From: a virus
Virus record (IMG/VR): IMGVR_UViG_3300039344_000030
Coordinates: 1-48,380 of that record
Reading direction: 5' to 3' (one strand)
Length of the DNA stretch: 48,380 nucleotides
In this document: positions 1 through 48,380 of the stretch, in pieces
How positions within the stretch are numbered: position 1 is the first letter of the stretch
Layout: each line of letters opens with the position of its first letter
Notes under the pieces: model-generated
Told to the model about the DNA's origin: nothing
What the model saw: only the letters and a program-made list of their open reading frames with translations
Database searches by the model: none
Position numbers and translations under genes: made by a program

Positions 1-99
1 GAAACAGATTGCAAACAACTTGTGCAAGCAGAGGGGAATCGACATCAATGAAGCATATGCACAGTTTGAGCAACAGTTTTCTGGAATGATGGGAAAACA
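1..99. repeat. Terminal direct repeat, exact copy of 48282..48380. Either a circular-assembly overlap or a short terminal redundancy.
   Basis: 99/99 nt identical to the last 99 nt of the window. The repeat lies inside an ORF that continues across the junction. Confidence 0.95.
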
Positions 100-124
100 A
101 AACAATCATGGTATAAACCGATAA
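2..124 (+). CDS. 3' part of a small junction-spanning ORF that starts at 48190. Hypothetical helical protein of about 71 aa.
   Basis: The frame continues from 48190..48380 through the repeat to TAA 122-124. Peptide ends ...QIANNLCKQRGIDINEAYAQFEQQFSGMMGKQNNHGINR. Confidence 0.6.
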   Translation, partial: KQIANNLCKQRGIDINEAYAQFEQQFSGMMGKQNNHGINR

Positions 125-164
125 TGGTTTATATAAATAAAATAATTTAAAGGAGGTACATACT

Positions 165-881
165 ATGGGTATGGACGGAAGCGGTTTAAGTGTAGCAGAT
201 GCTCTGGCATTACAGAGAGATGGCTATGACAACGATGGCATGTTTGGTGGTAATGGTTCTTGGGTGTTCTTCCTGTTTTTCCTGCTCGCTTGGGGAGGCG
301 GTGGCTTCGGATGGGGCAATCGTGGTGGAGAACAGGTTGCAACAAGCGCAGAGGTGCAGAGAGGATTTGACAACCAGAATGTTATGAACAAATTGAATGG
401 TCTGGAAAATGGTCTTTGCGATGGATTCTATGCACAGAACACAACAATGCTGAATGGTTTCAATGGCGTACAGCGTGACCTTTGTTCTGGATTCGCAGGA
501 GTAAATGCGGCAATCAACCAGAGCAGATTTGATGCCCAGCAGTGTTGCTGTGAAACAAACAGAAACATTGACAGTGCGAAGTTCCAGTTAAGTCAGTGTT
601 GCTGTGACATCATGCAGAACAATGACAGAAACACACAGAGAATCATCGACCACATGACACAGAACGAAGTTCAGACGTTGCGTGACCAGTTACAGACAGC
701 GAACTTCCAGTTATCACAGCAGGCGCAGAGCGCAAACATTATCGGTCAGTTAAGACCGACACCAACACCTGCATATCTGACCTGTTCTCCGTATGAATCT
801 AACATCTACGCAAGTAGAGGATTCTATGGAAACGGATGGTTCAACAATGGATGTTACAACAATGGTTGTGGATGTTGCTAA
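165..881 (+). CDS. Cys/Gly/Asn/Gln-rich single-pass membrane protein, unknown function
   Basis: SD AAAGGAGG 8 nt upstream. TM segment WVFFLFFLLAW flanked by G-rich runs. Duplicated QCCC(E/D) motif, duplicated FQLSQ, C-terminal GCYNNGCGCC. Confidence 0.75.
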   Translation: MGMDGSGLSVADALALQRDGYDNDGMFGGNGSWVFFLFFLLAWGGGGFGWGNRGGEQVATSAEVQRGFDNQNVMNKLNGLENGLCDGFYAQNTTMLNGFNGVQRDLCSGFAGVNAAINQSRFDAQQCCCETNRNIDSAKFQLSQCCCDIMQNNDRNTQRIIDHMTQNEVQTLRDQLQTANFQLSQQAQSANIIGQLRPTPTPAYLTCSPYESNIYASRGFYGNGWFNNGCYNNGCGCC

Positions 882-912
882 GTAAACAATCCGCTGTATA
901 GCGTGAGTTATG

Positions 913-940
913 GGGCGGTTAATCACCGCCCTTTTGTTTT
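913..940 (+). terminator. Rho-independent terminator
   Basis: GGGCGGT-loop-ACCGCCC followed by TTTTGTTTT. Confidence 0.75.
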
Positions 941-964
941 GATTAAGCAAAGGAGGATAAAAAC

Positions 965-1354
965 ATGGCTTGTAGTTTATACAATAACAATGGTTTTGGT
1001 TGTGGAGGATGTGAGCATTTTGTTCGGACAAACAGCGTAACACTTGTAGATTCTGTTTTGGTTCTGAACATTCCGCAGAAAACGTACAGTAACAAAGAAA
1101 AGGTTTGTATCTGTGTTGCACAGGCGTTACCGAATATAACATCTGCACAGACGGTAGCAATCACAATCGGAACTGGAACAACACAGTATCCGTTAAGAAC
1201 AAAGTGCGGAAACAATGTTTATGCAGACCAAATTCGTAGCAGAAGGGTATATCATACCAATGTGGCAACAGATACCGCTTCTTTTGTTGTTCCTGCTTGT
1301 GAACTGTGCAAAACGGGCTTTAATTTCCCTACAATCCCTGCAACGACAGCGTAG
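965..1354 (+). CDS. Hypothetical protein with Cys-Gly-rich N-terminus (FGCGGCEH)
   Basis: SD AAAGGAGG then ATG. 129-aa ORF immediately after the terminator. Confidence 0.65.
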   Translation: MACSLYNNNGFGCGGCEHFVRTNSVTLVDSVLVLNIPQKTYSNKEKVCICVAQALPNITSAQTVAITIGTGTTQYPLRTKCGNNVYADQIRSRRVYHTNVATDTASFVVPACELCKTGFNFPTIPATTA

Positions 1355-1363
1355 GTGTTTAAC

Positions 1364-1585
1364 GTGGGTAACGACAATGGATGGTTTAATCAACGGACTT
1401 TAGACGCAATGGCTTTTATCGGGTTTATGATAGGTTTGCAAACTATGAGGAAAACCTGTCCCAAAGTGATGTACAGGACATGATAAAAGGGGGCATTGCG
1501 AGATGTACATGAACATCTGGAAGAACAGGACAATAAGATAGACCATATCATAGAATTGTTGGAAGGAGGGAAAGAGAATGCTTGA
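1364..1585 (+). pseudogene. Coding-like stretch split over three frame segments: 1364-1438 (frame 2), 1438-1500 (frame 1), 1496-1585 (frame 2). Possibly a disrupted small membrane/coiled-coil gene.
   Basis: GTG 1364 follows AGGTG. The segments read VGNDNGWFNQRTLDAMAFIGFMIGL / ANYEENLSQSDVQDMIKG / RDVHEHLEEQDNKIDHIIELLEGGKENA. The second junction is at a G5 run (1489-1493). Confidence 0.3.
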
Positions 1586-2171
1586 CAAAGAACAGTTGAA
1601 AGAGTTATCATGTATGGAGATATATGCAGAGATAGACAAACACATGACAGCGGCTCTGATGTTTCATTCTGGAATGAGCGACTATTTTAACTTTATCGGT
1701 TTGCATGGGTTCAAGAGAGTACATGAATTACAGTATTATGAGGAATCCATCGGAAAGCGGAAGTTGCACAAAAAGGTGTTGGATATTCATAACAAATTGA
1801 TACCGATAAAAGGACATGAAAAACCAGAGGTAATTCCGAAGGAATGGTACAATCATACCAGAATGGATATTGACGACAGTGTGCTGACAAAGTTTGTTCG
1901 CTCTGCCATGAAACAATACAAAGAGTGGGAAGAGGAAACAAAGAAGTTTTATGAAGCGGTGTGTTGTGTGTTCTATGAAAAGGGGTGGCTCATTGATTAC
2001 AATTTGATGATGTGTTACCTTGAAGATGTGCAACATGAACTCAAAAAGATTTACAGAATGTGTGAGGAACTCAATGGAACAGGGTATGATGTTCTGTACA
2101 TTGTGGAGATACAGAAGAAAATCCATGAAGAGTACAAAGAGAAAATGAAGAAGTTGAAAGTGCAGAAATAA
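1578..2171 (+). CDS. Four-helix-bundle, ferritin-like protein (putative)
   Basis: SD GGAAGGAGGG. Ferritin-like spacing: GLHGFKRVHELQYYEE...KLHKKVL and DYNLMMCYLEDVQHELKKIY. Confidence 0.45.
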   Translation: MLDKEQLKELSCMEIYAEIDKHMTAALMFHSGMSDYFNFIGLHGFKRVHELQYYEESIGKRKLHKKVLDIHNKLIPIKGHEKPEVIPKEWYNHTRMDIDDSVLTKFVRSAMKQYKEWEEETKKFYEAVCCVFYEKGWLIDYNLMMCYLEDVQHELKKIYRMCEELNGTGYDVLYIVEIQKKIHEEYKEKMKKLKVQK

Positions 2172-2217
2172 AACAAGAGTGTGAGAACATGAAAAGAACA
2201 AAACAAAGAACATGAAA

Positions 2218-2258
2218 TAGGCTTACTTGTAATTGTTACAGGTAGGCTTATTTTTTTT
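2218..2258 (+). terminator. Strong rho-independent terminator closing the late/accessory transcription unit
   Basis: About 15-bp stem (TAGGCTTACTTGTAA / TTACAGGTAGGCTTA, a few G-U pairs) followed by T8. Confidence 0.85.
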
Positions 2259-2279
2259 GAATTTTTTTACAAAAATGTA

Positions 2280-2314
2280 TTGACGAACACAGAAAAGTGT
2301 GGTAAGATAGAATC
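2280..2314 (+). promoter_or_regulatory. Sigma-A-type promoter
   Basis: TTGACG-17-TAAGAT with upstream TG, followed by AGAATC. Confidence 0.6.
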
Positions 2315-2371
2315 AAGTTAAGGGAAGGGATTTCCCAAGAGAGAAAACAAAACGAGAAGGAGAACAAAGAA

Positions 2372-2647
2372 ATGATGCAGAGATTTACAAGAACAAAACA
2401 TGTGGAGTTAAACATTTACAGTGAGTGCAAGTACACAGCAAGCGAAGAAGTATTTGAAAACCAGAAGGTTGTGGAGTATGAAAATGTAATCGGGTTTGAA
2501 GTGGTTGCAGGAGAACAGGCGAAGGAAATCGAAACACACACAGATGAAAGTTGCATAGATGATATGCACGAATACCTTGTGTTATATTTTGAGAATGGAG
2601 AGACATCCACATTCAGAAATAGTTATGTTGATATGTTTGCTTGGTAG
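2372..2647 (+). CDS. Hypothetical early protein
   Basis: SD GAAGGAG, 91-aa ORF. Confidence 0.65.
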   Translation: MMQRFTRTKHVELNIYSECKYTASEEVFENQKVVEYENVIGFEVVAGEQAKEIETHTDESCIDDMHEYLVLYFENGETSTFRNSYVDMFAW

Positions 2648-2662
2648 AAACAAAAATGGGTG

Positions 2663-2691
2663 TTGACAAGTTCAGCACCCTATGATACAAT
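2663..2691 (+). promoter_or_regulatory. Sigma-A-type promoter
   Basis: TTGACA-17-(TGa)TACAAT. The -35 box lies inside hairpin GGGTG...CACCC. Confidence 0.65.
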
Positions 2692-2733
2692 AGAACTATA
2701 GAAAAGAAAACAAAATAAGGAGTGAACAGAACA

Positions 2734-2910
2734 ATGAAGAAAGTGATTGCAGTTTGTGAAACAAAAATGAATGAATTACCAAACAGTTGTGTGGATTGTA
2801 CATTTTATGGATGTAGTTTACCGTGTTGTGCAAGAGATAACACAAAAATAAAGAAAACGTATTTTAACAAAAGGCATAAAGATTGTCCTTTGAAATTGCA
2901 GGAGGGATAA
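2734..2910 (+). CDS. Small Cys-rich (zinc-binding-like) protein
   Basis: SD AAGGAG 10 nt before ATG 2734. Motifs CVDCTFYGCSLPCC...DCP. The track start at 2722 overlaps the SD. Confidence 0.6.
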   Translation: MKKVIAVCETKMNELPNSCVDCTFYGCSLPCCARDNTKIKKTYFNKRHKDCPLKLQEG

Positions 2911-2911
2911 C

Positions 2912-3070
2912 ATGACACCATTACAGAAGCGTAGGTTAAAAAGGAAGTTCCAGAGGTTCTGGAAAGAATGGGGTATTACATGGGAAGAATTTGAAATGCT
3001 ATTAGGGGCAATGTCTACAATCATGTTCCCATTTTTATTGAGAATATTCCTTGCATTTTTTGGAATTTGA
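2912..3070 (+). CDS. Small membrane protein (52 aa)
   Basis: SD GGAGGG, ATG 2912, basic N-terminus and hydrophobic C-terminus. Below the track length cutoff. Confidence 0.5.
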   Translation: MTPLQKRRLKRKFQRFWKEWGITWEEFEMLLGAMSTIMFPFLLRIFLAFFGI

Positions 3071-3073
3071 CGA

Positions 3074-3102
3074 TTGACAATGTGGTATGTCGGTAGTATA
3101 AT
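3074..3102 (+). promoter_or_regulatory. Sigma-A-type promoter
   Basis: TTGACA-17-TATAAT. Confidence 0.7.
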
Positions 3103-3151
3103 AAAAGTATAAAGTAAATAAATTCAATCAAACAGAAAAGGAGAACAAACA

Positions 3152-3850
3152 ATGAACAAAACATTTGAAGAAATGACAGTGAAGGAGTTAAGGGAAGAGA
3201 GCAGAAAGCGTGGGCTTACGTTGGAGAGTAAAGGACATAAGTTCACAAAACCAGAGTTAATCGAGAGACTTACAAAGTGGGATGCAGAACAGGCTGATAT
3301 TGATGCAGACATTAAGAAAGCAATTGAAGAAGCAGGGCAGGAAACTCTGGTAGACCCCGAAGGTGACGAAGCATGGGGTGATGCAGAGTGTGAGAAGGTG
3401 GAGACTTGTGCAGAGTGTGAACATGCTCCTTGTGAGAACACACCAAAGGTTGAAACAAAAGAAGATGGTTACATTGTGTATGCAAAAACACTGGAAGAAA
3501 TCGAGCAGAAGTATGGAAACAGAAAGAAACAGGAAATCTATGACAACGAGTTAAAGGTTGGCAGTTATGTTGTGTTTGTCCATTATGTGGAGGCGAGAAA
3601 CGGACAGATTTACAAGAAGTTAAGAACAGCGAAGGTTGTGGGAATCAACAGAAAGAAAGAACTTGTCAGAATTGTTACTCTGTTAGGAACAGAGAAAGAA
3701 CTTTCCTTTGATGAATTACTTTACATTAAGGGAAGTGCGAAGAATTGTTCCTACCCGAAGGACATTGCAATGTATCTGAAAGAACAGAGAACAGAGAAAG
3801 GCAAGGTGCTTATCAATGAAAGATTTGCAGAAAACAATGTTGCTGATTAA
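3152..3850 (+). CDS. SAP/HeH-domain DNA-binding protein
   Basis: N-terminal MTVKELREESRKRGLTLE..KPELIERL (SAP / Rho-N-like helix-extended-helix). SD AAAGGAG. Confidence 0.6.
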   Translation: MNKTFEEMTVKELREESRKRGLTLESKGHKFTKPELIERLTKWDAEQADIDADIKKAIEEAGQETLVDPEGDEAWGDAECEKVETCAECEHAPCENTPKVETKEDGYIVYAKTLEEIEQKYGNRKKQEIYDNELKVGSYVVFVHYVEARNGQIYKKLRTAKVVGINRKKELVRIVTLLGTEKELSFDELLYIKGSAKNCSYPKDIAMYLKEQRTEKGKVLINERFAENNVAD

Positions 3851-4358
3851 GGACAGCGTAAGAAAGTTATATGATGCACAACAGGAAAAGAAACAGTTTG
3901 ACAAATACTATGAAGAGGTGAGGAAGAAAGAACAACTTGCCATTTCAAATTTCATGTTTACAAGTCTCCCAAAAGGACAGAACAGTTTTGAAATAGAACT
4001 TGACGAGGGGGCAGGATATTATACAAACCATGTGAAATTGAATGTAACAAGAGTAAGGACAAAAAAAGTGACATGGTTGCTGGACAAGTTAAAACAGAAT
4101 GTCGGGAAAGACATATATAGTGAGGTTGTGAACAAAACATATACAGTAAATGATATGCAGGGTTTGATTCGGTATTTAAAGACATGCGGAGTTGACCCAA
4201 AGAAGTTCAAAAGGTTCATTGATGTGACAGAAGAACTTGACGAAACAAAACTTGATACCTACTATGAAACAGGGGCATTGAAAACAAAAGACATAGAAGG
4301 TTGTTACACTGTGAAGATGGGAGAGCCATACATCAGAATCACAGAGTTAAAGAGGTAA
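3816..4358 (+). CDS. Hypothetical replication-module protein
   Basis: 180-aa ORF with AAGGTG upstream. Overlaps the preceding gene and abuts the primase. Confidence 0.6.
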   Translation: MKDLQKTMLLIKDSVRKLYDAQQEKKQFDKYYEEVRKKEQLAISNFMFTSLPKGQNSFEIELDEGAGYYTNHVKLNVTRVRTKKVTWLLDKLKQNVGKDIYSEVVNKTYTVNDMQGLIRYLKTCGVDPKKFKRFIDVTEELDETKLDTYYETGALKTKDIEGCYTVKMGEPYIRITELKR

Positions 4359-4359
4359 C

Positions 4360-5316
4360 ATGACGAGAGAATATGGAGGGAAAGAACTAGCAAAAGTGCT
4401 TATCTATTATGGATTGATTGCAGATGTTGTAAGTTCTGATTTTAACATCATTTGTCCTTTCCATGAGGATATAAACCCTTCCATGAGGGTGTGCCTAACA
4501 GATGGTTCTTTCTTCTGTTTTGGATGTGAAGCAAAGGGAAATGCCCTAGACTTTGTGAGGAAGGTACATCCAGAATTAAATGAGTTACAAGCGTGTGTTT
4601 TGTTGGAACAAATATTGAACAGTGATGAAGTGAAAAAGTTAAATGTGAAGTATAAGAAGAAAAGAAGATTGCAGAACAAGCAAGCCTTGAATGAAGCACA
4701 TGACTATTATTACGGATTACGAACTGTTGATTGGAATGACATACACACAAAAGAAGAACATGAAGTTTTACAGTATATGAAACAAAGGGGATTTGATGAA
4801 AGAGCATTGAACATTGCACATTGTAAAACAAATTATAATATTGCTTATCCGTTTTTGTTCCCAATATTAGACAATGGGGAGTTCAAAGGATGGGTTGGCA
4901 GAACTATGAACAAGTATGTTGAAAAAAAGCGCAAGTATTTATACAATGATGGTTTTAGAAAGCGAGATACATTGTGCGGAACATATGAACAAAACAAAGT
5001 GGTGTTTGTTTGCGAGGGGTTCATGGACTACCTTAGTTTGAGGACAAGAGGACACATCAAGAATGTTGTTGCTATTTTGGGGTGGCACATATCAGACGAA
5101 CAAGTACAAAAGTTGAAGGATAAAGGAGTAACAACGGTTGTGTCTGCTCTGGATAATGACAAAGCAGGAAATAAGGGTACAGAGTATTTAAAACGGTTTT
5201 TCCATGTGATAAGGTTTGATTATCCAGAAGGAGTAAAGGACGCAGGTGAAATGTCGGAACAAGAGTTAAAAATGGCAATCAGACGGACAAGGAGGGCTTA
5301 TAAACGTGACAGTTAG
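4360..5316 (+). CDS. DnaG-type DNA primase (CHC2 zinc finger plus Toprim)
   Basis: CPFHEDINPSMRV...FFCFGCEAKGNALDFV zinc finger. Toprim-like VFVCEGFMD...SALDNDKAGNKG. Confidence 0.8.
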   Translation: MTREYGGKELAKVLIYYGLIADVVSSDFNIICPFHEDINPSMRVCLTDGSFFCFGCEAKGNALDFVRKVHPELNELQACVLLEQILNSDEVKKLNVKYKKKRRLQNKQALNEAHDYYYGLRTVDWNDIHTKEEHEVLQYMKQRGFDERALNIAHCKTNYNIAYPFLFPILDNGEFKGWVGRTMNKYVEKKRKYLYNDGFRKRDTLCGTYEQNKVVFVCEGFMDYLSLRTRGHIKNVVAILGWHISDEQVQKLKDKGVTTVVSALDNDKAGNKGTEYLKRFFHVIRFDYPEGVKDAGEMSEQELKMAIRRTRRAYKRDS

Positions 5317-5689
5317 TTTTAAGTTGAAGATGGGAATGACGCTGTTCCATGCACAGACCATGAAGGAATTACGGATTGACAAGGTGATAGAACAGAGTTA
5401 TAATGAAGATAGTCAAGAATACAAAGAGTTGTGCAAGGAATATACACAAGTGATAGGATTTGCAAGAGAACTTGACAAAATAGAGTTTGACAAAGAATTG
5501 ATGAAGGAACTAGCAAGAGAGGCGAAGGAAGTACAGAAAGAAACAATTGAACAGATTGAACAGGTTGTAAAGAATTGCTACTATCAAGGAACAACAGCGT
5601 ACATATCTTTTGGTGGGTATATGATTAACCCAAAAGAGTTTTGTGCAATTCGTCTGGATGGGTTCGACATTCAATTCAACAAAAAGTAA
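5306..5689 (+). CDS. Hypothetical protein
   Basis: GTG start 9 nt after AAGGAGGG. Overlaps the primase end by 11 nt. Confidence 0.55.
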   Translation: MTVSFKLKMGMTLFHAQTMKELRIDKVIEQSYNEDSQEYKELCKEYTQVIGFARELDKIEFDKELMKELAREAKEVQKETIEQIEQVVKNCYYQGTTAYISFGGYMINPKEFCAIRLDGFDIQFNKK

Positions 5690-5716
5690 AACAAACAAGA
5701 AAGGAAGAACAAAACA

Positions 5717-6547
5717 ATGGGAAAAATCAAATTAGCAAACATCAAGAATGAGATTAAGAAAAGCGGAACAAGCAAAGGCAAGTTCTTGTTTTTCAAAGAG
5801 GACAGCAAGGTAAGAGTAAGATTCCTCACCGATATGGAAGATGGACTTGAAGTATCTTTCCATGACAGTTTCCAGTTGGGAATCAATGTTCCATGCCAAG
5901 AAGTGTTTGGAAGGGATTGCGAGTATTGCGAGAATGAGGATTTACGGACAAGAAACATGTATGTGTGGAGCGTATACGATTATGAAAGCAAGGAAGTTAA
6001 ACTGCTCATGGCGGCGGTAAACAATTGTTCTCCTGTTCCTGCGCTTGCATCTCTGTATGAAAGTTATGGAACATTGTGCGACAGAGATTATGAGATTAAG
6101 AGAATCGGAAAAGGACAGAACACAACATACAGTGTGATTCCTCTGGAAAAGATGAAGTTCCGAAACACAAAAGTAAAACCAATGTCCGAACAGGCAATGT
6201 TGAAATGTATTGACAAGGCTTATCCTGCGGACAATTCCGAAGATTTTGAGGACGAGGACGAAACACCGAAGAGAAACAAAAAGAAGGGTGCAAAGTCAAA
6301 CAATAAGCCGATAAAAGGAAAGATGAACGAACCAGAGGACGACAATGACGATTGGGATGATGAAGAGGAAGAACAGGACTATGAGAGTATGACAGCAAAA
6401 GAGTTGTTCCAGTTGTGTAAGGACAGAGACATTGAGTGCAAGCCAAAGAAAACAAAAGAATATTATATTGACCTTCTGGAAGAAGCAGACGAGGAAGATT
6501 CTGATGATTGGGATGATGAAGATTCCGATGACGATTGGGAAGATTAG
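5717..6547 (+). CDS. gp32-like single-stranded-DNA-binding protein (putative) with HeH motif and acidic DDW tail
   Basis: H-x10-C-x7-C-x2-C zinc motif resembling T4 gp32. C-terminal acidic tail ...DDWDDEDSDDDWED. Located in the replication module. Confidence 0.5.
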   Translation: MGKIKLANIKNEIKKSGTSKGKFLFFKEDSKVRVRFLTDMEDGLEVSFHDSFQLGINVPCQEVFGRDCEYCENEDLRTRNMYVWSVYDYESKEVKLLMAAVNNCSPVPALASLYESYGTLCDRDYEIKRIGKGQNTTYSVIPLEKMKFRNTKVKPMSEQAMLKCIDKAYPADNSEDFEDEDETPKRNKKKGAKSNNKPIKGKMNEPEDDNDDWDDEEEEQDYESMTAKELFQLCKDRDIECKPKKTKEYYIDLLEEADEEDSDDWDDEDSDDDWED

Positions 6548-6565
6548 AACAAACAAGAACAATTA

Positions 6566-6599
6566 GGGGTTGACAAAATGTCAGCCCTTTTGTTATAAT
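6566..6599 (+). promoter_or_regulatory. Overlapping terminator hairpin and promoter
   Basis: GGGGTTGACA-AAA-TGTCAGCCC + TTTT. The 5' arm holds the -35 TTGACA (6570) and TATAAT is at 6594. Confidence 0.65.
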
Positions 6600-6627
6600 A
6601 AAGGAGTAAGGAAGGAGAACAACAGAA

Positions 6628-9354
6628 GTGGGTAATTATTTTGATTTACACAGACATGACGAAACTTCTTTCTTTGATGGATTCGGAAAACCAATTGAAT
6701 TAGCGAGAAGGGCAAAGGAATTGGGATATACAGCATTAGGGTTGAGCAATCATGGAAACATAACAGGATTGGTGCAACACTGGTTGGCGTGTAAGGAGGT
6801 AGGAATCAAACCAATATTAGGGTGTGAAGTTTATTTCCAACCAAAGTTTAACAAAAAGAATCCACAGAGAAAGTCTTACCATTTGTGTTTGTTTGCACAA
6901 AACAAAACAGGATATGAAAACTTGTGTCACATTATGACAGAAGCAAATGTAGAACAATTCTATTACAAACCAATTGTTGATTTTGGGTTATTGGAGAAGT
7001 ATGCAGATGGGTTGATATGTTCTACTGCTTGTATTGCATCAGCAACAAGCCAAGCGATTGTGAATGGTAATGTTGAAACAGCAGGAAAATTGCTTGACAA
7101 GTTCAAGGATATTTTTGGCAACAACCTGTATGTGGAGATTCAGCCATACAAGATTGACAAAAAGGGAACACAACAGAAAACAGATTATGTTTTGATGAAG
7201 TTAGCAATGGAACGGAAAATCAAGTGTATACTAACATCAGACAGTCATTTTGGAAGTAAGGAAGATTTTGACACCTATTGTAAGATGCACGAAATCGGGA
7301 AAACAACACTTGATGTAAAGAACACATATTCAGAAAGGTATATGCCTAGCGAGTATGAAATAGAAGAACGATTTGCAACAATCTACAAGAACAAGTTTAA
7401 GGATGCCTTTAAGGTTGCAGAAATGTTCGTTGACAATTTAAAGAAGTTACAGGATAGCGTGGAAGAAGATATACTTTCGCAATGTGAGTTGGTTCTGCCA
7501 AAGATTGAAACAAATGGAGAATCAAGCGAAACAGTGTTGCGTAAGATGGTACAAAGAGGATTGAAGAAGCGAGGGAAGAACACAAAACAGTACATACAGA
7601 GGTGTAAACAGGAACTTGATGTGATACATTATCATGGGTTCGATGATTATTTCCTCATGGTGCAAGACTATGTAAATTGGGCGAGAGAACATAACATAGC
7701 AGTTGGACCGGGGAGAGGTTCTGCTTGCAATTGTTTGGTTGCGTATGCAATCGGGATAACGGATGTTGACAGCATTAAGTACAAACTTGATTTTAGCCGA
7801 TTTATGAGGAAGGAAAAAAAGAAGTTACCAGACATAGACGTTGATTTTGAAACAGATAGACGACAAGATGTGATTGACTATGTTGTGAACAAGTATAAGG
7901 GGCAAGCAGTACAGATATGTTCTTATGGGGAATATAAGATTGACAACCTTGTGAATGACCTTGCAGGGGTATGTGGGTTGCCTACAAGCGGAAAGGAATT
8001 AGACGAGTACGACAAGGAACAAAACAAAAAGGTAGTTGCAGAAATCAAACGATTTATACGAGAGTATGAAGAGGACGGAAGATTGAATATGCAGTTACTC
8101 ATGGAGGATGAAAGAACAGAAGAGTATAACAGTCAGTATGATAAAATTATGAAACACTTTTCCAAGCTGTTTGGGAAAATTCGATACTTAGGAAAACATG
8201 CCGCAGGTGTGGCAGTGGTTGGTTCTGATATATCGAATTATACAGCGGTGATTCGCAAGGGTGATATGTTCAGCAGTAGTTATGACCTTAACGATTTGGA
8301 ACATATCAATTGTACAAAGTTCGATATGTTAGGACTTAAAACAATGTCAGAGTTGCGAGAGTTGGAAGAGTATACACATCATGTTGTTACAGACGAAGAT
8401 AGAGAGGAACAAGAAATATATGATAGTTTCCGAGATGGGAAAACAGACGGTATATTTCAGATGGAGAAATCAGCACCAAAGAAGATTCTGGACATGATAC
8501 AGTGTGATTGCATTGAAGATGTAATTGCGGTTAATGCGCTGAACAGACCAGCACCGTTACAATTAAAGATGCACGAAACATACGCATATAACAAACTGTC
8601 TGGAAATGTAGACAGAAGTACACCGTACTATAAGTATACGAAAGAAACATACGGAACGATGTTGTACCAAGAACAGACGGTTGAGGTTGCACAGAAATTG
8701 GGGCATCTGACACCACAGCAAAGTTTTGATTTGCTAAAGATTATGAAAAAGGCAGAGAATCAGAACAAACCAGAGTATATACCAATCATTGAACAGATGA
8801 AGAAAGACTTTTTCAAAGGTTGTAGAAGTGAAGGACTTACGAAGGAACAGGCAACAGAGATTTGGGCGAGTATGCTTATCTATGGTTTCAACAAAGGACA
8901 TAGCACAGGGTATACGATTATCAGCGTAGACCAGATGTGGTATAAGATACACCATCCTGCTGAGTTCTGGTATGTCAAAATGAAGTATGCAGGGAATGAT
9001 GCTGATTTACACAAGTATTCACAGTTTGCGGTAAAGGACAATGCGGTTGTAATGTTACCTCATGTGAATTATACAGCAGAAACAAGTATGCGTATGATGG
9101 ATGGAGAAAATGTTATACAGCAGGGGTTGAGCATTATTAAGGGAATTGGAGAAAAAGCGGCAGAAGCAATCGAACATGAAAGAAAGGAACATGGAGTGTT
9201 CCGAGACTATGATGATTTTTACGACAGGTGCAAAGGAAGAACAGTAACAACAAGAGTGATTGACATTTTAAAGGAACAGGGAGCATTGGAGTTTAACAAG
9301 CGGCGTTACCTGTCAAGGGTGGTAAAATATAATAGCAGTTTGTTGGGACGTTAA
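6628..9354 (+). CDS. dnaE: DNA polymerase III alpha-type replicative polymerase (PHP domain plus pol core), compact 908 aa
   Basis: N-terminal PHP motif DLHRHDETSFFDG...LSNHGN. DnaE-like GPGRGSACNCLVAYAIGIT, DIDVDF, HAAGV. GTG start after GGAAGGAG. Confidence 0.85.
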   Translation: MGNYFDLHRHDETSFFDGFGKPIELARRAKELGYTALGLSNHGNITGLVQHWLACKEVGIKPILGCEVYFQPKFNKKNPQRKSYHLCLFAQNKTGYENLCHIMTEANVEQFYYKPIVDFGLLEKYADGLICSTACIASATSQAIVNGNVETAGKLLDKFKDIFGNNLYVEIQPYKIDKKGTQQKTDYVLMKLAMERKIKCILTSDSHFGSKEDFDTYCKMHEIGKTTLDVKNTYSERYMPSEYEIEERFATIYKNKFKDAFKVAEMFVDNLKKLQDSVEEDILSQCELVLPKIETNGESSETVLRKMVQRGLKKRGKNTKQYIQRCKQELDVIHYHGFDDYFLMVQDYVNWAREHNIAVGPGRGSACNCLVAYAIGITDVDSIKYKLDFSRFMRKEKKKLPDIDVDFETDRRQDVIDYVVNKYKGQAVQICSYGEYKIDNLVNDLAGVCGLPTSGKELDEYDKEQNKKVVAEIKRFIREYEEDGRLNMQLLMEDERTEEYNSQYDKIMKHFSKLFGKIRYLGKHAAGVAVVGSDISNYTAVIRKGDMFSSSYDLNDLEHINCTKFDMLGLKTMSELRELEEYTHHVVTDEDREEQEIYDSFRDGKTDGIFQMEKSAPKKILDMIQCDCIEDVIAVNALNRPAPLQLKMHETYAYNKLSGNVDRSTPYYKYTKETYGTMLYQEQTVEVAQKLGHLTPQQSFDLLKIMKKAENQNKPEYIPIIEQMKKDFFKGCRSEGLTKEQATEIWASMLIYGFNKGHSTGYTIISVDQMWYKIHHPAEFWYVKMKYAGNDADLHKYSQFAVKDNAVVMLPHVNYTAETSMRMMDGENVIQQGLSIIKGIGEKAAEAIEHERKEHGVFRDYDDFYDRCKGRTVTTRVIDILKEQGALEFNKRRYLSRVVKYNSSLLGR

Positions 9355-9373
9355 AATGTTTCATGTGAAACGT
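9355..9373 (+). repeat. 19-nt element AATGTTTCATGTGAAACGT, copy 1, containing palindrome GTTTCA-TG-TGAAAC
   Basis: Identical to 30217..30235. Starts 1 nt after the dnaE stop. Opens an 11-codon mini-ORF MFHVKRTKQRW (9356-9391). Confidence 0.8.
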
Positions 9374-9395
9374 ACAAAACAAAGGTGGTGAGAAA

Positions 9396-9725
9396 ATGGA
9401 ACAGTATATGCCAGAACATGAGTATTCGCACAAGGTTGATGAACTGAGACAGAACAGAGTGGAAACATCTTTTTACAAATATGGTTCTGCGAGACGTAAC
9501 TTCGGAAGAGGATATGTCAATGCATTAGGAAGCCATGAAAAGTGCATAGAAGCATATAACAGAACAGGGAACAAGGAATATTTGCTTGATGCTATGAATT
9601 ACCTTATGTTTGAATTTATGTACCCACAGAAAGATGGTGCATTTTTCAGACCGACAGAGAGTAAGGACAGTGCAGGAATTGTTGGAATCAGCGAGAAAGA
9701 AATGGAGAGATTAAAAGATGGCTAA
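9396..9725 (+). CDS. Hypothetical protein
   Basis: SD AGGTGGTGA, 109-aa ORF. Confidence 0.6.
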   Translation: MEQYMPEHEYSHKVDELRQNRVETSFYKYGSARRNFGRGYVNALGSHEKCIEAYNRTGNKEYLLDAMNYLMFEFMYPQKDGAFFRPTESKDSAGIVGISEKEMERLKDG

Positions 9726-10653
9726 CAAAACAAAGGGAATTAACAAAGCAGGAATTATGAAGTTGTGTTCCGAGATTGCAAAGAAAGAAGGAGAAGGAAC
9801 GGTTTACAGTTTGGGAAGTAAAAACGGAGTGTTACGAATACCCCGTTGGAGTACAGGGCTTCCAGATTTAGATGCTATCATAGGTGGAGGAATACCGAAA
9901 GGCAGAACAATAGAAATATTCGGAGCAGAATCAGCAGGGAAAACAACACTTGCGTATCAGTTTTGCGCCCAGCATGAAATGTGCCTTGACATTCCGATTG
10001 AAGGTACGTTTGATGCGAACAGAGCAAGGTTGTTTGGAAACACACCAAAACAGATGTTGGTATACAGAGCAAGGTATGGGGAAAAGGCTTTCAACAGGGC
10101 AATCAGATTTGCGGAAGAGGGTATACCCATGATTGTGATTGATAGTGTTCCATCCATGCAACCGAAAGATGATATTGACAAAATTAGAAAAGCAGTGAAC
10201 ACAGATAGTGAACAAGAAATGCGGATAGGTGGAGTTGCAAGGCTCATGGACAAATATTTGCCTACACTTGAAGATGTGATTGAACAAACAGGAACAACGG
10301 TTGTGTTTATAAACCAGATTCGGGATAAGATGAACGCATTGCCTTTTGGAGATAACATACAAACACCCGGCGGTCATAAGTTGAAACATAGCGCAAGTCT
10401 TAGAATACAGGTTGCAAGAAAAGGATATATTGACATTCCGAACCATAACCCTTATAATAGTGCAAGCAAAGAAACAATTGGCATGATTATGAAGTGCAAG
10501 GTTGTCAAGTCAAAGGTTTGCAATCCAAAAGGTGAGTGTGAGATACCTTTGTTTTATGATAGGGGGTTTGTGGATTTTGCAGACCTTGACAGAGTGCGAA
10601 AAGAAATAATGGAAGAACACAAGAGAATGTATAAGGAAATGTTAGAAGATTGA
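9718..10653 (+). CDS. recA: RecA-family recombinase
   Basis: GGGIPKGRTIEIFGAESAGKTTLA (Walker A), MIVIDSV (Walker B), FINQIRDKM...TPGGHKLKHSASLRIQV matching RecA L2/core. Confidence 0.85.
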   Translation: MANKTKGINKAGIMKLCSEIAKKEGEGTVYSLGSKNGVLRIPRWSTGLPDLDAIIGGGIPKGRTIEIFGAESAGKTTLAYQFCAQHEMCLDIPIEGTFDANRARLFGNTPKQMLVYRARYGEKAFNRAIRFAEEGIPMIVIDSVPSMQPKDDIDKIRKAVNTDSEQEMRIGGVARLMDKYLPTLEDVIEQTGTTVVFINQIRDKMNALPFGDNIQTPGGHKLKHSASLRIQVARKGYIDIPNHNPYNSASKETIGMIMKCKVVKSKVCNPKGECEIPLFYDRGFVDFADLDRVRKEIMEEHKRMYKEMLED

Positions 10654-10817
10654 TGCACTTTTATTGTATCAGATTCAACAGAACATACATTGATGATGGT
10701 AGTGCAGAACATAGGTTTTTCGTTTATGCGGAAACAAAACTGAAAGCAGTGAAGAGATTCTGCACTACCACAGGTTACAAAAGTGCTTGCATTATTTCTG
10801 TCCATATGGTATCATAG
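10653..10817 (+). CDS. Possible small ORF (54 aa) coupled to recA by TGATG
   Basis: ATG overlaps the recA stop. Peptide MHFYCIRFNRTYIDDGSAEHRFFVYAETKLKAVKRF.... Contains a 13-bp inverted repeat and overlaps the next promoter. Uncertain. Confidence 0.3.
   Translation: MHFYCIRFNRTYIDDGSAEHRFFVYAETKLKAVKRFCTTTGYKSACIISVHMVS
10787..10815 (+). promoter_or_regulatory. Sigma-A-type promoter
   Basis: TTGCAT-17-(TGg)TATCAT. Confidence 0.5.
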
Positions 10818-10840
10818 AGAAAAGAAGGAGAACAAAACAA

Positions 10841-11653
10841 ATGGGATTGATGGACGAAATCAAACGAGAAGCAGAAGGGAATCGAACAAAGATACAAAGC
10901 AGTCAAGAAGCAGAATTGGAACATAAGTTGAACGCATTGCATTATCTGGATAAGGACATCAAGAAAGAATTGCAGTTCTTAAAATCAGTAATGACAAGAG
11001 GGCAGGAAACAGCAGAGAGGAAAGGACTTCATGCGAGTGCTATTATTGTTTCCGATGATAAGTTTTGTTACAGACAGCAAGTGTTGAGTTTGTTTTACAA
11101 ACAGGCACAGGGAGAACAAGTACCAGTTGGGTTGAAGCGGATATTTTCAGAGGGTGATGCAATCCATGAAAAGTGGCAACGCTTGTTTATTCGTGGAGGA
11201 TATGCAGAACCGTTAGATTGTGATTATAGCAGATTCAATGAAGAATTTGACCTTTCCTATACGCCAGACATTATTTGTGATATAGACGGTGTAGAAATGG
11301 TTGGAGAAATAAAGTCAGTAAACACGTTCCAGTTTAAAAAACAGAAATATCATGTATCTGGAAGGAAGCAGTTACAGTTGTATATGTATTTAACAGACAT
11401 CCATGATGGTTTTGTTTTGTGTGAGGATAAGAACACACAAGAAATAAAAGTATATTTGTATAAGTTCAATTACAAAGAGGTTGAACCATACATAGCAAGA
11501 TTGGAGAAAGTACAGTATTACAAACACAGACTTGAAACAAAAGGGAAGCTTGTGCAGAGACATGAAAAGTGTACAGGGTATCATTGCAAGATGGCAGAAC
11601 AATGTCCGATGCGTGAAGTATGTTACGGAAAGAAAAAAGAAAGATTAAAATAG
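10841..11653 (+). CDS. PD-(D/E)XK Cas4/RecB-like exonuclease with Cys cluster
   Basis: N-terminal FCYRQQ Cys. D...EIK catalytic motif (PDIICDIDGVEMVGEIKSV), QLQLY motif, C-terminal CTGYHCKMAEQCPMREVC. SD GAAGGAG before ATG 10841. Confidence 0.7.
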   Translation: MGLMDEIKREAEGNRTKIQSSQEAELEHKLNALHYLDKDIKKELQFLKSVMTRGQETAERKGLHASAIIVSDDKFCYRQQVLSLFYKQAQGEQVPVGLKRIFSEGDAIHEKWQRLFIRGGYAEPLDCDYSRFNEEFDLSYTPDIICDIDGVEMVGEIKSVNTFQFKKQKYHVSGRKQLQLYMYLTDIHDGFVLCEDKNTQEIKVYLYKFNYKEVEPYIARLEKVQYYKHRLETKGKLVQRHEKCTGYHCKMAEQCPMREVCYGKKKERLK

Positions 11654-11662
11654 TTTATTTTA

Positions 11663-11695
11663 GGGGTTGACTTTGTTCAACCCTTTTGTTATAAT
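11663..11695 (+). promoter_or_regulatory. Overlapping terminator hairpin and promoter
   Basis: GGGTTGA-CTTTGT-TCAACCC + TTTT. The -35 TTGACT (11667) is in the 5' arm. TATAAT at 11690, then AGAATC. Confidence 0.65.
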
Positions 11696-11719
11696 AGAAT
11701 CAGAACAGGAGAAAACAAC

Positions 11720-12223
11720 ATGAGTAAATATTGCAAGCCTATGGGTTTATATGTTACATATTTAGATTGCATGGAATGTGAGGACAAAGAATGTATAACA
11801 AAACGAGAAGAACAAACAAATGCAAGTATGGAAGAACAGTTACAGAGAAAGATTGCATCATCTGCACAATGTATGGAAGGTGTGAACTCACAGAAAGGAG
11901 AACAAGAAGGGATGAAAAAGGTTTACCTCTTAGTAGACATAGGAACTGAATTGTTCCTAGTGTTTGCTTCAAAAAGAGAAGGATATACAAAGAACATAGT
12001 TTTTCGTGCAGAGGTTGTGAAAGCAACAGTTGACAAAGATGGAGTAACATATAATTGTGAAATCAATCGTTGCATGAATGACAAGACGGTGGATGTAAAC
12101 AAGTATGTAAAGTTCTATATGTTCAGAAATTCAAACATTGATACTGGACATAGAGGGATGGACAAACAATATTATCCAGTGTTTACAACAAAGGAGGGGT
12201 GCTTACAATGGCTAAGGGGATAA
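11720..12223 (+). CDS. Hypothetical protein
   Basis: 167-aa ORF, SD GGAG upstream. Confidence 0.6.
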   Translation: MSKYCKPMGLYVTYLDCMECEDKECITKREEQTNASMEEQLQRKIASSAQCMEGVNSQKGEQEGMKKVYLLVDIGTELFLVFASKREGYTKNIVFRAEVVKATVDKDGVTYNCEINRCMNDKTVDVNKYVKFYMFRNSNIDTGHRGMDKQYYPVFTTKEGCLQWLRG

Positions 12224-12777
12224 CATGTGCGAATTGTTGTTATCTGGACAAAACAGAAAAGGTACAGACAGGGGTGATGTACAAATATGGTTGTAGAAGT
12301 CACCATGCGTATATGGGACACATTACAGGTTGGTTGAGTTCAGACAGTGGGCTAAAACAAATGGGGTGTAGTGAATCAAACAAATTATGTTTTGGGACAG
12401 TGTTTGGAGTGAGGAAAACCGAAAAGAATCCATCATGCAGATACATCTATCTTGGAACGGTTGGAAAACATTTTAAAAAGCGTTGCCTGTACAATCTGAC
12501 ATGGAAGCAGAAAGAATGTGTTGACGATGATTGGATAGAGGGAAAGAACATACTCATATATGATTATCAAAACCTATATGTGGTATATCAACATAAAAAC
12601 AGTTATGGATTGACAGGGGTTGAGAACCTGTTGAGAATGGAAACAAAAGAAAGCAAAACAATGATTCGTGAAGGAATTATAACAGTATTGCGAGCAGATG
12701 GAATTGAACAGGCAAGAAAGTTGCAAAAGAAAGCGATTGAACGATGGGAAGATGAAAACATATTACCGTTCAATTAG
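12208..12777 (+). CDS. Hypothetical protein (Cys-containing N-terminus)
   Basis: ATG 12208 lies 8-10 nt after AAGGAGGGG. The track start GTG 12199 overlaps the SD. Confidence 0.6.
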   Translation: MAKGITCANCCYLDKTEKVQTGVMYKYGCRSHHAYMGHITGWLSSDSGLKQMGCSESNKLCFGTVFGVRKTEKNPSCRYIYLGTVGKHFKKRCLYNLTWKQKECVDDDWIEGKNILIYDYQNLYVVYQHKNSYGLTGVENLLRMETKESKTMIREGIITVLRADGIEQARKLQKKAIERWEDENILPFN

Positions 12778-12792
12778 AAGGAGGTGGAAGGG

Positions 12793-13428
12793 TTGCACGA
12801 TTATGTGATAGGTATAGACCAATCGTACACAAGAACAGGAATTACGGTATTAAAGAACAAAGAAGTTGTTGAGATGTTCAGCCTTGAATATGAATATTGC
12901 AATAACAATTCAGAAAAAAGAACAGCACTTGAAAACACGCTAAATGAAATTATGATAGACCATAACATAGCAAATCCATTAGTGATAACAGAACGTATCC
13001 GTCTGCGTTCGCAAGGGTTTCTGTCAGAAGCGTACATCAAGTCAACAGGAGCGTTGATTGCCACAATCATTGATTTCTTCCATTATTACAATGAAATACC
13101 AGTGTACAGTGTTGATACACGTTCATGGAAGTCTCAAATTGTAGGAAGTAGCAAACCGTTAGACAATCCGTATGGAATCAATCCAGAGAAGTACCGTACC
13201 GTTTGTTATTTACGGGATAGGGGGCTTTTAAAGTATATTGTGAAAGAATATAAGGGGAAGGGAAAGAAGGGCATTATAGACGTAAAAATGGAGGTCAGAG
13301 AGGGCAAGAAAAAGGTCAGAAAGAAAGTACCATGCGAAATCAATGACGACTTAGCAGATTCTTACTGCATTGCCTTATATGGGTATCTTCCTAAAACAAA
13401 ACAAAAGTTGAAGGAGGAACGGTTTTGA
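12793..13428 (+). CDS. RuvC-like Holliday-junction resolvase
   Basis: VIGIDQSYTRTGITVL and DDLADSYCIALYG catalytic-Asp motifs. TTG 12793 is 8 nt after GGAGG. The alternative GTG 12784 overlaps the SD. Confidence 0.6.
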   Translation: MHDYVIGIDQSYTRTGITVLKNKEVVEMFSLEYEYCNNNSEKRTALENTLNEIMIDHNIANPLVITERIRLRSQGFLSEAYIKSTGALIATIIDFFHYYNEIPVYSVDTRSWKSQIVGSSKPLDNPYGINPEKYRTVCYLRDRGLLKYIVKEYKGKGKKGIIDVKMEVREGKKKVRKKVPCEINDDLADSYCIALYGYLPKTKQKLKEERF

Positions 13429-13577
13429 CATTACAGGAATATGAAGAGATTAAAAACAGTTTGTTGAAGAAGAGGAAAAAGGGAAACATAACAAACAAAG
13501 AACAGGGATATAATGAAGGTATTGAAACTGCTGTTTCAAAGATAAGGGAAGTATATAAGCGACAGTTTAGGGTGTGA
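13425..13577 (+). CDS. Small hypothetical protein (50 aa)
   Basis: TTG start 6-7 nt after GAAGGAGGA. Overlaps the resolvase stop. Confidence 0.4.
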   Translation: MTLQEYEEIKNSLLKKRKKGNITNKEQGYNEGIETAVSKIREVYKRQFRV

Positions 13578-13621
13578 ATAATCATGCCCTAATTTTATTG
13601 CAACAAATCAAAACAAAACGC

Positions 13622-13650
13622 TTTACATTGTTCTGGATGTGTGTTACTAT
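13622..13650 (+). promoter_or_regulatory. Sigma-A-type promoter
   Basis: TTTACA-17-TACTAT. Confidence 0.45.
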
Positions 13651-13697
13651 ATAATCAAGAAATGAAGAAAACAACACAATTGAAGGAGGAACAAGAA

Positions 13698-13982
13698 ATG
13701 ACAGTTACATACACAGAGTACAGGCATGATAAAGATGTATTTTTCAGAAAACATAGAAATGATTTTGATTGCGAAACAAGTCCGATGGATGAATATGGAA
13801 GGTATCACAAAACATATACATTCAAAGATGGAGCAACTTGGTATGAAACAATGTTTCCAGAATATGTGAAACAGAATGTAGAAATTAAATTGTGTAACGT
13901 AGAGATTGAAATTAAAATGTTTGTGACAGAGTTCTGGAATACAGATAAAAGCGAAACAAAAAGATATTATGAAAAGTTTTAG
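13698..13982 (+). CDS. Hypothetical protein
   Basis: ATG 13698 after GAAGGAGGA. The track start 13641 lies in the promoter region. Confidence 0.6.
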   Translation: MTVTYTEYRHDKDVFFRKHRNDFDCETSPMDEYGRYHKTYTFKDGATWYETMFPEYVKQNVEIKLCNVEIEIKMFVTEFWNTDKSETKRYYEKF

Positions 13983-14008
13983 GATTGAGAAATCAATCCT
14001 TTTCTTTT
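13981..14008 (+). terminator. Rho-independent terminator
   Basis: AGGATTGA-GAAA-TCAATCCT + TTTCTTTT. Confidence 0.75.
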
Positions 14009-14021
14009 GCAACAAAAGCGG

Positions 14022-14050
14022 TTGACAATAGAACAAGATAAATGTATAAT
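14022..14050 (+). promoter_or_regulatory. Sigma-A-type promoter
   Basis: TTGACA-17-(TG)TATAAT. Confidence 0.7.
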
Positions 14051-14142
14051 ATAACCATAGAGTTAAGCAGAGATGGTTGGCAAACACTCAAGGTGCAACA
14101 ATATATGAATCAAACAAAAACAAAGAAATTTAACAAAACGTG

Positions 14143-14171
14143 TTTACATTTGTTTTGTGTTGTGTTATGAT
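14143..14171 (+). promoter_or_regulatory. Sigma-A-type promoter (second of a tandem pair)
   Basis: TTTACA-17-TATGAT. Confidence 0.5.
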
Positions 14172-14217
14172 ATAGTCACAAAGGAAATGGAGAACAAAAC
14201 GAGAAGGAGTTAAAAAC

Positions 14218-15024
14218 ATGAGAAAGTATAAAACAGATGAAGGGATTTGTGTTACAGAATTTCAGAACATCACAGAGTTGGTGCATTTCATAGAGACAGA
14301 AGAGGTTTATCCGAATTTTAAAAACAAGATAGGTGGACCAGACAGTATCAGCGGAGACAAGAGTTTTACAGAAACGGCGAATTTTGAAGAAGCGAAAGAC
14401 CTTTTGTTACATGGTTGGGAACATGGAACGAAAGAAATAAAAGGAAGAGTAGAAGCAAAGAATACAGGTACGAGTATGAAACAAAAAACAGTTTATGATG
14501 TCGCAGGGTTTCAATGTTCTGTACCAAGATATTTGCAGGGGATTCCTACAAACATGATTAACAAGAAAGCAGTTTCACAGAAAAACAAGGTGATTACAAT
14601 AAACAAAATGTGTTCCTATTCTGCTTGTGTAAGTAGTTCTACAATTAAAACAGAAAGTGTAAAGGTATTACAACTTGTGAACAGGATGGAAAAACAAGGG
14701 TATAGAGTGAACCTCAATGTGCTGTTTGGTTCTGAAAAAGGAATGACAAAAAGTGTTGTCAAATTACGCATAAAATCATCCGCACAGAAGCTGAACATCA
14801 AGCAGACAGCGTTTCCGTTGGTTCATCCTAGTATGTTGAGAAGGGTTGTTTTTGCAGTGTGGGAACGTAGCGAAGAATGTTCCAAAGGTGGTTTTGAGTA
14901 TGGATATGGCAGACCTTCTGGAAGGGGAACTTACGAAAGGGTTCTGAACAAGGGCGAGTATTTGATTCCTGCGGAGTTAGCAGAAACAGAGATTACAGAT
15001 ATTGAAAAGTATAAAATAAATTAA
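14218..15024 (+). CDS. Hypothetical protein, partner of the downstream AAA+ ATPase
   Basis: 268-aa ORF, SD GAAGGAG. No motif I can assign. Confidence 0.65.
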   Translation: MRKYKTDEGICVTEFQNITELVHFIETEEVYPNFKNKIGGPDSISGDKSFTETANFEEAKDLLLHGWEHGTKEIKGRVEAKNTGTSMKQKTVYDVAGFQCSVPRYLQGIPTNMINKKAVSQKNKVITINKMCSYSACVSSSTIKTESVKVLQLVNRMEKQGYRVNLNVLFGSEKGMTKSVVKLRIKSSAQKLNIKQTAFPLVHPSMLRRVVFAVWERSEECSKGGFEYGYGRPSGRGTYERVLNKGEYLIPAELAETEITDIEKYKIN

Positions 15025-15043
15025 AAATATTTTAAAATAACTA

Positions 15044-15072
15044 TTGACTTTTATATATTGTTATATTATAAT
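15044..15072 (+). promoter_or_regulatory. Sigma-A-type promoter in a very AT-rich spacer
   Basis: TTGACT-17-TATAAT. Confidence 0.6.
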
Positions 15073-15125
15073 ATAGTTACAAGGTAAGAGATAAAACAAA
15101 ACAATCAGTGAAGGAGAAAAGGAAA

Positions 15126-16265
15126 ATGAAAACAAGAACATTTGTAGAGGTTATCAAAAAAGACGAGGAACATGTAGTTGCTAGAACAAAAACAGATTTT
15201 GGTGTTGTTGATATTAAAAGGACATTCAGAAAACATACAAAGGAAATCAGAGAGTTAAAGAAACAGGGCATCTATTGTTTTGAAATACAGGGCATTTTAT
15301 ATTGGTACACATTCAATGAGCATGGAATTGGTACACAGTATAAAGAACCAGAGAACTTCCGAGCAGAGGATAGAACAACAGATGAACTTCGCAGAGCAGG
15401 AAGGAAAAACAAAACAGTTGTTGATGGTAGCGTAGAATTAAGAATACCAGAGGTTAAGAAGGAACAGAAGGAAGTCAAAAAGGAAGAGCCAAAAGAGGAT
15501 TGGAACAAAGAAGTAAAACACAGCAAGTTCGATATGATTAAGGCTTGTATAGAAAATGACATTCCTGTTTATCTTGCTGGACCAGCAGGAAGTGGAAAAA
15601 ACTACACACTGGAACAGATTAGTTGGGAACTTGGTTTAGAGTTTTATTTTACAAACAGTGTTCAGCAGGAATACAAACTGACAGGTTTCATTGATGCAGG
15701 TGGACAGTACCATGAAACAGAGTTCTATAAGGCATTTAAAAATGGAGGGATTTTCTTCCTCGATGAAATGGATGCAAGTATTCCAGAAGTATTGGTTTTA
15801 CTCAATGCGGCAATCGCAAACAGATATTTTGAGTTTCCAAACGGAAAAATCAAAGCACATAAGAACTTCCGAGTTGTTGCGGCAGGAAACACAGTTGGAA
15901 GTGGTGCAGATGAAATGTATACAGGACGTCTGGTATTAGACCAAGCAACACTGGACAGATTCGCAATCATTGATTTCGGTTATGACAGAAACATTGAAAT
16001 GCACATTGCAAAAGGAAACAAAGAACTTGTTGATTTTGTGGAAGCAATCAGAACAGAAGCAGAAACAAATGGGATTCGGGCAACATTCTCCTATCGTTGC
16101 ATTGGAATGGTTACGAAGTTAGAGAAAACAGGACTTGAATTAAAGAACATCCTTGCAATCGCAGTATTTAAGGGAATGGAGAAAGATACTATTAACAATT
16201 TCAGATTGTACTCACTGAACAATAAATATAAAACAGCACTGAATGAATTACAGAGGGTAGCCTAA
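15126..16265 (+). CDS. MoxR/CbbQ/CobS-like AAA+ ATPase (AAA_5 type) with a 140-aa N-terminal extension
   Basis: Walker A LAGPAGSGKN, Walker B IFFLDEMD, sensor/arginine region VVAAGNT...LDQATLDRF. ATG 15126 is 9 nt after AAGGAG. Confidence 0.75.
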   Translation: MKTRTFVEVIKKDEEHVVARTKTDFGVVDIKRTFRKHTKEIRELKKQGIYCFEIQGILYWYTFNEHGIGTQYKEPENFRAEDRTTDELRRAGRKNKTVVDGSVELRIPEVKKEQKEVKKEEPKEDWNKEVKHSKFDMIKACIENDIPVYLAGPAGSGKNYTLEQISWELGLEFYFTNSVQQEYKLTGFIDAGGQYHETEFYKAFKNGGIFFLDEMDASIPEVLVLLNAAIANRYFEFPNGKIKAHKNFRVVAAGNTVGSGADEMYTGRLVLDQATLDRFAIIDFGYDRNIEMHIAKGNKELVDFVEAIRTEAETNGIRATFSYRCIGMVTKLEKTGLELKNILAIAVFKGMEKDTINNFRLYSLNNKYKTALNELQRVA

Positions 16266-16284
16266 ACAGGCTACCTGTTCTGTT
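16255..16284 (+). terminator. Putative terminator overlapping the stop codon
   Basis: GGGTAGCC-TAAACA-GGCTACCT with a weak T-rich tail. Confidence 0.45.
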
Positions 16285-16322
16285 ATCTGGAACAAAATAA
16301 ATTGAAAAAGTTTCAAAAAGTG

Positions 16323-16351
16323 TTGACTTATAACAAAACATATGTTAATAT
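16323..16351 (+). promoter_or_regulatory. Sigma-A-type promoter
   Basis: TTGACT-17-(TGt)TAATAT. Confidence 0.55.
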
Positions 16352-16395
16352 ATAATTACAGAAAGGGAAAGCAATTATTGAAGGAGGAAAACAAA

Positions 16396-16566
16396 ATGAC
16401 AGGTAGAACAACAAAGCAGAGAATTTATAGAGGATGGAAAATAGAACAGAAGGTAAGTTGTAAATATCGTTTTACTATAACAAATGGTTCAAAAGTAATT
16501 AGAACAAACGAACCAAAGAACATTATTGAAGCAATGGACTTTGTTGACAATATGTTAGATAAATAG
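16396..16566 (+). CDS. Small hypothetical protein
   Basis: ATG 16396 after GAAGGAGGA. Confidence 0.55.
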   Translation: MTGRTTKQRIYRGWKIEQKVSCKYRFTITNGSKVIRTNEPKNIIEAMDFVDNMLDK

Positions 16567-16594
16567 AGAACAAACAAGAGAAGGAGAACAAAAC

Positions 16595-16798
16595 ATGAAG
16601 GGAACAGTTAAAACAATAACAATGAATAAAGGAACAAGAACATTTAAGGTATGGTCAGATTTTATCATGCGTTGTACTTATGCGGAAGATGAAAATGGAG
16701 AAGTAAAGTGCATACATGGTTCTGGTTATTTAAACAATGAACTTTCTATCCGCAAAGCAATTGCAAACAGGTTTGGTTTGGAAAGTTTTAGAAAATAA
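16595..16798 (+). CDS. Small hypothetical protein
   Basis: SD GAAGGAG, 67 aa. Confidence 0.55.
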   Translation: MKGTVKTITMNKGTRTFKVWSDFIMRCTYAEDENGEVKCIHGSGYLNNELSIRKAIANRFGLESFRK

Positions 16799-16811
16799 AA
16801 CAAGAAATGTG

Positions 16812-16840
16812 TTGACAAACAGAACAAAGTGATGTATAAT
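16812..16840 (+). promoter_or_regulatory. Sigma-A-type promoter
   Basis: TTGACA-17-(TG)TATAAT. Confidence 0.7.
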
Positions 16841-16891
16841 AAAGTCATAAGGTAAAGGAAAGAAAGCAAACCAATGAAGGAGGACAATAAA

Positions 16892-17359
16892 ATGGCAAAC
16901 ACAATGGTAGAAAGAACCATGCAGACAGAACTTGGAAATGGAACATACATTAGTACAGTAATGTTTACAGATATTGGTGTATATGAAACAATGGTGTTTG
17001 AAAACAAAGACAACATGGAAGAGTTGGAATGTTATAGAACATCAGAGTATGCAGAAGCAATGGAAATGCACATGGCATTTGTTAGGGAATACCTCAACAG
17101 AACAGAAGAAGAAACAACAGAAGAACAGCCTACCAGTTTTGTTGTTGGTGGAGTATATGAAACTCCTTCCATTTGTAACAGCGATTGTATTTTCTCCTAT
17201 CGTGTGGAAAAGGTAACAGCCAAGACAGTTGTGATTGCAGATAAGTTTGGAAAAACAAAAAGGTGCAAGATTCACAATGATGGAAGTGTACCATACATCT
17301 TTCCAGAAGGACAGTACAGCATGTGTCCGATTATCGAAACAACAGACATTGTGAGATAG
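16892..17359 (+). CDS. Hypothetical protein
   Basis: ATG 16892 after GAAGGAGG. Confidence 0.6.
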   Translation: MANTMVERTMQTELGNGTYISTVMFTDIGVYETMVFENKDNMEELECYRTSEYAEAMEMHMAFVREYLNRTEEETTEEQPTSFVVGGVYETPSICNSDCIFSYRVEKVTAKTVVIADKFGKTKRCKIHNDGSVPYIFPEGQYSMCPIIETTDIVR

Positions 17360-17375
17360 GAAGGAGGGGAACAGG

Positions 17376-17687
17376 GTGTATAGATTCCCTGTCTATTGGA
17401 CAGATAAACTAAAGATAGATTTTTTACAGAGAGTTATCCTCATACATAGTTATTTGTATTATGAAGCAAACAACAGTATATGGAGCGATAAGAAGTATGA
17501 CGAAGTTGCAAGACAACTTACAGACATGCAAGAGGAACACATAACAAAGTGGATAAAGAACAAAACACAATATGGTTATTGTTTTTATGACTTTGATGGA
17601 ACAACAGGGTTTGACCTATGGGATAGGTTGAAAGAAAAAGACAAACAGTATATTTCAAATATAGCAGAAAAGTTGGTGAAAAGATGA
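17376..17687 (+). CDS. Small protein with a motif like NAD-dependent ligase subdomain Ia
   Basis: GTG start after GGAAGGAGGGG. LIHSYLYYEANNSIWSDKKYDEVARQL resembles LigA L-x-H-x-YLY...I-x-D-x-x-YD...L. Confidence 0.5.
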   Translation: MYRFPVYWTDKLKIDFLQRVILIHSYLYYEANNSIWSDKKYDEVARQLTDMQEEHITKWIKNKTQYGYCFYDFDGTTGFDLWDRLKEKDKQYISNIAEKLVKR

Positions 17688-17980
17688 ACAAATGCGTTGA
17701 CAGCGAACAGATAGACAGTTATAATGAACTTGAGCAAATGCTAAAGGAACGGTGCATTTCAGATGATATGGCAGATGCGTTGAGGATGTTTGCACAAGCG
17801 GCAGTTGATACAGCGGACACGTTGAAAAGATTTGCAGAGTTATGTTCCACACAGATAGAAGAAGGGAAAGAGATTGCAATATTAGAACAAAGAAAGAAGC
17901 ATTGCAAGAACTATCTGGAATTAAAACAAATAAACAGAAGGTTGAACATATTAAAGTTCAAACAAAATAAAAGGAGGTAA
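17684..17980 (+). CDS. Hypothetical protein
   Basis: ATGA overlap with the preceding gene, 98 aa. Confidence 0.55.
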   Translation: MNKCVDSEQIDSYNELEQMLKERCISDDMADALRMFAQAAVDTADTLKRFAELCSTQIEEGKEIAILEQRKKHCKNYLELKQINRRLNILKFKQNKRR

Positions 17981-17984
17981 CAGA

Positions 17985-18089
17985 GTGTACATATCAGAGT
18001 TTACATGCGGATTTGTTGTTTGTATTTTGTTAGAGGTTGCAGGGGTGATTGTGTATGCAATCTATGACAACTGGAAAAAGAAGCACTAA
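17985..18089 (+). CDS. Small membrane peptide (34 aa)
   Basis: GTG 5 nt after AAGGAGG. Hydrophobic core [21 protein letters not shown]. Confidence 0.4.
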
Positions 18090-18111
18090 ACCGTTGGAAG
18101 GGGTGAAAGAT

Positions 18112-18249
18112 ATGCCGTTAAAGAAAGGGCGTAGCAAATGGACAATAGCGAGGAATATCAGCACCTTAATGAAAGAGGGTAGACCACAGAATCAAGCGGT
18201 TGCGATTGCGCTAAGTCTTGCAGGAAAGTCAAGAAAGAAAAGGAAGTGA
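18112..18249 (+). CDS. Small basic protein (45 aa)
   Basis: ATG 18112 after GGAAGGGGTGA. Peptide ...[35 protein letters not shown].... Confidence 0.5.
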
Positions 18250-18253
18250 AACA

Positions 18254-18442
18254 ATGTCCATACAGGAATATGTAAGAAGTTATACTTCCCAAGTAAGCGA
18301 ACAGGAAACAATGTTCCGAGACTTGTTCGGGAAAGAAGAACTTGAAGAAGTAAGAAAGAAGGGCTTTACACAGAGCAAACCCTATTTACAATATCTGAAA
18401 GAAGAAACAGAAAGAAAGTTGAGGGAGCAGGATGGTAATTAG
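18254..18442 (+). CDS. Small hypothetical protein
   Basis: ATG 18254 after AAGGAAGTGA. Confidence 0.5.
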   Translation: MSIQEYVRSYTSQVSEQETMFRDLFGKEELEEVRKKGFTQSKPYLQYLKEETERKLREQDGN

Positions 18443-18929
18443 AAAACAATACAACATCGGACAGTTAGCAGAACAGTTACAGACAGAGGTTGAGAAGTCA
18501 AAGAAATACAACGGAGTGGTGAAACTGGACATCTTAACAGCAAACAATATTCTGGATGTTTTGAATGAAACAAACAGAAGGGAGCAGAAACATCAGACAT
18601 TAGAAAGCGCATTGACCTTTATTGAAAAAGAGGACGGAACACAGACAAACCTCATGGAAGAACATAACAAAAAACCAGAATGTTTTGGAATGTATTATAC
18701 AAATTGTAAGCAATGCGATAACATAGATTGCAAGGTACGCACCGATTGTATATCTGAAACGAAGTGCAACAAAAGGAAGTCGAGAAAAGATAGTATAACA
18801 GAACAGAAAACAGAACATTGTGGTTGTTTTGGAAAATATGACGAGGACGATTTAGATTGTTTGATGTGCCCATGTGGTGATAAGTGTTTGAAGGAGACAA
18901 AAGAAGCAGAGGGTAAAACAAATGAATAA
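18432..18929 (+). CDS. Hypothetical protein with Cys-rich C-terminal half
   Basis: 165-aa ORF. Multiple CxxC-like pairs (CKQCDNIDC, CLMCPCGDKC). Confidence 0.6.
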   Translation: MVIRKQYNIGQLAEQLQTEVEKSKKYNGVVKLDILTANNILDVLNETNRREQKHQTLESALTFIEKEDGTQTNLMEEHNKKPECFGMYYTNCKQCDNIDCKVRTDCISETKCNKRKSRKDSITEQKTEHCGCFGKYDEDDLDCLMCPCGDKCLKETKEAEGKTNE

Positions 18930-19512
18930 GCGTTCAACAAAGTTCTATCGAAAAAACGAAGCAGAGGTTATGAAGCGGCTCGGATTCAAGCCGACAAAGA
19001 ACAGCGGTGCAGGATGGATTGAGAAAGAGGATGGACAGAATGAACAGTGTATCTGTCAGTTAAAATCTACGGACAAGCAGAGCATCAGCATCAAACAGAA
19101 TGATATTCATATACTCGAACAAAATGCGGCTGTGGCTCATAAACTGCCCGTATTTGCCTTACAGTTCCTTAACACTGGCGAAGTATGGGTGATGATAAGA
19201 CCAGAGGATTTAGGGCTAATACAGAGCCTTGTGGCTGGTGAAGATATTTCCGAACAATTGAATGTCAATGAAGATTTGTTTTGCGGAACAGATTTAGGGG
19301 TTGACAATGGAGATGAAACAAGTTATAATGTATTTGTAGGCGGTAGGAACGCAGGAAAATCCTACCTCGCTCGGCAAGCCTACATGAAACAGAAAGGGAA
19401 GGAACGAGAACAGCAAGAACAAGAGTTCAAACAAAGAATGAAAGAGAAAAACAGAGAAAGGAGAAAACAGGTTGGAAAAGAAATTCAAACAAAAGGGCAT
19501 TGCAACCTTTGA
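18922..19512 (+). CDS. PD-(D/E)XK-like nuclease (Hjc/RecU-type resolvase-like N-terminal domain) with basic tail
   Basis: Pattern E..V...LGF.....SGAG..EKED......CQLKST typical of small PD-(D/E)XK endonucleases. Confidence 0.4.
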   Translation: MNKRSTKFYRKNEAEVMKRLGFKPTKNSGAGWIEKEDGQNEQCICQLKSTDKQSISIKQNDIHILEQNAAVAHKLPVFALQFLNTGEVWVMIRPEDLGLIQSLVAGEDISEQLNVNEDLFCGTDLGVDNGDETSYNVFVGGRNAGKSYLARQAYMKQKGKEREQQEQEFKQRMKEKNRERRKQVGKEIQTKGHCNL

Positions 19513-19858
19513 AGGGTTGAGCATTGGAAAGAACAGAACAGTACAAGTGAAGTTCAAACTCCGATATGACGAAATCCTAACAAGTGTTGAATTGTTACAG
19601 GGGTTAAACAATGACATTACGGTTCATGCAAAAACAGCAACAAGCAACCCAATGAGTTTGGGCATCTTCACCATAGGTTCTGTCAATTTTGACAAGGATG
19701 GAAATGCAACAATACCATTCAAGTCATTAGTGGACAATGTGAATCTTGATAACATTTGTGCTTTGGTGGATGAAGATTATATCCAGTTACGATTCCAAGC
19801 AATCATTGAACTCCCCGACAATAGCGAAGAAGGGGGTGCAGGAGAATGGGAAGATTAA
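19472..19858 (+). CDS. Hypothetical protein ending in acidic-aromatic tail GEWED
   Basis: TTG start 7 nt after AAAGGAG. Confidence 0.5.
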   Translation: MEKKFKQKGIATFEGLSIGKNRTVQVKFKLRYDEILTSVELLQGLNNDITVHAKTATSNPMSLGIFTIGSVNFDKDGNATIPFKSLVDNVNLDNICALVDEDYIQLRFQAIIELPDNSEEGGAGEWED

Positions 19859-20133
19859 CTTACAAAGAACTGTCAAAACAGAAGTTCAAGGAACAGCGCA
19901 ATGTTGTGATTTCAGAAGCATTTGACAGAGACAACAATCCTCTTGGGTATTCCATTGCGGAACAGTTGATAACAGAAGAAGATGGGAAAGAAATCAAAGT
20001 GTTCCTTAAAGGAGGGCTTGGCATTGTGGACGAAAAAGGTTTGTTACAGTTAAAAGAAGCAGTTGACAATGCTTGTATCAAGTTAGGATTGATTACCGTT
20101 TGCGATTGTGAATGTTGCGAAGGGGAAAAATAA
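19846..20133 (+). CDS. Hypothetical protein
   Basis: 95-aa ORF overlapping the preceding stop. Confidence 0.55.
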   Translation: MGRLTYKELSKQKFKEQRNVVISEAFDRDNNPLGYSIAEQLITEEDGKEIKVFLKGGLGIVDEKGLLQLKEAVDNACIKLGLITVCDCECCEGEK

Positions 20134-20159
20134 AAAGAAAAAAAAGTTACAAAAACGTG

Positions 20160-20188
20160 TTGACACACAGAACAAGATGTGTTAAGAT
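20160..20188 (+). promoter_or_regulatory. Sigma-A-type promoter
   Basis: TTGACA-17-TAAGAT, the same -10 variant as at 2303. Confidence 0.6.
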
Positions 20189-20316
20189 AAGAGTATCAAA
20201 GGAAGGGAAATAAAAATCCTTCTGGTGATAAATAAACAAAGAACAGCAAGAGAAGAAGGAAAGAACAAACAAGAGAAACAAAGAATCAAATTAAAAAAGA
20301 AAAGGAGAAAAACAAA

Positions 20317-20991
20317 ATGGCAAAAAATTGGATGGCGTATGAAGCCGCAGAAGCAATCATGGGTAACAACGTAGAGGAAATCGCAGAGGTAGGTAGCAGA
20401 TACCCACTGTTCACAAGAACCGTATCAATGGCAAACAGTGAGTATGTTCTTGACCTTCTGAAAGCAATCCCGAAGGTAACAGCAAGAGTTGTGGAAACAG
20501 GTCTGAAAGACATTGATGATGTGGAAACAGAAACAGAGGATGTAGAAGAGAAGGATGAAGCACCGAAGAAGTCAGCAAAGAAGGAAACAAAGGCAACACA
20601 GAAGCCGAAGTCAAAGCAGGTAGTTGAGGAAGAGGACGAAGCAGACGAAGATGATTATGAGAACATGACATCAAAGGCACTGTACAAACTGTGTTGTGAC
20701 AGAGGTATTTCCTCACAGTGCAAGAAGCGAGACAAAGCATCCCTTATCGCAGTTCTGAAAGCGAATGATGGAACAGCAAACGAGGACGAGGATGATTGGG
20801 GAGACGAGGAAGAAACAGACCCGTATGCAGGAAAATCTGCAAAAGAACTGTTCAAGATGTGTTCCGACAGAGGAATCAAAACAAAGCCGAAACAGTCCGC
20901 AGATGCTTATGTGAAACTTCTGAAAAAGGCAGACGAAGCAGAAGCCGAAACAGAGGATGAAGAGGATGACGATGATGATTGGGAAATCTAA
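20317..20991 (+). CDS. Highly acidic protein with two HeH/SAP-like motifs and a DDDDDWEI tail
   Basis: MTSKALYKLCCDRGI... and KSAKELFKMCSDRGIKTKPK.... The C-terminal 70 aa parallels the C-terminus of the 5717..6547 product. Confidence 0.7.
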   Translation: MAKNWMAYEAAEAIMGNNVEEIAEVGSRYPLFTRTVSMANSEYVLDLLKAIPKVTARVVETGLKDIDDVETETEDVEEKDEAPKKSAKKETKATQKPKSKQVVEEEDEADEDDYENMTSKALYKLCCDRGISSQCKKRDKASLIAVLKANDGTANEDEDDWGDEEETDPYAGKSAKELFKMCSDRGIKTKPKQSADAYVKLLKKADEAEAETEDEEDDDDDWEI

Positions 20992-21029
20992 TCCGACATA
21001 ACATAACAAAATAATGAAATGATAACAAA

Positions 21030-21067
21030 GGCAGGGAGGTAGGAACAATGCTTCTCTGCCTTTCTTT
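21030..21067 (+). terminator. Rho-independent terminator
   Basis: GGCAGGGAGG / CTTCTCTGCC stem followed by TTTCTTTAT. Confidence 0.55.
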
Positions 21068-21087
21068 ATGGATTGGAGGATTGAACA

Positions 21088-21462
21088 TTGAAAACAGACG
21101 ACATCATCATGTTAGATTGCAAGAAGGAAGGAAACAGAGAGTTAATAAACAAGTTCCTTTGGAAAGTAAAACCATGTGCTAAGATTCTGGAAAAGAACCA
21201 TTACACAAGAACAGAGATAGCACCGATTGAATTATTGGAACAGGTGTTGCATGGATTGTGTGAACGATACCCATATAAATTACAACAGATATGGACATAC
21301 AGCGAAGAAAAGAAATTCAAGTTTTACCACATGGGCGTAATTCATGTTACAGATACTTATGAGTGGTTAGGAGATGTGAATGGCGTAACATTGTGGGAAG
21401 TTGTTGCAAAGGCAATTATCAAGATTTATGCGGATTTGAAGAAGGAGAAAACAGAACAATGA
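21088..21462 (+). CDS. Hypothetical protein
   Basis: TTG start after GGAGGA, 124 aa. Confidence 0.5.
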   Translation: MKTDDIIMLDCKKEGNRELINKFLWKVKPCAKILEKNHYTRTEIAPIELLEQVLHGLCERYPYKLQQIWTYSEEKKFKFYHMGVIHVTDTYEWLGDVNGVTLWEVVAKAIIKIYADLKKEKTEQ

Positions 21463-21926
21463 AACAAATAACATTCTATACAGATGGTGCTTGCAGTGGA
21501 AACCCCGGCGAGGGTGGTTGGGCATATGTAGAAGTCATTCCATGTAGTAATGGAATAAAAACAAATGTGGTAACAGGAAACAAGAAACAGACGACAAACA
21601 ATGAGATGGAACTGACAGCAGTGTATATGGCGTTAGTAAAAGCCTTGAAGAACAAAACAAAACAGGTCACAGTATATTGCGACAGTGCTTATGTTGTGAA
21701 CGCTATTACAAAAGGGTGGTTACAGAACTGGCATAACAATGGTTGGGTAACGAAAGAAGGAAAACCTATAAAAAACAAACATATATGGGAAAAGATGTAT
21801 TTGCTTGTATATGAAAAGAAGATGAACATAACAATGGTAAAGGTCAAAGGACACAAGGGCGACCCCTTAAATGAACTTGCAGACAAAAGTGCAGTAGAAG
21901 CAAAACAAAGAATCATGGAGGGGTAA
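21459..21926 (+). CDS. rnhA: Ribonuclease HI
   Basis: MKQITFYTDGACSGNPGEGGWAYV...NNEMELTAV...DSAYV...GHKGDPLNELADKSA. ATGA overlap with the upstream gene. The track start 21363 is an artefactual extension. Confidence 0.85.
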   Translation: MKQITFYTDGACSGNPGEGGWAYVEVIPCSNGIKTNVVTGNKKQTTNNEMELTAVYMALVKALKNKTKQVTVYCDSAYVVNAITKGWLQNWHNNGWVTKEGKPIKNKHIWEKMYLLVYEKKMNITMVKVKGHKGDPLNELADKSAVEAKQRIMEG

Positions 21927-21930
21927 GACA

Positions 21931-22299
21931 ATGTTGATAGCAGAGAAGATATTGGAGAAAGATTTTCAAGGGAAAACAACAAAAGAAGCGTATTTGAATT
22001 GTTGCAAATGGTTATCTACAAATGTGATTGCTGTGAACAATTCAAAACATATTACATACAGAACAGAGAAGGTTGAAACAGACGATTGGAACAGAACAGT
22101 AAGATTGACATTATATGTAACAGCAGATGAAGAGGAAATATGCGAACGGAACTGTAATATCTGTAAAGAAGTAACAGGCAGTTTCTTTATGACGCAAAAC
22201 AAATATATGTGTGAGGTGTGCAAAGTGCCACCATACAGAAAGAGGTTAAAGGATAAGTTGCACTTAATCAAAGAAGGATTGAAAGGAAAGATATTGTAA
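21931..22299 (+). CDS. Hypothetical protein with CxxC pairs
   Basis: SD GGAGGGG, motifs CERNCNIC...CEVC. Confidence 0.55.
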   Translation: MLIAEKILEKDFQGKTTKEAYLNCCKWLSTNVIAVNNSKHITYRTEKVETDDWNRTVRLTLYVTADEEEICERNCNICKEVTGSFFMTQNKYMCEVCKVPPYRKRLKDKLHLIKEGLKGKIL

Positions 22300-22709
22300 T
22301 GAGAAAGAGCAGAACAAAGAATAGAGGAAGAAAAGGAAACAGCATATTGATTGTGTTGTTACAAACATTCGGGGAATTGTTAGCAACCTTTAAATACGGA
22401 CTAATTGAAGAATTAGACAAGGTTGCGGTAGTGTTACAGATATTGATACCGATTGTGATTGCTAGGACGGATTTAAGCACTCCTAAGATGTTGCTAGTGT
22501 CGTGTGTTCTGGTGGTATGTGTAAAGTACATTCGGGAAGTAGGGTACAAACTGAATCATGTAACAGAGAGAGGGTTTCCGATTCCATTACAGAGATTTAC
22601 GGACAGAGACGAGAATGGGTTCATTAGCATAAAGGAAGAAGAAACACAAGAAGCAATGCTTTATTTGTGTGATGTAGAGGACTATTTAAAAAGCAAAGGT
22701 TGGTTATAG
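22299..22709 (+). CDS. Membrane protein, unknown function
   Basis: TAATG overlap. Hydrophobic segments ILIVLLQTF, VVLQILIPIVIA, LLVSCVLVVCV. Confidence 0.55.
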   Translation: MRKSRTKNRGRKGNSILIVLLQTFGELLATFKYGLIEELDKVAVVLQILIPIVIARTDLSTPKMLLVSCVLVVCVKYIREVGYKLNHVTERGFPIPLQRFTDRDENGFISIKEEETQEAMLYLCDVEDYLKSKGWL

Positions 22710-22712
22710 TAT

Positions 22713-22877
22713 ATGAGTTATGCACCATGCAAGGGATGTGGAAGAAGGACAGTAAAATGCCATGCAGAATGTGAGGAATACAGAAAGTTCCAAGAAGAAA
22801 ATGAGAGGATAAAGGGAAACAGGAAGAAGGACACCATCAGCCGTTCTACCATATTCAGAGCAAATTATCATAGTTAA
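22713..22877 (+). CDS. Small Cys-rich protein (54 aa)
   Basis: MSYAPCKGCGRRTVKCHAECEEYRKF.... Weak SD. Below the track cutoff. Confidence 0.45.
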   Translation: MSYAPCKGCGRRTVKCHAECEEYRKFQEENERIKGNRKKDTISRSTIFRANYHS

Positions 22878-22880
22878 GTG

Positions 22881-22915
22881 TTGACAATCCAAACAAACTC
22901 TGTTATAATAGAATC
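22881..22915 (+). promoter_or_regulatory. Consensus sigma-A promoter driving the non-coding unit
   Basis: TTGACA-17-(TGt)TATAAT then AGAATC. Confidence 0.75.
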
Positions 22916-23195
22916 AAAAGAAGGAGTTGTGCTTGGATTGGCACAAGTAAGTGGTAGCCTTAAATGGAAATGCCTACCAATAAAATAAATTATCACGTTG
23001 CCGCTGTGGTAGCCATATATTAGTCGTGGTACAAGAAAATGTGTAAGTATATCCGTTTGACGTAACCGAGAAACGTCATGTAACTTGTAAACATATTGAT
23101 TCATAAACTAAATATTGTGATTGATTCAAGCGGCAACGTGATTCACCATATAGAGACAGTAACAGACAAGGGCAACCTTGTCTTGTTGTGTATTT
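22916..23195 (+). ncRNA. Candidate structured ncRNA or cis-regulatory leader of about 280 nt, unclassified
   Basis: No SD-preceded ORF. Hairpins at 22927-46 and 22952-79. A 14-bp long-range helix 22992-23005/23129-23142 encloses nested helices. Terminator-like hairpin 23164-23183 with a U-rich tail. Confidence 0.5.
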
Positions 23196-23235
23196 AGAGA
23201 ACAAATAATAAAACAAAAGGAGGATAAAACAGAAC

Positions 23236-23751
23236 ATGGGAAGAAGGAAAGGAAGAGAGGTAAAAGAAGCAAGTGAGAATCTAATACCACTGAATGAGAG
23301 AACACCAGAAGAACGAAAACGGATAGCAATGATGGGAGTTGAAGCAAGGAAGAAGAAGAAGGAACAAAACATGGCGTTACAGAATTGTATGCGTCAGTTG
23401 TTGGAGATGAAAACAAACAGCGATAAAAAGAAACAGGTGTTGCGCTCTTTTGGGTTCACAGATGAAGAACTTACGAACCGTTCTTTGTTGATGGTTGCAT
23501 TGTTCCAGAAGGGATTGACAGGAGATGTTTCTGCAATCAGAGAAATTACAGACATGATGGATAAACTAGAAATGTTTGAAAACACAGGAAAGGTTACAAG
23601 CAATATCACAATCAATCTTGTTGCAAAAGGGGAAACATATCAGCCGAATGAACAGGACGAACAAGACATATGGGATGCAGAGAACAGTACAGACTGGATG
23701 GAGGACAGCGAGGACGATGAAGATTGGGGCAATGACATCTATGAAGGATAG
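23236..23751 (+). CDS. Putative small-terminase-like DNA-binding protein
   Basis: Basic N-terminus NLIPLNERTPEERKRIAMMGVEARKKKK, central ...ALFQKGLTGDVSAIREITDMMD, acidic tail. SD AAAGGAGG. Assignment rests on resemblance only. Confidence 0.4.
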   Translation: MGRRKGREVKEASENLIPLNERTPEERKRIAMMGVEARKKKKEQNMALQNCMRQLLEMKTNSDKKKQVLRSFGFTDEELTNRSLLMVALFQKGLTGDVSAIREITDMMDKLEMFENTGKVTSNITINLVAKGETYQPNEQDEQDIWDAENSTDWMEDSEDDEDWGNDIYEG

Positions 23752-23965
23752 CGGCAGGAAAGCGTCTGCTGTGAATATTCTGGAAGATAATAACCCAACC
23801 CTTAGAAGTATTCACCTTGAAGAAGAAAGCGGCTTAAAATCGAAAATAGAAGGTTACAGAAGGTTGTCTGCTATGGAGTGGATAACAGAACATACAGAAC
23901 AAGATGAATTATTTTGCAAGAACATATTGACAAACATATTGGAACATGATATAATTCAAGTATAA
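23741..23965 (+). CDS. Small hypothetical protein
   Basis: In-frame ATGs at 23732 and 23741. Weak SD, start uncertain. Confidence 0.4.
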   Translation: MKDSGRKASAVNILEDNNPTLRSIHLEEESGLKSKIEGYRRLSAMEWITEHTEQDELFCKNILTNILEHDIIQV

Positions 23966-23978
23966 AAGGAGTTAGAAC

Positions 23979-24389
23979 ATGAGTAGAGCAGAAATCAGAA
24001 GGGAACAAAGAGAGAAGAAGAAAGAAAACAAAACATATACCTTGACAGCAAGGGAGTTGGAACAGTTAGAACAAAGAATCAGAAGGGAAGAACAGAAAAA
24101 GGCAAAACAGGTGATTCTGGATAAGACAAATGCTTTAGCAGAACAAATACTAACAATGATGCTGGTAATTCCAACAAATGTGTTGGTGTCTGATTATTGG
24201 CAGAAGTCAGCAAAGAAGCGCATACCAAAGTTTGTAGATGATTGTATGAGCCTATATGAAGCATTTACAAGCGGTGTGGTGAAGATGTCCGAAATGGTAG
24301 CACTGACAGAAGAATATGCAGGAATCAAGTTAGTGCAGGATGAACAGTTTTCCATGTTTGCAGAAAAGGTGGGAGAACATGAAAAGTAA
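23979..24389 (+). CDS. Hypothetical protein (basic coiled-coil N-terminus)
   Basis: SD AAAGGAG, 136 aa. Confidence 0.6.
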   Translation: MSRAEIRREQREKKKENKTYTLTARELEQLEQRIRREEQKKAKQVILDKTNALAEQILTMMLVIPTNVLVSDYWQKSAKKRIPKFVDDCMSLYEAFTSGVVKMSEMVALTEEYAGIKLVQDEQFSMFAEKVGEHEK

Positions 24390-24552
24390 ATTACAGAAGG
24401 ACATAGACAGTTATGTAAGAAAGTATGCAAAGAAGTATAACATAACAAAAGAACAAGCACTAACACATGAAAGAGTGCAGAATGTGATTGCATGGTTAAG
24501 GTTAAGGGAAGGAGAACAGGAACATGATAAAACAGAAAGTGGAACAATATGA
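24379..24552 (+). CDS. Small hypothetical protein
   Basis: ATG 24379 after AAGGTGGGAG. Confidence 0.5.
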   Translation: MKSKLQKDIDSYVRKYAKKYNITKEQALTHERVQNVIAWLRLREGEQEHDKTESGTI

Positions 24553-24937
24553 CCTTGATGTGGTTGACTTGGAAAAGGAACTAGAAGCAGAGTTTGAAGC
24601 AGGGTGCAGGGTGGTTAGCATGATTTCTGTTACAGACAGATATGATATGCCAATCAAAGGGTTATCACAGACACATACCGTATATGTTGTATATGAGTAT
24701 GAAGAAACCATAAACTATCCTAAGATGTATTCTATTAGTAGTGGTATTGCATTGCTGAAAAACAAAGATGTGAAGATTTACAGAACATTAATGTTTGAGC
24801 ATGTAAAGGGAAGAAGGGACGAAAACGTATATTATACCTATCTGCCGAATGAAAGAACAAAAGAGTATAAAGACATCATGGAGTATTGTTATTTGAATAA
24901 CATAACATTGTTTGAGGTGAAAGCAAATGGAAACTGA
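24524..24937 (+). CDS. Hypothetical protein
   Basis: SD GAAGGAG, 137 aa. Confidence 0.6.
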   Translation: MIKQKVEQYDLDVVDLEKELEAEFEAGCRVVSMISVTDRYDMPIKGLSQTHTVYVVYEYEETINYPKMYSISSGIALLKNKDVKIYRTLMFEHVKGRRDENVYYTYLPNERTKEYKDIMEYCYLNNITLFEVKANGN

Positions 24938-25253
24938 TGCAGAATTAAAACAAATACAGATAGATAAATACACAAGGAAGCAAGCAGAACAATTCGGGAT
25001 TGAAAACAGATTATTACAGTGTACAGAAGAATGTGGAGAACTCATACAAGCGTTAAGCAAGTATCAGAGAATCTTACAGGGAGATAAAACATGCCAGACA
25101 GATATGTGTCATGCAGAATATATGATAACAGACGAGATTGCAGATGTGGAACTTCTGTTAGAACAAATCAAGTACCTATTAGGAAACGAAAGGGAAGTCA
25201 GAGAAAGGAAACTATATAAATTTGAAAGGACAGAACAAAGATTATTAGAATAG
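24927..25253 (+). CDS. MazG-like all-alpha NTP pyrophosphohydrolase
   Basis: EECGELIQAL and DEIADVELLLEQ acidic motifs in a 108-aa helical protein. Confidence 0.55.
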   Translation: METDAELKQIQIDKYTRKQAEQFGIENRLLQCTEECGELIQALSKYQRILQGDKTCQTDMCHAEYMITDEIADVELLLEQIKYLLGNEREVRERKLYKFERTEQRLLE

Positions 25254-25266
25254 GAGAACAAAATAA

Positions 25267-25584
25267 ATGGCAATTTATAAAAAGAAACCAGTAGAAATAG
25301 AAGCAGTTCAATGGACAGGATTAAACCATAGAGAAATGTTTGATTTTCTAACAAATGGACAATTCCAAGATTGTTATATGACAACATTTGGAGAAAATTT
25401 CTATATTGACCATAACAAAGTCCGTGGAGGTTTAGTTATTAAAACGTTAGAAGGGGAGCATATTGCATCTATTGGCGATTATATCATTAAGGGAGTACAT
25501 GGAGAGTTCTATCCTTGTAAGCCAGATATATTTGAAAAGACATATGAATCAGTAGAACAAAACAGAACAGAACATACCATTTAA
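25267..25584 (+). CDS. Hypothetical protein
   Basis: SD TAGGAG, 105 aa. Confidence 0.6.
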   Translation: MAIYKKKPVEIEAVQWTGLNHREMFDFLTNGQFQDCYMTTFGENFYIDHNKVRGGLVIKTLEGEHIASIGDYIIKGVHGEFYPCKPDIFEKTYESVEQNRTEHTI

Positions 25585-25626
25585 AACAAAGACAGAACAA
25601 AGAATATAGAAAGGGGCATAGAATAC

Positions 25627-26283
25627 ATGGGAACAAAAGCAAGTGGTATTAAGGTAACATACAGAAACATTAGAGAGTTAAAACCATACAAGAAGAACGC
25701 AAAGAAACATCCGAAAGAACAGGTTGAAAGAATTATGAACAGTATTAAGCAGTTTGGGTTCTTTGAACACAGAGCAGTAGCAATTGATAAAGATGATTAT
25801 GTTGTGGAAGGTCATGGAAGAATCCTTGCGGCAAAGAAAGCAGGACTAACACAAGTGCCTACAATCTGTCTGGATGATATGACAGAGGAACAAATCAAGG
25901 CTTGGCGTTTGATTGAAAACAAAACAGCAGAATCAAGTTATGACGAAACATTGATAAGCAAAGAGATTGAAGAATTGTTACAATCAGATATAGACATGGA
26001 AGCATTTGGATTTAGTGTGGATATTCTGGAAGATGAAACAATAGAGGTAGAACCAGATGTACCTTTTACAGAGATACTCAACGAAGAAAACAATTATATT
26101 GTGTTAAAGTTCAACAATAAGATTGATTGGCTCAATGCTATGGGGTTGTTTGGAATCGAGAAAGCAAAAGCATACCCTACAAGGAAAGAAGGAAATAAAA
26201 AGTCATTCGGTATGAGAGCAGGAGTAGGAAGGGTGCTAGATGGACAGAAAGCGTTAGAAAGGGTGCAAGGTAATGAAGTATAA
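25627..26283 (+). CDS. ParB/Srx-like N-terminal domain protein, stand-alone
   Basis: LKPYKKNAKKHPKEQVERIMNSIKQFGF....AIDKDDYVVEGHGRILAAKKAGLTQVP. Confidence 0.7.
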   Translation: MGTKASGIKVTYRNIRELKPYKKNAKKHPKEQVERIMNSIKQFGFFEHRAVAIDKDDYVVEGHGRILAAKKAGLTQVPTICLDDMTEEQIKAWRLIENKTAESSYDETLISKEIEELLQSDIDMEAFGFSVDILEDETIEVEPDVPFTEILNEENNYIVLKFNNKIDWLNAMGLFGIEKAKAYPTRKEGNKKSFGMRAGVGRVLDGQKALERVQGNEV

Positions 26284-27082
26284 GGGAAAAGAAATCATTG
26301 TTGCTTGTCCGTCTTATAAACGGTATAAGGTGGAGACATTAAGTTACATTCCTTTCTGTAAGGTTTATGTTGCGCCAGAAGAATATGAAGCATATTTAGA
26401 GTTCAACCCGAAACATACAGAAAATATTGTGAAGTGTCCGAAGGGTGTACAAGGAAATCTGTGCAGAGTTCGTAACTATATCCTTGACACAGAGTTTGAA
26501 CATGGTGCAGATATTGTTCTGCTGATTGATGATGATTTACGAGCAATCGAACATTTTGAAATGTCAGAGGATGGAACACACGCATACGAAAAAGTCAAGG
26601 TAAAATCAGATGAACTACTAGACTTTATATATAGATATTCTCTATTATGTTATGATTGGGGTTTTCGCTTTTGGGGATTGAATTGTAACAGCGATACAAT
26701 GTCCTATCGGCAGTATTCCCCATTCAGCACTACATCCTATATAGGTGGTCCGTTCCAGTGTTTCTTAAAGGGGAACGAATTAAGGTATGATGAAAGACTT
26801 CCGTTAAAAGAAGATTATGACATGACATTACAGAACATGAATCTGTACAGAGGGGCATTGAGGTTAAACAAATACCATTATGTTTGTAGACAGTCAGAAC
26901 AAAAGGGCGGTTGTGCAATGTACCGTAACATGGAAAGGGAAAAGGAACAGTTTGAGTTGTTGCGTAAGAAGTGGGGCAGTAACATTGTAAGGCTGGACAC
27001 ATCAAACAAAGGAAGGTCAAGAAAGAACAGAAAGTACATTGACTACAATCCGATTATCAAGATACCCATTAAGGGAATCTAA
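26273..27082 (+). CDS. GT-A-fold glycosyltransferase-like protein
   Basis: N-terminal IIVACPSYKR strand motif, DxD motif VLLIDDDL, downstream EDYD. Overlaps the ParB-like gene by 11 nt. Confidence 0.5.
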   Translation: MKYKGKEIIVACPSYKRYKVETLSYIPFCKVYVAPEEYEAYLEFNPKHTENIVKCPKGVQGNLCRVRNYILDTEFEHGADIVLLIDDDLRAIEHFEMSEDGTHAYEKVKVKSDELLDFIYRYSLLCYDWGFRFWGLNCNSDTMSYRQYSPFSTTSYIGGPFQCFLKGNELRYDERLPLKEDYDMTLQNMNLYRGALRLNKYHYVCRQSEQKGGCAMYRNMEREKEQFELLRKKWGSNIVRLDTSNKGRSRKNRKYIDYNPIIKIPIKGI

Positions 27083-27088
27083 GAGGAA

Positions 27089-27118
27089 GGGGCAGAACAT
27101 TGTTTCTGTCCTTTTTAT
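27089..27118 (+). terminator. Rho-independent terminator
   Basis: GGGGCAGAA-loop-TTCTGTCC(T) + TTTTTATTTT. Confidence 0.65.
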
Positions 27119-27146
27119 TTTGTTTGAAAAAGTTTTACAAAACGTA

Positions 27147-27180
27147 TTGACTTTGTGCTATGTTGTGATATAATAGAATC
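27147..27180 (+). promoter_or_regulatory. Sigma-A-type promoter
   Basis: TTGACT-16-TATAAT then AGAATC. Confidence 0.65.
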
Positions 27181-27292
27181 ATCAAAGGAAAGGAAACATG
27201 ATGTTGAGGACGACATGTGGTGCTGGTTCAATAGCCATCCGCTGGAGTACAATCCGATAGAAAGAAAACAAACATAGAAGGAGGACATTACA

Positions 27293-27451
27293 TTGAATGA
27301 CACACAGAGGAATTATGAAACACTGTTAGAAGCAATCAAAACAAATGACATTGGTGCAGAAGAGTTGTTGGACGCATTTACCAATTGGCATGGATTACAG
27401 TTAATTGATGATGATTTCATAGAATTTCTGGAAGATGAAGAAATCATATAA
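27293..27451 (+). CDS. Small acidic protein (52 aa)
   Basis: TTG start after GAAGGAGGA. Peptide NDTQRNYETLLEAIK...DDDFIEFLEDEEII. Confidence 0.45.
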   Translation: MNDTQRNYETLLEAIKTNDIGAEELLDAFTNWHGLQLIDDDFIEFLEDEEII

Positions 27452-27458
27452 AAGCGTG

Positions 27459-27493
27459 TTGACAAGAACAGTACATTGTGTTATGATGGAATC
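27459..27493 (+). promoter_or_regulatory. Sigma-A-type promoter
   Basis: TTGACA-17-TATGAT then GGAATC. Confidence 0.65.
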
Positions 27494-27590
27494 AAGATAA
27501 AGGAAAACAAATAATACTTGGCTGTTGCATTTGAGACTTGCTCTTGTGGGAATGGTTAAGCACTGAACAGGAAATGAAGGAGAATGGAAC

Positions 27591-27833
27591 ATGGCAGATT
27601 ATTTATTGGCAAGTGACAAAGTGGATAGCATGAAGAGAGAAGCGGAACAGAAGTACAAGAAGTACGAAGAACAATTGTTGAAGTATGCAAAGCGTGACCT
27701 TATGAAATATACAGAGGTTATGGCAGAGTGTACAGGGTATCTGAAAGCACTTGCTGATTTGGATTTGTTGGATGATTTTGGTGAATCACTAAACAGAATG
27801 ACAGAACATGTAATTGAAGAACAAAGGAGGTGA
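27591..27833 (+). CDS. Small hypothetical protein
   Basis: SD GAAGGAG, 80 aa. Confidence 0.6.
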   Translation: MADYLLASDKVDSMKREAEQKYKKYEEQLLKYAKRDLMKYTEVMAECTGYLKALADLDLLDDFGESLNRMTEHVIEEQRR

Positions 27834-27837
27834 TACA

Positions 27838-28143
27838 GTGAAGGTGATAGACCTTGAAACAATTGAACCAGAGGAAGTCAGACAGAAGATACAGAATATT
27901 ACAGATACAGTAAGCAGAGAATTGAGAGTGTACAGAGCGAGGGTTCGTGTGGAAGAAGGAGTAACAGAGAACAGATATGTTCTGACATTTCACTTTGAAA
28001 ACAATTACAATTATTCTAGGGTGTTTACCATGAACGAATTGCTTAATGATTTTAGATATTTCCAATGGCAGACAATTGGGAAAGAATTGATACAGGAAAT
28101 AAAGAGACAGTTTCTTGTAGAAAGGCGATTGACATTCCGATAA
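27838..28143 (+). CDS. Hypothetical protein
   Basis: GTG 27838 after AAAGGAGGTGA. Confidence 0.55.
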   Translation: MKVIDLETIEPEEVRQKIQNITDTVSRELRVYRARVRVEEGVTENRYVLTFHFENNYNYSRVFTMNELLNDFRYFQWQTIGKELIQEIKRQFLVERRLTFR

Positions 28144-28197
28144 TGGTGTGTTAATATAAAAGAGTAAACAGAGTAAGTTCAGAAAGGAGAACAAAAC

Positions 28198-28635
28198 ATG
28201 AGTGAGAACAAAGGGAACAAATTAGTTGTGGACGACATTGAGGTTATCGTAAGAGGTATTGCGAACAAACCGTATTATGAGATTAAGTACAGAGAAGTCG
28301 GGAACGATGATTATAACATCGGCTTTGGTTCGTATGATTTAAACAATGTCCTCAAGTGGAAAGAGGAAGAATTTGAGGTTGTTTCCGAGAAAGTGGAGAA
28401 AGAAACAAAGGAAGTAACAAACAAGATGTTGCTAGAACATCTGAAAGAAATCGAGATTGCACATGGTTGTCTTGCAAATGGAATCAACACACTGTTCAGT
28501 GTTATGAGTGAAAGAAAGGAACAGTTAAAGTTAAGCAGGGGCGAAGCGGAAATGATTGAACATGGACAGATTGCACTCGCTTGTCTCACAGACCGCATGG
28601 CTAATATTTCTGGATGGCTAATATTTCTGGAATGA
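28198..28635 (+). CDS. Hypothetical protein, apparently truncated by a 17-bp tandem duplication
   Basis: SD AAAGGAG. The frame ends ...DRMANISGWLIFLE* inside the duplicated unit. Confidence 0.6.
   Translation: MSENKGNKLVVDDIEVIVRGIANKPYYEIKYREVGNDDYNIGFGSYDLNNVLKWKEEEFEVVSEKVEKETKEVTNKMLLEHLKEIEIAHGCLANGINTLFSVMSERKEQLKLSRGEAEMIEHGQIALACLTDRMANISGWLIFLE
28598..28631 (+). repeat. Perfect 17-bp tandem duplication (TGGCTAATATTTCTGGA x2)
   Basis: 28598-28614 equals 28615-28631. Removing one copy extends the ORF in frame to TAA 28728-28730. Confidence 0.95.
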
Positions 28636-28730
28636 ATGAGAGAGGAAAGAGACATGCGGCAGAGGTTCATGTGGTAGGAAAAGAAGATGTTGAAGGTTTC
28701 CTCGATTTTCTGAAAGAAATTTTAAGTTAA
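28632..28730 (+). other. Out-of-frame continuation of the 28198 gene (32 codons). Possibly the orphaned C-terminus, or an independent mini-ORF.
   Basis: Reads MNERGKRHAAEVHVVGKEDVEGFLDFLKEILS*. No convincing SD. Confidence 0.4.
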
Positions 28731-28733
28731 GCC

Positions 28734-28763
28734 TTGACGAACAACAATTGAATATGGTATAAT
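28734..28763 (+). promoter_or_regulatory. Sigma-A-type promoter for terL
   Basis: TTGACG-18-(TGg)TATAAT. Confidence 0.65.
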
Positions 28764-28770
28764 ATGATAA

Positions 28771-28831
28771 ACAAAACAGATAAGGTTCGGCGTACATCAG
28801 ATTATGTACATTTGCCACTTATCTGTTTTGT
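28771..28831 (+). promoter_or_regulatory. 5'-terminal leader stem-loop of the terL mRNA
   Basis: Perfect 14-bp helix ACAAAACAGATAAG / CTTATCTGTTTTGT enclosing a 6-bp hairpin GTACAT/ATGTAC. Begins at about the predicted +1. Confidence 0.6.
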
Positions 28832-28859
28832 GCATATTAAAACAAAGGAGCAAACAAAC

Positions 28860-30218
28860 ATGGATGTGAACATTGAAGTGTCAAACAGATTTGCTTCTTT
28901 TCTAACCGATTGGGATTATGAACAATACCTGTTATTGGGTGGGTATGGTAGCGGAAAGAGTTACCATGTAGCATTGAAGATTATACTAAAACTTCTGGAA
29001 GAAAAACGAACAGCATTGGTGGTAAGACAAGTGCGTGAAACAATCAAAGAATCTTGTTTCGCATTGTTTAAAGAAATCCTTGACAAGATGGGTTTGTTAT
29101 CAGATGAAGCGGTAAGGAACAATCACAGACCAAAAGGGGACAAAGTGGTTGCGATTTCTAGTCCTTTGGAAATCCGTTTTCCGAATGGTTCAAGAATCAT
29201 ATTCCGAGGAATGGATAATACGGAGAAAATTAAGTCCATTCACGGTGTCAGCATTGTTTGGATGGAAGAATGTAGCGAAATCCGTTATGAAGCATATACC
29301 GAGTTGCTAGGGCGTATCAGAGAGCCTAAAGTGACGTTGCATTTTATCTTAACAACAAATCCTGTCGGCAAGGAAAATTGGGTATACAATACTTTTTTTG
29401 TGCATACAGATGATAAAGGAAGAGAGAGAACAATACAAAGTCCAGAAGAGTTTTACAGACGTAGAACATTGGTGAACAAAAAGAATGGTGTTTATTATCA
29501 TCACAGCCTACCAGATGATAACCCATTCCTGCCTGTTTCGTACATTCGCCGTCTGGATGGATTGAAGAGAACAGACAAACAATTGTGGGTTGTTGCAAGG
29601 TGGGGAAGGTTTGGAGCGAATGGAACAAGGGTACTTCCGAACTTTGTTGTTGCGAAGGACAGCAGAGAGTTCAAACGGAAGGTGAACAGTATTTCTGCAC
29701 AATTTCATTTCTTCGGACTTGACTTTGGTTTTGAAGAGAGTTACAATGCGCTTATCAGTTGTTGTGTTGATGATGCAAACAAAGTGCTGTACATTTATGA
29801 TGAAGTGTACATGAATCAGATAACAGATGATAGATTCTCACAGAGACAAGATGTTCGTGCAGTAGCGGAGAGGGCAGGAAGGTGTGAGAAGCCAATCTGT
29901 GCAGATTCAGCAGAACCTAAAACAATTCAGTTTTACAGACAGCAAGGGTACAACATGTATGGAGCGAAAAAGTACATTGGAAGTCGTTTACAGAACACAA
30001 AGAAGATGAAACGATTTAACAAGATAGTTTGTTCCCCTAGATGTAAGAACACAATCCGAGAGTTGAAAGACCTTACATATAAGAGGGATTCAAGGGGTAA
30101 TGCAATCTATGATGAATTTAACATTGACCCGCATACATTTTCTGCATTGTGGTATGCGTTGGACACATATACCGTTGCAGATGTGAAGGAGATTAAAACA
30201 AACAGTAAAGCAGGATAA
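28860..30218 (+). CDS. terL: Terminase large subunit
   Basis: Walker A LLLGGYGSGKS, Walker B-like VWMEEC, C-terminal nuclease region. ATG 28860 after AAAGGAG. The track start 28764 lies in the -10 box. Confidence 0.85.
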   Translation: MDVNIEVSNRFASFLTDWDYEQYLLLGGYGSGKSYHVALKIILKLLEEKRTALVVRQVRETIKESCFALFKEILDKMGLLSDEAVRNNHRPKGDKVVAISSPLEIRFPNGSRIIFRGMDNTEKIKSIHGVSIVWMEECSEIRYEAYTELLGRIREPKVTLHFILTTNPVGKENWVYNTFFVHTDDKGRERTIQSPEEFYRRRTLVNKKNGVYYHHSLPDDNPFLPVSYIRRLDGLKRTDKQLWVVARWGRFGANGTRVLPNFVVAKDSREFKRKVNSISAQFHFFGLDFGFEESYNALISCCVDDANKVLYIYDEVYMNQITDDRFSQRQDVRAVAERAGRCEKPICADSAEPKTIQFYRQQGYNMYGAKKYIGSRLQNTKKMKRFNKIVCSPRCKNTIRELKDLTYKRDSRGNAIYDEFNIDPHTFSALWYALDTYTVADVKEIKTNSKAG

Positions 30219-30235
30219 TGTTTCATGTGAAACGT
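30217..30235 (+). repeat. 19-nt element AATGTTTCATGTGAAACGT, copy 2
   Basis: Identical to 9355..9373. Overlaps the terL stop (TAATG). Confidence 0.8.
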
Positions 30236-30256
30236 GGAAAGGAGAACAGAGAGAGA

Positions 30257-30496
30257 ATGAACACATTGAGAAGTAAAACAAAACAAGTAAAAGATATCAG
30301 AGATTTACAAAAACAGAGTTTGGAGAAATCAACAGATGATTACATGGTGGGGTTATATAATGGGTTAGAGATGGCAACAGCGATTCTGGAGGGAAGAGAG
30401 CCAGAGTTCCTAACCTGTGTAAAAGAACCACCAGTGATAGAGAATGAAGAAGAACAGACAGGACGAACAGTAGCAAATGGGATTCGTAGGAGGTAA
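30257..30496 (+). CDS. Hypothetical protein. It may instead start at 30218 through TAATG coupling.
   Basis: ATG 30257 after GAAAGGAG. The in-frame upstream ATG 30218 would add MFHVKRGKENRER. Confidence 0.55.
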   Translation: MNTLRSKTKQVKDIRDLQKQSLEKSTDDYMVGLYNGLEMATAILEGREPEFLTCVKEPPVIENEEEQTGRTVANGIRRR

Positions 30497-30502
30497 GAAG
30501 AT

Positions 30503-30817
30503 GTGCAAGAAATATTGCTAGATACATACACAATAGCATTGCCCATCATACTTGGCTATATAGTCTGGTTATTAAAACAAACAAACAAAAAGAGAGATGC
30601 AAACACAAGGGGAACAATGTTGTTGTTAAGGGTTCAATTAATAGAATACCATGACAAGTATTGTGCTATGGGAATCATACCATCGTATGCCTACCAAAAT
30701 TTTTGTGAAATGTTTGAAGCATACAGAGCGTTGGGTGGGAATGGAATGATTTTAAAGATGAAAAAGGAAGTCGACGAATTGGAAATAAGAAAGAAAGGAT
30801 ATGAACACGATGTTTAA
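30503..30817 (+). CDS. Membrane protein in the lysis cassette (holin-associated?)
   Basis: GTG 8 nt after TAGGAGGT. N-terminal TM segment IALPIILGYIVWLL. Confidence 0.55.
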   Translation: MQEILLDTYTIALPIILGYIVWLLKQTNKKRDANTRGTMLLLRVQLIEYHDKYCAMGIIPSYAYQNFCEMFEAYRALGGNGMILKMKKEVDELEIRKKGYEHDV

Positions 30818-31040
30818 AAACAATGTATTTAATGTATCAGTAGATACAAAAAAGTGGTTGAAGAAAGCGGTAGTAAGAGCAGTTAAAACAATGGCACAGA
30901 CTTTTGTTGCAACAGTTGGAACGGCTACTGTTATGGGTGCAGTAGATTGGAAGATGGTACTTTCTGCTTCTGTTTTGGCTGGTATTCTTTCCATAGCAAC
31001 CAGTGTTGCAGGAATACCAGAAGTTGAAGCAGAAGAGTAG
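30810..31040 (+). CDS. Holin (phi-LC3 / holin_1-like)
   Basis: ...KKAVVRAVKTMAQTFVATVGTA...VDWKMVLSASVLAGILSIATSVAGIPE. An alternative in-frame ATG lies at 30801. Confidence 0.65.
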   Translation: MFKNNVFNVSVDTKKWLKKAVVRAVKTMAQTFVATVGTATVMGAVDWKMVLSASVLAGILSIATSVAGIPEVEAEE

Positions 31041-31069
31041 AACAAACAAAACAAGGAGGAACAAAACAA

Positions 31070-32257
31070 ATGGCACATTTATATGTGATTGCAGGACATG
31101 GTGCAGGGGATTCTGGTGCAGTTGGGAATGGATATACCGAGGCAGAAAGGGTTCGTGCATTGGCAAGTAAAATCAAACAGTTAGGGGGAGACAATGTTAC
31201 ACTTGGGGATATGAACAGAAATTATTATGCGGACAATGGCATTAGTTCTCTGAACATTCCGAAAGATTGGTGTATCATTGAGTTGCACATGGACAGTAAT
31301 CCGTCTGCAAGTCCGAGGGGCGGTCATGTGATTATCAAGGGAACATTTAGTCCAGATTCACATGACCTTGCGCTCGCTAGTTTTGTTAGTGCAATGTTCC
31401 CCGGAAGGGCAAACAGTATTATTGGAAGAAACGACCTTGCAAACCCGAATAGGGCGGCGGCAAAGGGATATAATTACAGATTGGTAGAATTTGGTTTTAT
31501 TTCAAATGCAACGGATGTATCAATCTTTAATAGCAATCTGGATGCGATTGCGAGGGGTGTTCTGTCATGTTTCGGAATCAATACGAACAAAGAAAAATGG
31601 GTGCTTGACAATGTTGGTTGGTGGTATCAGAGAGCAGACGGAAGTTATCCAAAATCACAGTGGCTTCTGTTGGATTGCTATTACTATTTCAATGACAAAG
31701 GATATGCACTTGCAAATGAGTGGTTAAGTTATGGCGGCAATTGGTATTGGCTGAAAGATGATTGCAGGATGGCGACAGGATGGCAGTACATTGACAAACA
31801 TTGGTATTATCTGAATCCGACAGGGACAAAGAACAAACCAGTTGGTGCAATGTTGGATGGCTGGCAGTTCATCAATGGACAATGGTACTATCTTAGAACA
31901 AAAGCAGATGGAGAACATCCGCATGGTTCGATGGTTGAAGGTTCTGTCACAGTTGGAGAATATGACTATTATTGCAGAGAAGCAGGAACAGACAAGAACT
32001 ATCCGACAGGCAGTATGTTGATGGGATGGAGAAAGGTAACAGAAACAGCAGAAGATGAAACAAAGAAAACAAAATGGTTCTGGTATAACAAAGACAGCAA
32101 TTGTCAGCCTATCGGAAGTATGTTAAAGAATCATTGGATTACAACATCAAATGGCAAAAAGTATTATTTAAAAGATGATGGTGTTATGGCTTGTGATGAA
32201 ACAATGACAATCAGCGGAAAAGAATACACATTCGATGCAAGCGGAGCATTGGTATAA
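31070..32257 (+). CDS. Endolysin: N-acetylmuramoyl-L-alanine amidase plus C-terminal cell-wall-binding repeats
   Basis: VIAGHGAGDSGAVGNGYTEAE...IELHMDS amidase motifs. Aromatic repeats GWWYQ/NWYWL/HWYYL/GQWYYL/KYYL. Confidence 0.85.
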   Translation: MAHLYVIAGHGAGDSGAVGNGYTEAERVRALASKIKQLGGDNVTLGDMNRNYYADNGISSLNIPKDWCIIELHMDSNPSASPRGGHVIIKGTFSPDSHDLALASFVSAMFPGRANSIIGRNDLANPNRAAAKGYNYRLVEFGFISNATDVSIFNSNLDAIARGVLSCFGINTNKEKWVLDNVGWWYQRADGSYPKSQWLLLDCYYYFNDKGYALANEWLSYGGNWYWLKDDCRMATGWQYIDKHWYYLNPTGTKNKPVGAMLDGWQFINGQWYYLRTKADGEHPHGSMVEGSVTVGEYDYYCREAGTDKNYPTGSMLMGWRKVTETAEDETKKTKWFWYNKDSNCQPIGSMLKNHWITTSNGKKYYLKDDGVMACDETMTISGKEYTFDASGALV

Positions 32258-32263
32258 GGGAAT

Positions 32264-32288
32264 GGCGGCAATAAAGCCGCCTTTTCTT
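32264..32288 (+). terminator. Rho-independent terminator
   Basis: GGCGGC-AATAAA-GCCGCC + TTTTCTT. Confidence 0.75.
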
Positions 32289-32289
32289 G

Positions 32290-32318
32290 TTGACAGGACA
32301 AAAATGTTATGTTAGAAT
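32290..32318 (+). promoter_or_regulatory. Sigma-A-type promoter
   Basis: TTGACA-17-(TGt)TAGAAT. Confidence 0.6.
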
Positions 32319-32345
32319 AAAAGAAAAAGAAAGGAGGGAGAACCT

Positions 32346-33932
32346 TTGGCAGAGAAGAAACAGTACAATGTTGAAGTGACAAGGGCGTTGGCAAGTTTCC
32401 CCTATTTTGTGTTAAAGAATGAGGTTACAACAGGCTACAATCTATATACTAAAGAATTGTTGGAAATCAAACAAAACTATCTGGACTATAAAAAGGGTGC
32501 AGAGTTCTACACAGAGGGTAGCAGTGGAGATTATCAACCGTCAAACATTCGGTTCAAGATTGCGAAAACATTGATTGACAAAGAAGCGAGATTCATGTTT
32601 TCACAGACACCAGATGTAACAATACAATCTGTTGATACAAACGAAGAACAGATGAAACAGGTGGAACAGTACCAGACATTGATTGACAAAGTTTTGAAGG
32701 ACAAAAAGAACAATTTTTCAAGGACATTGTTACAGAGTGCAAAAGATTGTTTTATTGGGAAGCGTGTTGCATGTCTTGTGGATTTTTCCGAAGAGGATGG
32801 CATACAGACACATTTCTATAACAGTTTACAGTTCTATTATGAAACAGAGTATGGCTCTGACAGGTTGACGAAGTTTATCAGTTTTGAAAATGTGAATCAA
32901 ACAAAATCAACACAGCAGAGGTTGTATCTTGTAAACAGGTATGAGGAAAGGGACGGAACAATTTATATGAGTTCTATCCTTTATAATGGAACTGGAAAGG
33001 AACAGGAACAGGTTATACCAGAACAGGAAATTGAGTTAGATTACATTCCTGCGGTTGTGATTATCAATGATGGAACATTAGAGGACAAAAGAGGTGTTTC
33101 GGAGATTGAGAGCCTTACAGAATATGAATCTGGTTACAGCAGACTAGGGAATGGAGATATTGACAGTGAGCGTAAGGGAATGAACCCAATCCGTTATACT
33201 GTGGATATGAACTCACAGACAACAAAGAATCTTAGTTCTGGTGCTGGTGCTTATTGGGATTTGAAATCAGAACAAAACCAGAACAATGTTTCGCCACAGG
33301 TGGGAACACTAGCACCGAGTATGAATCATACAGAACCAGTGAAGGTTACGCTTGACCGATTGAAAACAACCATGTACAATGAAATTGATATGCCAAACAT
33401 ATCAGAAGAAACAATGGCAGGAACAATCACAAGCGGAAAGGCATTGAAAGCGTTATATTATCCGTTACAGGTTCGGTGTGATGAAAAACTAAAGGCGTGG
33501 AAACCTGCGATAGAGTTTATTGCAGAAGCAATCATTGACCTTGCTGTGTTAAACAAAGCAGAAGTGATTTCCATGTATGTTCTTACAAGTCTGGATGAAG
33601 TACAGTACAACATTGAAGTGATGGAGAATTATGCACTTGCAGAAGATGAAGAAGAAGAGAAGAACTCAGACCTTGCGGAGATTGCGGCAAATGCACGAAG
33701 CAGGAAGTCTTACATTAAGAAGTGGAGACGGTCAGAGTTCAAAACAGATGCACAGATTGATGAAGAGTTGATGCAGATAGCAATTGAAAACAATATGTTT
33801 GATTCTATGAGTATGAACACACAGGTACAGACAGAATTGAGCAGACGTGGAGTATCTGAAAAGGTTGACGACAATCTGGAAGTGATTGACACACAGAAAA
33901 CATTGGAAGAAACACAAGCAATTGAAGAATAG
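32346..33932 (+). CDS. Portal protein (SPP1 gp6-like)
   Basis: 528 aa, placed before the head-morphogenesis gene. TTG start after AAAGGAGGG. Acidic C-terminus. Confidence 0.75.
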   Translation: MAEKKQYNVEVTRALASFPYFVLKNEVTTGYNLYTKELLEIKQNYLDYKKGAEFYTEGSSGDYQPSNIRFKIAKTLIDKEARFMFSQTPDVTIQSVDTNEEQMKQVEQYQTLIDKVLKDKKNNFSRTLLQSAKDCFIGKRVACLVDFSEEDGIQTHFYNSLQFYYETEYGSDRLTKFISFENVNQTKSTQQRLYLVNRYEERDGTIYMSSILYNGTGKEQEQVIPEQEIELDYIPAVVIINDGTLEDKRGVSEIESLTEYESGYSRLGNGDIDSERKGMNPIRYTVDMNSQTTKNLSSGAGAYWDLKSEQNQNNVSPQVGTLAPSMNHTEPVKVTLDRLKTTMYNEIDMPNISEETMAGTITSGKALKALYYPLQVRCDEKLKAWKPAIEFIAEAIIDLAVLNKAEVISMYVLTSLDEVQYNIEVMENYALAEDEEEEKNSDLAEIAANARSRKSYIKKWRRSEFKTDAQIDEELMQIAIENNMFDSMSMNTQVQTELSRRGVSEKVDDNLEVIDTQKTLEETQAIEE

Positions 33933-33935
33933 TTG

Positions 33936-33963
33936 TTGACATTCTTTGCAGATGTGGTATAAT
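33936..33963 (+). promoter_or_regulatory. Sigma-A-type promoter heading the long structural operon
   Basis: TTGACA-16-(TGg)TATAAT. Confidence 0.6.
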
Positions 33964-33990
33964 TGAAGTATAAAAACAAGGCGGTGAAGT

Positions 33991-34959
33991 ATGGCAAAAC
34001 AAAAGTTCAGTTTGAAAAATGCAGAACAGGTCAGACAAACAACCACCATGTCACAACAGAAAGAAATCAAAAGGTTATATGAACAGTTATACCAAGATGT
34101 GACAAGGAAGGTTGGACAATTAGGAAACAACAATTTACAGAAACAAAACTTGATATTGTTACAGCGTGATATAAAGAATAGGATTGCACAGTTGAACATT
34201 GATATACAGAATGGAATCATCCGAGATATGCGGATAGTTTCCAATGAAGTTGTGGAAGATACAAGAACATTTCTAAAACAATGTGGTTTTCGTGATGAAG
34301 ATATACACAATGCGTTTAGTTATGTTCCAGACCAGATTATCAGAAATATCACAAGCGGAAATGTGTATCAAGATGGGTGGACATTAAGCGGAGCAATATG
34401 GGGATATAACAAAAGAACACAGGAAGATTTGAGCAAGATTATATCCATCGGAACAGCACAAGGGAAGTCAGCAATTGAGATAGCGAAAGAGTTAGAACAG
34501 TATGTTGACCCCAGTGCTAGGAAAACTGCTAAAACAATTCATTCATGGAGATATGACAAAGCAGGAAACAAAATAAAAGACAGTGTATATTTTGGAAAGA
34601 TTGATTACAATGCGTTACGTTTGGCAAGAACATTGATAAGTCATGCGTACCAACAAAGTTTTGAGAATGTAAACAGAAATGACCCTTTTGTTGTTGGGTA
34701 TCGGTGGTTGACTTCTAATTTTCATGGAAGGGTGTGCGAGATATGCAGAGCAAGGGCAGAAACAGACCAGTTTGGTTTGGGTGTGGGAGTGTTCCCAAAA
34801 GACCAACTACCATTAGATCATCCGAATGGGATGTGTACATTTGAAGCGGTGATACCAGACAGTATGACAGATATAGCGAGAAAGATTGGACAGTGGTATC
34901 AAGCACCAATAGGAACATATCCAGACATAGATAGATATGCGTTGGATTTTGTTGCATAA
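33991..34959 (+). CDS. Head morphogenesis / minor capsid protein (SPP1 gp7 / Mu F-like)
   Basis: C-terminal signature WLTSNFHGRVCEICRARAE...PLDHPNGMCTF. Confidence 0.75.
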   Translation: MAKQKFSLKNAEQVRQTTTMSQQKEIKRLYEQLYQDVTRKVGQLGNNNLQKQNLILLQRDIKNRIAQLNIDIQNGIIRDMRIVSNEVVEDTRTFLKQCGFRDEDIHNAFSYVPDQIIRNITSGNVYQDGWTLSGAIWGYNKRTQEDLSKIISIGTAQGKSAIEIAKELEQYVDPSARKTAKTIHSWRYDKAGNKIKDSVYFGKIDYNALRLARTLISHAYQQSFENVNRNDPFVVGYRWLTSNFHGRVCEICRARAETDQFGLGVGVFPKDQLPLDHPNGMCTFEAVIPDSMTDIARKIGQWYQAPIGTYPDIDRYALDFVA

Positions 34960-34993
34960 CAAAGAAAGAGAGAACAGAAAGGAGAACAAACAG

Positions 34994-35407
34994 GTGAAAG
35001 TCCAGAGAGTTTGCAGAAAGTGTGGAGAGGTCAACGAGATTGATTCTAGCAATTTGATTCGTGCAGATGTGTATGATGAAGAAGGAACATACTATAAAAT
35101 CATGTATTGTGATTGCAAGCGTTGTGGAGAGCGTGACGTGGTGCAGATTGACAACACAGAGACATTAGGAATGTTCCGAAAGTTGAAGGATTTGACAATC
35201 AAGGTTGCGAGAAAGAATGTGAAGGGTGAAACAGTTAGTCCGAAGGATGTTCGCAAAAAAGACAAGTGGATGAAGGAATTACGAAAGAAAAGGGAAGATT
35301 TGAATGAACTGTGTAGCGGCAAAAAATTATTTGATGAAAATAAAAAAGTTGTGGTTGAACAGTTGACATTCCAAAAGGTTGGTGATATAATTGAAAGTAA
35401 CTTGTGA
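34994..35407 (+). CDS. Zinc-ribbon protein (paralog 1)
   Basis: GTG after AAAGGAG. CRKCG...CDCKRCGE followed by a basic coiled coil. Confidence 0.55.
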   Translation: MKVQRVCRKCGEVNEIDSSNLIRADVYDEEGTYYKIMYCDCKRCGERDVVQIDNTETLGMFRKLKDLTIKVARKNVKGETVSPKDVRKKDKWMKELRKKREDLNELCSGKKLFDENKKVVVEQLTFQKVGDIIESNL

Positions 35408-35723
35408 TAGATGTCATAAGGAATTTGACAACATATTGAAGGAGAAGGAAAAACAGATTGATGGACAGTGTATCATTAGAACGTATCTGGAATGTCCGCA
35501 TTGTGGAGAACAGTACGATGTTTGTTATGATAGTCAGTCCACGTTGGTTTTAAAGAAACAAATTCGCAGACACACAGCAATGTTGGGAACAATCAGAGAT
35601 GAACACCAATACAGGAGAAAGTTAAAAGGCATTGAGAAGAAACAAAAACGGTTAGAAAGAGAAATGAAAATCTTGCAGACAAAGTATTGCAAATATTTTG
35701 AAGAAGAAGTAAAGGAGAATTGA
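35391..35723 (+). CDS. Zinc-ribbon protein (paralog 2)
   Basis: TTG start. CDRCH...CPHCGE followed by a basic coiled coil. Confidence 0.5.
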   Translation: MKVTCDRCHKEFDNILKEKEKQIDGQCIIRTYLECPHCGEQYDVCYDSQSTLVLKKQIRRHTAMLGTIRDEHQYRRKLKGIEKKQKRLEREMKILQTKYCKYFEEEVKEN

Positions 35724-35725
35724 AC

Positions 35726-36409
35726 ATGGCAGAAGAAGTAAAGGGAACAGGAACAGAAGGACAGCAGGGAACAGAAGGAACACAGAATCAGCAGACACAG
35801 CAGAGTGCAAAACAGCAGACAACGGAAACACAGAAACAGGAAACAGAGCAGAAAGTCGATGTTGAAAAAGTAAAAAGTGAAGCGTTGTCTGGATTTCTGA
35901 AAGACCTCGGAGTTGAGGACGCAGATGCTTTGAAAGGGATTGTAACAAAACACAAGGAAACGGAAGAAGCAAACAAAACAGAGTTACAGAAGAAGGAAGA
36001 TGCTCTGACAGAGACAACAAAGGAACTTGCAAGAGAACGTGAGGGAAGAATCCTTGCAGAAGCAAAGTTATCAGCAGTTCAGTTAGGAGCAAAACCAGAG
36101 TTGGTAGACGACCTTGTGGTTGTTGCAAAAGCAAAGGTAACAAAGGACAAGGACATCAATGCTGTAATTGCAGAAATCAAAGACAGCACATCTGGAAAGG
36201 TGTATTTCAAGTCTGACGAAGAAGAGGAAGAAGAAGCAGGAAAGAACAAAACAAAAGGAAAGACAGTTACCAGAGCAAGGGTAACAAAACCTTCTGAAAA
36301 GTCCAAAGGAAAGGAAGAGGAAGAAGGAAAGAAAGAAGAACACAAAGGCTCTATGGCTGAACGTCTGTTGGCAGGACGGAAGGAAAAGAAAAGCCATTAT
36401 TTCAAATAG
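35726..36409 (+). CDS. Scaffolding protein
   Basis: Q/E/K-rich helical protein directly upstream of the decoration and capsid genes. ATG 9 nt after AAGGAG. Confidence 0.7.
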   Translation: MAEEVKGTGTEGQQGTEGTQNQQTQQSAKQQTTETQKQETEQKVDVEKVKSEALSGFLKDLGVEDADALKGIVTKHKETEEANKTELQKKEDALTETTKELAREREGRILAEAKLSAVQLGAKPELVDDLVVVAKAKVTKDKDINAVIAEIKDSTSGKVYFKSDEEEEEEAGKNKTKGKTVTRARVTKPSEKSKGKEEEEGKKEEHKGSMAERLLAGRKEKKSHYFK

Positions 36410-36421
36410 GAGGTAAAACAA

Positions 36422-36808
36422 ATGCTGAATAACACAGGTATTAAGAAAGAGACATATGGCTCTGGAAAACAGATTCTTTTTGCTGTGGAACACCAAGTTT
36501 CAATGGGAATTGTTGTTGACCAGAGTGTAGGAGTAACAGAGGGAACAAAGAAGATTGCAAAGGCAGGAACACCGCTTACTGGAAATCTTGATGCAAGAGG
36601 AACAGCGTTTACAGCGGCTACAACTTCAACTGATTCAAATGCAGTAGGAATTTTGTTACATGATGTTGATGTTACTGTGGATGATAACAACGGAGCAATT
36701 CTTCTGTTTGGTTTCGTGAACACAAACATGATTGATGGTACAACAAAAGCGAAGATTACCGCAGATGTAAAAAAGGCATTGCCTATGATTAAGTTTGCGG
36801 CTTGCTAA
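36422..36808 (+). CDS. Head decoration-like protein
   Basis: 128 aa, lies between the scaffold and the major capsid gene. SD GGAGG. Confidence 0.5.
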   Translation: MLNNTGIKKETYGSGKQILFAVEHQVSMGIVVDQSVGVTEGTKKIAKAGTPLTGNLDARGTAFTAATTSTDSNAVGILLHDVDVTVDDNNGAILLFGFVNTNMIDGTTKAKITADVKKALPMIKFAAC

Positions 36809-36832
36809 AACAAAGAAAGGGGAAACAAAACA

Positions 36833-37867
36833 ATGAGTATTTACGATTTAATTATCAGCGAAGAGATTGTTGCGTATTGGGAACTGCTTACACAGGAGAG
36901 AGAGCCATACATGGGCGAAGAGTTGTTTCCAGACGACAAGAAGTTAGGGCTTGACCTTAAATGGTTAAAGGGTTCAAATGGGCTTCCTGTTGTTCTGAAA
37001 GCGTCTGCATTTGATGTTGCGGCTATTCCTCGTCCGAGAATCGGTTTCGAGAAGTTAAGCGCACAGATGCCGTTTTTCAAGGAATCAAAGTACATTGATG
37101 AAGAGTTAAGGCAGGAACTTAACAAGGTTATCGAGAGTAACAATCAAGCGTACATTGACGCAGTAGTAAACAGAATCTTCAATGACGAAATGGATTTATT
37201 AGAGGGTGCGGCGGCGCAGAGAGAGCGTATGCGTATGATGGCACTTACGACAGGAACAATTGTTATGGAAGGAAACGGACAGGTATATGAGTATGATTAC
37301 CAGATGCCAGAGAACCACAAAACAACTGTAACAAAGTCATGGAGTGACCCGACAGCAACAATTATGGAGGACATTCGGAAAGGAATCCAGCAGATTGTTG
37401 ATGATACAGGAGTGACACCAGAGAGAGCAACATGTTCTTCCAAAGTGTTTGGATATTTCCGTATTAACAATGAGATTAAGGCTTCCATCATGGTACTCAC
37501 AGATGGTGCAGGGTTTATCTCTGATGCAAAAATCAAACAGTACATTGCGGATGAACTTGGTTTACAGATTGTTGTAAATGACAAGCGTTACAAAGATGAA
37601 ACAGGAACAGCGCAGAGATATGTTGCAGATGATGTGTTTGTTATGTTCCCGTCTGGACAGTTAGGCAACACATGGTTCGGAACAACACCAGAAGAATCTG
37701 ACCTTATGACAGGAAGTGTTGCAAATGTAACAATCACAGACACAGGTGTAGCGGTAACAACCATTCAGAAAGCAGACCCAGTAACAGTTGAAACAAAAGT
37801 AACTATGATTTGTCTGCCAGACTTCCCAACAGCAGACCAAGTTTATATTCTGGATGTAATTGCGTAA
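36833..37867 (+). CDS. Major capsid protein (lambda gpE-like family)
   Basis: N-terminal ...LFPDDKKLGLDLKWLKGSNGLPVVLKASAFDVAAIPRPR typical of the capsid-E family. 344 aa. Confidence 0.8.
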   Translation: MSIYDLIISEEIVAYWELLTQEREPYMGEELFPDDKKLGLDLKWLKGSNGLPVVLKASAFDVAAIPRPRIGFEKLSAQMPFFKESKYIDEELRQELNKVIESNNQAYIDAVVNRIFNDEMDLLEGAAAQRERMRMMALTTGTIVMEGNGQVYEYDYQMPENHKTTVTKSWSDPTATIMEDIRKGIQQIVDDTGVTPERATCSSKVFGYFRINNEIKASIMVLTDGAGFISDAKIKQYIADELGLQIVVNDKRYKDETGTAQRYVADDVFVMFPSGQLGNTWFGTTPEESDLMTGSVANVTITDTGVAVTTIQKADPVTVETKVTMICLPDFPTADQVYILDVIA

Positions 37868-37881
37868 GGGAGGAAAGTAAC

Positions 37882-38199
37882 ATGGCAATGGTAACAGCAA
37901 AAAGAGGACAGCATGTTGTGAAGGTGAGCAAACATTCTTATGAAACACTGTTCCGTAACAAAGGGTACAGGATTGTTGGAGAGGAAGAAGCGAAACCAGA
38001 AACAGACATGATTGACACAGGAGAGTTTGAGGAAGAAGCGGAAGAAGTACATGAGGTTGAAACAATTCCGATTTCAGAGATGAACAAAGAGCAGTTAGCA
38101 GAGTATGCGAAAGAACATGACATTGACACATCTGGTGCAAGAAATGTTCGTGAAGCGAGACAGATTATCCAGAAAGCAATCAGAGAAGCAAAGATGTAG
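37882..38199 (+). CDS. Rho-N/HeH-domain protein
   Basis: ATG 37882 after GGGAGGAAAG. C-terminal MNKEQLAEYAKEHDIDTSGARNVREARQIIQK. Confidence 0.6.
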   Translation: MAMVTAKRGQHVVKVSKHSYETLFRNKGYRIVGEEEAKPETDMIDTGEFEEEAEEVHEVETIPISEMNKEQLAEYAKEHDIDTSGARNVREARQIIQKAIREAKM

Positions 38200-38210
38200 G
38201 CAGAGGGGAA

Positions 38211-38477
38211 GTGAACAGATTGGATGATAACAAAAAGTTAGAACAACTGAAATTCAATTTAAGGGAAAAACAGATTCCTTATTTTGAAGATTCGGAACTA
38301 CAAGCATTGTTAGACAACAATGGTGGAGATGTGAACAAAGCGAGTTATGAAGGTCTGATTATAAAGGCTGAAACAACAGGTTTGAGCGTTAGCGGATTGA
38401 CTACGCAGGACAGTTCCAGTTATTTCAAGATGTTGGCTTCCCGATATGTTTCTACGAACAGTGGGGTGCTGACATAA
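38211..38477 (+). CDS. Head-tail connector/adaptor (putative)
   Basis: Assigned by position after the capsid gene. Start is GTG 38211 or the in-frame TTG 38220. Confidence 0.45.
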   Translation: MNRLDDNKKLEQLKFNLREKQIPYFEDSELQALLDNNGGDVNKASYEGLIIKAETTGLSVSGLTTQDSSSYFKMLASRYVSTNSGVLT

Positions 38478-38860
38478 TGAATGAAGCAAGAATGAAGATG
38501 GAACTCCACAAGGTTTTGAGAGAGATACAGATACATGGAACAGAGTATACATTCTTACGAAAGAGCGTAGATGGATATGGAGAACCTACAAAAGAAGAAC
38601 CAAAACAAGTCGTAAAGGTTCAAGGGTTGTTCCATGTATCAAAGGGGTACATTACACAGAACATACAGGATGGAACAAAGACACACAGCAAAGGACAGCC
38701 AATGCTGATGGTAGCGTATGAGAACACAGGAGAGATACAAACGGATGATTTTTTCATAATAAATGGAAACACATACAAAGTTGTGGAGAAGAACAACATA
38801 CAGGAATATAACATAGTAACAGACATTTCATTGGAGTTGGTTTTAAATGGCAGGAATTAA
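38477..38860 (+). CDS. Head closure / head-tail adaptor (putative)
   Basis: TAATG overlap, 127 aa, assigned by position. Confidence 0.5.
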   Translation: MNEARMKMELHKVLREIQIHGTEYTFLRKSVDGYGEPTKEEPKQVVKVQGLFHVSKGYITQNIQDGTKTHSKGQPMLMVAYENTGEIQTDDFFIINGNTYKVVEKNNIQEYNIVTDISLELVLNGRN

Positions 38861-39203
38861 GATTGATGCTTCAAAGTTGTTGGCAAATCTGGAAAATGCA
38901 GAAACAAAGTCACAGGTTGCAATTCGTATGTTTGCACAGGAGGGTGCAAAGAAGTTTGAGAACTATGCAAAAACACACAGACCTTGGACAGACAGAACAG
39001 GACATGCGAGACAGAGATTGACAGGTTGGGTGGAAGTGTTAGCAAACAAAGTACGAATCCATATCGGACATGGTGTTGATTATGGTGTATATTTAGAGTT
39101 GTGCCATGAAAAGAGGTTCGCAATCTTACAGCCAACAGTAAACGCTTTGTCCAAAGAAGTGCTAGAAGGGTATGAGGAATTAATGAGGTACATGAAACCA
39201 TGA
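38847..39203 (+). CDS. HK97 gp10-like tail-component protein
   Basis: ...THRPWTDRTGHARQRL...GHGVDYGVYLE... pattern, plus position. Confidence 0.6.
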   Translation: MAGIKIDASKLLANLENAETKSQVAIRMFAQEGAKKFENYAKTHRPWTDRTGHARQRLTGWVEVLANKVRIHIGHGVDYGVYLELCHEKRFAILQPTVNALSKEVLEGYEELMRYMKP

Positions 39204-39562
39204 GCAGTATTTTAAAAACAGTTTATGATGTGCTAAAGAAAGATGGAAAAACAGATGTATTCTTCCCTTCACAGCATAAGGGGGAGTGTTTGAAAGAATA
39301 CATTGTTGTAAAGTCAGATGGAACAATTGAAGAAACAACAGTGTCAAGTGAAAGACCAATCTATACATTGTTATGTTATGTTCCACAAGATGAATACAGC
39401 AGATTGGAAACCTTTGTTGCGGAAACAAAACAAAAAATGAAAGAAGTGTTCCCCCTTGTAATGTACATCGGAAATGAAACACCAAGTTTCTATGATGATA
39501 CTGTAAAGGCTCACATGATAAGTTTCCAATATCAAGGGTGCAGAAAAATAGAAAATTGGTAA
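39200..39562 (+). CDS. Tail terminator/completion protein (putative)
   Basis: ATGA overlap, lies just before the major tail protein. Confidence 0.45.
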   Translation: MSSILKTVYDVLKKDGKTDVFFPSQHKGECLKEYIVVKSDGTIEETTVSSERPIYTLLCYVPQDEYSRLETFVAETKQKMKEVFPLVMYIGNETPSFYDDTVKAHMISFQYQGCRKIENW

Positions 39563-39575
39563 GGAGGTAGAACAA

Positions 39576-40277
39576 ATGCCTAGAACAAAAAAGAAAGCGG
39601 TCGGGATTCCTACCATTGATGTTTCGCTTGTTGTTGTAAGAACAGGAACAGAAGATGATGGGTTAGAAATCGCAGTTGACACAGCGAACAAAATCGGAGT
39701 AGAACCGCAGACAGAAACAACGGATGCTGTAAAGTTGGTAAAACTCGGCAGATTGTTAGCACAGAAGCCGTCAGAGACAACAATTACAGGACATCAGATT
39801 ACATTAACAGACAATGTGTTCATTCCAGAACTCGTTCAGATTTTTCAAGGTGGAACAATCGAAGGAGAAGGAGACACACTTGTTTACAAACCGCCAGTTG
39901 CAGGAAGTGCAGAGAAAGGGCAGGTATTTGAACTTGACGCATATTCAGCAGAGTATGATGCAAGTGGACAGATTGTGAAGTATGAAAAGATTACATATCC
40001 GAATTGTCAAGGAACGCCAATCACAATTAACACAGAAGATGGTGTTTTCAGACTTCCAGAATATGTTATCAATTCAGCACCGAAAACAGGAGAAGCACCG
40101 TACACGATTAGTTATGTGAAAGCGTTACCGTCTTTTCCTAGTTCCTCTTCCGTAAATACCGCAAGTGTTATGGCGTTGTCAGACAGTGAAGGGGATAGCG
40201 GAACTGCTCTTGTGAGTGGGGATGCAGAAACAGGTCTGACGAAGAGTGAGAGTACAACAGAAATCGAAACAAAGTAG
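39576..40277 (+). CDS. Major tail (tube) protein
   Basis: 233 aa, lies directly upstream of the chaperone pair and tape measure. SD AAGGAGG. Confidence 0.65.
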   Translation: MPRTKKKAVGIPTIDVSLVVVRTGTEDDGLEIAVDTANKIGVEPQTETTDAVKLVKLGRLLAQKPSETTITGHQITLTDNVFIPELVQIFQGGTIEGEGDTLVYKPPVAGSAEKGQVFELDAYSAEYDASGQIVKYEKITYPNCQGTPITINTEDGVFRLPEYVINSAPKTGEAPYTISYVKALPSFPSSSSVNTASVMALSDSEGDSGTALVSGDAETGLTKSESTTEIETK

Positions 40278-40304
40278 AACAAAGAGTAAAAGGAGAATAA
40301 GAAC

Positions 40305-40727
40305 ATGGCAGGAACAAAAACGAAAAAAGCAACAGTAGCAACCGTAACATCAATTGAGGAATTGAAACAGTATTCCAACGGAACATTGGTAGAACTTCCT
40401 TGCTTTGCAGAAGGTCAGCCTTTTGTTGCGAGATTGAAAAGACCTTCCCTTCTTGGAATGGTGAAACAGGGAAAGATACCAAACACATTGCTTGTTCGTG
40501 CAAATGAATTGTTTGTACAGGATGGAACAGGGTTTGACCCCGATGAAGAAAACATGATGGCACAAATGTTTGATGTGTTGGAGTTGATGGCACAGGAAAC
40601 ATTTGTAGAACCTACATATTCAGAAATCAAAGATGCAGGAATCGAGTTGACGGACGAACAGATGATGTTCATTTTCAACTATGCACAGCAGGGGGTAAAG
40701 GCATTAGAATCCTTTCGTACAGAGTAG
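40305..40727 (+). CDS. Tail assembly chaperone (gpG-like)
   Basis: Position immediately before the tape-measure gene. Acidic 140-aa protein. Confidence 0.65.
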   Translation: MAGTKTKKATVATVTSIEELKQYSNGTLVELPCFAEGQPFVARLKRPSLLGMVKQGKIPNTLLVRANELFVQDGTGFDPDEENMMAQMFDVLELMAQETFVEPTYSEIKDAGIELTDEQMMFIFNYAQQGVKALESFRTE

Positions 40728-40749
40728 GAAAATAGAGAGCGTCCTCGCT

Positions 40750-40956
40750 ATGTCAAAGCAGTATGGCTGTCTGCCTAGTGTTATTCTAGGGATAGAGGAT
40801 AGTTATACTGCTTTTTGTTTTAATGAAGCATGTTGCGAGATTCTAGCGAGGTTGCAGAACGATGAAAAACCCTATTACATAGAACAGAGAGAACAAGCGG
40901 AAGAACCAAAACATTACAGTAATTTCAAAGATTTTTACAAAGCGTATGGAGGGTAA
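40750..40956 (+). CDS. Tail chaperone gpT-like segment, independent or made as a +1 frameshift extension of 40305..40715
   Basis: ORF in the +1 frame is open from 40708 and overlaps the end of the G gene. Only a weak SD precedes ATG 40750. Confidence 0.5.
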   Translation: MSKQYGCLPSVILGIEDSYTAFCFNEACCEILARLQNDEKPYYIEQREQAEEPKHYSNFKDFYKAYGG

Positions 40957-40958
40957 AC

Positions 40959-43900
40959 ATGGCAGTTAATATGGGAACTGCTATTGCATACCTTGAACTC
41001 GATACCTCAAAGTTTTCAAAGGGGTTTGTTTCCGCTTATAATGATTTAAAGGTATTCGGGGACAAGTCAGCAACAGCAGAACAAAAGTTGAACGGTTTGT
41101 CGAGTGCCTTTAAAACAACAGGAGGTTTGTTATCGAAGAACGTAACATTACCGATTGTTGGAGTTGGTGCGGCGGCAGTGAAAACAGCAACAGACTTTGA
41201 AGCAGGAATGTCAGAGGTCAAGGCGATTTCTGGTGCTACTGGTTCAGAGTTTGATGCGTTAAGAGACAAAGCGATTGAGATGGGTGCTAAAACAAAGTTC
41301 TCTGCAAGTGATTCAGCAGACGCATTTAAGTACATGGCTATGGCTGGTTGGGATGCGTCACAAATGATGGATGGTATTGCAGGAATCATGGACTTAGCGG
41401 CGGCATCTGGTGAGGATTTGGCAACAACATCTGATATTGTTACAGACGCATTGACAGCGTTTGGTTTACAGGCAAGTGATTCAGCGCATTTTGCAGATGT
41501 TCTTGCACAAGCAAGTTCCAAGTCAAACACAAATGTTGGTTTGATGGGGGAAACATTCAAGTATGTTGCGCCAGTGGCAGGGGCGTTAGGTTACAGCATA
41601 GAGGACACAGCGGTTGCTATTGGATTGATGGCAAACAGTGGAATCAAGGGAAGTCAAGCAGGAACAGCGTTACGTTCTACCATAACAAGGTTGGCAAAAC
41701 CTGTTGGAGAAGCGAAGGACGCAGTAGAAGAACTTGGAATCAGTATAACAAATGCAGATGGAACAATGAAACCGTTGAGCCAAACAATGGTGGAGTTGAG
41801 AGAGAAGTTTGCAGGATTGACAGAAGAACAAAAAGCGCAGTATGCGGCTATGTTGGCAGGACAAGAGGGAATGTCTGGATTGTTGGCAATCGTTAATGCT
41901 TCGGATGAAGATTTCCAGAAATTAACAGACGAGATAAACAATGCGAATGGTGCGGCAGAGGACATGGCATCTGTTATGATGGATAACACAGCAGGTGCAG
42001 TAGAACAATTAAAAGGTGCGTTAGAATCAGCAGGGATTCTGATAGGAGAAAAACTTACACCGTATATCAGAAAGTTAGCAGAGTGGATAACAGGACTTGT
42101 GGAGAAGTTCAACAGTTTGTCGGAAGAAGAACAAGACCAAATTGTTAAGTTTGGATTGATACTTGCGGCAATAGGTCCAGTGTTATTGATTCTTGCAAAA
42201 GTGATTTCAGTTGTTTCAACAGTAGTAAAAGCATTTAAGTTGTTCGGAACAACAATGACAACAGTTAAAACAAGTATTGATTTGGTAAAGGCAGGATATA
42301 CTGGACTTGCTACACAGATGGGTGGAATCCCAAAACTTGTTGCAGGAATCTCAACAGGGTTTGGTGGAATGTTAGCACCGATAGCGGCAGTGATAGCGAT
42401 TGTTGCTGTTTTGGTTGGAGCATTTGTTACGTTGTGGAAAACAAACGAAGAGTTCAGAGACAACATGGTTGGAATCTGGAACAGTATCAAGGAATCTATC
42501 AACAATTTCTTTGATGGAGTTGTGGAGAGAATCAATGCACTTGGTTTTGATTTTGAGAACATAACGGAAGTAATTAAAACAGTGTGGTTTGCTTTGTGTG
42601 ATGTTCTTGCTCCTGTGTTTGAAGGTGCTTTTAACACAATTGCAATTGTTTTAGATGGGGTATTCAACCAAATACTGTCTGTGATGGACATTTTCATTGG
42701 ATTGTTTACAGGAAATTGGGAACAGTTAGGGGAAGGCGTAAAAGGGGTTGTTTCTGGAATCGTTGAAACATTTGCAAACCTCGGAAGTAACATCCTCGGT
42801 GTGATTGGAGATATTGGAGCAGAGATACTGAACAAACTTGGATTTGAAAAGGCGGCAGAAGGATTTCAGAACTTTTTCGATACATTGTCTGATTTGTTCG
42901 GGCAGATACCAGAGTTATTATCCAGTGCAATTGACACAATTGTTTCGTTCTTTACTGAAACAATACCAAACGCATTTAACAGCGCAATTGAAGCGGTACA
43001 AGGGTTTGTTGATAACATCATAGAGTTCTTTACCGTAACAGTTCCAGAAGCATTTAGTACATTTGTAAATGAAACAATACCAAACGCAATCAATAGTATT
43101 GTGCAGTGGTTTGAACAATTACCATATATGATAGGGTATGCAATCGGAGAATTGATTGGATACTTCTATTTGTTTGCAACAAATCTGTGGACATGGATAA
43201 CAACAGAACTTCCTTTGATTATAGAAGGTATTATACAATGGTTTGCACAGTTGCCTAGCAGGATTTGGGAATGGCTGACAGGAGTGGTAACAAATGTTAT
43301 CAATTGGGGCGTTGAGATGTATAACAATGCTGTGTTGGCGGCTTCAAACTTCGTAAACGGCGCAATAGAATGGATTTCACAGTTACCTAGTAGAATATGG
43401 GCGTGGCTCACTTCTACGGTGTCCAATGTGATTTCATGGGGTGCTAACATGGTTTCACAGGCAAGGTCGGTAGCAACAAACTTTGTAAATAGTTTTATCA
43501 GTTTTATTACAAGCCTACCTAGTAAGGTTTGGGGAATCATTCAACAAATACCTAGTAAGGTTTCTGCAATTGGTTCACAATTGTACAATGCAGGACGAAA
43601 CATATTCCAGAGTTTGTGGAACGGAATCAAGAGCATCGGAGATAGCATACTTGGTTGGGTTTCTGATTTCGCAGGAAAGATTGGAAGTTTTGTTTCTGGA
43701 ATCATTGATGGATTTAAGAACATTGTTTCTGGTGCGAATGATGCAAAATCAGCCGCAAAGTCTGTGGATGGAAAACATGCAAATGGTTTAGACTATGTTC
43801 CGTACAATGGATATGTTGCAGAGTTACATGAAGGTGAAAGGGTATTGACAAAACAACAGAACAGAGAGTATAATGAAGGTGGAACAGGAAAAGGTGGAGA

Positions 43901-43991
43901 TACATTCAATTTCTATAACACGAAACCGACACCTTATGAGTATGCAAGGCAGATGAAGAAAGCGAAACGAGACTTAGAACTTGGTTATTAG
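40959..43991 (+). CDS. Tail tape measure protein
   Basis: 1010 aa. TP901-type core FKYMAMAGWDASQMMDGIAGIMDLAAASGEDL. TM-like central segments. 44-aa tandem repeats. Confidence 0.9.
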   Translation: MAVNMGTAIAYLELDTSKFSKGFVSAYNDLKVFGDKSATAEQKLNGLSSAFKTTGGLLSKNVTLPIVGVGAAAVKTATDFEAGMSEVKAISGATGSEFDALRDKAIEMGAKTKFSASDSADAFKYMAMAGWDASQMMDGIAGIMDLAAASGEDLATTSDIVTDALTAFGLQASDSAHFADVLAQASSKSNTNVGLMGETFKYVAPVAGALGYSIEDTAVAIGLMANSGIKGSQAGTALRSTITRLAKPVGEAKDAVEELGISITNADGTMKPLSQTMVELREKFAGLTEEQKAQYAAMLAGQEGMSGLLAIVNASDEDFQKLTDEINNANGAAEDMASVMMDNTAGAVEQLKGALESAGILIGEKLTPYIRKLAEWITGLVEKFNSLSEEEQDQIVKFGLILAAIGPVLLILAKVISVVSTVVKAFKLFGTTMTTVKTSIDLVKAGYTGLATQMGGIPKLVAGISTGFGGMLAPIAAVIAIVAVLVGAFVTLWKTNEEFRDNMVGIWNSIKESINNFFDGVVERINALGFDFENITEVIKTVWFALCDVLAPVFEGAFNTIAIVLDGVFNQILSVMDIFIGLFTGNWEQLGEGVKGVVSGIVETFANLGSNILGVIGDIGAEILNKLGFEKAAEGFQNFFDTLSDLFGQIPELLSSAIDTIVSFFTETIPNAFNSAIEAVQGFVDNIIEFFTVTVPEAFSTFVNETIPNAINSIVQWFEQLPYMIGYAIGELIGYFYLFATNLWTWITTELPLIIEGIIQWFAQLPSRIWEWLTGVVTNVINWGVEMYNNAVLAASNFVNGAIEWISQLPSRIWAWLTSTVSNVISWGANMVSQARSVATNFVNSFISFITSLPSKVWGIIQQIPSKVSAIGSQLYNAGRNIFQSLWNGIKSIGDSILGWVSDFAGKIGSFVSGIIDGFKNIVSGANDAKSAAKSVDGKHANGLDYVPYNGYVAELHEGERVLTKQQNREYNEGGTGKGGDTFNFYNTKPTPYEYARQMKKAKRDLELGY
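43248..43643 (+). repeat. Three tandem 132-bp (44-aa) repeats inside the tape-measure gene
   Basis: The units begin QLPSRIWEWLT / QLPSRIWAWLT / SLPSKVWGIIQ at 43248, 43380 and 43512. Confidence 0.8.
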
Positions 43992-44005
43992 AAAGGAGCA
44001 AAACA

Positions 44006-44968
44006 TTGATACAGGAATTGCAGATAATAAACAAGGTAAATGGACAACAGTTAAGTCTTGCAAGAGATGGTTCTACCCAATATGTTTTGGACGAGATAGA
44101 TTGGGATGTTCCATCCGTAAGTTTCAGCACATATAGAGTTCCATTCCAGATAGGGGTTTCCTTGTCTGGTGTGGAACTTGGAACAAGACAACCATCCATT
44201 ACAGGGTATATTGTTTCCAGTGTGGATGGGAGAGCGTTTCTTGGGAAGAGTTGGAACGAGTTTTTAGAAGCGCAGTTGCAAGACATAGAACAAAAGAAGT
44301 ATGAACTAAACAAAACAATCACACCGTTACAAGACATTCGTGTGATTGTGGGAGATTATTTCATAGAGGGCAGACCATCCAGTGCAGTGAAGTTCAGTAA
44401 CAAGGAGAATGAAAACAACGAAGTGTTGTGCATGTTTACAATTGACATCAATTGTTTTTCTCCTATGTTTCGATTGAACAAAGGAAAACAGACCGTATTG
44501 GCACAGGTTCAACCTAAGTTCCGTTTTCCATGGATTTTGAAGGAAACAGGGAACATTATGGGTGTTGTGTCTAACCAGAAGATTATCAATGTTATTAACG
44601 ATGGAGATTGTGACATTGGTGGAATCATCAAACTAGAAGCGGTTGGAGGAACAGTACAAAATCCAACCATATTTAATGTTGACACACAGGAACAATTTAT
44701 GATAAGATTAACATTACAAGAAGGAGATTACCTGTTGATAAACACAAAGATTGGGGAAGAGAATGTTATACATCACCATGTCAATTATCTGTCAACAGGA
44801 AAACCAAAGGATGAAAACGTAATTGCTGATGTGATTGAGGGAAGTACATTTTTCCAGTTCAAACAGGGGAGCAATTTGTATGGATATTCTGTTGAACAGG
44901 GCAGTGATGTTTTTGTGAACTTAACAATTGACATGGACGAATTATTCCTCAATCTGAAAGGAATGTGA
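44006..44968 (+). CDS. Distal tail protein (Dit)
   Basis: Immediately after the tape measure. TTG start after AAAGGAG. 320 aa. Confidence 0.65.
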   Translation: MIQELQIINKVNGQQLSLARDGSTQYVLDEIDWDVPSVSFSTYRVPFQIGVSLSGVELGTRQPSITGYIVSSVDGRAFLGKSWNEFLEAQLQDIEQKKYELNKTITPLQDIRVIVGDYFIEGRPSSAVKFSNKENENNEVLCMFTIDINCFSPMFRLNKGKQTVLAQVQPKFRFPWILKETGNIMGVVSNQKIINVINDGDCDIGGIIKLEAVGGTVQNPTIFNVDTQEQFMIRLTLQEGDYLLINTKIGEENVIHHHVNYLSTGKPKDENVIADVIEGSTFFQFKQGSNLYGYSVEQGSDVFVNLTIDMDELFLNLKGM

Positions 44969-44972
44969 TAAC

Positions 44973-46163
44973 ATGGGAGTAATTACAGTATTTAACAAGT
45001 ATTTTGAACGAATCGACATATTAAGAAAGTACACATTTATGCAGTACACAGACAAGTTTAATGGTGTCGGGGAGTTTAAAATAAATGCTATCTTGTGTGA
45101 TGAAAACCTATACCTGTTTGATAAAAAAGAGGTGTTTTTTGTTGCATTTGACAGAACAACAATGGGAAGAATTGACAAGGTAGTAAAGGACAGTGATAGT
45201 GAGTTTGAACAGACGCTAGAAATAACAGGAAGGATGATAAAATATAAACTGCAAACAAGTGTTGTGTACAAACAACAGATATACAGTGGAAGAACAGCAG
45301 AAGTGGTGAAACAATTGGTAGAAAACAATATGTGTGTTGGTTCGACAGGGGATAAACGGTACATCAATTTTGAGTTCTACATACAAGGCGATAGGCTTAG
45401 TGAAATGACAATGATAAACAACGGACAATGGACAGGTGGAAGTGTATACGATGCAATACAGCCATTGTTACAAGCAGACAGCATGGGGTTTGAGATTAAA
45501 CCAGTAATAACAGAGAGATATGAGATTGCCGCAAATGCACCAATCACGAACATACAAAAGTGGTATTTCAACATTCTGTTAGGAGAGGACAGAACGAGAA
45601 ACAATCAGATGGGAAACAAACCAATTGTGTTTTCTCATTCATTGAGTAACCTAACAAGGTCTACCTATGAAAAGGACATGAAAGATTATTGCAATGTTGC
45701 GTATGTTGCAGGAGAAGGAGAAGGAAATAACAGAACATGGATTGAAGTATACCAAGATGGAGTAAAGGGAACAGAGAACGAATGGGATGCAATCGGGTGG
45801 TTGAGAGACGAGTTGTTTGTTGATGCAAGAGATTTGCAGAAAACAACAGATAACAAAACATATACAGACACAGAATATAAGGAGATGCTCACACAAAGGG
45901 GGAACGAATACCTAAAGGAACATATAGTATTTGTTTCCTATGATTCAACCGTAACAAATGAGAATGAAAAGTACAAGTACCAGAGAGACTTTCACAATGG
46001 GGATTTTGTTACGATTATAGACAACGAGTTAGGCATAACAGTGGATGCACAGATAACAGAGGTAACAAAGTCTGTGGAGGGTTCAAGAGAAATCCTTGAC
46101 ATTACATTCGGTTATCGTAGTATACAGATGAATGAGAAATTGAGAAGAAAAGGAGTGATATAA
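44973..46163 (+). CDS. Tail-associated protein (Tal / Gp37-like)
   Basis: Position after Dit. N-terminal ...FERIDILRKYTFMQYTDKFNGVGEFKINA pattern. Confidence 0.6.
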   Translation: MGVITVFNKYFERIDILRKYTFMQYTDKFNGVGEFKINAILCDENLYLFDKKEVFFVAFDRTTMGRIDKVVKDSDSEFEQTLEITGRMIKYKLQTSVVYKQQIYSGRTAEVVKQLVENNMCVGSTGDKRYINFEFYIQGDRLSEMTMINNGQWTGGSVYDAIQPLLQADSMGFEIKPVITERYEIAANAPITNIQKWYFNILLGEDRTRNNQMGNKPIVFSHSLSNLTRSTYEKDMKDYCNVAYVAGEGEGNNRTWIEVYQDGVKGTENEWDAIGWLRDELFVDARDLQKTTDNKTYTDTEYKEMLTQRGNEYLKEHIVFVSYDSTVTNENEKYKYQRDFHNGDFVTIIDNELGITVDAQITEVTKSVEGSREILDITFGYRSIQMNEKLRRKGVI

Positions 46164-46165
46164 CA

Positions 46166-47275
46166 ATGGCAGAGAAAAGCGGATTTTTTAATGCAAGGGA
46201 AACAGAAGAAGGGATATACGACAGGGAGTATGATGCAGAACAGTTCGCAGAGTATTTTGCAAATTTTGTTTCTAATGGCGTGTATGTGAACCCAGCAAAC
46301 CAATTGAAAGTTGTGTTTAATAATTCACCAGACAAACCATTTGTTGTGGTTGTTCGGAAGGGAAAGGCATACATAGATGGGTACTGGTATGAACTGACCG
46401 AGGATATGGAGGTTACAATCCCTGCAAACACAAAAGCATACATTGTAAAAGATGTTATTTGTTGTACTCTGGATAAGACAGAACGAAAGGTTAGTATCAT
46501 TCTGAAAGAAGATGTAACAAGTGATATGCCTGTAAACAATAACACACAGCACGATTTAGTTCTATCGACAGTTCTGGTACAGCCAAATGCGCCAAAGTTG
46601 AACGCAGAGGACATTACAGATAAAAGACCAGACAAGACATATTGTGGTTTTGTTACAGGATTGATAGACCAGATAGACACTACGGAGTTGTTCCAACAGT
46701 ATGATGATGCTTTTCAAGAGTGGTTCAATGAAATGAAAGGTCAGTTGACAGAGGATGCGGCAGGAAATCTCCAAACACAGATAGGAAATCTGTTAGACCT
46801 TAAAACAAATAACAAAACAAGTCTTGTTGCGGCAATTAACGAAGTGATTATGAACGCAACACATCCGATTGGTTCTGTGTATTTAAGTTTTGACCCAACA
46901 GACCCGTCTGAGTTGTTCGGGGGAACATGGGAGGGAATCACAGGAACAGCAAGTGCAAATAGTGACCCTAGATTCTTGTATGTTACGAATCCAAACAGTC
47001 CTGCTCTTATTGAAGCAGGAACAGAGGGAGGTTCTGCAAAGAAGAAACTTACATTAGCAAATATGCCTAGACATAATCACTATGTATTGGATTCGCAAGG
47101 TAGACAAATGGATTTGTATAAAACAAATGCTGGTGCTGGTGCTTATTGGGATTTGGCAAGTTACAATTCAGTTCAATCTCCAAATAACATACATACGGAT
47201 TCTGTCGGAAGTGGAACAGAGTTTGATATATTACCACCATATACAGTTGTCTATGGATGGAAAAGAGTTGCATAA
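46166..47275 (+). CDS. Tail fibre / receptor-binding protein with C-terminal tail-collar-like domain
   Basis: IGSVYLSFDPTDPSELFGGTWEGI ... LTLANMPRHNHY resembles the collar-domain motif. Last gene of the structural operon. Confidence 0.6.
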   Translation: MAEKSGFFNARETEEGIYDREYDAEQFAEYFANFVSNGVYVNPANQLKVVFNNSPDKPFVVVVRKGKAYIDGYWYELTEDMEVTIPANTKAYIVKDVICCTLDKTERKVSIILKEDVTSDMPVNNNTQHDLVLSTVLVQPNAPKLNAEDITDKRPDKTYCGFVTGLIDQIDTTELFQQYDDAFQEWFNEMKGQLTEDAAGNLQTQIGNLLDLKTNNKTSLVAAINEVIMNATHPIGSVYLSFDPTDPSELFGGTWEGITGTASANSDPRFLYVTNPNSPALIEAGTEGGSAKKKLTLANMPRHNHYVLDSQGRQMDLYKTNAGAGAYWDLASYNSVQSPNNIHTDSVGSGTEFDILPPYTVVYGWKRVA

Positions 47276-47280
47276 AACGA

Positions 47281-47309
47281 TTTACAGCAGTTTGTTTCTA
47301 TGTTATAAT
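47281..47309 (+). promoter_or_regulatory. Sigma-A-type promoter
   Basis: TTTACA-17-(TGt)TATAAT. Confidence 0.55.
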
Positions 47310-47339
47310 AATTGTAACAAGAAATAAAGGAGGTATACA

Positions 47340-47519
47340 ATGCAAAGCGAGTTTGAGAATCTTCTGTTAGATACGCAGAAGGAATACAGTCGTTCTAACA
47401 GGATGAAAGACAAAATCATAATTGTGCTGATTGCGCTTATGTTCCTTGAAGCAGTGATTGGATATTGTGGTTGCATTACAAGGAACAGAAAACGATGGCA
47501 TTTATCGCAGACGAATTAG
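47340..47519 (+). CDS. Small membrane protein (59 aa)
   Basis: SD AAAGGAGG, ATG 47340. TM segment IIIVLIALMFLEAVIGY. Below the track cutoff. Confidence 0.5.
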   Translation: MQSEFENLLLDTQKEYSRSNRMKDKIIIVLIALMFLEAVIGYCGCITRNRKRWHLSQTN

Positions 47520-47587
47520 GAATGTCGGAGATAACAGTTAAAAAGAAGCACAGTAAAATGCTGATGAAGATTGGCAAAATGTTTTAA
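47450..47587 (+). CDS. Sigma-70 region-4 / RinA-ArpU-like HTH segment: a gene fragment, a -1 frameshift product or a mini-ORF (ATG 47495)
   Basis: The -1 frame is open from 47450 and reads DWILWLHYKEQKTMAFIADELGMSEITVKKKHSKMLMKIGKMF*, overlapping the end of the 47340 ORF. Confidence 0.35.
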   Translation, partial: SSDWILWLHYKEQKTMAFIADELGMSEITVKKKHSKMLMKIGKMF

Positions 47588-47593
47588 GAATTG

Positions 47594-47617
47594 GGAGCGT
47601 GAAAACGCTCCTTTTTT
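47594..47617 (+). terminator. Rho-independent terminator
   Basis: GGAGCGT-GAAA-ACGCTCC + TTTTTT. Confidence 0.85.
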
Positions 47618-47657
47618 ATTGCAATTCTTTAGAGATACTTAACGTATACTTTTCTTA

Positions 47658-47692
47658 TATTTCATAAGTTTTACCCAATATATAATAGAATC
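47658..47692 (+). promoter_or_regulatory. Promoter-like element with a consensus -10/discriminator but no good -35
   Basis: TATAAT (47681) plus AGAATCA is identical to other phage promoters. The -35 position reads TATTTC. Confidence 0.4.
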
Positions 47693-47738
47693 ATAACAAG
47701 CAAGGAAGTACCAGAAAATCAGAAGGAGGAAAACGAGA

Positions 47739-48227
47739 ATGTATGGGAATTATAATACAGGCTATGGAATGTCACCATACCAACAGCAGTTAGCACAGAA
47801 TAGGCTGAACCAGATGGAGCAACAGTACAATGGTGTTGGAACATATCAGCCAAACAATTATCAGATGCAGAACAATCAGCAGATGGGAACAATGCAGATT
47901 TTAAAAGGTAGACCAGTATCAAGTTATGATGAAGCGAAAGCGAGTATGATAGACCTAGATGGTAGTTTGTTTGTTTTCACAGATATTGCAAACAATTGTA
48001 TCTACACAAAACAGATACTATTGGATGGTTCTGCTGAATTGAAAACCTATGTATTACAGGAACAGAAACAAGGTGAAACAAAACGAGAGAATGGAAACAA
48101 AACACAGCAGTATGTGTTACGAGAAGATTTTGAAAGAATCGTTGGAGATTTAAACAGACAGATTGAAGGATTGAAGGAGGTTATGCCTTATGATGCAACA
48201 GATGGTAAACCAAATGTTAAAAAGTAA
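47739..48227 (+). CDS. Protein with a Q/N-rich (prion-like composition) N-terminus, unknown function
   Basis: SD GAAGGAGGA. N-terminal 55 aa is dominated by Q/N/Y/G/M. Then LKGRPVSSYDEAKASMIDLDGSLFVFTD.... Confidence 0.7.
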   Translation: MYGNYNTGYGMSPYQQQLAQNRLNQMEQQYNGVGTYQPNNYQMQNNQQMGTMQILKGRPVSSYDEAKASMIDLDGSLFVFTDIANNCIYTKQILLDGSAELKTYVLQEQKQGETKRENGNKTQQYVLREDFERIVGDLNRQIEGLKEVMPYDATDGKPNVKK

Positions 48228-48380
48228 CCCATTGTTTCAGAGAGCGCAACAGATGGCGCAAGGGAAATCAGAAGAAGAATTGAAACAGATTGCAAACAAC
48301 TTGTGCAAGCAGAGGGGAATCGACATCAATGAAGCATATGCACAGTTTGAGCAACAGTTTTCTGGAATGATGGGAAAACA
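48190..48380 (+). CDS. 5' part of the junction-spanning small ORF (continues at 100..124)
   Basis: ATGATG start overlaps the end of the preceding gene. Reads MMQQMVNQMLKSNPLFQRAQQMAQGKSEEELKQIANN... and runs off the window end in frame. Confidence 0.6.
   Translation, partial: MMQQMVNQMLKSNPLFQRAQQMAQGKSEEELKQIANNLCKQRGIDINEAYAQFEQQFSGMMGK
48282..48380. repeat. Terminal direct repeat, copy of 1..99
   Basis: Exact 99-nt identity with the window start. Confidence 0.95.

Follow-up and report, generated by a model that had tools for sequence, protein, structure and literature searches.

The six genes that lie between two terminators around the ends of the 48,380-nt window (the whole stretch analysed, IMG/VR record IMGVR_UViG_3300039344_000030) are real and belong to a very widespread, ordered and uncharacterised gene module of gut phages. 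Its conserved core comprises four genes, g1 to g4, whose predicted products resemble a membrane-anchored, cysteine-rich stalk with a knob-like partner. None of the products matches a family of known function in Pfam, NCBIfam, PADLOC or the PDB. The observation made in the sequence-only reading, that a co-oriented block of odd-composition genes sits between strong terminators downstream of the tail-fibre gene, was confirmed, whereas its interpretation was only partly supported.

Organisation of the cassette in the window

All features of the cassette and its flanks described here are on the plus strand. The first and last 99 nt of the window are duplicates (1–99 repeats 48282–48380), hence this is an assembly overlap, missed in the sequence-only reading, and the true genome length is 48,281 bp. 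The unit begins after an intrinsic terminator at 47593–47620 (found at 47593–47612 by the terminator scan), which closes the tail-fibre/regulator unit and keeps its stem through compensatory substitutions in the relatives L044 and L045. It is followed by a leader and promoter region (47621–47738), approximately 90% conserved between the window, L044 and L045, with a -10-like TATAAT at 47681–47686 that is unique in the window, no good -35 element and a strong SD sequence before g1. At the other end a strong intrinsic terminator (2214–2262, scanned at 2214–2254) closes the cassette and an early promoter, TTGACG-17-TAAGAT, follows at 2280–2308.

Immediately upstream, 47340–47587 is a remnant of two genes, joined by a deletion of about 413 bp at 47472/47473 which the sequence-only reading had also missed. 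Alignment to the 98% identical relative L049, in which both genes are intact, showed that the 5′ part derives from a 94-aa TM-protein gene and the 3′ 40 codons from a 122-aa Sigma70_r4 regulator gene (Pfam Sigma70_r4, E = 4e-8 for the L044 homologue). Small sigma-r4-like HTH genes precede the cassette in many unrelated loci.

The first core gene, g1 (47739–48227), encodes a protein with a Q/N/Y/G/M-rich disordered N-terminus (21 of the first 52 residues are Q or N), a small beta-alpha-beta-beta-beta domain at residues 52–108 (AF2 pLDDT about 90) and a C-terminal helix. It belongs to phrog_21718 and has 3,615 homologues, none of them named, and its model showed no significant PDB fold match. 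The second, g2, runs from 48190 to 48380 and continues at 100–124 with its last eight codons and the stop; it encodes a 71-aa Met/Gln/Asn-rich helical protein, has its own AAGGAGG ribosome-binding site and overlaps the end of g1. Homologues of g2 were found in loci L001–L003 and 25 further loci.

The hallmark gene, g3 (165–881, phrog_16490), encodes an acidic N-tail, a W/G-flanked hydrophobic segment at residues 33–51 (WVFFLFFLLAW flanked by Gly runs), a coiled coil of about 130 residues (approximately 74–205) built from 11-residue repeats (periodicity z = 3.6) with Cys in one fixed register, an RPxPxPAY motif and a Gly/Tyr/Asn/Cys-rich tail. It carries QQCCC and SQCCC, 13 Cys and 31 Gly, and the motifs GLCDGFYAQNT and CCC are invariant in the family. 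A GC-rich hairpin with a T-run, the third feature missed in the sequence-only reading, lies between g3 and g4 (912–942) and is an internal terminator, attenuator or RNA-end element. It is conserved with compensatory changes as far as Dulem virus 36 and C. perfringens phage XP41-N3, and was found after g3 in 49 of 73 loci, compared with 0 of 73 after g1 and 0 of 58 after position 4.

The fourth gene, g4 (965–1354), encodes a Cys-rich N-terminal peptide (...NNNGFGCGGC) followed by a predicted eight-stranded beta-sandwich (AF2 pLDDT 81.6, pTM 0.75). Neither its profile nor its model matched the PDB, however, BFVD returned small phage proteins (E = 1e-10), a fusion of DUF7841 with a g4-like domain, and C-terminal knobs of collagen-like and tail-fibre proteins (E = 1e-4 to 1e-2).

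The g5 gene (1364–1585) is indeed frame-disrupted, as the sequence-only reading stated. Compared with L049 and the cultured phage CS266P3, both with an intact gene for a 73-aa protein with a hydrophobic helix and a coiled coil, it has a 1-nt deletion at about 1436 and a 1-nt insertion at about 1493, the only frame-breaking indels in 8.2 kb of aligned sequence. The gene is absent altogether in L044 and L045. The last gene, g6 (1578–2171, phrog_17879), is ferritin-like at the level of fold and superfamily, with phmmer giving E = 2.5e-3 over residues 18–181 and a family profile E = 1.5e-5 against archaeal and bacterial ferritins (3kx9, 1s3q), covering helices A-B and C-D, although Pfam Ferritin (PF00210) does not score. 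In the g6 alignment H30 and the helix C and D glutamates (E118, E154) are invariant, but the helix A Glu position is A, G or E and the His position of the helix B ExxH motif is G, D, H, N, V or G, hence the EExxH ferroxidase motif of true ferritins is not conserved and iron storage or oxidation is doubtful. An extra insertion of about 25 residues is present, and some homologues carry R/Y-rich tails.

The five intact genes showed dN/dS of 0.04–0.09 against L044 (g1, 0.09; g3, 0.08; g4, 0.07; g6, 0.04), similar to primase at 0.05. A separate lysis cassette was confirmed, with holin-like genes at 30503–31040 and an amidase at 31070–32257.

Distribution and synteny of the module

The g3 family has more than 7,700 homologues, 2,641 representatives at 50% identity, and occurs on at least 565 IMG/VR contigs. 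Whether the genes travel together had been proposed as a test of the block, and for g1–g4 the outcome was strongly positive, with the same genes in the same order in Dulem virus 36, in C. perfringens phages, in 38 genome loci and in 79 IMG/VR loci. In the latter 79 the order g1–(g2|c7)–g3–(g4|c5) is nearly invariant, where c7 and c5 are gene families that take the positions of g2 and g4, c5 doing so in most loci. The g1 gene was present in 77 of 79 loci and g2 or c7 in 73. A variable fifth gene follows, either c9, DUF7841 or g5–g6. The window has all four core genes in the canonical order, but g5 and g6 are lineage-specific additions (g6 in six of 79 loci) and not part of the conserved core.

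Neither does the cassette occupy the slot of the lysis genes in their place, as was first suggested. In many relatives it sits directly downstream of holin and endolysin, as the last module before the prophage or contig end, and in locus L036 it lies between the tail/lysis genes and attR. In this lineage and in Dulem virus 36 it directly follows the receptor-binding protein gene, in crAss-like cr53_1 it is next to holin and a LysB-like gene, and in C. perfringens and Bacteroides phages it lies among early or recombination genes, far from the structural genes. The g3 family and DUF7841 occur in Crassvirales and a Bacteroides uniformis phage, as well as in bins from Negativicutes, Bacteroidales and Methanomassiliicoccales-associated viruses, although many carriers are assigned to Clostridia. 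All annotated carriers come from gut or faecal, anaerobic sources.

The cultured relatives CS266P1–4, whose host is Clostridium_AP sp000509125 (labelled Clostridium, taken as monoderm), form plaques and lyse their host but lack g1–g4, hence these genes are dispensable for plaque growth. Such natural cassette-minus isolates can be compared with cassette-plus relatives, and cultured carriers exist in C. perfringens and B. uniformis, among them C. perfringens phages XP41-N3 and 17DYC and Bacteroides phage C3_41T2LP.

Possible roles of the module

Our preferred reading, held tentatively, is that the block is one partly decayed copy of a widespread gut-phage accessory operon that builds a membrane-anchored stalk-and-knob assembly. 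What the analysis establishes is a transcription unit of its own, with a terminator on each side, a conserved -10-only leader and, in intact relatives, a small sigma-70-region-4 regulator gene directly upstream; a conserved hairpin dividing it into g1–g3 and g4 onward; the architecture of g3; the nearest structural neighbours of the predicted g4 fold; the absence of a signal peptide from every product; and the absence of g1–g4 from plaque-forming relatives. The remainder is inferred from sequence and predicted structure, with no experiment or homologue of known function supporting any functional step. In this view, g3 oligomerises, probably as a trimer, into a stalk anchored in the cytoplasmic membrane by its N-terminal segment, stacked Cys layers staple the chains through disulfides or bound metal, and g4 caps or binds the Cys-rich distal tail. 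The low-complexity, coiled-coil proteins g1 and g2 would act as assembly adaptors or chaperones for the hydrophobic, aggregation-prone g3, g1–g3 would be made in excess over g4, and g5 and g6 (elsewhere c9 or DUF7841) would be exchangeable helical accessory subunits. The assembly may change the envelope or membrane of the infected or lysogenic cell, with superinfection exclusion, adhesion or control of late infection events as possible roles, helping in the gut but not on a plate; it would not be lysis proper, iron storage or essential virion morphogenesis.

Two fusions accord with this reading, the DUF7841 fusion described above and a TM-less fusion of the g3 C-domain to a tail-fibre-like shaft that is still followed by DUF7841. 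The profile of c5, the positional alternative to g4, is BclA/ExsF (TNF/C1q)-like, which also fits a knob-like partner, although its PDB matches are marginal (E = 1.8e-4 to 0.5). The terminal, att-proximal position in prophages is the classic slot for accessory or conversion genes such as P22 gtrABC and lambda bor/lom, with which the cassette shares its own promoter and terminators, a predicted membrane protein and dispensability for lytic growth. It differs, however, in being an ordered module of four to seven genes conserved across very distant phages and also kept by apparently virulent ones, far broader than any known conversion cassette. Against this reading, the flank-charge bias of the g3 segment is weak and does not resolve topology, and if the stalk faces outward g4 would need export despite having no signal peptide. 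Hosts with very different envelopes (monoderm, diderm and possibly archaeal) argue against an envelope-specific target and fit a virion-borne or phage-intrinsic role equally well. With the regulator truncated and g5 broken, the copy in this window may also be poorly expressed or decaying. The label of a phage-host interaction module given in the sequence-only reading remains a hypothesis, although its statement that no product is a recognisable virion, lysis or replication function was supported; PADLOC-DB 2.0 likewise gave only chance-level hits (E = 0.005–0.007) for 10 proteins of the module.

A more speculative and rather unlikely extension is that g1–g4 form a previously undescribed class of supramolecular structure specific to viruses of gut anaerobes, shared from Clostridia siphophages to Crassvirales. 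This would be a membrane-anchored hendecad coiled-coil fibre, capped by a TNF/C1q-like head, whose Cys layers become cross-linked or load metal when the reduced cytoplasm is opened to the outside. It would act outside the classic infection steps, for example turning lysed-cell membranes or virions into adhesive, oxidation-hardened particles, or serving as a universal exclusion or decoy device. Most gut-virome genes are “dark matter”, and this module is a large, sharply defined piece of it, with four to seven genes keeping their order in thousands of phages under strong purifying selection. These phages infect hosts from Clostridia to Bacteroides and are among the most abundant human gut viruses. 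If the module mediates exclusion, adhesion or redox-triggered cross-linking it would be a new general strategy of phages in anaerobic gut communities, and would matter for phage isolation bias and the design of therapeutic phages.

Alternative explanations

The best-surviving alternative, although less likely, is a non-essential accessory fibre or decoration of the virion, with g3 as shaft and g4 or c5 as distal knob, assembled in the cytoplasm with g1 and g2 as chaperones and carried on the head or tail for adhesion to mucus or glycans, or for secondary receptor binding in the gut. Trimeric fibres such as phage tail-fibre or collagen-like proteins, reovirus sigma1 and adenovirus fibre likewise combine a coiled-coil or repeat shaft with a distal beta-sandwich knob, and the length of the g3 shaft varies in units of one repeat. 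The g3 C-domain fusion, the position after the receptor-binding protein gene, the lack of signal peptides, the independence from host envelope type and tail morphotype, the depositors’ remote-homology labels (“viral fiber/spike”) and dispensability in vitro, as for decoration proteins, all fit this idea. However, the conserved hydrophobic segment of g3, in place of a virion-attachment domain, has no obvious place in a lipid-free tailed virion, the knob is a separate gene, and the cassette is a separately regulated unit, placed behind the lysis genes or often far from the structural genes. No similarity to any solved virion protein was found in the PDB, including the crAss001 atlas.

Control of lysis timing is unlikely. 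Here g3 would be a class-III-holin-like or antiholin-like protein, with one N-terminal TM segment and a large Cys-containing C-terminal domain as in T4 holin T, which works with the antiholins RI/RIII, and its partners would modulate when the membrane is permeabilised. The architecture may also parallel the i-spanin Rz of the lambda Rz/Rz1 pair, in that g3 has a hydrophobic N-terminal segment and a coiled coil, albeit with unresolved topology and a different repeat type (hendecad) and length. The glycine-zipper-like hydrophobic segment, the proximity to lysis genes in several loci, and the loss from plaque-isolated phages, which would fit selection for rapid lysis, favour this idea. Yet the window has its own holin-like genes next to the amidase, CS266P phages lyse without g1–g4, no similarity to holin, antiholin or spanin families was found in Pfam or PHROGs (g3 and g5 gave no holin hit), no product has a signal peptide or lipobox as expected of an o-spanin, and monoderm carriers have no outer membrane. 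A four-gene core with a knob-like beta-sandwich is not explained.

Metal or redox chemistry, one analogy drawn in the sequence-only reading, is unlikely. Thiol-rich g3 and g4 with ferritin-like g6 would bind metals or buffer oxidants in the strictly anaerobic host, and Cys layers in a fixed register could form thiolate metal sites, but the ferroxidase ligands are not conserved in g6, no redox-enzyme family was detected, and g6 is present in only six of 79 loci and replaced elsewhere by the unrelated c9 or DUF7841, hence metal chemistry cannot be the core function.

The other analogy, to spore-coat or exosporium proteins, here taken to mean that the products mimic these and are deposited on the host forespore or interfere with sporulation, is very unlikely as the module also occurs in phages of non-sporulating hosts, no coat or exosporium family scored in Pfam, and no cassette protein has collagen-like GXX repeats or an exosporium-targeting motif. 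Its support is a fold-level echo in c5, whose profile hit 9h38 (E = 1.8e-4), BclA (0.09–0.5) and ExsF (0.3–1) only marginally; g4 itself does not match BclA by sequence, and g4 and c5 are not demonstrably homologous (hhalign probability below 1%). In the exosporium nap of the Bacillus cereus group (BclA fibre on ExsFA/BxpB, with a Cys-rich ExsY/CotY basal layer) the stalk is collagen, whereas here it is a predicted alpha-helical hendecad coiled coil with stalk and head as separate polypeptides. The compositions nevertheless echo GerQ and ExsY-type proteins, and the nap similarly combines a stalk and TNF/C1q-like head with Cys-rich, cross-linkable partners, assembled in a cytoplasm without signal peptides on a membrane-bounded surface and released by cell lysis.

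Organisation of the cassette and the adjacent genes

The window is a complete, circularly permuted phage genome, in which the first 99 bases (1-99) exactly repeat the last 99 (48282-48380). This terminal direct repeat is an assembly overlap of a circular or permuted genome, hence the true length is 48,281 bp, and reading through the repeat would add 33 spurious residues to g2. Essentially all genes are on the + strand, in the order replication genes (primase, DNA polymerase III alpha, RecA-like), terminase, two holin-like genes and an amidase, portal, capsid, tail, tape measure, Dit, Tal and a receptor-binding fibre (46166-47275). The lysis cassette (30503-32257) encodes a 104-aa and a 79-aa holin-like protein and a 395-aa amidase with cell-wall-binding repeats, and its location between the large terminase (28764-30218) and the portal (32346-33932) is unusual. 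Rfam and tRNA scans of the window returned no RNA genes.

The cassette lies between the fibre and the early genes, with one terminator at 47593-47612 and another at 2214-2254. Between them are g1 (47739-48227), g2 (48190-48380 plus 100-124, 71 aa once the overlap is removed), g3 (165-881), g4 (965-1354), g5 (1364-1585) and g6 (1578-2171). The block of genes described by the sequence-only reading is real, and every statement it made on composition was confirmed. Its statement that g5 is frame-disrupted was also correct; relative to the 98%-identical relative L049 and the isolate CS266P3, g5 carries a 1-nt deletion at about 1436 and a 1-nt insertion at about 1493. These are the only frame-breaking indels in 8.2 kb, and sequencing error was rejected as an explanation because no other coding frameshift occurs in that stretch. 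A further 3-nt in-frame insertion relative to L049 was observed at position 302, within the Gly run of g3 that flanks the hydrophobic anchor, and the length of this Gly run varies across the family. The intact genes are functional genes rather than noise; dN/dS against the diverged relative L044 was 0.09 for g1, 0.08 for g2, 0.08 for g3, 0.07 for g4 and 0.04 for g6, compared to 0.05 for primase, and all have consensus Shine-Dalgarno sites.

Immediately upstream of the cassette, a deletion of about 413 bp at 47472/47473 (compare L049 3800-4220) removes the 3′ end of a 94-aa TM-protein gene and the 5′ two-thirds of a 122-aa Sigma70_r4 regulator gene, fusing the start of the former to the last 40 codons of the latter. 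The junction shows ATTG microhomology. A small sigma-70-region-4 or related HTH gene precedes the cassette in many unrelated loci; of 46 small upstream ORFs, eight hit PF04545 and others hit DUF1492, antiterminator Q or UPF0122. The cassette leader is conserved and carries a TATAAT but no -35 element, which fits activator dependence. A search for the leader motif elsewhere in the window found no further copy. Downstream, an extended -10 promoter (2280-2308) lies right after the cassette terminator, and a perfect sigma-70 consensus promoter (TTGACA-17-TATAAT, 3074-3102) lies upstream of the SAP-domain gene at 3152; these mark the start of the early region.

A GC-rich hairpin with a T-rich tail follows g3 (912-942). 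It is maintained by compensatory substitutions across very distant phages, including Dulem virus 36 and the C. perfringens phage, and was located in the loci L001 (about 6745-6800) and L002 (about 6640-6690). The hairpin was present after g3 in 49 of 73 IMG/VR loci, but was never found after g1 (0 of 73) or after the position-4 gene (0 of 58). The simplest reading is attenuation or transcript stabilisation by an element, probably an attenuator or transcript-end element, which sets subunit ratios, so that g1-g3 would outnumber g4 and the later genes, however this is an inference.

Distribution and genomic setting of the module

None of the cassette products hit a Pfam or NCBIfam family, and PHROGs placed g1, g3 and g6 in the unknown-function families 21718, 16490 and 17879. 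Searches of Pfam, NCBIfam, PHROGs and PADLOC with all six products and five associated families returned only unknown-function PHROGs, DUF7841 and Sigma70_r4. The cassette is one copy of a very large conserved module. The g3 family has more than 7,700 homologues in the 90%-identity clustered database and 2,641 representatives at 50% identity (1,411 at E ≤ 1e-10), and occurs on at least 565 IMG/VR contigs, as detected with a 12-sequence alignment; g1 has 3,615 homologues.

Whether the genes travel together outside this genome had been set as a test of the sequence-only reading, and g1-g4 do. The same six genes in the same order occur in Dulem virus 36 and in C. perfringens phages XP41-N3 and 17DYC, at 24–67% identity. 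We further examined 38 loci from species-representative genomes and 79 IMG/VR loci, in which the order g1-(g2 or c7)-g3-(g4 or c5) is almost invariant, where c7 and c5 are the families that occupy the positions of g2 and g4, respectively. In the IMG/VR set, g1 was present in 77 of 79 loci, g2 or c7 in 73 of 79 and g4 or c5 in 75 of 79. One of several helical proteins follows, namely c9, DUF7841 (c11) or g5-g6, and sometimes a Cys/His/Asp-containing protein, c3, precedes the block. g6 is therefore a minority add-on, present in 6 of 79 loci. The gene types at positions 2 and 5 co-vary, c7 occurring with c9, and g2 with DUF7841 or g6. In profile-profile comparisons of positional alternatives (g2/c7, g4/c5, g6/c11, g6/c9 and others), only g2/c7 was weakly positive for homology, at 36% probability.

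The g3 family, usually next to DUF7841, extends to Crassvirales, where depositors labelled it “spike protein/glycoprotein” or “viral fiber” on the basis of remote matches, to the cultured Bacteroides uniformis phage C3_41T2LP and to viruses assigned to Methanomassiliicoccales. All annotated records come from faeces, gut or sewage. In the crAss-like cr53_1 (locus L043, NC_055889 38965-42765), the genes around the g3 homologue contain in-frame TAG codons under table 11, which points to stop-codon recoding. Here the g3 homologue is flanked by a holin, a LysB/FtsL-like protein and a DUF7841 protein that the depositors labelled “sigma factor/ubiquitin-like”.

The sequence-only reading placed the block in the slot normally held by lysis genes, however the module is not a substitute for them. 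In several loci it lies directly behind holin and endolysin, and in the prophage L036 the order is holins, endolysin, sigma-4-like gene, c3-g1-c7-g3-g4-c9-c12, tRNA-derived att site, then host V-ATPase genes. g3 lies within 3 kb of the downstream contig end in 22 of 79 loci, against 10 of 79 for the upstream end. In C. perfringens and Bacteroides phages the module lies among early or recombination genes.

Sequence features and predicted structures of the module proteins

The g3 protein has an acidic N-tail with almost no Lys or Arg, followed by a conserved W/G-flanked hydrophobic segment whose flank charges favour an N-out orientation only weakly. Residues about 74-205 lie in an 11-residue register, with hydrophobic autocorrelation peaks at 4, 7, 11, 18, 22 and 29. 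The g3 of the window gave z = 3.6, with 0 of 500 shuffles reaching the observed value, and 30 of 33 sequences in the family gave z > 2. G[FY] motifs recur every 11 residues, and repeat number changes by exact multiples of 11. Cys is concentrated in register 0 and, through the CCC motif, in registers 9, 10 and 0. Nearly invariant motifs are GLCDGFYAQNT, CCC-x-T-x-R-x-ID, SQxAQ, RPxPxPAY and a terminal GCGC. This pattern describes a hendecad coiled-coil stalk with stacked Cys layers, as predicted from sequence.

PDB sequence and profile searches with g1, g3, g4, g6, c3 and c5 returned matches only for g6 (ferritin) and, weakly, for c5 (BclA/ExsF). The AF2 model of g4 is a confident eight-stranded β-sandwich (pLDDT 81.6), for which Foldseek found no significant match in the PDB. 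In BFVD, it matches small proteins of uncultured phages (E = 1e-10), a DUF7841 fusion protein and the C-terminal knobs of collagen-like, hyaluronidase and tail-fibre proteins (E = 1e-4 to 1e-2). The commoner occupant of position 4, c5, is not detectably homologous to g4; its profile hits 9h38 (E = 1.8e-4), five BclA entries and ExsF-type exosporium proteins at marginal E-values. The g1 protein has a disordered Q/N-rich head, a small β-α-β-β-β domain (pLDDT about 90) and a C-terminal helix, again with no significant fold match in the PDB, whilst the possibility that g2 is an STI1-like chaperone domain found no support in Pfam.

The g6 protein is ferritin-like (phmmer E = 2.5e-3, profile E = 1.5e-5), however the helix A Glu and the helix B ExxH ligands are not conserved, and H30, E118 and E154 are invariant. 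The fifth-position proteins (c9 and c11 in L026, L032, L029 and L042, and the g6 homologues in L001 and L005) often carry long Arg/Gly/Tyr/Asp/Ser-rich disordered stretches and similar R/Y-rich C-terminal tails (for example ...YRRRRIGF, ...SRTGRYI and, in crAss gp67, ...VRYVRY), which may be a shared docking motif. An encapsulin-style cargo peptide was considered for the tails seen on some g6 and DUF7841 homologues, but the g6 of the window lacks such a tail.

The associated protein c3 (phrog_3754, about 125 aa, upstream of g1 in L022, L024, L027, L036, L040-L042 and others) has invariant Asn10, Asp20-Cys21, Arg24, His97 and Asp108. The pattern resembles a Cys-His-Asp catalytic triad, hence c3 may be a papain-like or C39-like peptidase or a transglutaminase-like enzyme, however this reading found no support in Pfam or the PDB, and c3 is absent from the window.

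A natural fusion was detected on a single short contig (L130 263-1936, Logan ERR13998745), for which a chimeric assembly is not excluded. The 557-aa protein, P0450, lacks the hydrophobic segment and carries the g3 C-domain behind about 300 aa of unknown N-terminal domains and a tail-fibre-like coiled coil. It is still followed by a small gene of 80 aa and a DUF7841 gene.

Natural loss of the cassette and its putative function

The closest cultured phages are CS266P1-4, isolated from sewage on Clostridium_AP sp000509125 DA266, which are 94–96% identical to the window over the structural region. They differ by one replacement between 46785, inside the fibre gene, and 1211, inside g4 (compared against CS266P3, L004 4807-5655). 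They carry a different C-terminal (receptor-binding) part of the fibre, no g1-g3 and only the last 49 codons of g4, whilst g5 and g6 are intact. A host-range module swap is thus coupled to loss of the cassette. g1-g4 are therefore dispensable for plaque formation, and lysis does not depend on them.

The analysis itself establishes an autonomous, regulated, strongly conserved but dispensable operon, whose hallmark protein combines a membrane-type segment with a predicted oligomeric coiled-coil stalk and whose fourth gene encodes a predicted knob-type β-sandwich. Everything beyond this is inferred from sequence, synteny and predicted structure alone. Our tentative interpretation is that the module builds a membrane-anchored stalk-and-knob assembly, stapled through its Cys layers, in which g1 and g2 would act as low-complexity assembly factors and g5 and g6 as exchangeable accessories. 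The assembly may act at the envelope of the infected or lysogenic cell, in exclusion, adhesion or control late in infection.

The main rival, which we consider less likely, is a non-essential virion fibre or decoration. This better explains the absence of signal peptides, the independence from host envelope type and the P0450 fusion, but explains less well the conserved hydrophobic anchor and the non-structural gene neighbourhoods. A role in lysis timing is unlikely, and metal or redox handling, one of the analogies drawn in the sequence-only reading, slightly more so. A spore-directed role, suggested by the spore-coat/exosporium analogy of that reading, is very unlikely. The earlier interpretation is partly supported.

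The component families are catalogued only as unknown PHROGs and a DUF, and searches of the accessible literature for CS266P1, phrog_16490, DUF7841, the carrier phages and BclA-like phage proteins found no description of the module. No known system, whether defence, lysis, virion or conversion, shares the gene set. We consider the module to lie outside known kinds of system, although its eventual function may still fall into a familiar class. The copy in the window is slightly decayed, with a truncated regulator and g5 as a pseudogene.

Follow-up and report, generated by a model that had tools for sequence, protein, structure and literature searches.

The longest non-coding interval in the window (the whole 48,380-nt stretch of viral DNA that was analysed, IMG/VR record IMGVR_UViG_3300039344_000030) belongs to a well-supported new family of structured RNAs that was previously undescribed. 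As judged from its pattern of base-pair substitutions, the conserved structure acts as RNA, transcribed from the + strand. The explanation that we favor, and to which we give about an even chance, is that this interval forms the 5' leader RNA for the small-terminase-like (TerS-like) gene that follows it and works as a cis-acting transcription-attenuation unit. Most likely, the leader controls when the DNA packaging proteins are made.

Anatomy of the intergenic unit

When + strand ORFs of ≥45 aa are counted, positions 22878-23235 (358 nt) form the window's longest ORF-free stretch, with a runner-up of 235 nt. The initial annotation of this interval as a long non-coding stretch was thus confirmed. 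The interval and the adjacent gene comprise the following features.

22881..22909, + strand: promoter of sigma-70 consensus (TTGACA at 22881, 17-nt spacer with TG, TATAAT at 22904), predicted start near 22916
22921..22926, + strand: purine-rich AAGGAG, an SD-like GGA element located at the RNA 5' end and abutting P1
22927..22946, + strand: hairpin P1, stem TTGTGCT/GGCACAA, loop TGGATT, with GGAU at 22935-22938
22947..22979, + strand: linker GUAAGU and weak hairpin P2, supported by covariation, low diversity, and CM R1
22992..23005, + strand: 5' arm of the long-range helix, ATCACGTTGCCGCT, 14 bp with 23129..23142
23006..23032, + strand: second copy of GTGGTAGCC (23006-14) and hairpin P4 (23008-16 with 23026-32)
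23058..23078, + strand: inner hairpin P5, TGACGT/ACGTCA
23129..23142, + strand: 3' arm of the long-range helix, AGCGGCAACGTGAT, 14 bp with 22992..23005
23156..23195, + strand: terminator-like hairpin, core AGACAAGG-GCAA-CCTTGTCT (23164-83), stem that can be extended, U-rich tail TGTTGTGTATTT
23217..23751, + strand: SD AAGGAGGA (23217-24) and the TerS-like gene (23236-23751; 171 aa, phrog_2412)

The promoter at 22881-22909 matches the consensus at 12 of 12 positions and carries an extended TG, and a consensus-like promoter was present at the same position in all relatives. That a consensus promoter opens the unit was therefore correct, but a special status for it was not borne out, as at least 13 perfect + strand promoters occur along the genome and that of the leader is one among several. 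P1 and P2 span 22927-22979, beginning ∼10 nt past the predicted transcription start. No start codon was found at usable spacing 3' of the AAGGAG element (22921-22926), which has a counterpart in every lineage (GGAG, GGAA, GGUG, or AGAG). The longest ORFs on both strands shifted in frame and length between relatives that are 97-99% identical, and the reading frame of the conserved AAGTGGTAGCC differed between lineages. A check for a conserved small coding frame, as proposed in the initial annotation, found none kept among the relatives on either strand, and a small protein encoded in the leader was rejected because neither frames nor lengths are conserved.

Compared with shuffles, the RNA fold of the region reached z-scores of -4.4 (+ strand) and -3.5 (- strand). 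Four of the short helices that had been proposed from the sequence (22927-32/22941-46, 22952-57/22974-79, 23058-63/23073-78, and 23164-71/23176-83) were present as described, as was the 14-bp helix 22992-23005/23129-23142, which closes a 123-nt domain. The nested helix 23030-35/23084-89, which had been placed inside this domain, can form in the window, but it is not kept by relatives and is absent from the MFE fold. The duplication of TTGATTCA (23096 and 23121) is real, but it is deleted in a sister lineage. A CM scan of the window and 11 related loci against Rfam 15 at gathering score gave no match except tRNAs elsewhere, permissive scans (the region at E up to 10) returned sub-threshold noise only, a scan of the leader of a Dulem virus yielded nothing meaningful, and a search for a tRNA or tmRNA found none. 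Together with strong covariation (see below), these scans agree with the earlier view of a structured RNA without a known family.

Conservation and covariation among relatives

Homologous leaders were collected as ∼50 distinct sequences, all from a single lineage of 45-52 kb gut phages that are relatives of the Clostridium phages CS266P1-4 (human-gut Clostridia phages). They share a common plan, in which the promoter is followed by AGGAG, P1 with its GGAU loop, UAAGUG, the weak P2, a single domain or a pair of them, each with a closing helix of 10-24 bp, the terminator, the SD, and the gene. This layout is unchanged across TerS-like protein identities of 44-99%, and natural leader lengths form a series from 120 nt to 440 nt. 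In one leader (L147), domain and terminator are tandemly duplicated, resulting in two terminator-like hairpins, an arrangement that fits poorly to a single alternative-structure switch. Pattern scans of IMG/VR, GTDB genomes, and metagenomes found no module outside this lineage; other pattern matches there lacked the promoter and P1 and were dismissed as chance. Since all examples lie in one syntenic lineage, the association with terS is not independent evidence for cis-regulation. A literature search on the CS266P phages found nothing.

In a CM-based alignment of 28 distinct sequences, compensatory changes were seen at 7/7 pairs of P1 and 3/5 pairs of P2, and the covariation score was 0.55, compared to 0.21 in shuffles (0 of 500 reached 0.55) and 0.05-0.15 for slid partners. 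P1 occurred in 22 distinct stem variants around a loop GGAU that is invariant, with AGAU in L147 as the sole exception. P2 is 4-6 bp long and covaries as GGUA:UACC, GACA:UGUC, AACA:UGUU, and GGUG:CACC. Its family-wide register pairs GGUA (22953-56) with UGCC (22971-74), and a register specific to the window pairs UGGUAG (22952-57) with CUACCA (22974-79). The 100-nt 5' module has the lowest diversity within 3 kb (pi 0.009-0.018). CM R1 scored 88.5 bits at 22921-22984 of the window and detected no second copy of the module in the genome, the next-best match reaching 13.8 bits.

In total, four helices covaried: P1, P2, the long helix, and the inner hairpin P5. The long helix was retained at 16-18 bp in sister lineages with four compensated positions, so that the covariation check suggested by the initial annotation turned out positive for the 14-bp helix as well. 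These changes were read from the arms directly, as full-length MAFFT counts were blurred by a 3-column mis-registration between sister lineages. Other lineages, all with a long leader, had unrelated helices of 12-24 bp at the same place; among the shortest leaders, L031 and L155 retained a 10-bp helix only and L033 none. In P5, compensatory changes (C-G to U-A, G-C to A-U, and A-U to G-C) were found even between phages that are 97-99% identical, and P4 was paired in 100% of cells throughout the window lineage and showed a single U·G/U-A alternation. A hypervariable or diversifying central domain was considered and rejected, its diversity of 0.06-0.07 being ordinary for the genome. The principal helices contained ∼12-16 G·U pairs versus one A·C, as tallied by hand from the listed helices, since helix picking failed in several lineages and rendered an automated count unreliable. 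This excess of G·U over A·C indicated that selection acts on a + strand RNA.

The terminator and the attenuation model

In nearly all leaders, a hairpin with a U-rich tail is located 31-63 nt before the ATG, with stems that are unrelated to each other and U runs that are clean in many lineages. In the window, the hairpin (23164-83) lies 53 nt before the ATG of the TerS-like gene. Three independent A-to-G changes in the 5' arm (in L001, L015, and L163) gave rise to G·U pairs. The GC-rich hairpin 23164-71/23176-83 had been described with a U-rich tail; the hairpin stood, but its tail proved weak (UGUUGUGUAUUU), and pairing of this tail can lengthen the stem (23156-23191). Because the U tract of the window is poor and can be absorbed into this longer stem, termination may be weak. 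No promoter was found between the terminator hairpin and the SD, and the leader is thus carried by every terS transcript.

The downstream gene was called TerS-like in the initial annotation, and the assignment is upheld by remote homology and gene position alone. Distant homologs of its product are encoded immediately upstream of terL in EJ-1, Javan311, and PMBT5, and in the protein P0236 this same domain is fused to Terminase_6N/6C. The protein gave no match against Pfam, NCBIfam, and PDB-sequence profiles, tblastn on 72,556 plasmids found no homolog, and an AlphaFold model of the 171-aa protein (gp171) was unusable (pLDDT 54). In this phage lineage, the TerS-like gene is located 3.4-5.5 kb from terL, which is abutted by a 145-aa ORF (28198-28635). 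The gene for the terminase large subunit of the window (28764-30218) begins 5.5 kb downstream of the leader unit, beyond ∼5 kb of nucleotide-metabolism and DNA-modification genes and further consensus promoters. The unit therefore precedes the TerS-like gene only and no contiguous packaging block, and the proposal that a contiguous late/packaging operon starts here was not supported.

Of the three roles offered in the initial annotation, that of a cis-acting leader gating the downstream gene fitted best, since terS transcripts must cross the RNA and its terminator and since exclusive pairings are found in short relatives; its link to a late/packaging operon found no support. In L031 and L155, a 10-bp helix (z = -5.3) joins the 3' strand of P2 to the 5' arm of the terminator. 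Partial P2-terminator complementarity was seen in L145, L141, L148, and L190, and in L033 the terminator itself is formed by the same P2 strand. The conserved hairpin, the antiterminator helix, and the terminator of short relatives are thus mutually exclusive pairings. In the window, P2-terminator complementarity is limited to UGCCU:GGGCA (5 bp, -7.6 kcal/mol, z = -2.7), which is lost in L022 and L172 and not contiguous with the 14-bp helix, and no contiguous zipper extension of the latter was found. The terminator 5' arm of the window lineage is unpaired in a truncated fold. Because the pairing is weak and lost in L022 and L172, the switch of the short variants would be putative at most in the window lineage. 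The distance from P1-P2 to the terminator varies across leaders from ∼35 to 330 nt. Viewed as a riboswitch, the leader has a conserved module that overlaps the expression platform in the short variants only, and two short hairpins are small for an aptamer.

In the attenuation model, host RNA polymerase would initiate at the consensus promoter near 22916 and transcribe the conserved two-hairpin module (AGGAG, P1 with its GGAU loop, UAAGUG, and the weak P2), followed by the lineage-specific domain, which would be zipped by the long helix (in the window, 14 bp around 123 nt). Polymerase would then meet the intrinsic terminator ∼50 nt before the start codon and either stop there, yielding an RNA of ∼270 nt, or read through into terS. 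P1-P2 is the probable control element. Short relatives pair the P2 3' strand with the terminator 5' arm to form an antiterminator, and since this antiterminator uses the P2 3' strand, a formed or stabilized P2 should favor termination. As complementarity amounts to just 5 bp in the window lineage, the decision there probably rests on a factor bound to P1-P2, plus a leaky terminator. We infer that transcription does terminate at the hairpin in a regulated manner and that the effector is a phage or host protein bound to P1-P2.

Alternative explanations and known systems

The region could instead encode a stand-alone, trans-acting phage small RNA of ∼270 nt, with P1-P2 as a protein-binding handle, the helix-closed domain as the functional or targeting part, and terS expressed through incidental read-through. 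We consider this rather unlikely. A strong promoter and a terminator with no ORF between them are the classic anatomy of a small RNA gene, and the MFE fold of the window lineage accommodates every module together with the terminator, without a competing antiterminator. Furthermore, one GGA is located in the P1 hairpin loop and a second one 5' of P1, which we take to resemble sites bound by CsrA-type RNA-binding proteins. However, with no other promoter for terS, the RNA is unavoidably its leader, and module, terminator, and overlapping pairings persist even in short variants, whose interior is reduced to ≤35 nt. The variability of the interior is also no higher than that of neighboring DNA, and any target would be putative.

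A processive antitermination element appears very unlikely. Here, P1-P2 would modify RNA polymerase to ignore the leader terminator and later ones, either alone, as put of HK022, or with a phage protein, as in lambda nut/N or pLS20 conAn. In put, two adjacent stem-loops in the nascent RNA lie near the promoter. The phage leader likewise has two adjacent conserved hairpins in the nascent transcript directly after the promoter and before the terminator, the latter at a distance that varies widely and often without complementarity, and L147 carries two terminator-like hairpins. Antiterminators made of RNA are few, but examples exist (put, EAR, and conAn2; PMC8191782). No sequence or structure match of the phage leader to these was found, and the Rfam scans detected no similarity to known elements. 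The leader is present as a single copy in the genome without a series of downstream terminators to bypass: the next + strand terminator past that of the leader is located at 27085, ∼3.9 kb on, and is followed by fresh consensus promoters, so that a need for long-range action is not obvious. The short variants, moreover, show a classical local alternative-structure design.

An element for RNA processing or stability, in which an RNase III-type enzyme cleaves the long helix and a stabilizer made of the 5' AGGAG and the hairpins sets the half-life of terS mRNA, is highly improbable. Hairpins of this kind are processing sites in early phage mRNAs (T7, lambda N, and SP82), every long-leader lineage has a perfect helix of 12-24 bp regardless of sequence, and an SD-like element lies at the extreme 5' end; but conservation of the GGAU loop and UAAGUGGUAGCC, the conserved terminator, and the overlap of P2 and terminator pairings in short variants would all be left unexplained. 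Finally, a DNA-level signal, that is, a pac site or TerS recognition region with two GTGGTAGCC copies and GTGGTAC as protein-binding sites, is hardly credible: the region is directly upstream of the TerS-like gene, pac sites are often found in or near terS, and GTGGTAGCC occurs twice within 55 nt, but its second copy is restricted to the window lineage, its three whole-window matches at ≤1 mismatch equal chance (3.08 expected), and the stems covary without sequence conservation, with + strand mismatches that are G·U and not A·C, unlike a duplex DNA site.

Among known systems, the closest relative of the leader by analogy appears to be the zipper-type attenuator cATT of plasmid pLS20, consistent with the attenuation model. 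In cATT, a long leader behind a strong promoter contains a first stem-loop, a second one that is weak but the most conserved, a long third one, and a terminator before the first gene, and a protein stabilizing the weak hairpin has been proposed as the effector (PMC13401043, Nucleic Acids Res 2026). Both leaders place an intrinsic terminator, a predicted one in the phage, immediately before the first gene's SD. The central long stem-loop of cATT (ext-SL-3) resembles the 14-bp helix closing the 123-nt domain of the window, and its weak, most conserved stem-loop (SL-2) resembles P2, which lies in the 5' module of lowest diversity. The SL-2 3' strand finds its complement in the 5' stem and the loop of the terminator; correspondingly, the P2 3' strand of L031 and L155 is complementary to the terminator 5' arm and the central stem extends into the antiterminator, whereas the window has only UGCCU:GGGCA (z = -2.7), which is lost in L022. 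In contrast, no sequence similarity was found between cATT and the phage leader, the carrier is a conjugative plasmid rather than a lytic-type gut phage, and cATT precedes conAn1 of the conjugation operon, not a TerS-like gene (phrog_2412). In addition, the central element of the window lineage is a 123-nt multi-branch domain with a perfect 14-bp closing helix.

Two other systems share part of this logic. In lambda PR'-6S RNA-tR', a constitutive strong promoter drives a short terminated leader before late/packaging genes, whose expression needs read-through. The phage unit similarly places a strong promoter and a short, putatively terminated leader RNA ahead of a packaging gene. However, lambda Q works through qut, a site on the DNA, and 6S RNA lacks a conserved structured sensor, whereas the conserved element of the window is an RNA structure and separate consensus promoters lie in the late region of this phage. 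In PyrR/TRAP-type attenuators, the conserved 5' hairpin is an anti-antiterminator, and stabilizing it lets the terminator form. L031 and L155 follow the same logic, but the binding motif is unrelated and the phage leader has no Rfam match.

To our knowledge, control of terminase expression at the RNA level is barely documented, and we know of very few phage cis-regulatory RNAs outside lambdoid phages. A more far-reaching idea, which we hold to be quite unlikely, is that P1-P2 is a new control element acting on elongating polymerase, alone (put-like) or through a recruited protein of phage or host, and that it times the onset of terS expression, and hence packaging, in gut Clostridia phages. 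If true, P1-P2 would represent a further class of RNA-based antitermination/attenuation sensor, and no earlier one is known to gate a terminase gene. Independently of this idea, the leader family carries the recently described layout of zipper-type attenuators beyond conjugative plasmids to phages, and the series of leaders from 120 nt to 440 nt could show how an attenuator expands and is rewired. As CS266P1-4 are cultivable, the leader family is directly testable. If the module of GGAU and GUGGUAGCC binds a factor, discovery of that factor would reveal how packaging is timed in these phages.

A transcription unit 5' of a TerS-like gene

The longest stretch of the window without a plus-strand ORF of at least 45 aa spans 358 nt (22878-23235), the next gap being 235 nt, and it opens with a perfect sigma-70 promoter; both features had been proposed in an initial annotation and were borne out.

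Elements of the unit and the gene that follows it
22881-22909, + strand: sigma-70 promoter (TTGACA, 17-nt spacer including an extended TG, TATAAT)
22927-46: conserved 5' hairpin P1
22947-79: conserved 5' hairpin P2, with linker
22992-23005/23129-23142, + strand: 14-bp long helix closing a 123-nt domain
23058-63/23073-78, + strand: inner hairpin P5
23164-83, + strand: GC-rich terminator-like hairpin with the tail UGUUGUGUAUUU, extendable to 23156-23191
23236-23751, + strand: gene for gp171 (171 aa); sole family match phrog_2412, function unknown according to PHROGs

The plus (coding) strand has at least 13 promoters that match the sigma-70 consensus perfectly (12/12), in early and structural regions (3074, 5376, 6570, 10430, 14022, 16812, 17697, 19301, 22881, 23927, 33936, 35363, and 43845). 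As one of these, the leader promoter would mark an ordinary host-polymerase transcription unit and not a special late promoter; the phage apparently depends on the polymerase of its host throughout, using promoters of maximal strength. Comparison with relatives revealed no conserved ORF in the leader on either strand, and the invariant AAGUGGUAGCC falls in different reading frames in different lineages. Another promoter-like sequence within the leader RNA (TTGACG-17-TAACTT, 23056-23087) overlaps P5 and is probably spurious. Elsewhere, the stems of two terminator-like hairpins (6565-6599 and 11662-11695) contain the −35 element of the next promoter, TTGACA/TTGACT (AGGGGTTGACA...CCCTT TTGTTATAAT), forming compact, overlapping terminator-promoter junctions. 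A 54-aa ORF (22713-22877) ending 3 nt 5' of the leader promoter is Cys-rich (CKGC...CHAEC) and has the look of a zinc ribbon, with no family match.

No match to gp171 was found in Pfam, NCBIfam, or PDB sequences, and its AlphaFold model was unusable. A profile search yielded 980 relatives, and tblastn detected distant homologs in Streptococcus phages EJ-1 (ORF38) and Javan311 and in Eggerthella phage PMBT5 (gp01), each either directly 5' of the terminase large subunit gene or overlapping it. In the 606-aa metagenomic protein P0236, which is among the 980 relatives, the phrog_2412 domain is naturally fused to Terminase_6N/6C, which is useful evidence for annotating phrog_2412. Because of the position of these homologs and this fusion, we regard gp171 as TerS-like. 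In this lineage, 3.4 to 5.5 kb separate its gene from terL (28764-30218), with ∼5 kb in the window (23751-28764), where the following genes intervene:

24927-25584: MazG-like pyrophosphohydrolases
25627-26283: ParB-like nuclease
26273-27082: TAGT/beta-glucosyl-HMC glucosyltransferase-like protein

By predicted function, these genes hint at DNA hypermodification. Abutting terL is a different ORF, of 145 aa (28198-28635). In several relatives, one or two tRNA genes lie some kilobases 3' of the TerS-like gene (L031:6358-6429, L146:6301-6372, L150:5709-5937, and L118:6914-6984; L-numbers denote related phage loci); the window has none.

Architecture and covariation of the leader RNA

The window shares 97 to 98% identity with Clostridium phages CS266P1-4, which infect Clostridium_AP sp000509125 DA266. 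About 50 distinct leaders were gathered through IMG/VR and public-assembly homologs of the downstream protein, through motif scans, and from Dulem virus 36 of lemur feces. Leader-bearing phages are 45 to 52 kb in size and arrange this region alike: RNase H comes first, then two or three small genes, and the leader separates these from a gene of 160 to 190 aa. GenBank entries for CS266P1, P2, and P4 call the RNase H gene (window 21363-21926) "pro-pol polyprotein", a misleading label for a stand-alone RNase HI.

Parts of the leader, 5' to 3'
Consensus promoter
Purine-rich AGGAG, ∼10 nt 3' of the promoter
Hairpin P1, with GGAU in every loop (sole exception L147, AGAU)
Linker (R)UAAGUG
Weak hairpin P2, its loop starting with GCC and ending with AAA(U); NRCC follows
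A-rich spacer
Helix-closed domain, one or two per leader (helices of 10 to 24 bp, perfect or nearly so)
Hairpin with U-rich tail, 31 to 63 nt 5' of the start codon
SD, then ATG

Leaders are 127 to 442 nt long, and the interiors of the helix-closed domains span 35 to ∼250 nt. The 442-nt leader (L147:2562-3003) contains a ∼180-nt tandem duplication of the helix-closed domain and terminator, with an internal CCAUCCU as a second copy of the terminator 3' arm.

The plus-strand RNA of 22911-23200 folds at −79.2 kcal/mol (z = −4.4 versus dinucleotide shuffles), whereas the opposite strand folds less well (z = −3.5). This fold contained the first two hairpins, the 14-bp helix, the inner hairpin, and the GC-rich terminal hairpin of the initial annotation. 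One further proposed helix (23030-35/23084-89) is complementary in the window, but was absent from the minimum-free-energy fold and is broken without compensation in relatives.

Compensatory changes were seen in P1, P2, the long helix, and P5. P1 occurs with 22 distinct stem sequences (e.g., UUGUGC/GCACAA, UUAUAA/UUAUAA, CGGUG/CACCG, AGUCAA/UUGACU, AAUCGU/ACGAUU, AUAGGU/ACCUAU, and AAUCCU/AGGAUU), and P2 variants include GGUA:UACC or UGCC, GACA:UGUC, AACA:UGUU, and GGUG:CACC. When 28 distinct 5' modules were realigned with R1, a covariance model (CM) built from ten sequences, compensatory double changes were found in 7 of 7 pairs of P1 and 3 of 5 pairs of P2; 88% of cells were paired versus 29 to 58% with slid partners. 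The covariation score was 0.55, compared to 0.21 ± 0.02 for shuffles (none of 500 reached 0.55) and 0.05 to 0.15 for slid controls. In sister lineages of the window, the long helix retains its GCCGC core with four compensated positions (U-A to A-U, G-C to A-U, A-U to G-C, and U-A to C-G), while other lineages have unrelated helices at equal distance from the promoter (e.g., L118, 19 bp; L141, 20 bp; and L150, 24 bp). P5 shows compensatory changes even between phages 97 to 99% identical. Non-Watson-Crick pairs are overwhelmingly G·U on the plus strand (∼12 to 16 G·U versus 1 A·C in a manual tally of the principal helices), including A-to-G changes in the terminator 5' arm of L001, L015, and L163 and U·G intermediates in P1. 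This excess is expected of a plus-strand RNA, not of a DNA cruciform or duplex binding site.

Among close relatives, nucleotide diversity of the 5' module (22905-23004) is 0.009 to 0.018, the lowest in the 3 kb examined and below that of flanking genes. A hypervariable center was considered and rejected: central diversity (0.06 to 0.07) is ordinary for this genome, and the central domain is merely less constrained than the 5' module.

The leader RNA is absent from Rfam, in line with the earlier failure to match it to a known family. Its most conserved motif was not detected outside this phage lineage when IMG/VR, GTDB genomes, and JGI/ENA metagenomes were scanned; other matches lacked promoter and P1, occurred at the rate expected by chance, and were dismissed. 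The genome holds a single module copy (R1, 88.5 bits at 22921-22984; next match, 13.8 bits). That next match (5423-5482, E = 0.07; GAGTTGTGCAAGGAATATACACAAGTGATAGG versus GGAGTTGTGCTTGGATTGGCACAAGTAAGTGGTAGCC) is a weak P1-like copy 19 nt 3' of the perfect promoter at 5376-5404, within ORF 5306-5689, and could be either a duplicate that has decayed or a chance match. The structured leader RNA 5' of the TerS-like gene, specific to this lineage, is real, beyond chance.

Proposed attenuation and alternative roles

No promoter was found between the terminator hairpin and the SD, so every terS transcript carries the leader and must pass its terminator, which makes a cis effect unavoidable. By analogy, the leader would work most like a zipper-type transcription attenuator. 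In the experimentally demonstrated attenuator of plasmid pLS20, a weak, conserved stem-loop is followed by a long one and by a terminator just before the first gene; the antiterminator arises by extension of the long stem, and a factor was proposed to stabilize the weak hairpin (PMC13401043). The short phage leaders have the same layout, but the downstream gene is a different, TerS-like one and there is no sequence similarity, which places the phage leader outside the pLS20 family.

In L031 and L155, where the terminator reads GGCAGG-loop-CCUGCC-U5, its 5' arm (AAGGCAGGUA) can instead join the P2 3' strand and tail (UACCUGCCUU) in a 10-bp antiterminator duplex (−17 kcal/mol, z = −5.3). Since these pairings share the P2 3' strand and the terminator 5' arm, P2, antiterminator, and terminator are mutually exclusive, and the short leaders show what reads as a textbook switch design. 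In L033, the terminator 3' arm equals the same P2 strand, and partial P2-terminator complementarity occurs in L145, L141, L148, and Dulem virus 36. The design is looser in the window lineage, where the central element is a 123-nt multibranch domain and the terminator 5' arm stays unpaired in a truncated fold. A cis-acting leader, one of the roles suggested initially, remains the best fit in attenuator-like form, although the complementarity that defines pLS20 amounts in the window to a sole P2-terminator match of 5 bp (z = −2.7), lost in L022. Here, the terminator would form by default and, given its poor U tract, would be leaky, with read-through presumably set by something acting on P1-P2. 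A second GUGGUAGCC (23006-14), directly 3' of the long-helix 5' arm, could compete with P2 for CCUACC; no link to the terminator was found.

A possible lead is binding by a CsrA-type protein: with one GGA near the 5' end and another in the P1 loop, the leader looks like a CsrA-type dual site, but P2 would stay unexplained. Processive antitermination by a put- or nut-like element would fit spacing that varies and the domain and terminator duplicated in L147, yet the next plus-strand terminator is 3.9 kb off and later operons are served by promoters of their own. The anatomy would also suit a stand-alone trans-acting sRNA, which does not account for interiors as short as 35 nt in leaders that retain the pairing logic of module and terminator. 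As an RNase III or stability element, the leader would have reason for its long perfect helices, but not for its sequence-conserved loops. A DNA-level pac site or TerS recognition region, also suggested initially, fits the location next to terS, but is disfavored by strand-specific G·U pairing and by stems covarying without sequence conservation.

With host and phages in culture, the leader and its proposed attenuation are directly testable.
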